DNA of 64,000 nucleotides. Origin: Negaprion brevirostris. Lineage: Eukaryota. Within the stretch, counting starts at the first letter, position 1, and every line of letters begins with the position of its first letter. The stretch covers positions 38,021,077-38,085,076 of the forward strand of contig JARDVH010000121.1 of NCBI GenBank assembly GCA_030324005.1. Direction: 5' to 3'. This document shows, piece by piece, positions 1-64,000 of this stretch. A program made the position numbers and the translations under genes. The notes beneath the pieces are model-generated. The model saw nothing but the letters and a program-made list of their open reading frames with translations, did not search any database and had not been told where the DNA came from.

Positions 1-502
1 GAAAGGGGTGACAACAAAGCACAGGAGAGGAAAGCATGCAAATTTCGACCTGCTGTTGAAAGAGATAGAGTTAGGGTCACAACTCGGTATGAAGGGATGA
101 TAGGCTGGGGACTGGGAAAGTGAAGGGGATGTGGATGTGATGGGAAGAAACAGGATGACAATAGAACTGCTGAACGTGGCGTTGACCTCACTACCCCAAC
201 CGCAAACGTAGCCTGAGGCCATTGGTGGCTCCTTTGCCTGCCACACTACATAATGCATCAATCACTTCCTACCAGAAAGGAATGAAGAAAACAAAAGCTA
301 AAGAAGCAAGAGAGGAAATTGACAGGAGCAAAAGGAATCTGAAGAGAATGAAAAACAAACAGAGGTGGGCAGAAGCAGAATAGAAGAGATAGATTCAGCA
401 ACATGAAGACATTCGAGACAAGTAGTCAATGACCATATTGTCCAACATATCACCAGCAACACAATGAGCTAAGAATTAAAACACATGCTGTCAAGTGATA
501 GG

Positions 503-1657
503 GTGATACGATGACACAGTGGTTAGCACTGTCACCTTCCAGCACCAGGGACCTAGGTTCGGTTCCAGCCTCGGGTGACTGTTTAAGCCTGATTTTACCA
601 TCACGTTGTGACCATTTTTGGGCACGAAAACTTGCTAAAGTCGGGCATGAGGTGGGTAGCGTGATCNNNNNNNNNNACCTCCGCACCAATTCCCCCTTTA
701 CCAAGGCCCACAACTGGCCGCGAACATGGCTGAAATGGGTGCGACGGCCATTTAAATGCATTTGCGTGCATTTAAATTGACATAATGGGCTACACGCCCA
801 ATTTTACCAGCACTTAACCCTTTATAACCACGTTCGTCACTCTGCCTGAGATCGGTGAGGGTGGAAGGGGGATCTGCTACCACTCTGCCTGAGATTAGTG
901 AGGGGCGGTGGGGGATGGGGGGTGGGGGGGCCATGATCGTTCTGGGTGGCGGGGGAATGGGGGGGACAAGGAGGGGTCAGTGATGTTGTGGGGNNNNNNN
1001 NNNNNNNNNNNNNNNNNNNNNNNNNNNNNNNNNNNNNNNNNNNNNNNNNNNNNNNNNNNNNNNNNNNNNNNNNNNNNNNNNNNNNNNNNNNNNCAGTGAT
1101 GTTGTGGGGGTGGGGAAATGTCTGTGGGGCCAGGGGAAGGCATTATCTGGCCCGGGAGGGATATGGTAGGGGAGCAGCATTCTATTGTTTTTTTTCCGCG
1201 CATGTGCAGTTGGAGGCGTTGATCGGAGCTGCAGAGTTTCGGGTGCGTTAAGTCCTGCCCATAGGCTCCTGGAGCACGATTTGCGATTGCTGATAATTTT
1301 TCAAGCAGAGTGTGTACAGGGACGCCTGAGAATGGGTCTAAAAGTTGCATCTGAAACACTCCCAGTTTCAAGTCCACCCAGCACTTAGAATCAAAATGGT
1401 AAAATAGGGTCCTCTGTGTGGAGTTTGCACTTTCTCCCCATGTCTGCAATGGGTTTCCTCCAGGTGCTCCAGTTTCTTCCCACAGTCCAAACACGTGCAG
1501 GCTAGGTGGATTGGCCATGCTAAATTGCCCCTTAATGTCCCAAGATGTGGAGGTTAAGTGATTAGCCATGGTAAATGTAGGATAAGGCACTCTGTCAGAG
1601 AGTTGGTGCAAACTTGATAGACCAATTGACCTCGTTCTGCACTGTAGGTATTCTATA
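503..1657 (+). mobile_element. HE1 (V-SINE) tRNA-derived SINE split by a DNA-transposon insertion (SINE parts ~503-585 and ~1413-1657)
   Basis: CACAGTGGTTAGCACTG...GGGTGACTG then TCTGTGTGGAGTTTGCAC...TGCACTGTAGG.ATTCTAT tail. Confidence 0.85.
586..1412. mobile_element. Non-autonomous DNA transposon (PIF/Harbinger-like MITE)
   Basis: Imperfect TIRs GCCTGATTTTACCAT ... ATGGTAAAATAGGGTCC interrupting an HE1 SINE. Confidence 0.6.
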
Positions 1658-1825
1658 ATTATCATTTTATTGCAAAATCCTTATACTTGTCATACCTTGG
1701 CTGCTGATTGATTTCTAAATCTTGAGAATGGATTGTATATAAACTAATAGCAAAGAATTTAGCAGTGCAAGAAAGGACAAGAAAAATAAATAGCAATACA
1801 AGTACTTATAGGTTATATTATGTGT

Positions 1826-1831
1826 TTTATT
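1826..1831 (-). terminator. Candidate STMN3 distal polyadenylation signal AATAAA (another candidate at 2960-2965)
   Basis: AATAAA on minus strand followed by a U/GU-rich tract (ttgtattgctatttatttttcttgtcc). Confidence 0.35.
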
Positions 1832-3544
1832 TCGTAACCACATGTAGCACACTACAACAATTCTGAACTGACATTAAAATGCATGTTATGGAACCTAAAC
1901 TGGGTGGGCAAGAATCTTCAGGGTGATCATCCTCCTGCGACTTCTAACTGTGAGATGGGAGAGACTTTGTTAATATCTCCCCAAAAAGCCCAAAGAATTC
2001 AAATACAAACACATCAATAAATAGCAAGATCTAATCAAGTGATTAAAAACATGCCACCTTCAAGTACAGTTAGTAGGTGAAAGCATCTAGCACCATTTAC
2101 AATCTTACCCTGACTCTAGTTTCAAGTCCGATAGGCAAATATACAAACTGTCAGAGTTCGAGGTGAAATGGCACATAATCGGATGAGATGATAGCAAAGT
2201 ACAGTGTTACAGATTAAAGGTTATGTACTAGCTTGCCGAACACAATCTTATCAAAGAAAATTGGGTATATACAAAATAATTTTCAAAGTCAGATACTCCA
2301 CATCAAACAAACAATCCGTAACTTATACAGCTTTATATTTGGCAAAACATTTCTACTCAGCACAGCTACAGCAGTAATAAGACAAAAATTCAGCTGGATA
2401 ATTTAGGAATTTCTCACACACACAATTAACCATTTACTTTCTGCAGGGAGACTAATTTCACCAAAATGTTGCTTGCTTACTTACATGGAAGGTTTCCCCC
2501 TCTTTAGTGAGCATAAGATAATAGAAAGAGTTTGCTTAATCCGACAGCTGGACTATACAATGTTACCAATGATGTTCTCTATTTATAGATGGAACTTACT
2601 CCATTTATTAACAAGTTCAACCCACAACATCAACTGCCAAATAGATAGGCCTGTTGAAGGCCCAGATATTTTTATGCTCCCTAAAGATACAAAGGCCGAA
2701 TGGGCAGCAACAGGTCACAATTAACCTGCGATTCTTTCACAGGATAATTCATTGGCATTCACTTAAAATGATGTGTTTGTTAAATGATTGAGTAAACGAT
2801 AACTTTAAAGATATAATCTTTATGAAATAAGAGAACATTTAAATAACAAAAAGCACATTTTAAAATATATTTTCAACATACCTGTTTGAGACGTACGGTT
2901 GAGAAACAGTTAGTCACCCTTACCTACTTGATTTAATGAATTTAACCTGACTCACATAATTTATTGGCATAAATCATTATTTGCTTCAGAGATGTCCAGT
3001 TAGTCTTCAAATGACTGAGAATTCCAACAACAGCAGCATGCTGGGGATAGATTAAAGAATTACCATCCTTTAAGTGTGGGGATTAAGTAAGCAGCTGCAA
3101 TGACTATACTGTAGTATAACCCTTCAAAAGCTGGCAATGCTTACGTATCCATTATAATATCAATAAAAACCCAATGGTTAATTACATATGGGATATAAAA
3201 CATTAATTTGTTGGTAAACCTTTTCTAATTGTAGGTTGAATCTGTTAATCAATATAATGCGTCTATATATACACATGTTTAAATACATTGGCAGATTATG
3301 ATGTCAATAACAATTAATACTCTGAATGTTTTAAATATCATTAGATTATTGATATTTTGCTGATTTTTGCCTGCTTACAACTTTCTGTATTGCACATGAA
3401 ATAAGAACCAATAATCTGAATGCAAAAAAGCATGAACTATTATATAGAAGTACTGAATTCAGAAACAAAATTCGTATCTTGATAGCCAGGATATTATTAT
3501 TAGATTCGTTCCAGGGCGTTCTCCTCAAAGTGATAGAAAGACGT

Positions 3545-3604
3545 TTATCCGGAAAGTTCCTCTCGTAGCACCTTGTTCCTACGGACCTCAGCTGCATGCC
3601 TTTC
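3545..3604 (-). CDS. STMN3: STMN3 exon 5 coding part ([19 protein letters not shown])
   Basis: ttcattttgtgtgatag|GAAAGGCAT...TCCGGA TAA; typical stathmin C-terminus HAAEVRRNK. Confidence 0.95.
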   Translation of the reverse strand, partial: ERHAAEVRRNKVLREELSG

Positions 3605-6600
3605 CTATCACACAAAATGAACAAATTATAGAACACAATATACCTCAGCAACCAGTCTTAAAAATGTAATTCTTTTGTTGTCATCAGTTTCTGTATGATA
3701 TACTCTCTTTCACCTTCTTCCATCAGGAAAATGATACAGAAGTGTGAAAACATGTACCAACAGACTCAAGAAAACCTTCTTCCCTGCTGCCATCAAACTT
3801 TGGAATGATCCTATCGAATACTAAGCCGATATTTCTCTACACCCTAGCTATGACTGTAACACTATATTCTGCCCCCTCTACTTTCCTTCTCCCCTATGTA
3901 CTCCATGAATTGTATGCTTTACCTCTACAGTACTCTAAAGTAAACAATACTTTTCACTGTCTCCCAAAACATCTGACAATAATAAATCAGATCAAATCAA
4001 ATATTAGTTTTAAGCACATGTTCCCAGTTTGAGACAAACATGAAATTAGGATGGAGAGAATCTTTCTTGTTTTTATGCAGCCGATTGATTTTCTAATTTG
4101 TTTGACAATGCAAAGAAGATCTCATTAAAAAATAGTGAGGTAAGCTTCAGTGTTCCCAACCCTCTGAAGTAAAGAATTTAATTTTCATGAAGTGTTCTAT
4201 TCTGCAGGTTTTTAAAATGAGCTTTGTGGATTTCTGGAGGTACATAAGGTTTTCAAATTTTTGTTGATCTTAGCACAAGGGTTTTGTGAATGCTGTGTCT
4301 TATGATTTTCTATATTTATCTATTCATTTGTTTGCAATTTTAAAACATCTGCACGAATAGTTTCGGAAATATAATGCTTGCTTTTGAAATTTGTAATAAG
4401 GATAATCAGAAACATGTCAATATTTGCTGGTAGTCCCCAGGACTGTGTTTATGTACACATAGGAAGTCACCAAAAATGGCTCAATACCTATTTGGAAACC
4501 TCTTTCACAGAAAGCTTTGGAAACTGTTTTCAGTGGCAGGATCAGGCAAATTAAAAAAATGTCATCCTGTGTGGACAGGTTTATTTGAATTGCACACGAA
4601 GTTGGCACTTTCTAATTGGATTGCTATCCACAAAGGTTTAAACAAAATTAGTTATAAAGAATCATTTTATTTTAGTGGACTAGTGATGCAGAAATATATT
4701 TTACGTGTCATTGAACAATATTATGTGAGACAACATTTTTCAGATAAAGTACAAACAAAGCAGTTTGAGAAAAATTAAAGTTTCGATAGTTGCTGAAGTA
4801 CATTTTTCAGTGTAGTACCTTAGCATTCAGAGCCACCACATCTAGCACCTTACTATAGTTCCATTTTTAACGCTAATTATGGGTTCTCCTTGTCTGAACT
4901 TGCATGGCTGATGCACAGTTCCGAATGGTAATAGGTGCTTCAGCACAAACTGCAGCAAGCGGAGGAAATCCCCATAAAAATACATTTACAATGTTGCTAA
5001 ATACAGCATGTAAATAGAAAGTGACAAATTCTTTATTTTTCAATCCATTCACTGAGCTCTCTTGATGATGCAACTCGTTCACTCATACAGTGCAACAGTG
5101 GGTTGTACTGAATGGAATTAAACACAAATATATATATACCTAAAATACCTCAGCATTATGTATTAAATTAATATCTTAAGAATATGGCAAAATATCATTT
5201 AATTTAAATATGGTCTTACAAAACATTTCCTGACTACTGTGCATATCGCGACAGCAGCCCTACAGCAGGTACATAGAGCGACACAGTGACACAGTGATTA
5301 GCACAACTGCCTCACGGCGCCAGGTACTCAATTCCCAGCGGAATTTGTACCTTCTCTCCGTGTCTGCGGGGGTTTCCTCTGGGTGCTCTGGTTTCCAGGG
5401 GGCGGCATGGTAGCACAGTGGTTAGCACTGCTGCTTCACAGCTCCAGGATCCTGAGTTTGATTCCCAGCTTGGGTCACTGTGTGTGGAGTTTGCATATTC
5501 TCCTCGTGTCTGCGTGGGTTTCCTCCGGGTACTCCGGTTTCCTCCCACAGTCCAAAGATGTGTGGGTTAGGTTNNNNNNNNNNNNNNNNNNNNNNNNNNN
5601 NNNNNNNNNNNNNNNNNNNNNNNNNNNNNNNNNNNNNNNNNNNNNNNNNNNNNNNNNNNNNNNNNNNNNNNNNGGATTAGTGGGTATAATATGTAGGGAT
5701 ATGGGAATAGGGCCTGGGTGGGATTGTGTTTGGTGCAGACTCGATGGGCCCAAGGGCCTCTTTCTGCACTGTAGGGTTCTATGATTCTAATCTATGCTAA
5801 ATTTTCCATCAGTGTATTCGAACAGGCAGCAGAGTCTGGCTACTAGGAGATTTTCATAGTAACTTCATGACAGTGGTTAATGTAAGCCTACTTGTGACAA
5901 CAATAAATAAACTATAGTTTTGATAGCCATGAAGATTTCAATTTTAAATACTAGTGATCCAAGTGTAAGTTGGAAGGTGAAGCAGTTCTTCCCCAACTTG
6001 ATGAGTTAGTCAATTGTGAATCTACAAACTTGAGGTTTGAATTTACCAAATAGACACAAGTCCAAGCTAAAATCTGCCTAGCACATCCCACTAGAAACAA
6101 CAGCATTCTAGAAAGTCTTTCCTATTCATACCTATATTTATATTTAGGTATAAATATCTAAAAAAAAGCGATGAGAACCAGAAATTATTTGCTGTTTTAT
6201 TCTGAAGGAATTCAATCAATTAGAGTTAGCTACTTCTAAAGTATTAAGTATTATTTAAAGGAAACAAAATACTTGCCTTCTCACGAAGACGATCCTTGAG
6301 GGCAGCTATATGGGCTTTGCGATTTTCATTACAAATTTCCATCTTCTGATTTAACTTTCTTTCAGTAGTTCTGCTGAAGTCGCAGTTATCCACAATTGCC
6401 CTGTGTAGAACGATACGCCTGTGCTGCTGCTTTTCTGCAAGTTGCTGCAGAAGCTGCATCTCCTGGGACTGCAAATGTACAGAATGAAAAGATTTATGTC
6501 TAGGTGAGTGGGGTTTGAGAAAAATATCAAGTAATTGGGCTCGAATTTGCAGACAGCAGCAAAACAACTTTCCGCTGACCTCAAAGAAAGTTGTTCATAA

Positions 6601-9600
6601 AGATTCAGTGAGTTCTGTGGCACAGATTTCCTGACATCAGTTTATTTCAGGTGTGAAGTCCAGAGGATCTCCAGGCATCAAGCAGGGCTGATGTTATCCA
6701 GCTCGATAGAGTTTGGAAGGATTAAGGGGGATCTCATTGAAACTTACAGAATACTGAAAGGTTCGGATAGAGTGGACATGGGAAAGATGTTTCCATTAAT
6801 AGGAGAGACTAGGGTCCAAGGGCACAGCCTCAAAGTAAAGGAATGACCCTTTAGAACTGAGGTAAGGAGGAATTTCTTCAACCAGAGGATAATGAATCTA
6901 TGAATTTCATTGCCACAGGAAGCTGGAGAGGCCAGGTCATTGAGAGTATTTAAGACAGAGATGGATGTGTTCTTGATTAGTAAAGGGATCAAAGACTATG
7001 GGGAATAGGTGGGACAATGGGGTTGAGAAACTTATCAGCCATGATTGAATGGCAGAGCAGATTTGATGAAATGAATTGTCTAATTCTGCTCTTATATCTT
7101 ATGGTCTAAGTAGGAGTGATGTTATCAGGCGGAGGGTGATGTTATCAGGCAGAGGGTGATGTTATCAGGCGGAGGGTAATGTTATACAGGCAGAGGGTGA
7201 TGTTATACAGGCAGAGGGTGATGTTATACAGGCAGAGGGTGATGTTATACAGGCAGAGGGTGATGTTATCAGGCGGAGGGTGATGTTATCAGGCAGAGGG
7301 TGACGTTATCAGGCAGAGGCTGGCGTTATCAGGCAGAGGGTGACGTTATCAGGCAGAGGGTGACGTTATCAGGCAGAGGGTGACGNNNNNNNNNNNNNNN
7401 NNNNNNNNNNNNNNNNNNNNNNNNNNNNNNNNNNNNNNNNNNNNNNNNNNNNNNNNNNNNNNNNNNNNNNNNNNNNNNNNNNNNNGGGTGACATTATCAG
7501 GCAGAGGGTGATGTTATCAGGCAGAGGGTGATATTGGGGTGGAGGGTGATGTTATCAGGGAGGGTAAGCAGTCAATCACATTGGAGGACTCTCAAAAGGC
7601 ACCTAACCTGGAAGTGAAAAACACTGAATCCCCTCAGTTTTAATTTTAGATTTTTATGACAACAAAATAAATGATTAGGACAATCACATGGGATTAAAGC
7701 TGATGATTAAATATCATAAGCAAACTATAAAATATATATGTAGAATTTATTTTTATAATGGAGATAGTCGACATTCAACAAATATAAAAGTAATCTTTCA
7801 GTGTATCTATTTATCAGTAACTGTGAACTTAAAACACCTTCAAATAACTTATATTATTTTCAACAAAGTGTAACTTTTAAAACGATATTTACAACAAACT
7901 CCAAGATCACTATTTTCCAACTCCCCTGCAGCAGGTTTCTTTACAACAGAGCTGGCAAGTCTGCAGAACCTTCCAATCCCGCGAAAGTCAATGACAGTTT
8001 GCATGGCTCGCCAGTCTCACTGACAAGGAACCCATAGCAGGAGTCAACTTCAGTAAAATCAGAAGATTCCACCAGCAGGAAGGCTGAGAAAATCCTGCAC
8101 TAAGAGTGCTGGAAGTTATCACCAATGATTTCCAATTGATTGCATTCTGGGGAAATCTCAACAGTGCACCTTCTTGCTTAAAATCACCAATGGCAATTTC
8201 TAGATTTCTGCATTTAACAGTGCATGCTAATTGATATGTTAGCTTTTGTTTCAGAGGGATTTGAAAAGAAAAAGAAGTCTTACTGCAATTGTGCAGGACA
8301 CTGGAGCAGCTACAACTGCAGTACTATCTGCAGTTTTGGTCTCCTTACATACTTGCCTGAGAGGGTGTGCAACAAAGATTTACAAAATGGGCTTCTGAAA
8401 TGAAGGGATTGTTCTATAAGGAGAGATTGAGTATATGAGATCAGTATTCCCTGGATTTTAGCAGAAGGAATGATCTAATTGAAACAAGGGTGGGCTTCTC
8501 TGGCCTTCTTGGCAGCGCGAGATGGTATGTTGCTCGCCAGTGGCAGGATCTTCTGGTTCCGCCATTGTCAATTGGATTTCCAACTGATTCTTCTTCATGC
8601 CACCATGAAACCCCTGGTGGTGGTGTGCCATTAGAGGACTGAGAGATCCTACCAATAGGAACGGCCAGAGAATTACAGCCAAAAGGCTTAAGGTGCTGGA
8701 CAGGCTGGATGCTGAGAAAATGTTTCCACTGGTACAGGTGACATGGTTGTCCAACTAGGGCTGTGATAAGAAGTTTCTTCATTCAAGGGATTGTAAATCT
8801 TTGAAATTCTCCACCCCAGAGAGCAGTAGGTGTTTGGTATATTCAAGACAGTGGTTAAAATATGTTAGGGGACTAAGGGAATTAAGAAAAATAGGGATAA
8901 TGCACGATGTTGTTGAGGTAGAAGATCAGCCATGTGGAATGATGGAGAAGGCTCAAAGGAGCAAATGACCACGTACGTTATCTTCTTATGTGCAGACTCC
9001 AGAAGTTTGCTGTCCGTTTCAGTGGTGTAATGATGGCAAACACTGAAAGTTTTGCAGTCATTATTTTCAAAAGGACATTATGTTTAACGGAAACTGTTTT
9101 CATTTGCAGAAGGGTCAATGACCAAGGAACACAGATTTAAGGTAAGTGACAAAAGAACCATGGAGAAGATGAAGAGGATACTTTAAGACTTCAAGTTGTT
9201 ATGATCTGGAATGTGTTGCTTCAAAGGATAGTGGAAGAAGATTCAATTGTAACTTTCAAGAGGGAATTAGGTATAGCCATTGGGGAAGATTTTATGGCTC
9301 ATGGAAATGAAAAGGGGAGCCAGCACAGGCAATTATGGAAGGAATGGCCTTCTTTGTTATCTCATTCTATGATCAGTGACGCAAAGGTAACATTTGCTAC
9401 TCAGCTGTGAATTGGACAAATTGACTTTCAAATCTACTTTCAAATCCACATGCCAGTGGGAAACTGGAGACTTATGAGTAACATTATTTATGGAAAAACT
9501 GAGTAGGGGGAAAATGTTCACTTTGCCATCTGAACATGGAGCTGGTATTGTTGTTTACCTTCCTCCTGTCCTCAGCAGCATCCAGCTGTTGCTGGAGTTC

Positions 9601-12600
9601 CTCCAAAGAGATCTCCTTCTTCTTTGGTGAGATAGGTTGTTCAGGTGACAAATCAGTGGACTGGGGCTTCAGGATCACCTCAAAAGCTTGTCCAGATGCT
9701 CGCTTGTTGATTGGTTTCACTTCCATGTCTAAAGAAAGAAGAGACATTTGGCATAGGATATTTGTACGTGAATTGTAGCAGGGATGAGAGTTAAATGCAA
9801 GTTCCTCTATCGTCTCATATAATCTTGAAATTATCAACAGTACTTATTAAAACATGGCCCAATGTTTCTGAATTAACTTTAAACAACTATTCTTATTCAT
9901 GGAAAATGAATTTGGTGTTTATTCTTGGACTGTGACATTTTTGGCATGTTCTTTTATGTGAATTTCTAAGGAAGAAACACAAGCTGGGAGTGGATGTCAA
10001 CACGCCCTGGAAATCCTGGAGAAATAAGTGTTGATGCAGTTTGTTTGGCATTTTCACAACTCTTCCGTTGAAGTTGCAGCCGATGAGCAGGAGGTGCCCA
10101 AGGGATTGACCCAAGTATGCATGTTGTGGAATAATAAAAATAAAATTATTACTTGACATCATAGTTCCTGGAGACATATAAAGAGTGACCATGCTGCTTT
10201 TCATGCTCTCTCTGAGTCAGATTCAGTGACAAACATAATTATGATCTGGCCCTTCTCTCACTGTAAAAATTCATTCATCGGATATGGGCATCACTGGCTG
10301 GACCAGCATTTATTGCCCATCCCTAATTGCTCTTGACTTGCTTGGCCATTTAAGGGGCAATTGAGAGTCAACCATATTGCTGTGGCCCTGGAGCCAGCCC
10401 AGGTAAGGACGGCAGATTTCCTTCCCTAAAGGGAGCCTTTTCCAACATTCAACAATGGTTTCGTGTTCATCAGTAGGTTCTTAATTCCAGATTTTTTTTT
10501 TATTGAATTCAAATTCCATTACCTGCCACAGTGGGATTCGAACCCAGGACATTGGCTAAGGTTTCTCATTTAGTAGTCTAGCAAAAATATCACCAGGCCA
10601 TCGCCTCCCCAACGTCTGGCTTTGTGAGAGGTGGAAGAAAACAAAATCTTCAGTCGTTTCGTCAGATGGTCATTTAAAAGTGACTAGTCTGAAGCCCAAG
10701 AGCAACATAATAATTTACGTTTCTTCTTTGAGTGGTTGGATTAATCAATTTTTAAATTGTTTTTTCATTGTCTGGTGACATTGTATATTTATTTTGCAGA
10801 AAAATTATTCAATGTGTAGAGGCATTTCACAACAATTAAACCTTCAGCATCCAGGAAAAGAACTTTATAGGTTCAATTTAGCTGTGATTCTTAACTCATT
10901 GGAAATCTTTTTTTATAGAACATGGAACACTACAGCACAAACAGGCCCTTCGGCCCACAAGTTGCGCCAATCACATCTATACCTACCAAGCATAGAACTA
11001 TCTATAACTCCCAACCCCATTAGATCCCATATACTCATCCAGAGGTCTTTTAAAAGACCCCAGCGAGTTCGCCTCTACCACCACCGACGGCAGCCGATTC
11101 CACTCACTCACCACCCTCTGANNNNNNNNNNNNNNNNNNNNNNNNNNNNNNNNNNNNNNNNNNNNNNNNNNNNNNNNNNNNNNNNNNNNNNNNNNNNNNN
11201 NNNNNNNNNNNNNNNNNNNNNNNNNNNNNNNNNNNNNNNNNNNNNNNNNNNNNNNNNNNNNNNNNNNNNNNNNNNNNNNNNNNNNNNNNNNNNNNNNNNN
11301 NNNNNNNNNNNNNNNNNNNNNNNNNNNNNNNNNNNNNNNNNNNNNNNNNNNNNNNNNNNNNNNNNNNNNNNNNNNNNNNNNNNNNNNNNNNNNNNNNNNN
11401 NNNNNNNNNNNNNNNNNNNNNNNNNNNNNNNNNNNNNNNNNNNNNNNNNNNNNNNNNNNNNNNNNNNNNNNNNNNNNNNNNNNNNNNNNAGCAAAGACTG
11501 TCTGTAATGGTCCTAAGCCAGTGAAAGGAGTATAGAAGCCATTAGAGACTAAGGGCATTCCTGATTGTTATCAATAAGCACAAATGCAGTGAGGCCCAAG
11601 CTGAAGTTAAGAAGTTCATAGTCATGAGGCTTTAAAGGAAAGTTAGAAAGTTGTTTAACCAAAGCTAATGGAAGGATCCCCATGAAGCCCCACACTTCAG
11701 AGAATATATGGAACATTGAGAAGTCAAAGTGAGCTAGGGGAAGCTGTGGCATGCTTGGTTTGGTCCTGGAAAAAGTGAATGAACCCTCAAGATCTAACTG
11801 TGCAAGGGATCCCTTTGGTGCAGTTAGTAACTAAAAGGGAACTGGATTTATTATCTACATCTTGACAAATTTGTGTTAAGATAATGATGCTTGCTTTGTA
11901 TATTATGTACAATAAAGCTTGCTTTTGTTTAAAAATGTGAAATCTTATGGCATAGTTCCTTCAGTTAATCACTGGATGTTCAATTTTTTTTAATGTTAAA
12001 ACCTGGTGTTGTGAAGCATCTTGCTCTGTTGTAGAGTGTTGAGTACCATTTGGTAGATCTTAATGAAGTCTTTGTAGTTTTAACTTGGTTAAATGTATGT
12101 ATTTGTTAACTATAAAGATTAAGTACATGTATATAGTAAAGGGTGCAAGCTAAGAGCTGTTTCCATGCTTGCTTGCGCACACAGCTCTGTCCAACACTAG
12201 ACTGACCCCTCAGTGGGAGCCATGTGTTCTCTTTTATCACTGTGTGGGTGATAATGTACTCAGTCCCACATTAAACCTATATTTGCCAATCTCCTATACT
12301 ACACATTCCTCCAAGTCTTTATCCAATGTATTCCAAGCAATTCTATTTATCCCATGAATTGATGTATTGATTAGTATCCTATCTTCCCTCTTCAAGTCTG
12401 ACTTCATAGGTTCAGTAAAAAGTCTGACAACACCAGGTTTAGACCATTTGATGGCCTTATAACCTTTACCACCCTTCCATATCTTGTTGACACTACTGTC
12501 GAAGAAGTGTCAGGCTGTCCTTGCAAGTAAATTTGGTTGATTTGGAGGCTGGTCTGGTGTCTGGGTATATATTTATCTTTTTTTTCCATTCTTCAGTGGA

Positions 12601-15600
12601 ATTCCTTCTTAGGTGAAAATGGTTTTAGTGCTGCTGCAAATTTAGCAGATGATTTGTTGGTTCCTTGCCTAACAATAATGATGTTCACTATTGGGCCTAC
12701 TGAGTCAAGCAATGAGTTAANNNNNNNNNNNNNNNNNNNNNNNNNNNNNNNNNNNNNNNNNNNNNNNNNNNNNNNNNNNNNNNNNNNNNNNNNNNNNNNN
12801 NNNNNNNNNNNNNNNNNNNNACTATTGGGCCTACTGAGTAAAGCAATGCGTTAATCTGTTGAGTTTTTAATGCAGACCTGAAGAATCAGATATCCAAGGA
12901 ATCTCCAAAGTCCCCACTTATGTGTTTGACCTGAAAGAGTGGATTTCAGATGCATTGTTAAAAAGGTTAAAACATTTTAAAAGGATAGGTTTAGCTTTAG
13001 GAACTTGCTAAAATTCAAGATAGCGCTAATATTGTTTAAAGGTCAATGGTTTTGCCACATTTGCTGGTTTTGGCAGACTCCTCCTTTAAATGCATTCACG
13101 CTCAACCTTGGAAAACGTTTAAACAATAGCTAATGGATTGAATAGCTGCAGACTTCTCCATTTCAGGACGAAGCTTTTGGGACGCAAAAGCATTGAATTA
13201 GCTGTTCTTTAAAGCTGATTCTTTAGTTATGATTCTTACGGATTAACTAATTAATTATTGATTATTGTGAATTACTGCTAAAGTAGTTTTCTAGAAGAGT
13301 ACGAGGGATGAATGATGAACTGCCTTGGCACCAAATTTCATTTTGATCGATTGCCTTTTCTAGTTTTCATACTAAACTTATCAGAAATGTCAATACATGA
13401 TTAATTCTTGGATCTGATCTTCACATTCCTGGTATTATCAAGTTAAAGGGACAATGTTCTTGGACAGCTGATTAACTGATGTCCCGTGAGGTGATTGTTT
13501 GTTTTGATTATTTTTTGCCCCGACATGATACATAACCCTTCATGCAGGAAATAATTGGACTCTTGTGGTAACAATTCACTAAATAGTTTATCAATAAAAC
13601 ACTATTTTAGATTTGTGCTACATCTGTTCATGTCACATATTTACATCTAATGTAAATTTGAAAATGAATTATTGTGCAAATTTTAAAACAGGTTGACTCT
13701 AATGTATACATCAATAAAACAGTAGTTACTACATTAACTTGCTGTTTATCGTATAATTGTACAATCTAAACATACGTGGAGAACAATCTACAGATTACAC
13801 AAAAGCATCACTCACCACCAAATTTGCTAATTGTGTTGGGATGTGGCTGGGTGTAGAAACAAGAGCAGATCAGCGAGAGCATTGAGAGCTCCTTCATCTT
13901 TTCCTTGTAGGCTTTAAAAACAGAAAAATATATTTTAGATTAAAAATTGCAATTTGATTGCCATTTTAACCAGCTGGATTCCACATAAGTGGGCATCCGT
14001 TTGATAAGATTTCCTGAGAACTTAAATAAAGACCCAAAAATCCGTATCTGCTTACGCTGCACGGAACACTAAAGGACTGAGCCCCAACAAAATGCCATGC
14101 TTAAGATTTTCCCAGTTTGCAATATTACTCACCTTTGTTGGCTCATCAAGCACAGCATTAAGGACAGGTGGGGTGCTCAAAAATAATGCAATAATGAACC
14201 TGTGGCAAATCAGAATTAGCTAGATTGAAAAATTCAGATGGTCGTCTCATCACATTATCAAACTGTTTGTCTCAAGTTCCTCTTAGGTACCCATTCATTC
14301 AATCATAATTACGACAGTTATAAGAGAAGTGTTCTAATTCACTGAAAATGAATTAAACTCCTACGTTAAATAGCTGTGTGGTTCAGCCTCTAAACATACA
14401 GCCTCTAAGTCAGATTTATTGTATTTTGCTATATAAGTGAAGCCACGAGAAGATTGTATCCAAAGTGAAAATATCTTCCACAAACAGCAAAACACCAGCT
14501 GAATCAATTTGGTCACCATTTTACTGTTTTTTTTTCACTATATTTTTGCTTTCCAAGCACTGTCACTTGTTCTTCCTTCACGAACAACACCAGTCCCTTC
14601 AAATTGATTTGTTGTATTCCCTCACTGCTTGTTTGTCACTTTGTCTCTTTATCTCTTTCTGCTTCCAGTGCGACTGTTTTCAAAAGGTTACGTGTTGGAC
14701 AGGTGCACGGAGCACACAATATAGGTTGAGCAGAGTAATTAGGAACAAAGAGGGACAAAATAGAACCAATTGGGAAGGGAGATAATAAAAATCATGATGA
14801 AGTCCTAATGGAAACAAGGGAGGCAAAAATAAAAACATTAAAAGCAATGGAGAATCCGGGAGGGGAAAAGGCAGAAACAAGAAGTGGAAAAATAACAGTG
14901 AAGATATATAACTAACAATAAAAAGGAGAAAAATAATATGAGGTGTCCTTTGTCCTCAACTGTTCTGGAAACAGCAAAGACTCCTGTTGTGATAGAGGCT
15001 TCAGTGGCATAAGCACACATATAGAAACACTATTGCACCCAAATTCAATTATGTTGGCTGAAGCACCATGCATTATTAAACATTCCAATACACAATTCAA
15101 TCAACTGTCCTTTACTAGTTGCCGGTATTAACTGTTAGATGAAATATGCGTAAGTTTATTCCCCTCGCTGACGTTCAAAGTTCTTGTAATCTGATTTAAC
15201 AACGTGTCAGGATATATGTGGCACTTCAAAAAAGCCACTGTCTGAAGCAGGAGATTAAGTGAAGTTGGCTGGAATTCACTTAGAAACATTTAATGTGCTG
15301 GAGGCTGTGTATGCTGTAACTTGCAAGATTGATGCTGAATTATTTATGGCCGAATCCAAGAGACCATTATAGCCCTGAACATATATTTTTACATTTTTTA
15401 ACATATACATAGAATTGAAATAAAAGTAAGATTTTGTTATATTTCTCCTAACTGTAATGAAAGAAAATCTCTGTGCTGTTACAGCTGCCAATTTTTACCA
15501 TACAACACAGAGACATTTTTAAATAGAAAATNNNNNNNNNNAGAAAATAAAGCATCGTCTTGATTCAAGGTGAGAAGAGAGCCTTTTAAGGTAAAAAAAA

Positions 15601-18600
15601 TTCTATCAACGGCTGACCCTGGCACATATTTTCAAAGAGTTACAACAATAATTAGGAAATGCAAAATAAATTACAAACTTTAAACAGGGAAATAACTATA
15701 TATTATGGGAAAAGAAAAGTATCCCATACGATTATATTGACCAGTACTGGCCAAAATGCCAAATGGGAAAAGCAAGAAGCATTATCAGTAATCAAGAAGA
15801 AGCCTAAATTTGTAATTATATCACACCTTTCACAACCTCAGGATATCTCAAAGCATTTTAGTCCAATGCTTCACTATATTGTTAACCTCAGTATTAGCTT
15901 TAAAAAAAAATCAACATTTGACTATCATTAGTACACTGCCAAAATTCTATCCTAAAATTATTCTAACATAATTACCGTTGGCTGCTGATGCATTAACATA
16001 TCTACTGCCCATTGGGATTGTAGTATTTTCAATTGCAGCCAATAACAACTCCTGTGTGACAATTAAAATCCAGCATGAAACAAAAGTGGTGCCGTTACGT
16101 CTGTGGTGATCCCTCAACAGATGTGTTGATTGCACTAATGGTTTAATGCAGTGATTTTTCATTCTTCTGTACGAAAGGGTCTACAAATATTGGCATGCCC
16201 CTGAGAAATGCCAGACATGTATGAACATGTTCCTGAAAACACTTGTCCTGATTTCTGGAATACAACGTCATCTTCCCTTTGCAATAATTGAAAATAAATT
16301 GTTTTCATTGAGGAACTGAGATAAGCGAATGCATTGAGACTACGATCCTGTACCTTGGGATTGCCCTGAAGCCACACCAAAGACCATTCGATACCAGTTC
16401 GATGTTCTGGTCTTTGNNNNNNNNNNNNNNNNNNNNNNNNNNNNNNNNNNNNNNNNNNNNNNNNNNNNNNNNNNNNNNNNNNNNNNNNNNNNNNNNNNNN
16501 NNNNNNNNNNNNNNNNNNNNNNNNNNNNNNNNNNNNNNNNNNNNNNNNNNNNNNNNNNNNNNNNNNNNNNNNNNNNNNNNNNNNNNNNNNNNNNNNNNNN
16601 NNNNNNNNNNNNNNNNNNNNNNNNNNNNNNNNNNNNNNNNNNNNNNNNGTCTGGGGAATTAGTGGGGTAAATGTGTGGGATTGCAGGAATAGGGCCTGGG
16701 TGGGATTGTGGTCAGTGCAGACTTGAGGGGCTGAATGGCCTCCTCCTGGAGGAGGAGGCCTCTATGGTATTCTATGAAGGCCTCTGGTATTCTATGATTC
16801 TATTCTACAAAAACAGTTGGTCAACAAGAGAGCAGGAGGGAGCAGATGGTAGGTCGTGACAACAGGTAAGCAGCAAGCTGGAAGATTTTTTGAAGGGCCC
16901 AGAGATGCACCCTGCTCCTCCTGGCTCTAGAAAATTCTGATGACAAAATCCCAAATGCTTACCTTTTGAAGAGAGGGGCTTCCTGACCTTCCTTTAACAA
17001 TCATCAGGTAGATTTCTTATCACTGGGGTAAATGGAAACTGGTGCTCACTGTGCACCCTCCTCCCATTTCTCCTCAAAGGAGCTCAACAGCAAGTGGAGG
17101 AGCTTGATTTCCATGTTAAAACCCACCCTGTACGTTTTAGGCAGGAGTACTGGGTATCCATTTAAAGGCTTCCCTACAAGTCGAATCAAGTTGACAAATG
17201 GACATAAAAGATCTCCACACGACTTTCAATTTCTGGTCACCCGTGAATCAATTGAGTAACAAGGGAGCAGCGGTTAGAAATTTCCAATAATACCCCTTCA
17301 AATATTACAGCAGCATTTTTAAAATTTAGCTGCTCGACAAATGCTCAATAGGATGATGCAACATGCCATTTTAAAATTTTTTTTTATCTTGCTCGAGGTG
17401 TGATATCATTATGACTGAAACAACATGTGATTATTCCAGCTCTATTCCTTTGCCATTGTTTAATATCAAATGATAAAGCTGTATTGTCAGAACATAGAAA
17501 GATTTACATTCAGCCCATCATGCCTGTGCCAGCCAAAAGGGTTGTCCAGCCTAATCCCATCTTCATGTTAATAGCCCTGTGTGAACTGATGTGAAGTTGG
17601 CATTATTATACAGTGTAACTGTCACAAAAAATAAGGAAAGATCCCGAGGGTGGGCCAGGACATTTCAGCGGGGCTGGATTAGCGTGATCCAAGCTGGGTG
17701 TCTGGCCCCAAGCCTGTTTCCCAGTGCTGGATTTCCAGCACCTTCAGTTCCACGGTGGAAATAGGCATGGAGCTGCATTGGGCATACAAAGGTGCACATA
17801 AATCCAATTTAAATATTGTTTGCGGGCATGGGACTGAAGTCAAATTCTATCAACTCCTGTGGCGGGATTCAAACCTGGGTTCCCAAACATTAGCTGAGTT
17901 TCTGGATTAATAACCTATCAATAATAACACTAGACTATCACGTCCATAATTCGACATGCTCCCTCATTTAACCATCTGAGACTTATTAACTCTGGAGAAA
18001 GTTGGACAGAATTTCACCCCCTTCTTATAAAACATCCCTTTACCTTCTGGTTCTGTTGAAAGTCATCTCCATGGAGCCAACTGTTCAGCCAATTATTTGG
18101 TCATCTTCAATGCCAAAGGATTTCATCCACGTATAGCAAAAACACCACCATCACAAAATATAAACCACACACAGTCCCAGTCCTGTCCACTGTAATCTCT
18201 GCTGCCTCAAGGACTGGAGGTCTGCTGGCTAATCTGTTGGCCAGCAGCTCTCTGGTGAAACAGGGCTACTTTTCAAGTCACAGCCTCTTGCCGATCACTG
18301 CTTGCTGGAGAGTGAATTAATTTTGGGGCAGACTGCATCGGCGGAAATGTGTTCCCTACCGTCACTTCGGATGGCGGGAAAGAAAACCCTAACGTCCTAA
18401 ATATCCTGGCCATAGTGTTGTTTACTGGCTTCATTCATGGAGCTAGTATAGTGGGAAGTGACAGCAAAAGACATAATTAGAATTATCATTGTATATTCAA
18501 TTGTATGACTGAAAACAATGGGCAGTATTTTCCAAGCTCCATCATTCCAACCACTCCACCCCCTCCACCCCCGTCCCGCCGCCAGCAGGTTTGGAGAATT

Positions 18601-21600
18601 TAACGCTCAGCCAAAACACCATTCATTGCAACAGTACCGGAGAATCCCAGCCGCAAGGAACATCGGAGGTTTCCAGCGAATATTTCTGATTCTCAATTCA
18701 CACGATTCTTTTAAGTTTGAGGATTAAGATGGTCCTATAGTGCCACACTGTTCACACGGTAACCTGTAGGGTTAGTAATGATGCTGATTCCACATTCTCC
18801 AGTCAGCAAGAGTCTGCAAGGAGTTGTGATGCCCAGTGATGCATTAAATGGTGGTAAAGAGTCACACTGAGAAAGGAAGAAATTGAATCTGTGAATTCAT
18901 TCAAAGAACAAGGAAAAGTACAATGCAGGAACAGGCCATTCAGCCCTCTAACATGTGCCAATCATGATGCCCTAACAAAGCAAAAATAAACATACCCTTA
19001 CTCGGTCCGTATCCCTCTATTCCCTCCCTATTCATGTACCCTCCAGATCGCTCTTAAATGTTGCTAATGTGCCTGCCTCCACCATCTCCTCTGGCGGCAC
19101 ATTTCAGGCACCCACCACTCCCCGCGTGAAAAACTTCCCCCGCATATCTCTTTAAACTTTTCCCTTCTCATCATGAACCTGTGCCCCCTTGTAATTGACA
19201 CTTGAAAAAACCTCTGATTATCCCTCTGTCTCTGCCTCTCATACTTTTGTAGGCCTCTATCAGGTCTCCATCTTTCCAGTGAAAACAATCCTAGTTTATT
19301 CAACCTCTCCTCACAGCCAAAACTCTCAAGACCAGACAACATCCTGGGGAACCTTCTTTGCAGTCTCTCCAAAGCTTCCATATTCTTCTGGTAATGTGGC
19401 CTAACCAAGGTTTTATATAACTGTAACATGATTTGCCAACTCTTCTACTCAATGACCCTGCTGATGAAGGCAAGCATGCCATTTGCTTCCTTAATCACCT
19501 TGGCCATCTGTGTTGCCTCTTTTAGGGAACTGTCTACCTGCACACCTCTGTATGTTAATGTTCCTAAGGGTTCTTCCATTTATAGTATAATTCACACCTA
19601 AATTTGATCCATCAAAATGCATCAGCTCACATTTGTCCGGATTAAAATCCATCTGCCATTTCTGTGCTCAAATCTCCAACCTATCTATATTTTGTTGTAC
19701 CCTTTGACAATCCCCACACCATCAACAACTCCGCCAATCTTTGTGTCATCTGCAAACTTATTAATCAGACACCCACATTTTCCTCCAAATCATTTATATG
19801 TACGACAAACAACCAAGGTCCCAGCACTGATCCCTGCAGAACATTAATCCTTCTAGCCAGCCCACCCCAAATCCTGAGCGATTATAGTTTTTGTACCAGT
19901 CTGCCATGTGGGACCTTGTCAAACACCTAATTAAAGTCCACACAAATTACATCCACAGCCCTTCCCTCACCAATTTTCTTTGTCAGCATAGTCCTGACAG
20001 ATACTGGGATCAAACAATGAGAAGGTTGGGAAAATTAGTCCCTCAGGCAGGAAAGGATGAGAAATCAGGAGCAATAGTAAACTTGGACAGTTCTTTCATG
20101 CTTCCAATTCATAGCATTTAACCAGCGTGGGTTGAAATATGGGAATAAAATTTCTCCACTTGCCTTCTGTTTGGGGTTGAATCTTATCCAGTGGGACAAA
20201 ATGTATATTGCAATATCATACAGCTAGAGAGCAGCACTTAAAAGGTACATGACTTTGGGTGACGTTTTGAAAAAGGCACAGAACCATTCTTAAATAGAAC
20301 AGAGCATTGCAGCTTAAAGATTAATACTTGGTGAGAATCAAAGGGTGGGTGAAACCCTNNNNNNNNNNNNNNNNNNNNNNNNNNNNNNNNNNNNNNNNNN
20401 NNNNNNNNNNNNNNNNNNNNNNNNNNNNNNNNNNNNNNNNNNNNNNNNNNNNNNNNNNTTGCAGCTTAAAGATTAATACTGGGTGAGAATCAAAGGGTGG
20501 GTGAAACCCTGGCAGAAATTGAGCAGTTAAAAATTGCCCATGGGACTCACCTGCCAATATTAAGGCTCTGATCTTAATCTGATGTCCTGAGTAGGCAAGC
20601 AAAAACTGAACGTGAAGGGGTCCTTCTTTAAGTATGCTATTTTAACCGTGGGCCTGAGCATGGAAACTGGCGTGGTTTTCCTAACAGGTTTGCTCAAAGT
20701 TAGAATCTGGGTTTTAATAGGAAAAGATATGGAAGAAATGCAGATTTTTTTATTGAAGTTCAACCATAAATAAGAACTCAGACCTAAATTTAATTCTTAA
20801 CTTTGAGAAATATAGCAATATGCAAACTGTTAAAATAATTAAAATTGTATTAATACCAACACATTCCTATTTCTGATCCTGAGCTTTCCACAAATACTGT
20901 CCAGCATCGGCAGTATTTTGCTTTTATTTTATCCCTTTTTTTTATTTGTTTACAAATATGCTAGAAGGCAAAAGATGATAACAAAACAGTTATTTTTATA
21001 TCTCGATGTTGGAAGTCTTCTCTGGATTTTATACAAGAGGTTGTGCAAGGCAGCTGGTGACACAGGACAGGGAGCAGGATAGTGAAAGATTAGCAAAGCA
21101 ACATTTCAAAACAATTGATTTTTTGAAAAAGAATCAATTGAGCATTGTGACTGCAAATCCCACACCATTTAGGAACACTGCTTTGACTTCCGTTATTAAG
21201 AAGACGGATATATCAGTGGACCAAATACATTCCCGCAAAATGAAAAAAATGAAGTACTGAATTCTGAAAATCATGTCGAACAGAAAATGTGGGTAATGCA
21301 CAGGCATGTTGTCTGTATTTCTCTTTCAGATGCTGATGAACTTGCTGGGTATCTTCTGAATTTTTTTTGCTCTTTCTTTTAATCTGTATATATGAAATTC
21401 AATAGATTATACAAAGTTGCAGCACAGGATGAAGTCGTTTGGCCCATCATTTCTGTGCCGGATGCAGAAGAGTTATCCAACCTAATTCCACCTTCCAGCT
21501 GTTGGTCCTTAATCTTGTGGGTTATGACACTTCCACTGTATATCCAAATTTTTTTTTAAATGTAATGAAGGCTTCTGCTCTGCTAACTTTTCAAGTAGTG

Positions 21601-24600
21601 AGACCACCATCCTCTACCCTCCTGACTGAAAAAATTTCTCCATATCTCCATTCCAGTCCTTCTGCCAATTATTTTAATCTATTCCCCCGTGTTATTGACC
21701 TCTTTGCGCCTTCCAATCAAATCCTTTCCCCTGCTATTAGCCATAGGGAAGGTCATCTCAAGAATCCTCCTGAATCAGCTTCCCCCTGTAGTTGGAGAAT
21801 TCCTCCCAGAGTTGCAATGCCGATTTTGCCCACTAAGGGGCACAATGGACATCCTNNNNNNNNNNNNNNNNNNNNNNNNNNNNNNNNNNNNNNNNNNNNN
21901 NNNNNNNNNNNNNNNNNNNNNNNNNNNNNNNNNNNNNNNNNNNNNNNNNNNNNNNCATCGACTGCGCTGCCCTCATCTATCTTCTTGGTTACCCCTTCAA
22001 AAAATTCAATCAAATTCAAGAGACATAGTTTTCCACTCACAGAGCCATGCTTACTGTCTCTAATCAGTCCTTGCCTCTCTAAATGTCCGTAGATCCTGTC
22101 TCTCAGAATGCCTTCTAACAGCTTACCCACTGCAGACGTTAGGCACACCAACCTGTAATTCCCAGGCTTTTCCATGTAGTCCTTCTTAAACAAAGGCACA
22201 ACATTTGCCACACTCCAATCTTCAGGTGCCTCACCTGTGGCTGTCGATGATTCAAATATCTTTGCTCAGGGACCTGCTATTTCCTCCCTAGCCTCCCACA
22301 ATGTCTTGGTAATAGGTCACGGAGATTTATCTACCTTGATGCACTTTAAGACTTCCAACACCACCTCCCCTGTAATATGTACACTTCTCAAGACATCATT
22401 ATTTATTTCCCCAACTTCCCTAACATCCGTGCCTTTTGTCAACAGTAAACACTGATGAGAAATATTCATTTAAGATATCACACATTTCTTGTGGTTCCAC
22501 TCATAGATGACCTTGTTGATCCTTAAAAGGACCTATTCTCTCCCTAGTTACTTTTTTGTCCTTTATGTATTTGTAGAAACTCTTTGGATTCTCCTTTGCC
22601 TTATCTGCTAAGCAATCTTGTGCCCCTTTTTACCCTCCTGATTTCTCTCTTAACTCTACGCCAGCACCTTCCATACTCTTCAAGGGGTCCACTTGATCCC
22701 AGCTGCTTATGCTTGTCATATGCATCCTTCTTGACCAGAGCCTCAATATGCCAAGTCATCCAGGGCTCCCTATTTCGACCAGCCTTGCCCTTCACTCTAA
22801 GAGGAATGTGCTTACCCTGAAACATGGTTAACACACTTTTGAAATCCTCCCAGTAACCAGGTATCCCTTTGTTTGCCAACAGACGCCCCAATCAACTTTT
22901 GAAAGTTTCTATCTAATACCATCAAAATTTGCTTTGCCCCAGTTTAAAATTTTAACTTTTCGACCGGACCTGTCATTCTCAATAACTATCTTAAAACTAA
23001 TGGAGTTATGGTCACTGGTCCCAAAGTAATCCCTCTTCAGTCACCTGCCCTCCCTTATTGGAAGAAGTCTCACAACACCAGGTTAAAGTCCAACAGATTT
23101 ATTTGGTAATAAACCAAATAAACCTGTTGGACTTTAACTTGGTGTTGTGAGACTTCTTACTGTGTTTACCCCAGTCCAACGCCGGCATCGCCACAGCATA
23201 ATGGATCCACCACAGATCCAATATGCTTTCAGACTGAAGTCAAGCAAGGCTGTGTCATCACACCAACACTCCTCTTGACCTTCCTTGCTGCAATGCTCCA
23301 TTTCACCTTCAGCAAGCTCCCTGCAGGAGTTGAGCTAAACTACCGAACAAACTTGTTCAACCTACGTCGCCTGCAGGCCTGATCCAAAGTTTCCCATCCA
23401 CACACCTGATAAAAGCAACTCTCCGAAAGCTAGTGATGTTTGCTACCAAGTAGACCTGTTGGACTTTGACCTGGGGTTGTGAAATTTCTTACTGTGTTTA
23501 TCCCAGTCTAATGTCAGCATCTCCACATCATGTCCCATCCTCTGTCATTGGGCGACACTGTGCAGACAATGCTTGCACACCTTTGATGGTTGAGCTCCAA
23601 GCCATCGACAACACCTTCTCCAAGCCTTATGAGAGCATAGGCCTCACACCAAACATCCATAAAACAAACATCGGCTACCAATCTACCCCCACCACACATC
23701 ATTATTCTTTGGTTATCAGCATTCATAACGAGGTCTTGGAAAACCCTTTCCCCATCTTGGGAATGTAGTGTCAACTAGGGCAGACATCAATGATGAGGTT
23801 AAACACCATCTTCAGTGTATTAGTGCAGCCTTCAGTCACCTGAGGAAGGAAATGATTGAAGGTCAGGGCCACAGACCCAGCACCAAGCGCATGGCCTATA
23901 GAGCAGTAGTGATACCTGTCCTGCTATATAGCTCAGAGATGTGGACTATGTACAGTACACACCTTAAAACCCTGGAAAAGTACCTATCGGATCTACTCAG
24001 AACTTCAATGCAGCAAGCAAGCCCCAGGAGGGTAGAGGAAATGCTTCAAGAACACCCTGAGAGTCACCATAACAAGGTGCAACATCCACACTGACACCTG
24101 GGCATCCCTGGCCCAAGACTGCTCAATGTGGTAGAAAAGTATCTGGGAAGGAGCTGAACACCTCGAGTTTCAGTGCTGAGAGGAAGCTGAAGCCAAGGTT
24201 GACAATGAAAGGAGCGTGTGGCAAGCCAGACATTCCACCCACCCACTCGTCCGACTACTGTCTGCCCCACCTTTGGCAAACACCTGGACCCCTCAGTTGC
24301 CTGAGAACTCAGTGTTAGTGTGGAAGAAAGTCACCCTTAAGGGATTGCGTAAGATATAGTGTATAAGGTATATGCCCCTCATTATATTATACAATTGAAT
24401 CTCCCCCCAGCCTCCTCTGTTTCAAAGAAAACAAACTCTGCCTATCCAGCCTTATCTTATAGCTAACATTTTCCAGTGCTGTCAACATCCTTCTAAATTT
24501 CCTCTGCACCCTCTCTAGTGAAATCTCATCCATTCTGTAATGTAATGGCCAGAACTCTACACAGTACTCTAGCTGTGTTCTAACTACTGTTTTATACAGA

Positions 24601-27600
24601 AGGAGTATAATTCCTTTGATCTTATATTCTGTTTTGCCTTCTTAACCACCTAATTTACCTGTGCTCCTACTTCAGAGATTTGTAGGCATGCAGTCCTCAG
24701 CCCTCTCTGATTTTTTATATTTCCCAGTATCCCACCATTTATTACATATTTCCTTGCCTTATTTGCCCACCCTAAATGCATCATCGCGCACATCTCTGGA
24801 TTGAATTCTATTTGCCACTTTTCTGACCAGTTACTTGAAATTTTCCTGCTAGCTACAGCTTTCTTCCTCACAATTAACCACATGGTCACTTTTTGTGTGA
24901 TCTGCAAACTTCTTAATTACGTCCCTGATAATTAAGACTAAATTATTGACGTATATCATGAAAACTAAGGGACTTAGTTCTGACACCTGTGGAACCTCAC
25001 CAGCAACAGCCTTCTAATCACAAAAACACCCGTCAAATATTACCCTTTGTTTTCTGCCCTGAGCCAATTTTGGATCCAAGCTGCCATTTTCCCTTAGGTC
25101 CCTTGGGTATTTATTTTTCTGATCTGTCTGTCATGTGGAACCTTGTCAAAAATGTTGCTGAAATCCAGGTAGACAACATTTTATCCTCATCAACCCTCCT
25201 TGTTACCTCTTCAAAAAATGCAATCAAGTTAGTCAGATATGACCTTAATAAATCTATGTTAACTTTCCATGATTAATACTTGCTTTTCTCTTGATACTGT
25301 CCCTCAGAACATTTCTGAATAATTTGTCCATCAGTGAGATGAGAATGAATAGCCTGTTAACTACTCTGTCAAGCAAATACTGCACTCCAGATTCCACTAC
25401 GTCATGGAACATCCCACCACAATGTGCCCATTAGTCTGTGGGTCAAAAATCAGCCTGGTAGAAACTCACAACCCTGAGTAGATGTCACCTTCAAATCGAG
25501 TGACAGCCAACAATGACTCAGCCTATCCTTTTCCCTCTTCTTAAACAATGGTAAAATGTTAGCAGTCCTCCAGTCCCATGCCTGTCGTCACAGACAATTG
25601 GAAAATGGTGGTCAGATCCTCTGGTATTTTCTTCTTTGCCGCTGGAACAGGTTACAATATATTTCATCCAGGCTTGATCAAAGATAATAAAGCCTTTAAT
25701 ATTTTCTCTTTCACCTTCTTTATCACACCTGATATTTCATACTCCTTCTCCTGATCTTAATTATTTTCATCATCCCACTCTTTTGTGAGGACAGAAGCAA
25801 AGTATTCATTACGAACCATGCCCATATCTCTCAACTCCAGACACAGGTCACCTTTCCTGGACTCGAATAGATACCCACACCCCATCTTTTTCCTGGTAAT
25901 CCATTTGCTCTTTATATATTGATAAACATCTTTGAGTTTCCTTGCTTTTAGTTACCAGTAGATTTTCACGCTTCTTTCTTTGCTTTTCTGGTTTTTCTCA
26001 CGGTATTGAGCTCTCGGTGTCTGGCATAAACTTCCTTTTACACCCTGTCCCGCCATATAGTCTCTGAGACATCCAAAAGGCTGTAGATCTGGGAAATCTC
26101 CCCCTTTTTCCTTGTTATGATATATTTGCTCTGAACCATCTCCATCTCCTCCTCGACTTTCCCACTGCTCTGACACTGATTTACCTTCAAGTAGCTGTTT
26201 CCATTGTACTTTTGCTAAATTAGGAAAATTGCTTTTTCCTCAGTTGAGAACTTTAATTTCTATTTAATCTCCGTCCTTTTCCATAACAATGTTAACTCTA
26301 ACTGAATGGTGATCCATATCACCAAATTACTCTCCCAAAGATACATCTGTCCATAGTTCCTTAGACTTTGTCCAGAACTGGCCCTTCTTGACACTACAAT
26401 AGCAAATGAATTCATACAATAGAATCCCTACAGTGCAGAAGTAAGCCATCCAGCACATTGAGTCTGCATCAACTCTCTGACAAAGTATCTTTCCCAGACC
26501 CTCTCCCCCATCCTATCTTAGTAATCCCACACTGTTACCATGGCTAATCCATCTAAGAGGCAATTTAACATGGCCAATCCACCTAATCTGAACATCTTTG
26601 GACTGTGAAAGAAAACAGGAGCAAGTGAAGAAAGCCCACACAGACACAGGGAGAACGTGCAGACTCAACACAGACAGTCACCCAAAGCCAGGAATTGAAC
26701 TTGGGTCCTTGGCATTGTGAGGCAACAGTGCTATCCACTGTGCCACCATGCCACCTTTTTACAGTAAAAATGTGTAGAATTGCTTATTAGTAAGAAAAGT
26801 AAGGAGATCATATATTACTCGTAAAATAATACTTTAAATGGGGTAGAGACGTAAAAGGTTCAAGGGAAAGCNNNNNNNNNNNNNNNNNNNNNNNNNNNNN
26901 NNNNNNNNNNNNNNNNNNNNNNNNNNNNNNNNNNNNNNNNNNNNNNNNNNNNNNNNNNNNNNNNNNNNNNNCAATTCACATGACACTAAAATTTAAGATG
27001 CAAGCTAACAAAATAAACCCAGTATTAGAGTTTATTTCAAAAGGGATGACATTAGAAAGTCAAGAAGTTATGCTAAACATGTATTGGATCTTGTCTAGAA
27101 TGTGTACAGTTCTGGTTGCCATAGTAGAAAAAGGATATAGGGTTACTAGAGAGGGAGCTAAAAGATTTACAGAATTTTTGTTTATTTGGGATGTGGGTGC
27201 CCCTGGCTAGGCCAGCATTTATTGCTCCTCCCTAATTGCCTTTGAGAAGGTGGTTTTGTGAGCTGACTTCTTTAGCCACTGCAGTATCTGAGGTGCAGGT
27301 GCACCCACAGTGCTGTCAAGGTGGGGATTTTAGGATTTTGACCCGGCAAAGGAGTGGTGATATATTTCAAAGTCAGGATGGTGAGTAACTTGGATAAGAA
27401 CCTCTGTTATCCGTGCCCTTCTAGAAGGTAGCGGTTGTGGGTTTGGAAGGTGCTGCCTCAGGTGCCTCGGTGAGTTCCTGCAGTGCATTTTGTATATTGC
27501 TGCCTCTTTTCATCGTTGGTGGAAGGTATGAAGGTTTGTGGAAGCAATCGAGCGGGCTGCTTTGTCCTGGGTGGTGTCCAGTCTGTTTCGTAGGAGCTGC

Positions 27601-30600
27601 ACTCATCCAGGCAAGTGGACAATATTCCATCATACACCTGACTTTTGCCTTCCAAGATGAATCACAAGAAATGTAAAACTTGTAATGATCGAACAACAAA
27701 TTAACTATGTAAAGAAACTAACAGCCAGAAGGAGCAGAAGAAATCAGTTTGTCTGACTTCTTGCTTTCAAATTTACAATCTGAATTGTGCTAGGAGCAAA
27801 TCACCACTACATTTTGGCTGGTTTTCTCTCCCCATCACATTGCTTCATCTTTTGGCTCTTGCTGGATAATTTAAGACAGCCATGATTCACCTACGGTTAA
27901 CCCAGTCTCAAATGCCCATTCATCTGTGAAATCACAATGTGTGTTTATGTTAGAAGTTGATTCAGTCACGGGCAAGAATCATCCTTATCTAATGATCAGA
28001 CACGCATACTTCCCGGTGAATTACTTGACAACAATCAGGAGGAAGAAACTTAGTGGATTTTCTGTTTTCTAACCAAGAGGCTGATTATAGTACCAGCCAG
28101 TGATTAGTCAAGTCTGTGTGGCTCCACTATATACTAACATTCCAATCAGCTAGCCTGGAATTCTCAAATGGGGAACTGATTAATAATCTCACTTCCCCAT
28201 TTCACACATCATTTTGTTTAGTTGTGTCTACTCAATCACAACCTTTGGAATATCAAATCTCTCTTAAAATAGCTTCCACTTAACTCTTTAATTTACATTC
28301 TGTAATATTATCAATGTATAGTGTCATCATTGGCATTTTGCACAGTATGCGCGCATCTTATTTCAAATACTTCAAACAAATATACAGATACATTGGAATA
28401 CTAATTAATGTTAAGATTAACGTGAAACTGCCAAGTTTTAAGTTTAATTGCTTTTCATGCCAGTCATCCCTTATGAATTCTGTTTTCTACTGGTGAAATC
28501 AACTGGAGCTGAATTTATCCAATGGTGACAGAGTGCATCTAATGAAGTGAGTAATTTGAAAAGATGCATGCACATAATGTTAAATTGTCAGCATTATACA
28601 AATTCATAAAGCATCAAATTTAATGCATTATATTGTTCTGTATTTCTTCTCCCTTTTCCCAAAAGGATAGTCCACAGCGCCTCCATTTTGACACAACATT
28701 CTCCTTTTATGTTGGTAGGACAAACAGAAATTGTCAATTTGCAAACATATTCTCGTTGTTCAACTCACTAGGAGGTTGGCTACCCTCCCTCTTTTGAGAG
28801 CTCGCTACCTCAAACTCAGAAGTGGATTGGGCATCAGACTTTAGCCAATTATAGTTTCTCACCTAAAATTTGTGGCTCAGTGTTTAGCACTGCTGCCTCA
28901 CTACACCAGGGACCCAGGTTCGAATCCCAGCTTGGGTCAGTCTCTGTGCAGAGTCTGCATGTTCTCCCAGTGTCTGTGTGGGGTTTCCTCCGGACGCTCC
29001 GGTTTCTTTCCACAGTCTGAAAGACATGCTGGTTAGGTGCACTGACCATGCTAAATTCTCCCTCAGTGTACCCGAACAGGTTCCAGAATGTGGCACCTCG
29101 GGGATTTTCACAGTAACTTCTTCACAGTGTTTATGTAAGCCTACTTGTGACACTAATAAATAAAACTAAACTTAATATAGCTACAGAGTCCTTTTTAAAA
29201 ACATTTTTATTCTTGGAAAATGATTTTTTGTTCTAAATGAAAANNNNNNNNNNNNNNNNNNNNNNNNNNNNNNNNNNNNNNNNNNNNNNNNNNNNNNNNN
29301 NNNNNNNNNNNNNNNNNNNNNNNNNNNNNNNNNNNNNNNNNNNCACGGCAATGGGAATTAAAACGCCCTCAGGGATGGACAATGAATGCCGGCCCAACCA
29401 GCGACGCCCACATGAGCGAACAAAGAAAAAAATTACAAATCCTCCTCCTTTCTCAATCTCCCTTTCCTTAAAAAGCTATTTGGTTCTCAGTCCCACCTGT
29501 GCAGCCAGGCCAGCATGTCACACCCGATAAATCGAATCTGATTTAATTCCCTTCTGTTACTCCTTATTCGATCCCGCAGTGAATGACTGAGTACAGTTCC
29601 CCACGCTGCCCATATGGGCTCGATGGTCTTTCTCACACCTTTTGACTTATCATACTTTACACCAGCTTCTTATTATTTCCTATATAAGGACAAGGTTGAC
29701 GTGCTTCGGGAAACCAACGTAGGTCAGTGAGGACAAGAAACTAGCTGGAGGAACGAGCCAGAGAGTTTTTGCATGAACTCAGGGGGGAGGTGAGAGGATA
29801 GAAGGGAGGCAGTGCCTTTGGCAGAGGAATGGTGCAAGTAATGTTTGCACGTGGAGAGAGACTTTCTCCCCCTATTGACCAGACTGGAGTAAAAAGAGAA
29901 TGACAGTGCAGCTCCCAGCCTGACTGAATTTCCCTCTCCCCCCTGCCTGACGCCGGCACAGGTTCTGTGTGAGCAGAGAAGGGGGGACTCACCACCGCCC
30001 CTCTCCCCGCAGCAACCCGAGGTGCCGGCGCTGCTTTACCGAGGCTGTGTGCAGCTGATAGGCTGTCTGCTGCTGGAGGCTGGGCTCCGGCTGCGGTGTG
30101 AATGTCCAGGACGTGTCAATTCGCCACTGTCACAGCAGAGCCGGAGAACCCACAGCACACAGAGAGAGAGAGAGAGCTTTCCCTCCCCTCCCGGAGCCCT
30201 CACTCATCCTCTCCATCCTGACCTCCACCTCCCCAACAACTTTGTACTTTCTGCAGAATGTCCTTCAACGGTGAGTCTGGCCTTTTTGTTTTAATTTCCT
30301 TTCTCTCCCTCTATGCCCCCACCCACCCTGCTGGTAAAACAAAAGATGCTCCTGTTAACAATATCCATCCTTTGCCCCATTCAGAGAGAGTTGCTGCTTA
30401 AGTTTAGTGGCCGTAACTCTGATGAGTGGGGAATATTTAACAAGATGGGGAAAGGTACACACTGTTATTTGGTTAGAAAGCCGGATCCTTGTGCAGGGAC
30501 GGGGGGCTGCAAGTTACTTTGTCCTGCTGAATGTGTGAATTATAATACATGCATACAGACTTAAAAGAACCTGGTGATGATGGAGAGGCACGGGAACTGC

Positions 30601-33600
30601 AGAGATGAAATGAAGCGAGTATGTTTCAGTGTGCTGCTCTGGGGGTGGGTGTGAGGTGAGCTTGGTCCACTGACTTGGTGATGTAAGCGGATTGTGTGTA
30701 CGTGATCTGATTTAAAGGGATTCACAACTTCTTCACTCCTATTTGAGGCGAGAGGTTGACTGCACTGCAGCAGGGGCGCCGCTATCTTTTTATCCTTCGG
30801 TTTGTTTTATGAAAAGATCTTGGATTTCACGCTGTTTGCAATGTTACTTGATTCTGACTGAACGTCCTTATTGCTGCAGCGATGGTCTGAGCTCCTCTTT
30901 CAGAAACCCTTCAGTTTTTTAATCAGAAGGTCACGTAAGGTAAAATCCCTCGTGTTTTTTGGGGGGTGGGGCGGGAGTCAGGCTGAGGGAAGAAGCAGCC
31001 TCAGTTCTGTACAATGAATGAACTTCCAAGTTGCAACTGGAACCATTCACTCGGTTTTTTAAAATTATTTTGCCGGTTAACATGGCTGAATTATTTATTT
31101 TTGGGAGGGGCTGCTTGACTGAAGTCACTTGAATGTACAATCCTCCGGATAAGAGTTAAGCAAAGCCCTGCACACAGGCACTTTCGAGAGGAGAAGAAAT
31201 GTCACATGAACCAATTTCTCCTTTTTTCTTAAACAAAAATTCATTCATGGGATGTAGGTGCCTCTGGCAGGACCAATATTTAGTGTCCATCGCACAGCAA
31301 CTGAATGGCTTAGGATCATAGAATCCTTGCAGTGCAGAAGGAGGCCATTCAGCCCATTGAATGCAATCCCATCCAGGCCCTATCCCGGCAACCCCACATG
31401 CTTACCCTACACGTCCCCCTGATATCGAATGGCAATTTAGCATGGCCAATCAACCTAACCCACACATCTTGGGACTGTGGGAGGAAATCGGAGCACTCGG
31501 AGGAAACCCACGCAGACATGGTGAGAATGTTCAAACTTTACAGAGGCAGGCACCCAAGATGGGAATCAAACCTGGGTCATTGGTGCTGTGAGGCAGCAGT
31601 ACTAGCCCCTGTGCTGTGTCAGAGTTGCCGAGGTGTATAAAATTAGGAAGCAGATGGATAACGTAGCTGGGAAAGAGCTTTTACCCTTAGAGGCATCAAT
31701 AACCAGTGGATATAGGTTTAAGGTAAGGGGCAGAAGAGTTAGAGAGAATTTGATGAAAATATTTTTCACCCAAAAGGTGAACTGAACCATCACAAGATTT
31801 AAGAAGCTTTTCGACGAACACTTGAAACGTCATAGCATACAAGGCTATGGATCAAATGTGGGAAGAAGGGATTAGAATAGATTGGTGTTTGATGGACGGC
31901 ACAGACACAATGAGTCGAAGGACCTCTTTCTGTGTTGTAAAACTTTGACTATTCACCACTTTGCTGTGGCTCTGGAGTCAGGTGTAGGCCAGACCAGGTA
32001 AGGATGGCAGATTTCCTTCCCTAAATTTAGTCAATTTTAAAATTAGCGAACCAGATGAGTTTTTAAACAGTGATCCAATAGTTTTGTAGTCAACATTACT
32101 AATATTAACTTTTTTATTCCAGGTTTTATTGATTAACTTATATGGAGGTCTTGTGATGCAGTGATAGTGTCTCTACCTCTGGGCAAAAAGCTCTGGGTTG
32201 GCGTTCCATGCCAGGAATTATTAAACACAGATGGGATTTCCCTGATAAAGTTCAAAGGACTGATAATGATCCCAGGCATTCTTCCTGAAGAGGGAAAAAG
32301 TGTATTTGGAGGTTAGACTAAGAAAGATTATCCAAGTGAATTTGCAATCCACGGCTGCCGTGCAGGGTCTGAACTCATTTCCTGCCAATCATTAATGCCT
32401 ACTTGAGTAACTTAACCACTGTGCTATCATGCTGTTGAGAGGGCCAGAATACAGGAGCAGGGATGTAGTTCTGAGGCTGTGTAAGGCTCTGGTCAGACTC
32501 CCTTTGGAGTATTGTGAGCAGTTTTGGGCTCTGTATCTGACGAAGGCTGGCCTTGGAATGGATCCGGAGGAGGTTCACAAGAATGATCCCTGGAATGAAG
32601 AGCTTGTCGTATGAGGATGGTTGAGGACTCTGTGTCTGTACTTGTTGGAGTTGGAGTTTAGAAAGATGAGTGGGGATCTTATTGAAACTTACAGGATAGA
32701 GTGGATGTGGAGAGGATGTTTCCACTAGTAGGGAAAACTAGAACCAGAGGGCACACCTCGGGCTAAAGGGACGATCCTTTAAAACAGAGATGAGGGGAAA
32801 TTTCTTCAGCCAGAAAGTGGTGAATTTGTGGAACTCTTTGCCGCAGAAGGCTGTGGAGGCCAGGTCATTGAGTGTCTTTAGGACAGAGATAGATAGGTTC
32901 TTGATTAACAAGGGAATCAGGGGTTATGAGGGAGGGGCTGGAGAATAGGGATGAGAAAAATGATTGAATGGCAGAGTAGACTCAATGGGCTGAGTGGCCT
33001 AATTCTGCTCCTATGTCTTATGGTCTTATGATTTCACTTCTGCAGAAACCTATATTTGGTAAGCAAATCAGGATGCACAGAAACACATTCTCACAGCAAT
33101 ATGTTGTATGTATTTAGACAGATGGCAAGCACAAAATTCCACAAACATTTTTCGAAGCAAAGAGTTAAGATAATTCAAAACCTGTAAAATGTCTTTTTTT
33201 CTTCCTAATCTCTGAATGATGTCAAATTCATTATGATACAAAAATACAGTTCCTGACTTGGCTAATTTTTTCATTTTTTTCCCTCAGACATTATTCAATA
33301 AACAAAGTCAGATTCATTCTTGTAGCTGTTCTACGCTTAGATTTGGTTTTTGTGTGGTGAAATAGCACCAGGTGCTTCTGGTATTCGGAACTCCTTCTAC
33401 AAATAAAAGCAAAAATACCGTGAAGGCTGGACATCTAAAATTAAAACAGAAAATGCTGGTTAAACTCATCAGGTCTGGTAGTCTCTGTAGATTTCCATTG
33501 ATGCTGCCAGGCGTGCTAAGTTTTTCCAGCATTTTCTGCTTTTATTTAATGTTTTCTGGACTATTAGTTCTTCAATCTGCACAGAGCTGTGATATTGTCT

Positions 33601-36600
33601 GTGTATTAAGTAACTTGGTCAAACAGAAGTGTTACTTATAACATGTTTTCTGCAGCCCCTCTTAGAAAATGGTCACATAATTGTGGACCTGCAAAACTGG
33701 AATTAAATTCAAGACCCAAATGAGAATTTATTATCTATGCACTAACCTTCATCTGTAGTGTTTTGTGTGCAAAGGTTCCAGCTATATAATTCCACAAATA
33801 TTAAACTTTAAAATTAACACACTTTAATCATGTATTTTGCAAAAGCATGAGTATTGTATTTACTTCATCTAGCTGTTGAAAATGTTACAGTGTATGTAGG
33901 ATGTAGATTTCAAATGGCACTAAGCACTTTGAAGATGAAAACCTATCCAAGGCTATATTCACAGTGCTTTGCATGTTCAACTAACCTTCCTTTAATGTAA
34001 ATTCAAAGTGCAAAATGCTGCATTAACTTGCCTTGCCCTTAAAATTTGACTAAAGTCCAGGTTTAATTAAATTTGATACGCTTGCAAATAGCAAGGCCAA
34101 GAAAAGTAAGAACAATGGAAGCCAGGGCAATCGGCTTGTTGTTGATGATTTCTAATTTGATCTGTTCCATTCAAACGAAAAATGTCATTTTTAATATGAC
34201 TAAGCCTTTCATTACAATGTATTTTTTCAACACTGTACAAATTTATATTATCTTACAACTAGCCATCAGGTCAAATATGCTGACAGGCTTAGTTGGCATT
34301 ACTTTTGAAATAAGCTAAACTCTGTTTTTGTATTATTTCAAATAATGCACATCGTGGTATAGTAAGTAAAGCTTTTGTTCATGCTCATATGGGACTTAAT
34401 TTTCTCTCTAAATGTAAATCTCCCCCGAGTGCAATCCTCTGGTGCTCGCTAGTGGATGGACTTAAAATTTCTTTTCCAATCCTGTACATTTTTATTCATG
34501 GTGAAATACATTTCCACAACAGCTGTCAGTCCTCGGGTACTTCATCCAAGAGTCCATTTTTTTATCTGTGAGCACCTTCACTCAGGGTCAACAAGCTTAT
34601 TTGTCATCAGGGTTTGCAAATCTCGTTTTATCCTCAGTCATTTGTTATGCACATACCTGTCAGTTAGACATTTTGAGCCCACATTAAATGGTCTGTCAGG
34701 TACAATGGTTCTGCTCACTTTCTTATCTGCTCTGAGTGTTAGGGGTGTGACCATACTCCCCAATCTCTTACCTCATTTGGTGAACTGAATTGGTTGCTGG
34801 CTGAAGGAGTCCGGGAAGGTGGGGGATGTGGCGGGTGGGGGGGTGCAAACATAAGGAAGGGTGAGCAATGGCTGACTCCAGTTCATGGATTTAAAATGGA
34901 GTTGGGAGGAGCCTTCCCACTTCATCTGATTCCACGACAAGTCAAGAAATATTCAAAACCAACCCAGGAAACTTACCTTTTAGATGGCAGCCTCCAACAA
35001 TTTCTTAAAAGATTGGAAATTTGGCTGCTCAGCCCTTGATAAAATTGTAGCACTGACTTTGTGTACTGTTACCAATTGCAAACCAATTTTTCAAAGGGTC
35101 ACATAAGGACAACCAATCCAATGGGACTTTCCAGAGGGCCTGCTCCTGACAATGCCTGGAAGGCACAGGGCTGTGCCAAGATGCAATGCCAGGGCACAGC
35201 CCAGGCATGTTTTTCTCCCACTGAGGGCAATACTTACCTTTGCAACCTTGCTGAGTTCCCACAACTGCTTCTAGTTTTTAAAAAACTTCATAGAATCAAC
35301 AGAGCAGAAGAATGCCATTCAGCCCATCGAGTCCAAACTTACCACANNNNNNNNNNNNNNNNNNNNNNNNNNNNNNNNNNNNNNNNNNNNNNNNNNNNNN
35401 NNNNNNNNNNNNNNNNNNNNNNNNNNNNNNNNNNNNNNNNNNNNNNTTCAGCCCATCGAGTCCAAACTTACCACAATCCCACCCAGGCCCTATTCCCATG
35501 ACCTCACACATTTTTGCCTGCTAACCCTCTGACCCCAAGTGGTAATTTAGCATAGCCAATCAACCTAACTCCTACACCTTTGGACTGTGGGAGGAAACCC
35601 ATGCAGACATGGGGAGGATGTGCAAACTCCACACTGACAGTGACTCGAAGCTAGCATTGAACCCAGGTCCCTGGCGCTGTGAGGCCACTAAACACTATAC
35701 CACTGTGCTGCCCCTTGTTACAAACATGATGTCACATCGGCGAGGAATGAATATTTAGTGAGGGGGGGAGCATATTGTGGGGAGGTCCTCTTATTATATT
35801 TAAATTTATTCAAGTGTATTGTAACCGAGAACTTTGTCATGTCATCGGCAGCGGGGGGTATGGAAAATCAAAAAATGAGATCTCATCAGCAAGATCTGCA
35901 ATGAACAGAGACTGAGTTAAATTCTTTTTTTACATTTGCTGTTCTTATCTTAATCTGCAATGAGTTTGTGTGCGAAAGACAGTGTGAGTGAGAGTGACTG
36001 AGCCATCATTTTCTTTATTTAACCATCAGGATAAGGGTGTGAAAAATAAACTAAAACCTTTTCCTTTCCTCATACAAAAAGTTTACTGCTAGCTTATTTA
36101 AAATTGACTCCCTCAATTCAAGGCTAAGAAATGTGCACATTGTCACGGATCTGCCAATAGCAGCAAGAACAAGAACTTAACAAGGAAAGATAGGATATGA
36201 TCTGTCCAGTAGATCAGTAAAAAGCTGCTTAGCAGCAACAGTGTCCAGTGTTCAAAGGGGATCATGCGATATGGCCTTTCCTAGTCATGAGAGTAGCAGG
36301 CATCCAGGGCAGAGCCCAGGCATGTTTTTGTCCCCCTGAGGGCTACACTTATCTTTGCAACCCTGGTGATTTCCCTCAACTGCTTCTAGTTTTTAAAAAA
36401 CTTCATAACATCATAGAATCAACAGTTACCAGAGAATCAGGTATTATCATTAGGAAGCAGCTTACCTCAATGAGAGTTCACTGGATGTCTGTAGATGATA
36501 ATTTCGAGTCACAAAATGTAAGCAATGCAGACAGCCCAAATGCACAGAAGAGAGAATCAAAGAGGGACCAGGGTATAACTGCCGACACCTACAGAAGCTG

Positions 36601-39600
36601 GTTGGCATTGTAACATGTAAGAGCTGACAGGCCAGTTTAACATCTCACAGCTGAGAGGGCATTTTTATATGTAAGAAATCTTCGAATCACAGAATCCCTA
36701 CAGTACAGAAGGAGGCCATTCAGCACATCAAGNNNNNNNNNNGTGGTAGATTTGTCTTAGTATCATCACATGTATTAGTATACAATGAGAAGTATTGATT
36801 GTAGAATCATAGAACCCTATAGTGCAGAAAGAGACCCTTCGGCCCATCGAGTCTGCACCAAACACAATCCCACCTAGGCCCTACCCCCATATCATACCCA
36901 CTAATCCCTCTAACCTGTGCATCCCTGGGCACTAAGGGGCAATTTCTTAACATGGCCAATCAACCTAACCTGCACATCTTTGGACTGTGGGAGGAAACCG
37001 GAGCACCCTGAGGAAACCCACGCAGACCCACAGGGAGAATATGCAAACTCCACACAGACAGTGACCCAAGGCCAGAATTGAACCTGGGACCCTGGCGCTG
37101 TGAGGCAGCAGTGCTAACCACAATGCCACCTGGAACCAAGATAGTGAAGAAATGTTTGTAAAGGTAGTTTAAATTTATCTGCTGGACCAGGAAAAGATGT
37201 TTCCCATACTTGACCATCCGTCTTGTATTGTGTGGTAACTATAAACTGAATTTGACTTTTAGATTGATTTAATCTGGATGTTGTTTCAGAATGAGGAAGT
37301 ATTAAGGAGTTCAGGGATTGCAGGTATATCTTGGACTGAGGAATAATTTCTGTGTAATGTGTGGGTGTGTTTAGTAATTTATATATTTAATTGTCTTTGA
37401 GTACTGCAGTCCTGTTTGAGTGTATTTATCTTTACTTTAATTTAGTAAACAGTCTTTAGTAATCGTTGCATGATGACTGGGCTGGTTATTCTCACAGGGG
37501 TTTTCACGTGACCCCTCACACCATTCCAGAAACAAAACCATAGACCACTACGAACTAATGTTTCACGTTGAGACACCCCCCGCAGAACCTCCGTGTGGTT
37601 CATGACAATATCCACAACAAAAAGTAACACCTTCCAATTGTCCATGATAGTACGAATACACATACATGATACGAAACATGAATGCATAAATGAGTTCATA
37701 TTTGCCCTGATGCTCCTATTTGTTGATATTTGATACATTTTATTGAAATATGAATATAACATATTACATAAAGTTTATTTATTAATGTCACAAGTAAGGC
37801 TTACATTAACACTACAATGAAGTTACTGTGAAAATCCCCTAGTCGCCACACTCCAGCGCCTGTTCAGGTACACTGAGGGCGAATTTAGCACGGCCAATGC
37901 ACCTACTCAGCACATCTTTCAGACTGTGGGGGGAAACCGGAACACCCGGAGTAAACTCATGTCGACGCAGGGAGAACGTGCAAACTCCACACAGACAGTA
38001 ACCCATGCTGAGAATCAAACGCAGGTCCCTGGCCCTGTGTGGCAGCAGCGCTAACCACTGTGCCAGAATGAATCAGGGAAGCAAACTCTAAAATGTACTG
38101 TTTGTATGACCTAACTTGCCATGCACACACTTATAAATACTAAATGATGCAAAATTACTGGAGTTAGGGAGTTATATAAATTTTGTGCAAAACCTATCTT
38201 TTCAATCACATTTTCAGTCAGCCCCCTCTTGACAATTTTAGAAATGCAGCTTTCTTTAAGATTAAACCAGGCCTTGCTTCTGGTTTAAAGCCTGTACTTA
38301 GGAGCTTTGAAGCCTGTACTTAGGAGCTGGATTTTTCTCCCAGTGAAGGGGTGGTTTCTGGACAGGGAGATGATCCAGAAGGGAAGAATGGTGACAAGTG
38401 TTTGTACTAGTGGAAGGAAAGGAAAATTATTAGGGAGAAGGAGGTTCTGAGGGACACTGGAGAGTTGAACTGTGTCTGTTTCAATGCCAGGAGTGTGACA
38501 GGGAAAACGGATGAGATTAGGGCCTNNNNNNNNNNNNNNNNNNNNNNNNNNNNNNNNNNNNNNNNNNNNNNNNNNNNNNNNNNNNNNNNNNNNNNNNNNN
38601 NNNNNNNNNNNNNNNNNNNNNNNNNNNNNNNNNNNNNNNNNNNNNNNNNNNNNNNNNNNNNNNNNNNNNNNNNNNNNNNNNNNNNNNNNNNNNNNNNNNN
38701 NNNNNNNNNNNNNNNNNNNNNNNNNNNNNNNNNNNNNNNNNNNNNNNNNNNNNNNNNNNNNNNNNNNNNNNNNNNNNNNNNNNNNNNNNNNNNNNNNNNN
38801 NNNNNNNNNNNNNNNNNNNNNNNNNNNNNNNNNNNNNNNNNNNNNNNNNNNNNNNNNNNNNNNNNNNNNNNNNNNNNNNNNNNNNNNNNNNNNNNNNNNN
38901 NNNNNNNNNNNNNNNNNNNNNNNNNNNNNNNNNNNNNNNNNNNNNNNNNNNNNNNNNNNNNNNNNNNNNNNNNNNNNNNATGATCTTATTGAATGGCGGG
39001 GCAGGCTTGAAGGGCTAGATGGCCTACTCCTGCTCCTATTTCTTATGTTCTTATGAACCATTGTGCCACCATGTCACCAATGGAGCACTTTTCTGACTTC
39101 AGAATACCCCAAAACTTTTTAGAGTCAACTAACTACTTTTGAAGTGTTCTCACCATTGAATTGCAAGAAGTCCAGCGGCCAATTTGCACACAGCAAGATC
39201 CCACATACATTGACACAGAAAGAACATGTTCCAGTTTATGTTGGCTGAGAGCTAAATATGGGCTAATAGAATGGGGGGAACCTCCCTGCTCTTCTTCGAA
39301 TAGCGCCATAAGCAGCAGCAGTAGTAGAAACAACACAAGAAGCAGCAGCAACAGCTTCCTTCTACTCAGGTAAGAGGTGATGGATATGGTGATTTAGAAA
39401 GCAAGGCCCGGAAAACAGAGCTTAGAGGCAAAGGATCAGCTCCCTTGATGTGTCTGAGCACCAGTGACTCCAGAAGCTCAGGCACTCACAGTCAGACTCT
39501 GCCGATATCTGCACTGTCATGGGACAAGGCCTCCATCTCAGTGGGAGTGCATTTCTAGTGGCTGATAAGATGCCTGTCATTTGAAGGTCATCCTTGCCCC

Positions 39601-42600
39601 TCCCCCACACATTCTAGGTCTTTGCCTCTCAGCAAGTTGCGCACCCTCTTCTGAAAGGCGAGAAAACATAGAGATGTGAGTGTCTGCAATGTCTTGAGTG
39701 GACAGAGGGAAGGATAAATTTATGGAGGGAGGATATGAAGCATGGTTGTGAGAGGGCAATAGCATAAGGGTGAGGGTGAGTGTTGTCTGTTTAGATGGGA
39801 GTGTGAGGTGCCTGCACAGAGAGGGTGATTAGAGCTGAAAGATGTCTTGTTTTGAGATGTACTGTGCAAGAAAACGCTGTTAAGATCAAAGTATGTGGTG
39901 ATTGCCATCTTAATGTATTCTGCCACTTACCTATTCTATTATGTGCTCTTCTTGGATCTTCTTAGTGCACTGACACCAGGCTGAAGGATCTACACTCATG
40001 CTGCTCATTTCCGCATTCTTTTCCAATAATGCATGCTTGGTTGAAGAGTTTGTTCTGTTCCATATTTCTGTTCCTTAGTACAGTACACGTCACTACAGTC
40101 CATCAGATCCCACAGCAGGAACTCCGGCTAAAAGTGGCAGACCAAACGAGCAGACTTCCAAGATCTCTTCAATATTCCAATAGTTGCTGCAGCCCAAAAA
40201 AATCCAAGCATTCCTTATGGCAGAAAGCACACAGCTTCCTGACCACATCTCCGATTGGTCAGAGCACAGAGGCCCAGTGCTCATGCTTTGGTTCCGGGAT
40301 ACAGTCTTAGCCTTTGAGTTGCCAACCCAGAAATGGTTCCACTGTTTGGCAGGAAATAAGTGCAGAACACTCCAGCCGCTATTTCAGTGTCAATGTCGTT
40401 CCATCGGAACTGGAAGACGTTAGAGACAAAAGCCTTTGAAACAATAACACAACTAGAGAAAAGGTTGAGCAGGAAAAGAACAAAAGCACCCTATCAGAGA
40501 AGTTCTCCTGTGCAAAATATTCATTTGGTATTTTCCTATTTTATCTTCATCTTGTGGGTCACTACCACTTTTTAAACATCTTAAATTTCTTCATAACTAT
40601 TCTTTTTTTGTTGTTATCCTGAAGCACACCTAGTATTGTGCTTTGTGTCTTATTACTTGCCCATTTTTGGACCTTTCTTACACTTTACTATCTGCCGAAA
40701 TAATGGGCAGACTTGACTGCCCTTTCCAGGGTTCTTCCTTTGTGCTTTTCTTGATGCTTTATTACTTTTCTATATTTTAATTGTTCTATTCTATCAGACA
40801 CCTATGTATTTGGGCTACATTTGGCATATATTTACATTGCATCTTCAATCTTAGTTATAAAAATATTCATTTTCTCCATCTTTGATTTGATTTATTGTCA
40901 CATGTATTAATACACAGTGAGAAGTATTGTTTCTCGCACGCTATACAGACAAAACATACCGTTCATAGAGAAGGAAACGAGTGCAAAATATAGTGTTACA
41001 GTCATAGGTAGGGTGTAGAAAAAGATCAACTTAATGTGAGATAGGTCCATTCAAAAGTCTGATAGCAGCAGGGAAGAAGCTGTTCTTAAGTCAGTTGGTA
41101 CATTTCCTCAGACATTTGTATCCTTTTCCCCATGGAAGAAGGTGGAAGAGAGTACGTCTGGGGTGTGCAGTCCTTAATTATGCTGGCTCCTTTGCTGAGG
41201 CAGCAGGAAGTGTGGACAGAGTCAACAGACAGGAGGCTGATTTATCTATGATCTCCTTCAGCAATACTCCCAAAGTAATTAGTTTAGGTCACTCCTCGTT
41301 CCTTTGCATAGGTAATTTTACAGTCATATACTTTGTCCAAGTTCTTATTGATATTAATGCCTGATAGTTTTAAATTCAAGCAAGTTGTACCTTCTTCAAC
41401 CATTTCTTTATAGTGAAGCTAATCCTTAACACTTACAAGAATTATGTCTTAATGCAAATTATCCCTTGTGGAGTCCGTAATATCTTGAGTCAAACTCTGT
41501 TGTCTCACTTCCAGTAGAGCAGTCTATGTCAGCTTAATTGAGGTCAATAATCCAATATTGTATATGATATATTAACATAGAATACACCTGTCTTTACAAA
41601 ACAATCACTCATTAAAGACTTACCATTAAGTCATTTTTGTGTTTATTTGACATTAACTAAATGCCTTTAACTAAAAATCACCCTCCTAATTTCATTTTAA
41701 AATTAATCAAAATCTGTATTAACTGAAGAAAGAAGGTTAATAAAAGTGTCTTGGAACTGGATTTCAAACCTTTTGGAAGGATAGGACTTCCATCTACTTC
41801 TTTATCCTCATTATAACCCTGTCCCTTTTTTTTTCTCCACACCATTTTTTTCTTGTTTGGATCTCATCAGGCAATTAGTATGAGTTCTCACTGGGATCCT
41901 CACCACAGGAAGGAATGCTGTCCAATACTGGTCAATCTCCTGCAATGTTGCTGGCAGAAAAGAAAATCAATAGTGTATCCTAACACTGATGGAAGGGGCC
42001 ATGATTGTATGAAAGGGTGAACGTTTGTTAATGATGTGCATTATTGGGTTAAATGAGTAGATACATTTGATATATCAGACCTTCATGAAATGAATTAACT
42101 ACTCCTGTCTGGAAATGTAACAAACTAGATTTCACACATAAAGAGGGATGAAGGATTGCATGGACATGGATTGCATAGGAGGCCCAAAAGACATCAAAGG
42201 AAATATTATGGGATCAGAGAGTTCATTAAAGGCAAAGAATTCAAATTGTGGTTAAAACTAAGAGGAACAGCAATTCCTAAACAGAGAAAATCAAAACCAA
42301 GACTATATAGGCTAGGGAAAGCCTATGGAGGCTGTACAATAAAATATAAATAGGTAACTCCACTAACAAGTTTTGTTTCCCCATTTTGGAATTTTGTAGA
42401 TGTTAATTTTGTTTTGAATGTTACTTGCAGGAGTGTACATTTAGACCAATGGAAGAGCAATATAACCATCATTTCATACGTGTCTGTACCTGAGCAAATT
42501 AAATGGCCGTTTGATCTGAGAAGAATTTGACATATTTCTGTGTAATCATTTAACATTTAATATATAATGTGTATTATACAGAGAATCTTTAATTAACCAG

Positions 42601-45600
42601 AGTGTGTGGAAGAAGAATATTTCAAGTCCAATGATAAACATCATGATTTATAGCAGGAATAGGAACTTTCTGAACAAACCCCACAGCAGTGCAATAAATC
42701 CAATGACATATTAATTAATTCTTTTGGCTGTAACTCCAAAATTGCATCATTCCAAAGTACTGGCATTTATAGTTCAACATGGTGAGGAATAATAACAGAT
42801 GACAAACAACTTAATTTGCCTACAATCTTAACAGTTCTAATTACATTCATTAAAGTGCTGCAAAGATGACCACAACCTTGGTTTGATAGTCATTTCCCTC
42901 CACTGCTCCCATGCCTCCCTTTATGTCATGCCTCCCACTTCATTCAAACAGAAAACTGAATGTCCTTAACACACTGCAAATACTGAAGGCAGAAAATTTC
43001 TTCAACAGACATAGGCAAGAGCAATATACCATTAATCAGTGGATCGTTTTATAACTTATTTTTCCTAACCAGCTGTAATAACTAATGATTACACATTGAT
43101 TTTCAATAACTAGTAAATGACTAGTGATTGATTTTGCAATTATTTTTTTCTTGATGTAATGCATCCATTTAATTTCCTCACCTCTACTGTTAGTTAGTTT
43201 TCATCAGTCCCCAAATCTAAGACACCTTGAAAAATCAGGACTATTGACTGTAATTGAAGAGTTATAGAAATGCTCTATGCATTTTCTGCGTTTAATGATG
43301 AGGCAAATTATTGGTCTATTCATGAAAAGAAAACCATTAGTCTGAGTCAATTCGTCCACCTTCAGCTGTCTGCCTTAGCCATAATCTTCATCCAGGAATA
43401 ATCAAAATCTGCCTACTAACTGAGTAAAATAGAGTAGATTCCCATTAACGCTATCTTCAATTTGCAAGATAAAATGATAAGCAAAGACAATAGTTTCACT
43501 CCAAAAGTATGATTTAATCAGAGAAATATCTGCCTTGAGGCATTTTGTAATCAAATTTCAGTGGCTGCTCACACAATTTAATGGAAATTTTGATTTTATT
43601 GCCACCTTTGAATCAGACCAAAGTTCTCAAGACATTGTGCAGGAAGGATGGGCGTGGTGGCACGGTGGTTAGTACTGTTGCCTCACAGCGCCAAGGACCC
43701 AGGTTCAATTCCAGCCTCCGGTCCCTGTCTATATGGAGCTTGCATATTCACCCTGTGTCTGCACTGGTTTCCAACGAGTGCTCCCGTTACCTCCCACAGT
43801 CCCAAGAGTACAAATTATGTTGATTAGGCATGCTAAATTGACCCTATTGTCAGGGGGATTAGCAGGGTAAATGCGTGAGGTTATGGAAATAGGACCTGCA
43901 TGGGATTGTGGTTGGTGCAGATTTGATGGGCCGAATGGCTTCCTTCTGCACTGTAGGGATTCTATGATTCTATGAATAGCAATGGCCAGGAAGAGGGAAG
44001 CCATGGGCCAGCCAAAAGTCCACTGACTTTCGACAGTTCCAGATTATCCCAGTGGCGGGCAAAGCCAGATGTTCCCACCTAATGTACGATTTATCTTTAC
44101 CTTTGTTTTGCTGAGACAAGAACATACTTGTGGGCGTGATCCTTATGTTCAGGCGAAGTGTTTTTTTTAACTATTATTAACTGACATACTTTGTATTTGT
44201 GAACTTGGGACTAAGAATAAGAGTAGCAGCTTAGAATTGAAACTAAACTTTCCATTGAGAATGGTTGAGGCACAAACATTTGCGTCTTTGAATAAATAAC
44301 TGGAAAACTATTTGAAGCAAAGGAAGAAATAAGGCTAGTGGTAGGAGAAAATCAATGGGATTGGTTTAGCCAAAAGCAGGGTGGGCTAGGGCAACCTGAC
44401 AGGGTGGGCTGAATGGCCTCCTCCTTTGTAGTATTCTTCTATGATTCTACAGGATTATGCTCTCTATTAATTTGGATAGAAACTAGATTTTCAAGGAATA
44501 TGATGAGACAGACGAATTAAGCCTTAATGAGAATTTCGTGAACATAGTCATTTCACAACGTGTATACAGTACATATTCTAAGTGACAGCTCTTTCATCTT
44601 AGAATTACTCTCTGCCCAAATTATTTTAGATTTCAGAATAACCACACAAGAGATTGGGCTTGTTAATTCCTGTTTTGGGCCGTTACAAATGCCCTTAGGG
44701 CTCCAAACTGGCATTCACGATGCACATGGCAATAGTCACATTACTCAGGAAATGGATACATTACCTTCAAAATAAAGACAACCACATGGAATATTGACAT
44801 TGTATTTTTACAAAATGGTCTCCGGAAAGTCAGGTGACTCCTTCTGTGGTTTGTGGCCAGGCTGACACAGGTATGATGCATACCTCTGGGAAGTACTTAA
44901 AATGCAAATCATTTTCCCAAGTATTAACTGACTACCCTGTATACATGTGTATTACAACATCAGCTGCCAAGTGTTACATCATGGTTAGATCTACAAATCT
45001 GTGAAAGGAGTTGGCTGCCACTTCCATGTTAGAAAGGATTGACTCCAAGCTCCATGCAAGTCCTGTGCCAAGTTAACATTGGAATCCTCCAGACTCCTTG
45101 ATATTGACCGCAGGCCTCCAATAGGCCTGATAATGCATCTATCACTTCCTTATGCATGCCCTTATCTCAATCAGTAAGTACTCTATTCTTGCTGTTTCCC
45201 CAATACCTATCCAGAGTGGATTTCTTTCATATCTGAAAAGAAAATTGCACAAGAATAAGGTCACAGTACTTAGACAGGGTGAAAGTTTGTAAGTCAGAGC
45301 AGTGTCAGTTGAGGGATGGCAGAATGAAAGGAGGAGCATTAGGCAAAAGCATACGTTGTCAATGTTTCAATGCTGGTCACGGTTTTGTTTTATTTATTAA
45401 TTCATTGGATAGGCCAACATTTATTACCCACCTCTATTTGTCCTTGGGAAGGCAGTGAGCTGCCGCCCTCTTGTACTGCTGCAGGCAATATAGTGTAGAT
45501 ACACATACAATGCTGTTAAGAAGAGAGTTTCAGGATTTTGACCCAGTTATGGTAAAGGAACAGTGATATAGTTCCTGGTCATGGTGGTTGTGGCTTGCCG

Positions 45601-48600
45601 TTCTTGAAGTTCCCATGCATCTGCTGCCCTTGCCCTTCTAGGTGGTAGATGTTGTGAAGTTTGGAAGGTGTTTTCAAAGGAGTCTTGGTGAGTTGTTGCC
45701 GTGCATCTTGTACAAGGTACACACTGCTGCCACTGTGCATCCATGGTGGGGGAAGTGAATGTTTAAAGTAGTGTCATGAGAAGATGCATCCACTGATCTT
45801 GGTTACTCAGGTGAGGCCACTAAAGTTCTTGCAGCTCTGCATCCAGAGCCTTGGAGCTTGACTCAGCGTTTGACATCCATAGTATATGTTCCCACTGTCT
45901 TTTGACCAAGTACTTGAAGGGCCTTCTCACCCCTCCAGATACAAAACATCTCTCCTCCACCTTTCCCAGCAAGGCCTCCAGTGTACTGTTTGAAAACCTT
46001 GGCACCCATTTTCAACCATGTTCTTCACTATTGCCCTGGTCAGATACACTTCCTGCACATTTTCCAACACCTGACTCAGCTACATAAATCCCTTTAGAAG
46101 ATGTAACCTAACTTCAAGCTGTGCAAACTTTAACTAGTACGAGCAAGTTATGGTTTTGGCTTGCATACGGATACATATAGATAATGAGCTATATGATTAG
46201 TGCTGGCTGCATGCAGCAACTATTTGAAGAAACAGACTGTAAAGCCAGATGCTGCATGCTTTACATTGAACAGGCCTGGATAATTGTGAATTCTGAATTC
46301 ATTTTTGGGAACTGTCCAGTTTAGACTCCACTGTACCAACGTCATTCATTCAGCATGGGACGAGTTGAGGGCAATAATGACCATCAATCTCTAGCATCCA
46401 AGTTAAAAACTTCAACTTCCATATTTAGCTGTAACTTGACTAGATTGTCTCTGGAATTGGTTCACTTAATTGGGAAAAATGAATAGAAATTGACAGTGGT
46501 AATTTTGTAATCAATGCCTCCCAAATTCTTTTCACAAATTGTACATATATTCTATTTTGATACACTGGATGTGGTGGCCATCCTGGGCTCACTCATCCGC
46601 CTTGGTAACTTTCAAATGGGCAACAAAATATCTATAAGTACAATTTTTCAAAGGTGGCTGCTTTTGAGTCCGGACACCTTCAAAATGGACATACTAATCA
46701 CAATATCAACACTTAAATAAAAACAAGTGGGAGAAGGCATTAATTTGCGCAGTGTTGCTTCTATGCAGACTGATGTTGATTCTGCAGGGTAGCTTTCGCT
46801 GCAGCTGCACAGGTAGCAGCCCGCAGCAAAACCAGCCCCCAGGGATAAAATACAAACCTGCATAGAAGTGACAGTACACCAACAAATTTCTCCCTCGTGT
46901 TATCCAAACAGTTCAGATCAGTAAAGACAAACTCTCACTTTCACACATGATAGAAGTATGTTAATGGTAGATTTTCACAGCTTCATGGCATTATTCTACT
47001 GAAGAAAAGAGTTTTAAATTTATTAAGCATTTGGCCTTGAAATTATTCCATGAGACAGTAGCAAGTCAGTGTTTATAATACTGTTGCAGTCGCGTGAGGA
47101 AGGGTGAACTGACACCCCTATTCCACAACTCCAAGTCTGATCATAACAGGTAAAGGCAAAATAATGCCAATGCTGGAATCTGAAACAAAAACAGAAAATG
47201 GTGGACAAACTCAGCAGATCTGACAGCATCTGAGGAGAGAGAACAGAACCAACGTTTCGAGTCTGGATAACCTTTCATCCGGGTCCTTTGTCAGGGTCAG
47301 CCCTCACAAAGGATTATCCAGACTCGCAACTTTGATTCTGTCCTCTCTCTACAGATGCTGTCAGACCTGCTGAGATTTTCCAGCATTTTCTACTCGTGAC
47401 AGGATTTGACTTGTGAATCTAGAGAGGCTTATACTGCGGATGTCCCATTAGTTACACATTCAGTTTGTGAAGAATTAGGCAGACAGGTTTTCTGAGTTTA
47501 AACAAAGAACAAATAATTTAATTGAAATAACTTTCCAAATTTTTTTTAAAAATAGGTCATTTGTAACCACCATTCATAAGTCACACACCGTCCCTGAGCC
47601 CAAACATACACTAAGTATGTGGATGGTAGAAAAAAATGATAGGCTTCAAGGTATTTTTCCAATATGTAAAGAAGATAAAACAGAGGAGTGTGCCTTTGGC
47701 TGATCTCGATGCAGTGACTCAACATTGTGGTTGTTTTGCTCAGTTCTCTTCCTGTGTGTCATTGTTTGGAGCAGATCGCCACATTTTATTCCCAAAAGAT
47801 TTTTGCAATGGATTTCTCTTCTCAGAACGGTCATAATGCAAATCAGGCTCAATACTTTCTTGAGAGAGAGAGGGTACAGAGCACCAGCCTGTTTTGAGTA
47901 CGGCATTCTGATCTCTGATCTCCCTCTGGCTTGGTGATCAGTTTGGCAAGTACCCTGCTGACTGTATATTCCAGAGGAAGCAAACTTATCCATGTCTGCT
48001 GCATGCAGTGTTTTTATATTGTATTTGATGTCTCACTTCAAGGAGATGAGGTCTTTCACGCTCTCCAAAACATTTGAGTGTCTCTTCCCCATCATCCCAT
48101 TTGATGGAATGCAAGCCTATGTATTGTAGCTATCCGGTGGTCCTCCATTGGCTAAATAGAAGCATACTGTGCAGAAGGAGGCCGTTAGGCCCATCAAGTC
48201 TGCACCGACCACAATCTCACCCAGGCCCCAACCCCTTAATCCCATGCATTTACCTTGACACTAAAGAGTAATTTAGCGTGGCCAATCCACCTAACCTGCA
48301 TATCTTTGGACTGTGGGAGGAAACCGGAGCACCCAGAGGAAACCACACAGACACATGGAGAACGTGCAAACTCCTCACATACAGCCCAAGCCGGGAATCG
48401 AACCCAAGTCTCTGGTGCTGCGAGGCAGCAGTGCTAACCACTGTGCCAGTTTATTTTTTTATATTTGAAATTGTATTTTCCTCTTAACAGTACAGTCACC
48501 TGAAATTCCAGTCTCCATTTACTGGAAGCATTGTTTAGTCTAAAACGTATTGGATCTCCATAACAATATCAGATTTACTTTTATTGAATTTAATAAGCTC

Positions 48601-51600
48601 TATCCTCATATCTGTTTTGAGTTTTGGAACCAACTATGCATTATCATTATTAGGTTTTTGAGAGCTTTATAACAAATTCATTCTGGATTTGTAAATTCTA
48701 CATTTCATATAATAGACGTCCAGACAACAGAGGTCAATAGTCTGATCAGACTGTTTGGTTGCTGAGTCTTATGCATGTTAGAAAAGAAAACTAGAATCTA
48801 TTTTAAAACTGCAAATGCTTTTACACATGCATGTACATAGATATTAGGAAACAATAAATGCTTGTTTTAATTTAAATCTTTAACACTTATGAAAATTCTG
48901 TAATTATTTCCAACTTGTGCATTGTAAATGCATCTCTGGGTGAGCTACAACAGCTAGCTATGCCGTTAACTTACTGGCATTAATTTACTCACAGTAGATA
49001 CTGTTTTATTTTCCATGCAATTGATTAACTGTCTTTCCCTTCCTCATGCATTTTCCCTGCACTTCTTTTTAGGTGCTTCAGATTAGTTGATGCCCCACTT
49101 ATCAATGCAAAAAGAAGTTTGCACTAACAAAATAGGAAGAGAGCGCATTATGTATTTCTCAAATTATGTGTGGTTATGCCAAATCTCTTCACTATATACT
49201 ACATCCTGGTCACGGAACTTGGTTGTGACCAACTTCTGCCTGGAGTTATAACTGAGTTTCAACTCAACAGGAAACTTTTCAGGAAACAGGCTGAGAGCCA
49301 AGACTAAGGTGACCCTGTAGCATATTGATGACTTAACAATATGCCAATGGCTGTGCAGTTGTGATGCTCACTGCAAACGATACCCGAACCCTACCCACTG
49401 CACAGCATTCCCTACGGGGAACTAGGTCCTACCAGCAAAGGTACCAGCCAGGGAAGGGAAGACACCAGGCAAGGACCCCGATAGGCCCTGTGGATCCGTC
49501 TTAGAATAGAAAGTGATACCGTTGAAAGACTGGGGCAAACCTCATGGAGGGAGTGAGAATGAGGCAGTTGCAAGGAGCAGGAGCAGAGAGAAGTTCGGGA
49601 CTGATCAGTCTCAGCCAAGACCACGAGAAAGGGCAGCCCAAAGACATCAAGTGTGTGGTACTCTTGATGTTGATGTATGTAGCGCAGGTCTGGACTATAT
49701 CCCCAACCTGCGTCACAGCAGTTACGAGAGCCATCTTCCAATTCATCAGGAAATCCAAGATGGACCATGTCCGGATGGACACCATGCACCATGCATCTGG
49801 AGAAGGGAGAAAAAAATGTACCCAACGCTGTCCTCATCCTGATGGCCACCTTTGTGCGTGGCTGCATGAAGCTGTGCGTAAATCCTCAGTACATAAACAC
49901 CAAGTGCCACTACTAACTGATGTTCTACTTCTCCCAGTATTGCAAAGGATGGCATGTTGCCACAAAACGCTCCAAGTAAGACCGTACCATATCACCTATC
50001 CCTCATGATGAAATTCATTCAGGAAAATGTCTTTGACACAAGGCCATCAAGCAGTGGTCTGCACATCAGGTCCCTGAGGGAAAAGGAGATGGTGGATCAT
50101 GTCAGATGGTTCCCTGAGCAGACTGTCAAAGTCATTTGGCAGAATGCCTTATTACCAGAACTTCCAAACAAGCACCAAGATGTAGCTTGGCTGGTGGTGA
50201 GAAGGGCACACCTGAAGTCTCAGTGACACCAAGTGCTGCCCTTGAAGGAGGGGGTGGAGGGGGGGGGTGCGGTGGTGGAGAATGAATGAGACAATCACGC
50301 AATTCCTTATGGAATGTGCCTTTGCAAAGAAAGTGTGGAGTGAGTTGCGGGGGTATTTGTTCAGCTTCATCCTCAACAGCTCTGTGATGCAGGATTTTGC
50401 TCTATGGGCTGTTCCCAGTGGCACCCACTTGGACAAACATCAACTACTTCTAGTGGGTCATCAACTCAGTGAAAGACACTCTCTGGTCTGCCCAAACCTG
50501 TTGATATTCCAGTGCAAAGAATCAATCAAGTATTGCAGACTGGCACAATCCAAAGTCCAAGATTATGTGCTGAGGGACCCACTCAAGCTTGGGGCAGCCG
50601 TCGCAAAGGCACAATGGAGAAAGGACATTGTGTAATGCCTTTCAGCCAACGTAAATCAAGGAGTTAGTAACTGGGTAAAGTCCCTCCAACAGTGTATAAT
50701 CTCTAACTATAAGTAACTATTAAAGAACAATAAGTGCAATTTGATCAATGTACGTAGTTTTATAAAGAACTTTGGACTTATATTGAAATATATGCAAGCT
50801 CTTAGGCAAGACACAGTGTAAATCTTGATCTCAAAGGAAATGTAAATATGATCACATATTATTGTTGTAATAATTTGAAATGATTTTGTAATGTTCTATA
50901 TGAATAAAATAAATTTTTAATTAAAAACAACTTACCTGGCAAGGGAGACTCAACAATCAAGCAGGTGATGAAGCAAGCTTATTGCATTTGGGGTGTGCTG
51001 TGCCTGTGATTGTGGTTTGCCTAAGCTAGGGTAGAGTAAAGGGTCAGGGTAGCCAATGAGGTTAAACTGAGGCTTTACCTAATGCAATTTTTCAAAGCCG
51101 TCCCACCCTTTTGGCTAAAACGAAGCGTAAAGTCAAGCCCAAGAGGGGCTGTAATGCTTCATCCTGTAAGCTTGGACCTTATTTGATTGAGCCCAGGATG
51201 GGATGCAATATTTTCTCTTGTCAGCTTGGACCTGATTTTTCCCTCATGGAGGGACCATGATTGGATTAAATTTGAAATGGCTTTTTTGATTAGAAATGAA
51301 ATACAGAAATATACCAATAAAAATAAATCGTCACGGCCTCTTGGCCAAGATCAAGCGTTAGATCAGGCCCTCCCAGATGATCTAATCATGAAGGCCATCC
51401 ATTTTCTCACGTCCCTCTTTGATGTATCCATCAGTAAACAGTAGCTGCATTAGGATGAGGTAACTGCACACTTAAAAATGACAGTTTGTGATGAAGTGCA
51501 TTTAATGACAAGTCTCATTTCCACACACACAGTCACACTAAAGCTGCACAATCATCACACTTGTATGGTGTGGAAGTTTCCAAAAATGCAAAAAAAGGGG

Positions 51601-54600
51601 TGCAGTGCCTTATCTTGTCAGCTTGGATCTTGTTTGGTCCCTGTGTGGAGAATTTGAAATGGATACAATTGGAATTTGAATTCGTTTTTTGGAGAAGCAA
51701 GGAATGGATTTAGGTTTGCCTGGCCAACTCTAAGTATTGGCATAGTAATTTTAAAGATGGGGTAAAAAGAAAATTAATAATCAATCACTCACATATTATA
51801 TTTCTTATTTATTTATCTAATTATTACAATTAACAGATTACTGTCATGTATGAATTTTCTTTTTCAACCAGAATGTCCTTGCGTCTTTCTTTTGGTGACT
51901 GCAGAATTGTATACTTTAATCTTGTAATGTTTATCACAAGAACTCCCATTAATAGCTAAAAAAATGCACAACACGTATAATGAGCTCATTTGACAGAATG
52001 ATGTAACACCAGGCCCATCATAGGGCATTTGTCTTCTGAAATTAATTCAGTTTCATTTCCCCCTCCATAGAAATACAAGGTGTTAATTGTTTTAGATGTA
52101 CCCAACATCAGTGCTAATTTTGTGACAATGTAAACAAGATACTAATTATGACAGCATCTCCCTGTTAAAAGAAAATCACATCTTGGATTACGTATCCACT
52201 GCTTATAGAATCATAGAACCCTAGAGTGCAGAAAGAGGTCATTCGGCCCATTGAGCCTACACCGACCACAACCCCACCAGGCCCTACCCCATATCCCTAC
52301 ATATTTTACCTGCTACTCCCTCTAACCTACGCACCTCAGGACACTAAGAGGCGATTTTAGCATGGCCAATCAACCTAACCCACACATCTTTGGACTGTGG
52401 GAGGAAATAGGAGCACCTGGAGGAAACCCACGCAGACATGAGGAGGATGTGCAAACTCCACACAGACAGTGACCCAAGCCAGGAATTGAACCCAGGTCCC
52501 TGGTGCTGTGAAGCAGCAGTGCTAACCACTGTACTACCATGCCGCCCTGTGCTTAGATTCTGAAAATGCTATCTCTGCAATCTCTGTGAATTCCTGTCTG
52601 CGTGTGCAGATTATTTTTTCTGCATTTTTTGGAAATTTCCACACCATACAAGTGTGATGATTGTGCAGCTTTGATGTGACTGTGTGTGTGGAAATGTGTG
52701 TTATTAAATGCACTTCATCACAAACTGCCATTTTTAAATATGCAGTTACCTCATCCTAATGCAGCTACTGTTTGCTGATGGATGCATCAAAGAGGGACTT
52801 GAGCATATTGTACAGAAAATGGATGGCCTTCATGGATTAGATCATCAGGGAGGGGTTTCTTAACAGTTTTGAGCTCTGATAAAAAAATGTGGTAAGAGAC
52901 TTCAAGGTTTTATGAAGGTTTGCAGAAGCCTAATTTCCCTTTGAACATTTGATGTTCCACACTGTGTAACCTTCTGTTATCTGTCTCATGTATTGTATTA
53001 GATTATATTACAATACTCGTGATGTGCACTCCCTGACATTACCACACCAGACAGCTTTGAATATGATTAAATCAACAGCAAGAAGTGATCACTGTAAATG
53101 TACGAGCTATTAATGGGGCAGCACGGTAGCATAGTAGTTAGCGCTGCTGCCTCACAGTGTCAGGAACCTGGGTTCAATTCCAGCTTTGCGTGACTGTGTG
53201 GAGTTTGCACATTCTCCCCGAGTCTATGTGGATTTTCTTTGGGTGCTCCGGTTTCCTCCCACAATCCAAAGATGTGCAGATTAGGCGGATAGGCCAGGCT
53301 AAATTGCCACCTAATATCTAAAACTGTGTAGGTTGGGGGTATTAGCTATGGAAAATGTGTGGGGTTACAGGGATAGAGCGGGGGAGAGAGCCTGGACAGA
53401 TACTTGATCAGAGAATCAGTGCAGATTTGACATGATGAATGACCTCATCTGCTTTGTAGAAATTCTATGATTCTATGTATATATGAATAAACTGATGAAC
53501 TACAAAAGAAATTGAGGGATAAGTTGAGTGAGTTTTTCCAAATCTCTTCAATTCTGAACAATGGGGACAATTCTCCCATGCTGCTGCACTAATTTTTTAG
53601 TAAGAGGTCCCATAACACCAGGTTAAAGTCCAACAGGTTTATTTGGTAGCAAAATTCACTAGCTTTCAGAGTGCTGCCCCTTTGTCAAGTGAATGGGAGT
53701 TCTGTTCACAAACAAGGCATATAAAGACACAAACTCAATTTACAACATAATGGTTGGAATGCGGATCTTTCCAGGTAATCTTTTAGCGCAGCGGGCTGGC
53801 GGGGGAGTAACTTGTGGGAATCCCACAAATGTTCATGCTCCGCTAATGTCTCCCAGTGCCGAATTTCCAGCAGTGTCTGCTCCACACTGGAAATCGACGG
53901 GGAGGCAGAGTTAGCATTAAATGATANNNNNNNNNNNNNNNNNNNNNNNNNNNNNNNNNNNNNNNNNNNNNNNNNNNNNNNNNNNNNNNNNNNNNNNNNN
54001 NNNNNNNNNNNNNNNNNNNNNNNNNNNNNNNNNNNNNNNNNNNNNNNNNNNNNNNNNNNNNNNNNNNNNNNNNNNNNNNNNNNNNNNNNNNNNNNNNNNN
54101 NNNNNNNNNNNNNNNNNNNNNNNNNNNNNNNNNNNNNNNNNNNNNNNNNNNNNNNNNNNNNNNNNNNNNNNNNNNNNNNNNNNNNNNNNNNNNNNNNNNN
54201 NNNNNNNNNNNNNNNNNNNNNNNNNNNNNNNNNNNNNNNNNNNNNNNNNNNNNNNNNNNNNNNNNNNNNNNNNNNNNNNNNNNNNNNNNNNNNNNNNNNN
54301 NNNNNNNNNNNNNNNNNNNNNNNNNNNNNNNNNNNNNNNNNNNNNNNNNNNNNNNNNNNNNNNNNNNNNNNNNNNNNNNNNNNNNNNNNNNNNNNNNACA
54401 CAAAGTGTGTAGTGAGATTCTAGTCTGAACTCCCACTGAAAAAACAATCGTGATTTACATCAATTTTCCCATGAATTCAACACTGAGAATGCTTTTTTGA
54501 AGAAAACCGCCTAATCCATCCTTAATCTTCAAAATGCATTATTTTGAAAATCTTCATAAGAATTCATATGATTAGTACGTATTATGGAATATCTGCCGAA

Positions 54601-57600
54601 GGAACCTCCCAAATTAGTACCTTTCACTCTGCTGTTATACATATTCTAAAGCCACTGTACACCAAGGGATTCATTGGAGAGAATCCAAATGATAGTGCAT
54701 CATTCGAATTATCTTTATCTTAGACTGGATTAGAATCTCAATCTAGAACTTTACATTTGAACTTTAGTTCAATCATGTTAATGCTTTTATTATTTTAGGA
54801 ATTTTATAATTGATTAATATCTAGAGCTGTCCAAATCCTGCAAGTGAACGATCCAAATGAGTAATTCAATGCTGGATTAGCAAATCACCAACTCCAGTGT
54901 TCACCCCTATCCACATGGCAGGGCAAGTCATCCTCCCTCAGTCTGATATATATGTGGTCCCTTGGGGCTATGATTACATGATGACCTCCATTTGTGGATG
55001 AAATAAAAACCTAAGCTATGTTGCTGACCAGGATAATTAGATAGCATTGGGTAATACATCTTACTTTCCTTATAACCCAGGGTTAACAGACCATTAGGTA
55101 CGATGCATGGAGAAAAAAACCTCAGAATAGTAAGAGATTCTGAGCATAGCTCATGCTTAAAGGAATCGCAGACCAATAACTATCCTGTATCTAAATCAAT
55201 GACTCCCCTTTCCCATCTACTTATTTCAATGTAAAATTAATGCATGATGAGAACCATGTCATAGGGGAGATGCTTTACATACTTTCCTTCTACAGATTGC
55301 ATGCTCTATCAGAAACACTGATATCCTGTATAATTGAAAATTTAATAGTGAAGATGAAATGGAGTTAAAGTGACAGATGAAACAAAAATATCCTCCTCAT
55401 TACATGATGAAGCAGGTTTATTGGAAATACGCCCATTCAAAAACTTAACAGCTGAGAATCATGAACCTGTTAGCAAATTACATAGTTGGGATTGCAGATG
55501 CACATGATTATTGTATAGCCCATCCGTGCGTATATCTGTGTATTAATTGATGTTATTTTCTTTATGTACATTAGGTGGCATAACATCAAGACATTGCCAG
55601 AAACAAAGTAACAATAACAAATATCTTACTGATAATGGTTGGGAGTACAGAAGTGCAGAAAATGGCAGATAGGCACCAGATTTCTCTCTTCCGCACTTGA
55701 TGCAATTCTATTTTGTGCTTGAAGTATTTTTAAGAGAATGAATTTAAAGACCAGTTAAAACTTGTTTCTAATTCACCAAGACACAGTAGGCTTTCACACA
55801 AAATGTAGATAGGAACATCACCCAGCAGTCGTATTTCAACAGTTGAAAGCAGTTCAAACTGAAATAAATTGGGTTGCAATAAGTGTTCTTTGCATTAAGG
55901 AGCGATAAGAGATATTTTGTGACCTCATGCTAATATTTGAATGAAGATTGTTGTCAACAATGACTAAGAAAATACTTCACTGTGTTTACAAGTGGGCTTT
56001 TACAACTGTAATGAAACAATAAACATCATTGTATTTTCTGGATGGCAATCAGGAGTCTACATTATAATGATTTATGCCAAGTAACAATCCTAATAGTGAA
56101 GTTTAACAGCTTGAACACGTTGCAAAATACAGATTCTACAAAAACAGAACATGATGGGAAACCTAAGCAACTCAAATGGCATTTGTGGAGAGAATAGAAA
56201 TATTTTTCTTTCATCTAGAGAACCAGATTTAATGAAATTGCTTGACCCATTAAGTCTTTCCACCAATTCCAGTTTTGTTGCAATGCATTAAATTTTGCAG
56301 TTCCTATACGAACCTGCAAAGCAAAAAACAGTGTAGAATTTTAAGAAAATTAGCAATATTTTCTTGTCAAAAATGTCTTGAGATTTTAAAAATATAAATA
56401 TTGAAGACAAAGCTTGAGTGAATTATTGTACATTTGAAGCCAGTGAGGACATTGTTTTCATGCTATAGAATCTTAGAGACATTAATAGCCATTTGCCAAA
56501 ATAGTGGGATAAAGTTTTCACATTGGGCACAAATACCTTACATTTCTCCAAATATATATGAGTAAATAACTGGAAATGTTAAAAAAAACCTTTAGACCTG
56601 ATATGAAAACATAGACATAGAAGGTAAGAGCAGGAGTTGGCCATTTGGCCCTTCAAGCCTGCTCCACCATTCATTATGATCATGACTGATTGTCCAACTC
56701 AATAGCCTAATCCTGCTTTCTTCCCTTCAAAGATAACCTTTGATCCCATTCGTCCCAACTTTAATCCCATTTGCCCCAAAACATAGCACATTTTGAAAGC
56801 TGAAAATGTTTTCATAAGTGGGACTTTAATTTAAATTTTCTTCTGATGCTCTGTTCCTCTTATGAAGAAGAATGCATATCTGAACTTAGTAGTAGATTTG
56901 GGTCAATTGGATCTGTCATATAGAGGAGCATGATGCACTGAAAATCATCAACAGAGAGTTGTGCAATAGAACTTTCTGCAATAGAATCCCTATATGCAGA
57001 AAGAGACCATTCAGCCCATTGAGTATGCACCAACTCTCCAAAAGAGCATCCTAGCCAGGCTCAACTGTCCACCACGAACTGCACCACCACCACTCCCCCC
57101 CTCATCCTTGTAGCCCCATGCATTTACCATGGCTAATCCACCTAACCTACACATTTTTGGACACTACGGGGCAAGGTCAATTCACCTAGTCTGCACATCT
57201 TTGGATGGTTGGAGGAAACCAGACCGTGCAGAAGAAACACATGCAGACATGGGGAGAGTGTGCAAATGCCACACGTTCACCCAAGGCCAAATTGAATCTG
57301 GGTCCATAGCACTGTGNNNNNNNNNNNNNNNNNNNNNNNNNNNNNNNNNNNNNNNNNNNNNNNNNNNNNNNNNNNNNNNNNNNNNNNNNNNNNNNNNNNN
57401 NNNNNNNNNNNNNNNNNNNNNNNNNNNNNNNNNNNNNNNNNNNNNNNNNNNNNNNNNNNNNNNNNNNNNNNNNNNNNNNNNNNNNNNNNNNNNNNNNNNN
57501 NNNNNNNNNNNNNNNNNNNNNNNNNNNNNNNNNNNNNNNNNNNNNNNNNNNNNNNNNNNNNNNNNNNNNNNNNNNNNNNNNNNNNNNNNNNNNNNNNNNN

Positions 57601-60600
57601 NNNNNNNNNNNNNNNNNNNNNNNNNNNNNNNNNNNNNNNNNNNNNNNNNNNNNNNNNNNNNNNNNNNNNNNNNNNNNNNNNNNNNNNNNNNNNNNNNNNN
57701 NNNNNNNNNNNNNNNNNNNNNNNNNNNNNNNNNNNNNNNNNNNNNNNNNNNNNNNNNNNNNNNNNNNNNNNNNNNNNNNNNNNNNNNNNNNNNNNNNNNN
57801 NNNNNNNNNNNNNNNNNNNNNNNNNNNNNNNNNNNNNNNNNNNNNNNTGAAATGTTACTATGCATTTGATGGAATAAGCATGCATAAAAAATAAAATTAA
57901 AGGGCAGAAAAAAATGAATCAAATTGTTGGCCAAAGATATGAATTTTTAGGGAATTACCTGAGTGTAAGACAAATAACCTAAGCAACATTCACATTAACC
58001 CCTGAGTACAGAATACCATTTATAGATCAGCACCACTGAATATTATAAAGTAAAAATTGCAAGGTAAAAAATTATGAGCAGTCCTTAGCTATAAACCTTA
58101 ATGGTGGTTCTTATTTTTGATGAAATGACAGTTTACAAGTCAGATACTGCAAAACTTAATAGTTACTGCATAGCCATGTTTTCTGCTGTGCATTGACAAG
58201 TCTTAAACCATGCAGTGCAATCAACAGTATCTTACCAGACCTTATCAAAATAAAGTAATTATTTGAACATATTTGTTTAAGATAGAATTTCATAAATGAA
58301 GAAAATTATTGGCTGATTCAACCAACACTATTTCAAAAATCTAATCCACTACTGCACAAAAGACTAAAGAGATAAAAATAAATATATGCTGGCTGAAAAT
58401 ATGAAACATTCATTAAAACACCAGGCACTTTATTATAGGAACCCTACACCAACCCCCTGCACCCCCTCCCTCTCGTGTTGCAGCACAGACTGCAGTACAA
58501 GTGATTTGACACTCATAGACACTGCCTCAGCTTGGTGCAGGTCTCAGCTGTGACGACACAGCCTGCAAATCTGTTCCGACACTGCAGATACCGCAAACCT
58601 TCTTTGTCATTAGTGACAACAAATTAACTGTTCCTTTACAATAATTAGTCTTCATAGGTTTATTTATTCACACCATTCTGCAAGGTTATGCCGTGTCCTA
58701 GAAATATGTTGACTTCCATAATATTAACTCAAATTAAAATAAATGCTTCACATAAATATCTCGAAGCCTATCTATTTTCATGCCCCGGAATGCTAAGAAA
58801 CAGATCCATAATTTGTCTAAAATTGATCAAATTAATGAATATTTAAAAATCATTTTCATTTTCTTTTAACAATTGACTAGCATAGAATGAGAGCCATTAA
58901 TATTACATTTTAAGTGCTTCAACATTTTAAATTGTTTATTAGCTTCACTTTTTCCAACTCAGTATATATAAATATATTCTTCATCTCAACAAATTGCTTT
59001 CCACAATTTTATTTCTACCAATTTTACACACACAAAATTTAATTTTGCTATGTGATAATTAGTAATGTATTTTGACTATAGTTCATTGTTCTAAGTGTCA
59101 AGTGAGGAAACATTTGCAAATAAATATAATTTGACTTTCATTTGGATGCGTGCTTTGTGTAGCAAATTATATTGTTTCCAAGTTTAACTACTGGAGGTCC
59201 AACAATATAAGGTTGCTACATGCTTTCTAGAATATCTAATGCATGAGATCTGATTAATGCGAAGTATCTTGCAAAATGTGCACACATGAGACACCTGAGA
59301 ATTTCCTCAGGGATTTTGTACATCAGGTGATAATTTGTATGCAAGATCCCCATTACACAACCTGATTTTCTTGAGAGTTTACTAATCAGTGTCCCTGAGT
59401 GGCTATTCTGTTATAATGCCCTCTGATAAATGGCCTCATGATGGAGTTGGACTTGTTGCTACCTACCCAGAATGCCATTCTCTCAGTAATGAACCTAATG
59501 TTCTGTAAAATCATCTCTCTAAACAAGAGTTTGCTTGGTGTGACTGAGACCTCAGTGGATCTTGGTTGAAAAGGGCTAATGGAACCATAAATTATAATTA
59601 TTTATATTGCACTGGAGATAAACTTCATTCTGGAAGAATTAAGGCCTGCCCATCTCTTAGCAACACTGCAAAAACACCATTGTTTTAGATTTCCTCAGCA
59701 GACAGTCTGCTTCTCTCATAGCTGTTATTTATTAACACCACCAAGCATCTCAAAAAGGCCTGGCCAGAGACAAATTATCTTTGTCTAGCAGTTTCCATAG
59801 CCATTAATTCTCTCCAACATCGCTCAATAATGCAGGTCCAATGGCTCTGGGATTTAGCTTCTATGGTCTCAGCAAAATAAATAGCAAATAGCTCCTTACA
59901 AAATAATTTTGCTCATTCAAAGCTTCCTTATTTTAAATGGGAGTCCACGTTTTTAATATTTGAAGGGAATATGCAGAAATCCAACAAAAGACCAGGCAAA
60001 GCAATAGATTTCAATTCAGGCATCATTTCCTGGTAAATACGGGCTTGAGAAAAATGAAGGGCTGTTGATTACAGTTTTTCTCGTTTAAAGATTTAACTGA
60101 CCTAGTTTCAGTAATGTTCCATGGCCTATTTCCATTGCAAATTGCTAACTATACACATTTCTAGCTCCCACTGGGCTTGCTGTCAATGTTATTTCTGATC
60201 AATTTATTCGAAAGGCAATTTCCTCCCATGCACTGCCCCAGGCTGTATAGGCACACTGTACCTTCAGAATTTACCATCCACCCAGGAAAGTAATATGGCT
60301 GCTGGGTGGAACCTTCTGCATTAAGTCATATTCCCCTCACACAGCTTTTAGAATACTGAAAATCATTGCTGAAGAACATTGCCCTTCTGCTTTCCATTGT
60401 CTTAAACAATACAGTCATGGCTTATTAACAGCTATGTACCTGTCTATACAATTATAACATTTACTTACATTAAAATTAAAATATCAGGTTTTTAAATAAT
60501 TGCTTAAAGCTTCCAACAGAACTGAAATTCAGCAGATGTATTTCACTCTGCATTCGGCTCTGCTCTAGACAAGTGAAAGGCTGAAAGAATTTGCAGCAAC

Positions 60601-60706
60601 ACTGCATTTTGTTCTGCCCAAAAATAAAATCAACACAATCCTTTTATGAAGCAGCATATATATTTGTAAAAAAAAATCTTCACATACCGGCTACAGTGCT
60701 GGACAT
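3545..60706 (-). CDS. STMN3: Stathmin-3 (SCLIP)-like, spliced CDS of 5 exons, 178 aa: [178 protein letters not shown]
   Basis: Manually assembled exons 19+96+170+192+60 = 537 nt in one open frame with compatible phases (1,1,0,0). Has the neuronal stathmin membrane-targeting N-terminus (Cys22/Cys24), KRASGQAFE and [29 protein letters not shown] and REE.SG match STMN3 better than STMN2/4. Confidence 0.9.
3707..4003 (+). mobile_element. Rex1/Babar-like LINE 3' end
   Basis: [28 protein letters not shown]-type C-terminus, tail AATAAATC(AAATC)n. Confidence 0.65.
5277..5914 (+). mobile_element. Nested HE1 SINEs: inner copy ~5399-5792 (CR1-type tail) inside outer copy with alternative tail
   Basis: Two consecutive SINE heads; outer body resumes at ATGCTAAATT (~5794) and ends GTAAGCCTACTTGTGACAACAATAAATAAAC. 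Confidence 0.8.
6196..6201 (-). terminator. Candidate intronic polyadenylation signal in STMN3 intron 4
   Basis: AATAAA about 43 nt after the in-frame stop of exon-4 read-through, followed by a T-rich run. Confidence 0.35.
6277..6468 (-). CDS. STMN3: STMN3 exon 4 ([13 protein letters not shown]...LKDRLREK), GC donor
   Basis: catttgcag|TCCCAGGAG...GAGAAG|gcaagt; 192 nt, the usual size of this stathmin exon; inside ORF 6244..6567. Confidence 0.93.
6709..7108 (+). mobile_element. CR1-type LINE 3' end
   Basis: [17 protein letters not shown]...RNFFNQR...W/NSLP motif and CTTATGGTCT tail. Confidence 0.85.
7112..7562 (+). repeat. Minisatellite, 20-21 bp unit GGGTGATGTTAT(A)CAGGCAGA, spans a gap
   Basis: More than 15 visible tandem copies. 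Confidence 0.95.
8225..8990 (+). mobile_element. Degenerate CR1 LINE 3' region containing a Harbinger-like MITE (8488-8680)
   Basis: CAGTTTTGGTCTCCTTAC...GATCTAATTGAAAC; insert bounded by TTCTCTGGCC / GGCCAGAGAA inverted ends. Confidence 0.7.
9559..9728 (-). CDS. STMN3: STMN3 exon 3 ([21 protein letters not shown]...AAEDRRK)
   Basis: cttctttctttag|ACATGGAA...AGGAAG|gtaaac; inside ORF 9484..9837; stathmin-domain N-terminus. Confidence 0.96.
10270..10612 (-). mobile_element. CR1/L2-group LINE-derived 3' fragment (related copies ~27180-27650, ~31955-32125, ~45395-45770)
   Basis: Shared CCAGCATTTATTGCCCATCCCTAATTGC and GGTAAGGA.GGCAGATTTCCTTCCCTAAA blocks. Confidence 0.6.
10916..11120 (-). mobile_element. 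CR1 LINE 3' end running into a gap
   Basis: [31 protein letters not shown] in ORF 10998..11558. Confidence 0.85.
12007..12720 (-). mobile_element. Gypsy-like LTR retrotransposon relic (pol C-terminal end, PPT, 3' LTR)
   Basis: STRYGRVVK...LNL peptide, purine tract GAAGAGGGAAGA at ~12382-12393, LTR-like segment ending CACAACA. Confidence 0.5.
13816..13911 (-). CDS. STMN3: STMN3 exon 2 ([32 protein letters not shown])
   Basis: ttttctgtttttaaag|CCTACAAG...TTTGGTG|gtgagt; 96 nt; CSC palmitoylation motif. Confidence 0.96.
16649..16800 (+). mobile_element. HE1 SINE 3' part after a gap
   Basis: GGGCCTGGGTGGGATTGTGG...GGGCTGAATGGCCTCC...TTCTATGATTCTA. Confidence 0.8.
18905..19985 (-). mobile_element. 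CR1 LINE 3' ~1.1 kb (RT C-terminal region)
   Basis: [12 protein letters not shown]...[16 protein letters not shown]...[12 protein letters not shown] in ORF 19064..19429. Confidence 0.88.
21956..23058 (-). mobile_element. Younger CR1 LINE fragment (RT N-terminal region) inserted in the RTE
   Basis: ANVVPLFKK...[45 protein letters not shown] in ORF 21753..22211. Confidence 0.9.
23062..23195. mobile_element. Penelope-like element terminal-repeat fragment in fold-back arrangement (related pieces ~23400-23530, ~53605-53780)
   Basis: AAGAAGTCTCACAACACCAGGTTAAAGTCCAACAG...CTGTTGGACTTTAACTTGGTGTTGTGAGACTTCTT palindrome. Confidence 0.65.
26418..26755 (-). mobile_element. HE1 SINE
   Basis: AGAATCCCTACAGTGCAGAAG tail ... 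CAGTGCTATCCACTGTGCCACCATGCCACC head. Confidence 0.85.
28876..29170 (+). mobile_element. HE1-type SINE with alternative (non-CR1) tail
   Basis: Head TTAGCACTGCTGCCTCAC; tail GGATTTTCACAGTAACTTC...GTAAGCCTACTTGTGACACTAATAAATAAA. Confidence 0.85.
29930..30280. promoter_or_regulatory. GC/CpG-rich intronic promoter-like island with outward-facing splice donors on both strands
   Basis: Local CpG enrichment in an otherwise CpG-poor intron, GC-box-like CCGCCC at 29995-30000, minus-strand GTG|gtgagt at 29993/29992, plus-strand ACG|gtgagt at 30270/30271. Confidence 0.6.
31316..31615 (-). mobile_element. HE1 SINE
   Basis: V-domain GGACTGTGGGAGGAAA.CGGAGCAC.CGGAGGAAACCCACGCAGACA. Confidence 0.85.
32430..33030 (+). 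mobile_element. CR1 LINE 3' end (another shorter one at ~31615-31950)
   Basis: [23 protein letters not shown]; GGGGATCTTATTGAAAC; CTTATGGTCTTATG tail. Confidence 0.85.
33405..33546. mobile_element. Penelope-derived inverted short repeat
   Basis: AAAACAGAAAATGCTGG...CCAGCATTTTCTGCTTTT fold-back. Confidence 0.5.
35189..36425 (+). repeat. ~115-bp direct repeat pair (35189-35302 / 36304-36425)
   Basis: CCAGGGCA.AGCCCAGGCATGTTTTT...CAACTGCTTCTAGTTTTTAAAAAACTTCATA...GAATCAACAG occurs twice. Confidence 0.9.
35289..35713 (-). mobile_element. HE1 SINE
   Basis: CATAGAATC tail, V-domain, GAACCCAGGTCCCTGGCGCTGTGAGGC head. Confidence 0.85.
36802..37128 (-). mobile_element. HE1 SINE
   Basis: Near-complete copy with tail, V-domain and tRNA-like head. 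Confidence 0.9.
37769..38065 (-). mobile_element. HE1-type SINE with alternative tail
   Basis: TTTATTTATTAATGTCACAAGTAAGGCTTACATTAACAC tail with HE1 body and head. Confidence 0.85.
38345..39053 (+). mobile_element. CR1 LINE (endonuclease start [20 protein letters not shown], gap, then 3' tail)
   Basis: APE N-terminal motif NARS; tail GATGGCCTACTCCTGCTCCTATTTCTTATGTTCTTATG. Confidence 0.75.
39105..39310 (-). mobile_element. DeuSINE/SacSINE1-like ancient SINE fragment
   Basis: Reverse complement GTGGGATCTTGCTGTGTGCAAATTGGCCGC...ACACTTCAAAAGTA resembles the Deu domain and tail. Confidence 0.6.
40881..41240 (-). mobile_element. Rex1/Babar-like LINE 3' end
   Basis: Same family as 3707-4003: TTTGATTTGATTTATTGTCAC tail, AGCAGGGAAGAAGCTGTTCTT. 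Confidence 0.7.
43650..43973 (+). mobile_element. HE1 SINE
   Basis: GGCACGGTGGTTAGTACTG head to CTGTAGGGATTCTATGATTCTATG tail. Confidence 0.9.
45790..46020 (-). mobile_element. Harbinger transposon Myb/SANT-like DNA-binding gene relic (similar relic ~39400-40030)
   Basis: [18 protein letters not shown]...RRP.K..VKRQWE.I...NA matches trihelix/Myb domains of Harbinger ORF2. Confidence 0.6.
47149..47392. mobile_element. Penelope-derived fold-back element with degenerate hammerhead cores
   Basis: CTGACAGCATCTG...TTTCGAGTCTGGATAAC / TTATCCAGACTCG...CAGATGCTGTCAG inverted arms. Confidence 0.6.
48155..48448 (-). mobile_element. HE1 SINE
   Basis: Tail, V-domain and GCAGCAGTGCTAACCACTGTGCC head. 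Confidence 0.9.
49420..50928 (+). mobile_element. Tx1-clade (L1 group) non-LTR retrotransposon, degenerate 3' part with 3' UTR and A-rich tail
   Basis: Broken ORFs YVAQVW...[56 protein letters not shown] (zf-RVT-like), KVQDYVLRD...AKAQW; ends AATAAAATAAATTTTTAATTAAAAA. Confidence 0.75.
50929..51015 (+). pseudogene. U1 snRNA-derived sequence (degenerate, 5' two-thirds)
   Basis: ACTTACCTGGCAAGGGAGA...ATCAAGCAGGTG...ATTGCA...GTGTGCTG.GCCTGTGATT aligns by eye to U1 (ATACTTACCTGGCAGGGGAGATACCATGATCACGAAGGTG...ATTGCACTCCGGATGTGCTGACCCCTGCGATT). Confidence 0.8.
51097..51290 (+). pseudogene. U2 snRNA-derived composite unit, copy 1 (with internal tandem duplication)
   Basis: CCTTTTGGCTAAAACGAAGCGTA resembles U2 CCTTTTGGCTAAGATCAAGTGTA; later TCTTGTCAGCTT and AAATGGCTTTTTTG resemble U2 TCTTATCAGTTT and the Sm site AAATGGATTTTTG. 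Confidence 0.6.
51327..51715 (+). pseudogene. U2 snRNA-derived composite unit, copy 2 (interrupted by a ~230-nt insertion at ~51368-51596)
   Basis: ATCGTCACGGCCTCTTGGCCAAGATCAAGCGTTAG resembles the U2 5' end ATCGCTTCTCGGCCTTTTGGCTAAGATCAAGTGTAG; resumes TGCAGTGCCTTATCTTGTCAGCTT...TTTTTTGGAGAAGCAAGGAATGGA. Confidence 0.7.
51368..52854. repeat. ~230-bp inverted repeat pair (51368-51596 / 52614-52854)
   Basis: GATGATCTAATC.ATGAAGGCCATCCATTTTCT...CAGTAGCTGCATTAGGATGAGGTAACTGCA...ACACTTGTATGGTGTGGAA reappears as reverse complement. Confidence 0.92.
52205..52548 (-). mobile_element. HE1 SINE
   Basis: Full-length copy ending CCATGCCGCCC. Confidence 0.9.
53115..53477 (+). mobile_element. HE1 SINE
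   Basis: GGGGCAGCACGGTAGCA head to TTCTATGATTCTATG tail. Confidence 0.9.
56609..56780 (-). mobile_element. CR1 LINE extreme 3' end
   Basis: CATAGACATAGAAG..AGAGCAGGAG.TGGCCATTTGGCCCTTCAAGCCTGCTCC. Confidence 0.7.
56981..57316 (-). mobile_element. HE1 SINE (degenerate, runs into gap)
   Basis: AGAATCCCTA tail and V-domain. Confidence 0.75.
60688..60706 (-). CDS. STMN3: STMN3 coding exon 1 (MSSTVA + first base of Ala7)
   Basis: GCCACC-ATG TCC AGC ACT GTA GCC G|gtatgt: perfect Kozak context, 19-nt coding part as in STMN2/3, phase-1 donor matching exon 2. Confidence 0.88.
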
Positions 60707-60900
60707 GGTGGCGCAGGATGTAGAGGCTCAAGCAGCAGGAATGAGATGGGTCTGTGCTGCAGTGGTGTGGAGACAGATGTCTGAATAAGGCACTGACTCA
60801 GTGGTGTGTAAACTGCAGAAAGAGAAGAGGAGAGGTAACCTGTTAGGAACAGTAATTCTGAATGGCTCTGATAGTCCTTTGATGTCACTGCTGCACTGCC
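60707..60900 (-). promoter_or_regulatory. STMN3 5' UTR / core promoter region, with AP-1 site TGACTCA (60794-60800) and Inr-like TCAGTG
   Basis: Repeat-free sequence directly upstream of the Kozak ATG; TSS not determinable. Confidence 0.55.
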
Positions 60901-61228
60901 TCTTTTTCGACACAATGAATATTAATTTACTAAATGATCCAAAAACTTCCAACCTTAAAATGCATTTTTTTAGTGTTTGAATTAGATAGTATATCTCAAA
61001 ACTCCCCTACCAATTGCACATTCCGAGTAGTAGTTTTGTTAGCCTGCTTGACGTTACAAATGATCATTTTAAATCATTGGACTATTCTATGAAATATTTC
61101 CTATTCACAGAATAATTGCTTTGAAAATGAGAATTGGTGACTATTGGATTAAACCTTACATTTTATACACACAGCAAAATCACTCCAGCTATAGTTGGCT
61201 CAAAATCCTGCTGTTAAAGTATTTATGA

Positions 61229-62765
61229 TGAAAAATATAATTTCTTTAACCTTTTCAGAACTGTGTACTGCATGATGTTGTAGTGCTAAATAAATATATA
61301 TAATAGACACTCACATATATTCTCAATTATCTTCATGGTAACTTTCTGTATTAAAAGATTGCCAAAAAATATTTGACCTTGACATTGTACATTGCCAGGT
61401 TTTGGTGGAAATTTTCAATATGCTAAGTTAACTCATTGCACAAGGGTATTTTTCACATTTTCCAACAAGAATTTTATGCATTGCAACAATGTGCTAAAAA
61501 AATTCAATTGGCCGTTCTCTGTTTTATCCTCAGATTCAAGGAGAAACAATGTCGTGCTTGGTATAAATAAAGGCACAAAAAATGAACAAACAAATCTACT
61601 GAGGTCTGTCAGCTGACAAATGGGAACTCTCAAATCAGGATCTGAAATCCACATAATCAGTAAATTACTTAATTGAAATAATTAGCATGTCAATGAGTTG
61701 GTAACAAAAAATACTAAAGTGGAATGAATCTCCTCCAACACTAAGTTAAAGATCTTTACTTTCATACTCAAAAGGTTCTCTTTTGAAAATATCATACACT
61801 ATGGGTGAGATTTTGCAGCCTCACTTGTCCCAAGACTAATGGACCTTTCCATTGTCCGCCCTTTGCCTGCTACGATTCCCAAGGTGGGCTGGGCGGTAAG
61901 ATTCCGGCCTATGTAACATTACATTGTGGGGGAAGATGCAATTTTGAAGAGAACTTTGCATTAGGTGGTTGGTAGTAAGAGCATGCCAAAGTAGATATTC
62001 AACACTGATAGGCAGCTGGCCTAGAGGCTGTTAATACAAGCCATTTTGACTCTAAGTCCTTGTTCTGGCCAGGTTGCGTCTGGGACTAATACTCAGTCCA
62101 AGGAGCAGAAAATGGCTCAGAATTTTTTGAAACAATTACTCCATTTTTAAAGTTACAACACCAATGTGCAGAGTGGAGCAAGCAATTCAAGAGAATCTAA
62201 TTCAAGGTCCCCACAGGAGGTCAAAACAAGACCCAAGCTGACAAGATAAGTCATTGCCCCCCACACCCACGCCCCACCATCTTGGGCTTGATCCAATTTG
62301 ATCTTACCCAAAAGGCTGAGAAAATGGCCCAGAATATTGTTGTGTCAGTTTCTGCAATTCTTTTTCACATCAGTCATTTTCCATTAAAGAGTTGGGTGGA
62401 CCTTCCATCCACTTTCCTTTTTAATCGAGGGACATGAAAGGGATTAACTTCCACATGCCCAAGGAATCCTGATCTTAAAAGCCTCAATGGAATTCCTGCT
62501 GTATCCACTGAAAAATATAATTCCTTTAACCTTTTCAGTACTGTGTGCTGCATGATGTTGTAGTGCTAAATAAATATATATGTAATAGACACATACACAC
62601 ACACACACATATATTATATATTATACTCTTGATTATCTTCATGGTGACTTTCTGTATTAAAAGATTGCCAAAAAAGATTTGACCTTGAAATTGTACATTG
62701 CCATGTTTCAAGGGAAATTTTCAATATGCTAGGTTGATTCACTGCACAAGGGTATTTCTCACATT
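61229..62765 (+). repeat. ~240-bp direct repeat pair (61229-61459 / 62509-62765)
   Basis: TGAAAAATATAATT..TTTAACCTTTTCAG...CATGATGTTGTAGTGCTAAATAAATATATA...GCACAAGGGTATTT.TCACATT occurs twice. Confidence 0.92.
61803..61909. mobile_element. Short Harbinger-like MITE
   Basis: GGGTGAGATTTTGC ... GGTAAGATTCCGGCC imperfect TIRs flanked by a TAT 3-bp duplication. Confidence 0.5.
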
Positions 62766-63582
62766 CAGTGGAGTCCCGTGACTCTTGCTTGAGGTGCCAT
62801 CCCTGACAGAAATAATGTAATTCACACTGGAGCTAGTCACTGTAAAATTTGCAGGAATCTTTTTTTTTAAGATTTCATCAAGCTGGATCCATTCATTTTT
62901 CCCATTTCCATGGTTCTGTTCTCTAATCTTGTTGAGTCTGCCTCTGATCGCCTTTACCTCCAATTCCCAATCGGAAGGGGGTGTGGGGATTCTGCATGAG
63001 AATTAGGCTGTGTCCAAAGATCGGTTTTACACTGGCATGAATTCCCTGCAGGATCTTCCACTGTCGCTTACTGAGCCCATTGGAAAACCTGCTGCAGGCT
63101 GACATGAATCTGATTTGCACCCCACTGACGGGATATGGATGAAGGTTTGACCAGAATCTTCCATTTATGCCCAATCCTCTGCGGCACCAACAGGAAAACA
63201 CGCCAGTCCAGAATACGCCTGGAACAAAGTGGTGTGCAGAAGTTGGGACTCACCTGAATAATGCCTGGGGCTGCCTCTGGAGTTCGTGATGGAGACACCC
63301 AGAAATCTTGGACCTCAGGACACCGCAGCAGTAGATGGGGGTGAAAATATATGGCTGGATCTTCCAGATTCAGTCTCTTCGATGTGGTCCACCTTCCAGC
63401 TTTGGAATGTTCCTGGGAGATCCATCTTCTTTTTCAGAACGTCTATCTTCATTCATCAGTGGTGGATCAGTGAAGTTGGGCACCTCTTCACTATGTTCAG
63501 CTAGACATGATGGCAGAATTCAAACTATTAGACCTGGAATATGCTGCCAAACCCCTGTGTGCATAATTAAGAGGTTGGTACT

Positions 63583-64000
63583 GACTACTCTCTGGAATTG
63601 GTTGCATTCTTGGACAATGCATCTCCATCAAGGATGGTCGCCTCAGCACTTCGCTGTACCTCAAGCTCATGGATAACCTCATGATGCTCCACTTCTCCAG
63701 CTTCCACTCCAAATATGTTGAAGAAGCCATCTCTTACGGACAAGCCCTCCATATACACAGGATCTTCCCAGATGAGGAGGATTGCGCCAGTCACCTCCAG
63801 ACGCTGAAAGATGCCATCATAAGAACAGAATATGGCGCTTGACAATTCCGACACGCCACAGTGAAAAACCGCACCAACCTTCTCAGAAGACAAACATGGG
63901 ACACAGAGAACAGAATACCCTTTGTCGTCCAGTGCTTCCCTGGAGCGGAGAAGCTACGACACCTTCTCCGGAGCTTTCAACATGTCATCGATGAAGATGA
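63583..64000 (+). mobile_element. Penelope-like element RT C-terminal region (degenerate, runs off window)
   Basis: DYSLELVAFLD..ISIKDGRLSTSLY.K..DNLMMLHFSSFH.K.V..AI.YGQAL.IHRI..DEED...HL..LKDA...RIPFVVQ.FPGAEKL. Confidence 0.8.

Follow-up and report, generated by a model that had tools for sequence, protein, structure and literature searches.

The window analysed here is a stretch of 64,000 nucleotides from Negaprion brevirostris, and the question it raises is how the A-rich tail of a Tx1-type LINE came to end directly at the 5′ end of a U1-like sequence that is followed by further snRNA-like sequence at 50930-51770. The reading we consider probable is that the stack comprises one truncated LINE and single copies of two dispersed snRNA-derived families, termed A and B, laid down in three separate retrotranspositions re-using one A-rich site, with the short elements copied by the enzyme of the LINE group. 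The components are as follows.

49645-50929, plus strand: Tx1-type LINE, 5′-truncated and frameshifted, with the end of ORF2, the 3′ UTR and an A-rich tail
50930-51326, plus strand: family A copy, about 390 bp, 86% identical to the family majority sequence; 28 other copies aligned
51327-51367, plus strand: family B copy, 5′ part, with a U2 head from nt 1; 86% to family B
51368-51596, plus strand: insert splitting the B copy, 229 bp, from the opposite strand about 1 kb downstream
51597-51770, plus strand: family B copy, 3′ part, with the remaining hairpin, a diverged U2 body to the U2 3′ end and an A-tail; 86% to family B
52615-52854, minus strand: presumed source of the insert, 88% identical
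62136-62322, minus strand: second family B copy in the window, with a target-site duplication of about 15 nt

The junction itself, at 50929/50930, is seen directly and agrees with the earlier note, the LINE tail abutting U1 nt 2-3. That note had parsed the downstream sequence as a U1 head followed by two U2-like units of one composite family; the sequences are real, but the U1 head and the first unit form a single element of family A, and the second unit belongs to a different family, B, interrupted at 51368-51596. What had been read as a non-U2 linker forms the 5′ arm of a hairpin of 50 nt and looks like a diverged repeat of U2 nt ~23-34. Dispersed snRNA-derived repeats are supported, though as at least three families rather than one. 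Family A is 389 bp long, poly(A)-tailed and non-coding, with a mean identity to its majority sequence of 87.8% (28 copies), and consists of a U1 head, a 25-nt U4 piece, a U2 piece, two 50-nt hairpins and the A-tail, placed in the window copy as follows.

50930-51010, plus strand: U1-derived head, U1 nt ~3-95, 46.8 bits
51049-51073, plus strand: U4-derived piece, U4 nt 23-47, 29.7 bits; Rfam U4 E=1.7
51107-51129, plus strand: internal U2 5′ piece, U2 nt 13-35, 24.0 bits, marginal
51130-51179, plus strand: hairpin module 1, ends approximate
51184-51233, plus strand: hairpin module 2, ends approximate, then a U2 stem-IIb-like hairpin and a U-run

These scores come from comparison with the genome's own U1, U2 and U4 genes (the best Rfam loci), for which the best scores in 200 shuffles are 21.1, 22.6 and 21.1 bits, respectively. 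At family level the head covers U1 nt 1-95 and carries a family-wide 11-nt deletion (about U1 nt 39-49) that breaks U1 stem I. The U4 piece, a module overlooked by the first reading, is identical at 23 of 25 positions for the family (E=1e-5) and at 22 of 25 in the window copy, and corresponds to the 5′ stem-loop with its K-turn. Of 29 A copies, 6 contain a strict K-turn pattern and 14 the U1 loop-II heptamer, and the motifs are too decayed to support protein binding by either element. Family B measures about 220 bp (219 bp), is U2-derived from end to end and A-tailed, and averages 90.7% identity to its majority sequence over the 29 other copies aligned. Its head corresponds to U2 nt ~1-31, and U2 nt 7-34 are matched at 51331-51358 with 31.1 bits. 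The branch-point-pairing sequence is altered in both families, and neither window copy contains an ORF of at least 100 aa. The insert that splits the B copy has two matches genome-wide, itself and 52615-52854, with short microhomology at its junctions; as a single locus it was rejected as a MITE, transposon end or repeat family. A third family, C, is 304 bp long and A-tailed, has a head of U2 nt 1-40 and averages 95.0% identity over 30 copies.

Covariance models, the check suggested in the earlier note for U1 and U2, give nothing at gathering score in the window: a local Rfam search returns only U2 (E=0.35) and U4 (E=1.7), with no U1 match, and the locus has no full-length match at gathering score of the kind that would mark a functional U1, U2 or U4 gene. 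Among eight better-preserved loci, U2 is matched for family C (L247, L250, L256) and family B (L093, E=4e-4), with no match for the two family A loci. All three families are dispersed and A-tailed, start at or near snRNA nt 1, and have in common family-wide deletions, duplications and junctions; they are families with a common diagnostic structure rather than independent retrocopies. Since the copies taken are the best hits, the family identities quoted above are biased young. In 476,516 random non-N bases two elements were found (one A, one split B and no C), against none with reversed sequence, which extrapolates to roughly 11,000 copies of A and B together (1,400-41,000). The best flank repeat reaches at least 9 nt in 7 of 28 A and 8 of 29 B copies (15/57) as against about 10% of mismatched pairs (p=3e-4), and clear target-site duplications are present at L286, L233, L093 and the second B copy in the window; family C has no such excess (3/30 versus a 14.6% control).

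The LINE begins later than had been proposed. Alignment to L139, L140 and L155 sets its 5′ limit at 49645, and 49300-49645 was rejected as part of it, having no match at any other place in the genome. The ORF2 stop lies at 50635 and an AATAAA signal at 50903-50908. Pfam searches with four ORF fragments of the window copy gave no relevant family. Its placement as a likely Tx1-type element, as first claimed, is supported by an RVT_1 match in the reverse transcriptase of the longer relative L140 (E=5e-14), by homologues carrying an endonuclease (PF03372/PF14529), a reverse transcriptase and PF13966, and by one homologue named transposon TX1 149 kDa protein (43%). A first look gave 1590 candidates for the LINE. 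Extension of 20 LINE loci to 10 kb yielded no full-length copy, and a genome-wide reverse transcriptase search for an intact partner, in which 20 of 150 matches were compared by tblastx and blastp, gave none like the window LINE.

The association between this LINE and the snRNA-derived repeats, which the earlier note had proposed, is far above chance. In an unbiased set of 42 LINE loci, chosen by queries without B or U2 sequence, family B starts within about 60 nt of the LINE tail at four (L063, L076, L285, L286), where 0.01-0.04 A or B heads are expected (p<1e-7). At L070 and L072 an A or B element ends just upstream of a truncated LINE, and at L091 one short target is present on both outer sides of A and B and again between them. 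Of six loci with B close after a LINE tail, the four clearest (L076, L233, L285, L286) have target-site duplications around B only, which is as compatible with B having inserted into the LINE tail as with the opposite order. Insertion by the LINE group at the U2 site is likewise upheld, at loci other than the window: LINE tails abut U2 nt ~39-46 at L078, L225 and L229, and family C tails abut U2 nt ~39-43 in 5 of 30 copies, the counts for C, L225 and L229 being enriched by junction-spanning queries and the unbiased figure being 1 of 42 LINE loci. Among copies scorable through a complete 3′ end and A-run (19/28 A, 23/29 B, 29/30 C), none of the 19 A or 23 B copies has a U2-nt-39-like 3′ flank. 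The families have a target in common with the Tx1-type LINE, through U2 nt 39 for C and through stacking for B, the link being weak for A; beyond B and scattered repeats, 22 LINE 3′ flanks have no common target. As comparison of the LINE with A, B and C gives no common 3′ sequence beyond AATAAA and an A-tail, the mobilising partner is judged from targets and ages, and these make mobilisation by Tx1 likely for the three families, although another enzyme of the L1/Tx1 group could also do so.

Movement of the short families by a different LINE, with the Tx1 link reflecting a common taste for A-rich DNA, is the alternative that survives best, and we consider it unlikely. The missing common 3′ tail and the lack of U2-39 flanks in A and B favour it, as does a common tRNA-type SINE that is also found near LINE tails; but that SINE is about 80-fold denser, so that some 0.8 neighbours are expected by chance against the far smaller expectation for the four A/B heads seen, and family C has the exact U2 site in common with the LINE group. 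A one-step chimera, in which the reverse transcriptase jumped from B RNA to A RNA to LINE RNA and the whole stack arrived in a single insertion, is quite improbable. It would explain why in the window each tail runs directly into the snRNA 5′ end that follows, without a distinct spacer, and the additional U1 or U2 segments that L022, L249 and L261 carry at their 5′ ends show that template switching happens in these families, such additions also being described in the cited parts of PMC4494074. No duplication brackets the whole window stack, however, and duplications bracket single elements at L070, L076, L091, L233, L285 and L286. A triple target duplication in the window is A/T-rich and not significant.

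The 50-nt hairpin is common to A, B and C and covaries across the families, in a sample capped at 14 gap-free modules of each type (69 of the 111 that passed). Its structure was derived from the same sequences used to score covariation, and on it 87% of cells are paired and 89 cells carry changes on both sides versus 41 in shuffles (0/500). The compensatory changes go back to about 3-5 events that separate five module types and were passed on to many copies, and only seven pairs are changed on both sides, below the shuffle mean of 8.3. On this folding model the hairpin may have been selected in the source RNAs. In folding, the window A copy does not exceed shuffled sequence (z=-1.0); z lies between -0.4 and -3.2 for other copies of A and B, and reaches -5.4 for the C copy L247. 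A resemblance of the hairpin to 7SK found no Rfam support and was rejected. Source-RNA selection, implied by the conserved hairpin and the still pairable-looking U2-like stems, would suit the view that the three families are not selfish SINEs but processed pseudogenes derived from divergent, working snRNA-like genes of the host, and ordinary retrocopies of U1, U2 and U4 are common in this genome. This is nonetheless very unlikely given the mosaic of three snRNAs, the broken U1 stem I, the changed branch-point-pairing sequence in A and B and the successive structural subfamilies of differing ages; moreover, none of five other U2 and five other U1 aligned loci resembles the family bodies.

Least probable is the model of the earlier note, with a composite SINE family as landing pad and a U1/U2-specific Tx1 that had inserted at its U1 head. 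The U1 abutment in the window and the three U2 loci recommend this model, but it is largely refuted for U1, as none of 39 other hits spans a LINE-tail/U1 junction, 34 of the 42 unbiased LINE loci have no adjacent A, B, C or U2 match at either end (some ends lying in gaps or at contig ends), no LINE is seen interrupting A or B at the U2-39-equivalent position, and the window LINE interrupts neither U1 nor U2. The three-part stack is not a repeat unit.

Under the favoured reading of three separate retrotranspositions, the LINE endonuclease would have a relaxed Keno-like preference, cutting at U2 nt 38|39 if present and otherwise at A-rich sites, and the LINE enzyme would act in trans on A, B and C RNAs, to which new heads would be added repeatedly. 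Keno and Utopia also have 3′ flanks from U2 nt ~39 (PMC4640811, PMC6136364), and crocodilian Utopia is described with weakened specificity and target-like flanks in the cited parts of the same papers. Keno inserts specifically at U2 nt 38|39, whereas the shark LINE does so at one of the 42 unbiased loci, three in all, and not in the window copy; it works like a relaxed Keno. Utopia, as described there, has a restriction-like endonuclease, unlike the endonucleases of the shark LINE homologues.

The closest described elements are SINEU-1, -2 and -3, crocodilian snRNA-headed SINEs (Kojima 2015, PMC4494074), for which the cited parts of that paper infer mobilisation from targets common to a Keno-related Tx1 group, leave transcription open, snRNA promoters being located upstream of the transcribed RNA, and find no SINEU outside crocodilians. 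As described there, they resemble A, B and C in U1- or U2-derived heads, poly(A) tails, lengths below 500 bp, internal oligo-T, repeated head additions, partial duplications, the lack of a LINE-derived tail, and tandem insertions that sandwich a duplication. SINEU-3, with its reworked U2, is similar to B, and SINEU-2, in which U1 precedes U2, is similar to A. The cited text does not mention a U4 part, present in A, or describe a covarying hairpin module. SINEU targets Mariner-N4_AMi, whereas the shark flanks examined have no common transposon target and C sits at the U2 Keno site. A, B and C are SINEU-like retroposons outside crocodilians, with a U4 module in A; they probably originated independently. 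Chimeric snRNA/LINE retrocopies and tailless snRNA pseudogenes (cited parts of PMC4494074; bioRxiv 2025.02.02.635956) also join snRNA to retroposed sequence, and plain snRNA retrocopies occur here too, but each of those chimeras is a single event that places the snRNA upstream of the LINE, whereas A, B and C are whole families with common junctions and substitutions. The literature covered, including the cited parts of PMC5499810, PMC5381603, PMC7245038, PMC7922186 and PMC8455134, contains no shark or ray snRNA-headed SINE.

A wider proposal, offered tentatively and at somewhat less than even confidence, is that an abundant SINEU-like clan, with a U1+U4+U2 mosaic among its members, arose independently in cartilaginous fish, and that the youngest family of this clan is transcribed from the Keno site in a U2 gene through the upstream Pol II promoter of U2, with a selected fold-back masking the branch-point-pairing region. 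Family C would have arisen through the insertion of an element into a U2 gene at the Keno site and its transcription from the upstream promoter there, and the head of C is predicted to fold back over U2 nt 25-39, which would hide that region. Because the head ends at the U2 site where C and the LINE insert, family C makes the transcription question testable. The U2 parts that follow C copies may instead be read-through carried from a few masters; at L248 the U2 variant after the tail is visibly different. No recognisable U2 promoter lies upstream of the C copies examined, and the sequence upstream of the best U2 locus has no match at the other loci retrieved. If true, such promoter borrowing would explain both the transcription of promoterless snRNA-headed SINEs and their continual gain of new heads. 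Thousands of copies in a second vertebrate lineage would mean that the snRNA-headed design can arise repeatedly, and the U4 piece and covarying hairpin suggest RNA features by which LINE machinery may be captured even though the non-coding RNA has no LINE-derived tail. Such repeats inflate snRNA annotation in these genomes, and A, B and C could be used as insertion markers. Part of family A is present in 20 of the 24 sequencing runs listed by sequence search, among which there is no RNA run, and the family A share is at least 0.43 in six of these 24, from four organisms, one possibly the source.

Compared with the best U1, U2 and U4 loci of the same genome, the window sequence following the LINE is descended from snRNAs. 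Position 50929 is the last of the LINE tail and 50930 the first of the U1-like sequence, the very junction that the earlier note had described. The ancestry is genuine: the window copy scores 46.8 bits against U1 nt 3-95, 31.1 bits against U2 nt 7-34, 24.0 bits against U2 nt 13-35 and 29.7 bits against U4 nt 23-47, whereas the maximum over 200 shuffles for such matching is 21.1-22.6 bits. The Rfam check proposed by the same note gave no match in the window at gathering score, and locally just U2 at E=0.35 and U4 at E=1.7. That note's observation is borne out in part, as is its interpretation: the sequence is dispersed and multi-copy and falls into two separate families, A and B, and a third, C, lies elsewhere in the genome.

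snRNA-derived repeat families
Family A (window 50930-51326): ~390 bp; in order, U1 nt 1-95, U4 piece, U2 5′ piece, two 50-nt modules, stem-IIb-like hairpin, U-run, AATAAA, A-tail
Family B (window 51327-51770): ~220 bp; U2 head, one module, then U2 body reaching the U2 3′ end
Family C (absent from the window; L244-L273, e.g. L247:1485-1790 and L256:1485-1944): ~305 bp, 95% to the majority sequence; younger, U2-headed

A search of the genome with 50900-51760 returned 3509 first-look candidates, and nearly all of the 40 scored cover the first ~400 bases; family A is defined by alignment of 28 of these matches with the window copy. Its U1 head carries an 11-nt deletion common to these copies, its U4 piece corresponds to U4 nt 23-47 (23/25 identical, E=1e-5), and AATAAA is present in 17 of the 29 copies. 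Family B, defined from 29 copies, comes from a search with 51597-51760 (1959 candidates), and its diverged U2 body (64-69%) extends to the 3′ end of U2. The window's B copy is split by 229 bp (51368-51596) with one other genomic occurrence, inverted, at 52615-52854, and with short microhomology at the junctions; it is probably a local templated insertion. The two segments form a single-locus inverted duplication that landed in a SINE copy ~1 kb from its source.

For each of the five module types, the 50-nt module is predicted to form a single hairpin whose internal loop is 1x3. Across 69 natural copies, 87% of cells are paired, against 30-48% in slid controls, and both-side changes occur in 89 cells versus 41 in shuffles (reached in 0/500); counted by pairs, both-side changes are no more numerous than in shuffles. 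Some 3-5 compensatory events separating the source lineages account for the covariation. In predicted folds, a young C copy, whose head doubles back onto U2 nt 25-39, reaches z=-5.4, and the window A copy z=-1.0. Exchange of heads between bodies is visible across loci, with an A body bearing a U2 head (L072), a B-like body with a short U1 head and U4 piece (L021), and a copy bridging A and C via the U4 piece (L054).

A sample of 60 segments of 10 kb, taken at round-number positions and totalling 476,516 non-N bases, contains one A copy and one split B copy, which extrapolates to about 11,000 A and B copies genome-wide (95% range 1,400-41,000). Among best-matching copies, mean identity to the majority sequence is 87.8% for A and 90.7% for B; the window copies are both at 86%. 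Flank repeats of at least 9 nt accompany 15 of 57 A and B copies, compared with ~10% of mismatched pairs (p=3e-4).

The stack of LINE, A and B is not a repeat unit of its own. None of 39 other matches spans the LINE-U1 junction; stacking is nevertheless frequent. Of 42 LINE loci from queries lacking B or U2 sequence (29 from the first LINE search, 13 new from a junction search), four have a B start no more than ~60 nt past the tail (expected 0.01-0.04), one further locus has it at 145 nt, one is followed by U2, and two have an A or B end immediately 5′ of a truncated LINE. Among twelve LINE-side matches of a U2-junction search, two more run from LINE to B, and another has a C-like copy immediately 5′. 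Duplications enclose single elements in five loci (L070, L076, L233, L285, L286), and in L091 A and B are set among three occurrences of the same target. Such an arrangement is what target-primed insertions produce when they use a single A-rich site repeatedly; the window junctions are too A/T-rich for a duplication or insertion order to be visible.

Homology of the window LINE to other copies begins at 49645. A longer relative contains an RT domain, whose homologues carry endonuclease, RT and PF13966 domains, one being named transposon TX1 149 kDa; the closest named protein match is from a ray (67%). Upstream, 49400-49644 is purine-rich and yielded no second genomic match; it may be what is left of an old ORF1, or have no relation to the LINE. 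Small unplaced contigs (L119-L138) hold numerous RT frames that are close to intact and belong to various LINE types; none matches the window LINE, and they are possibly foreign DNA within the assembly.

The U2-targeting Tx1 that had been proposed is supported by joins near nt 39, but strict Keno specificity fails: the single U2 case among the 42 loci, L078, has its tail fused to U2 at nt ~39-44, and a junction query found further joins in L225 (nt ~46) and L229 (nt 39). PMC4640811 gives Keno and Utopia common 3′ flanks starting at nt 39, and PMC6136364 the same U2 target for Keno. The window LINE group behaves as a relaxed Keno-like Tx1.

Family C (3923 candidates, cross-matches included) has U2 nt 1-40 as its head. 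U2 resumes at nt ~39-43 after C in 5 of 30 copies of this query-enriched set, once in a visibly different U2 variant; a similar flank follows none of 19 scored A or 23 scored B copies. In L256, U2 nt 1-40 leads into the C body and its A-tail, after which come U2 nt 39-191 and the 3′ flank of the gene. The simplest origin is that an element inserted at the Keno site in a U2 gene and C would then have been transcribed from the U2 promoter, a step we infer, since no recognisable promoter was found on the C copies examined. Alternatively, the head could derive from template switching onto U2 RNA, which is evident in the additional heads that L249 and L261 carry.

Nine U2 copies (L039, L040, L224, L227, L234, L235, L237, L243, L225) have 38-54 nt of 3′ flank in common with the best U2 locus, which suggests retrocopies of unprocessed pre-U2. 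Three tandem U2 variants (L036-L038, G000:C157:37354999-37356174) have a period of 492 bp, 84% identity to the main U2 and ~171 bits in Rfam. There are also divergent U2 and U1 variants that score high in Rfam (L032-L034, L042, L044, L047), of which those on small contigs may be non-host DNA.

A, B and C work like the crocodilian SINEU and agree with its structural definition (PMC4494074); that paper records none outside crocodilians. Newly described features are the host lineage, the U4 module and the hairpin, together with a SINE that occupies the Keno site. The literature searched, whose scope ended short of subscription journals, Repbase Reports and Dfam, contained no report of snRNA-headed SINEs in sharks or rays; in our judgement a library entry for these families is quite possible, if less likely than not.

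The abundant tRNA-type SINE of this genome is presumably HE1, which together with the ray protein match points to a shark or ray as host. A short, MITE-typical inverted-repeat element with 83-nt arms lies at window 47193-47391; similar sequence occurs in the L057 spacer and splits an A copy at L091:406-645. A tandem array of a 20-21-nt repeat spans an assembly gap at window 7096-7557. The open frame at L139:8579-9091 (minus strand) looks like a possible exon of a voltage-gated calcium channel, and a hairpin at L016:2850-2956 with sub-threshold Rfam miRNA matches (best E=2e-6) is probably an inverted repeat.
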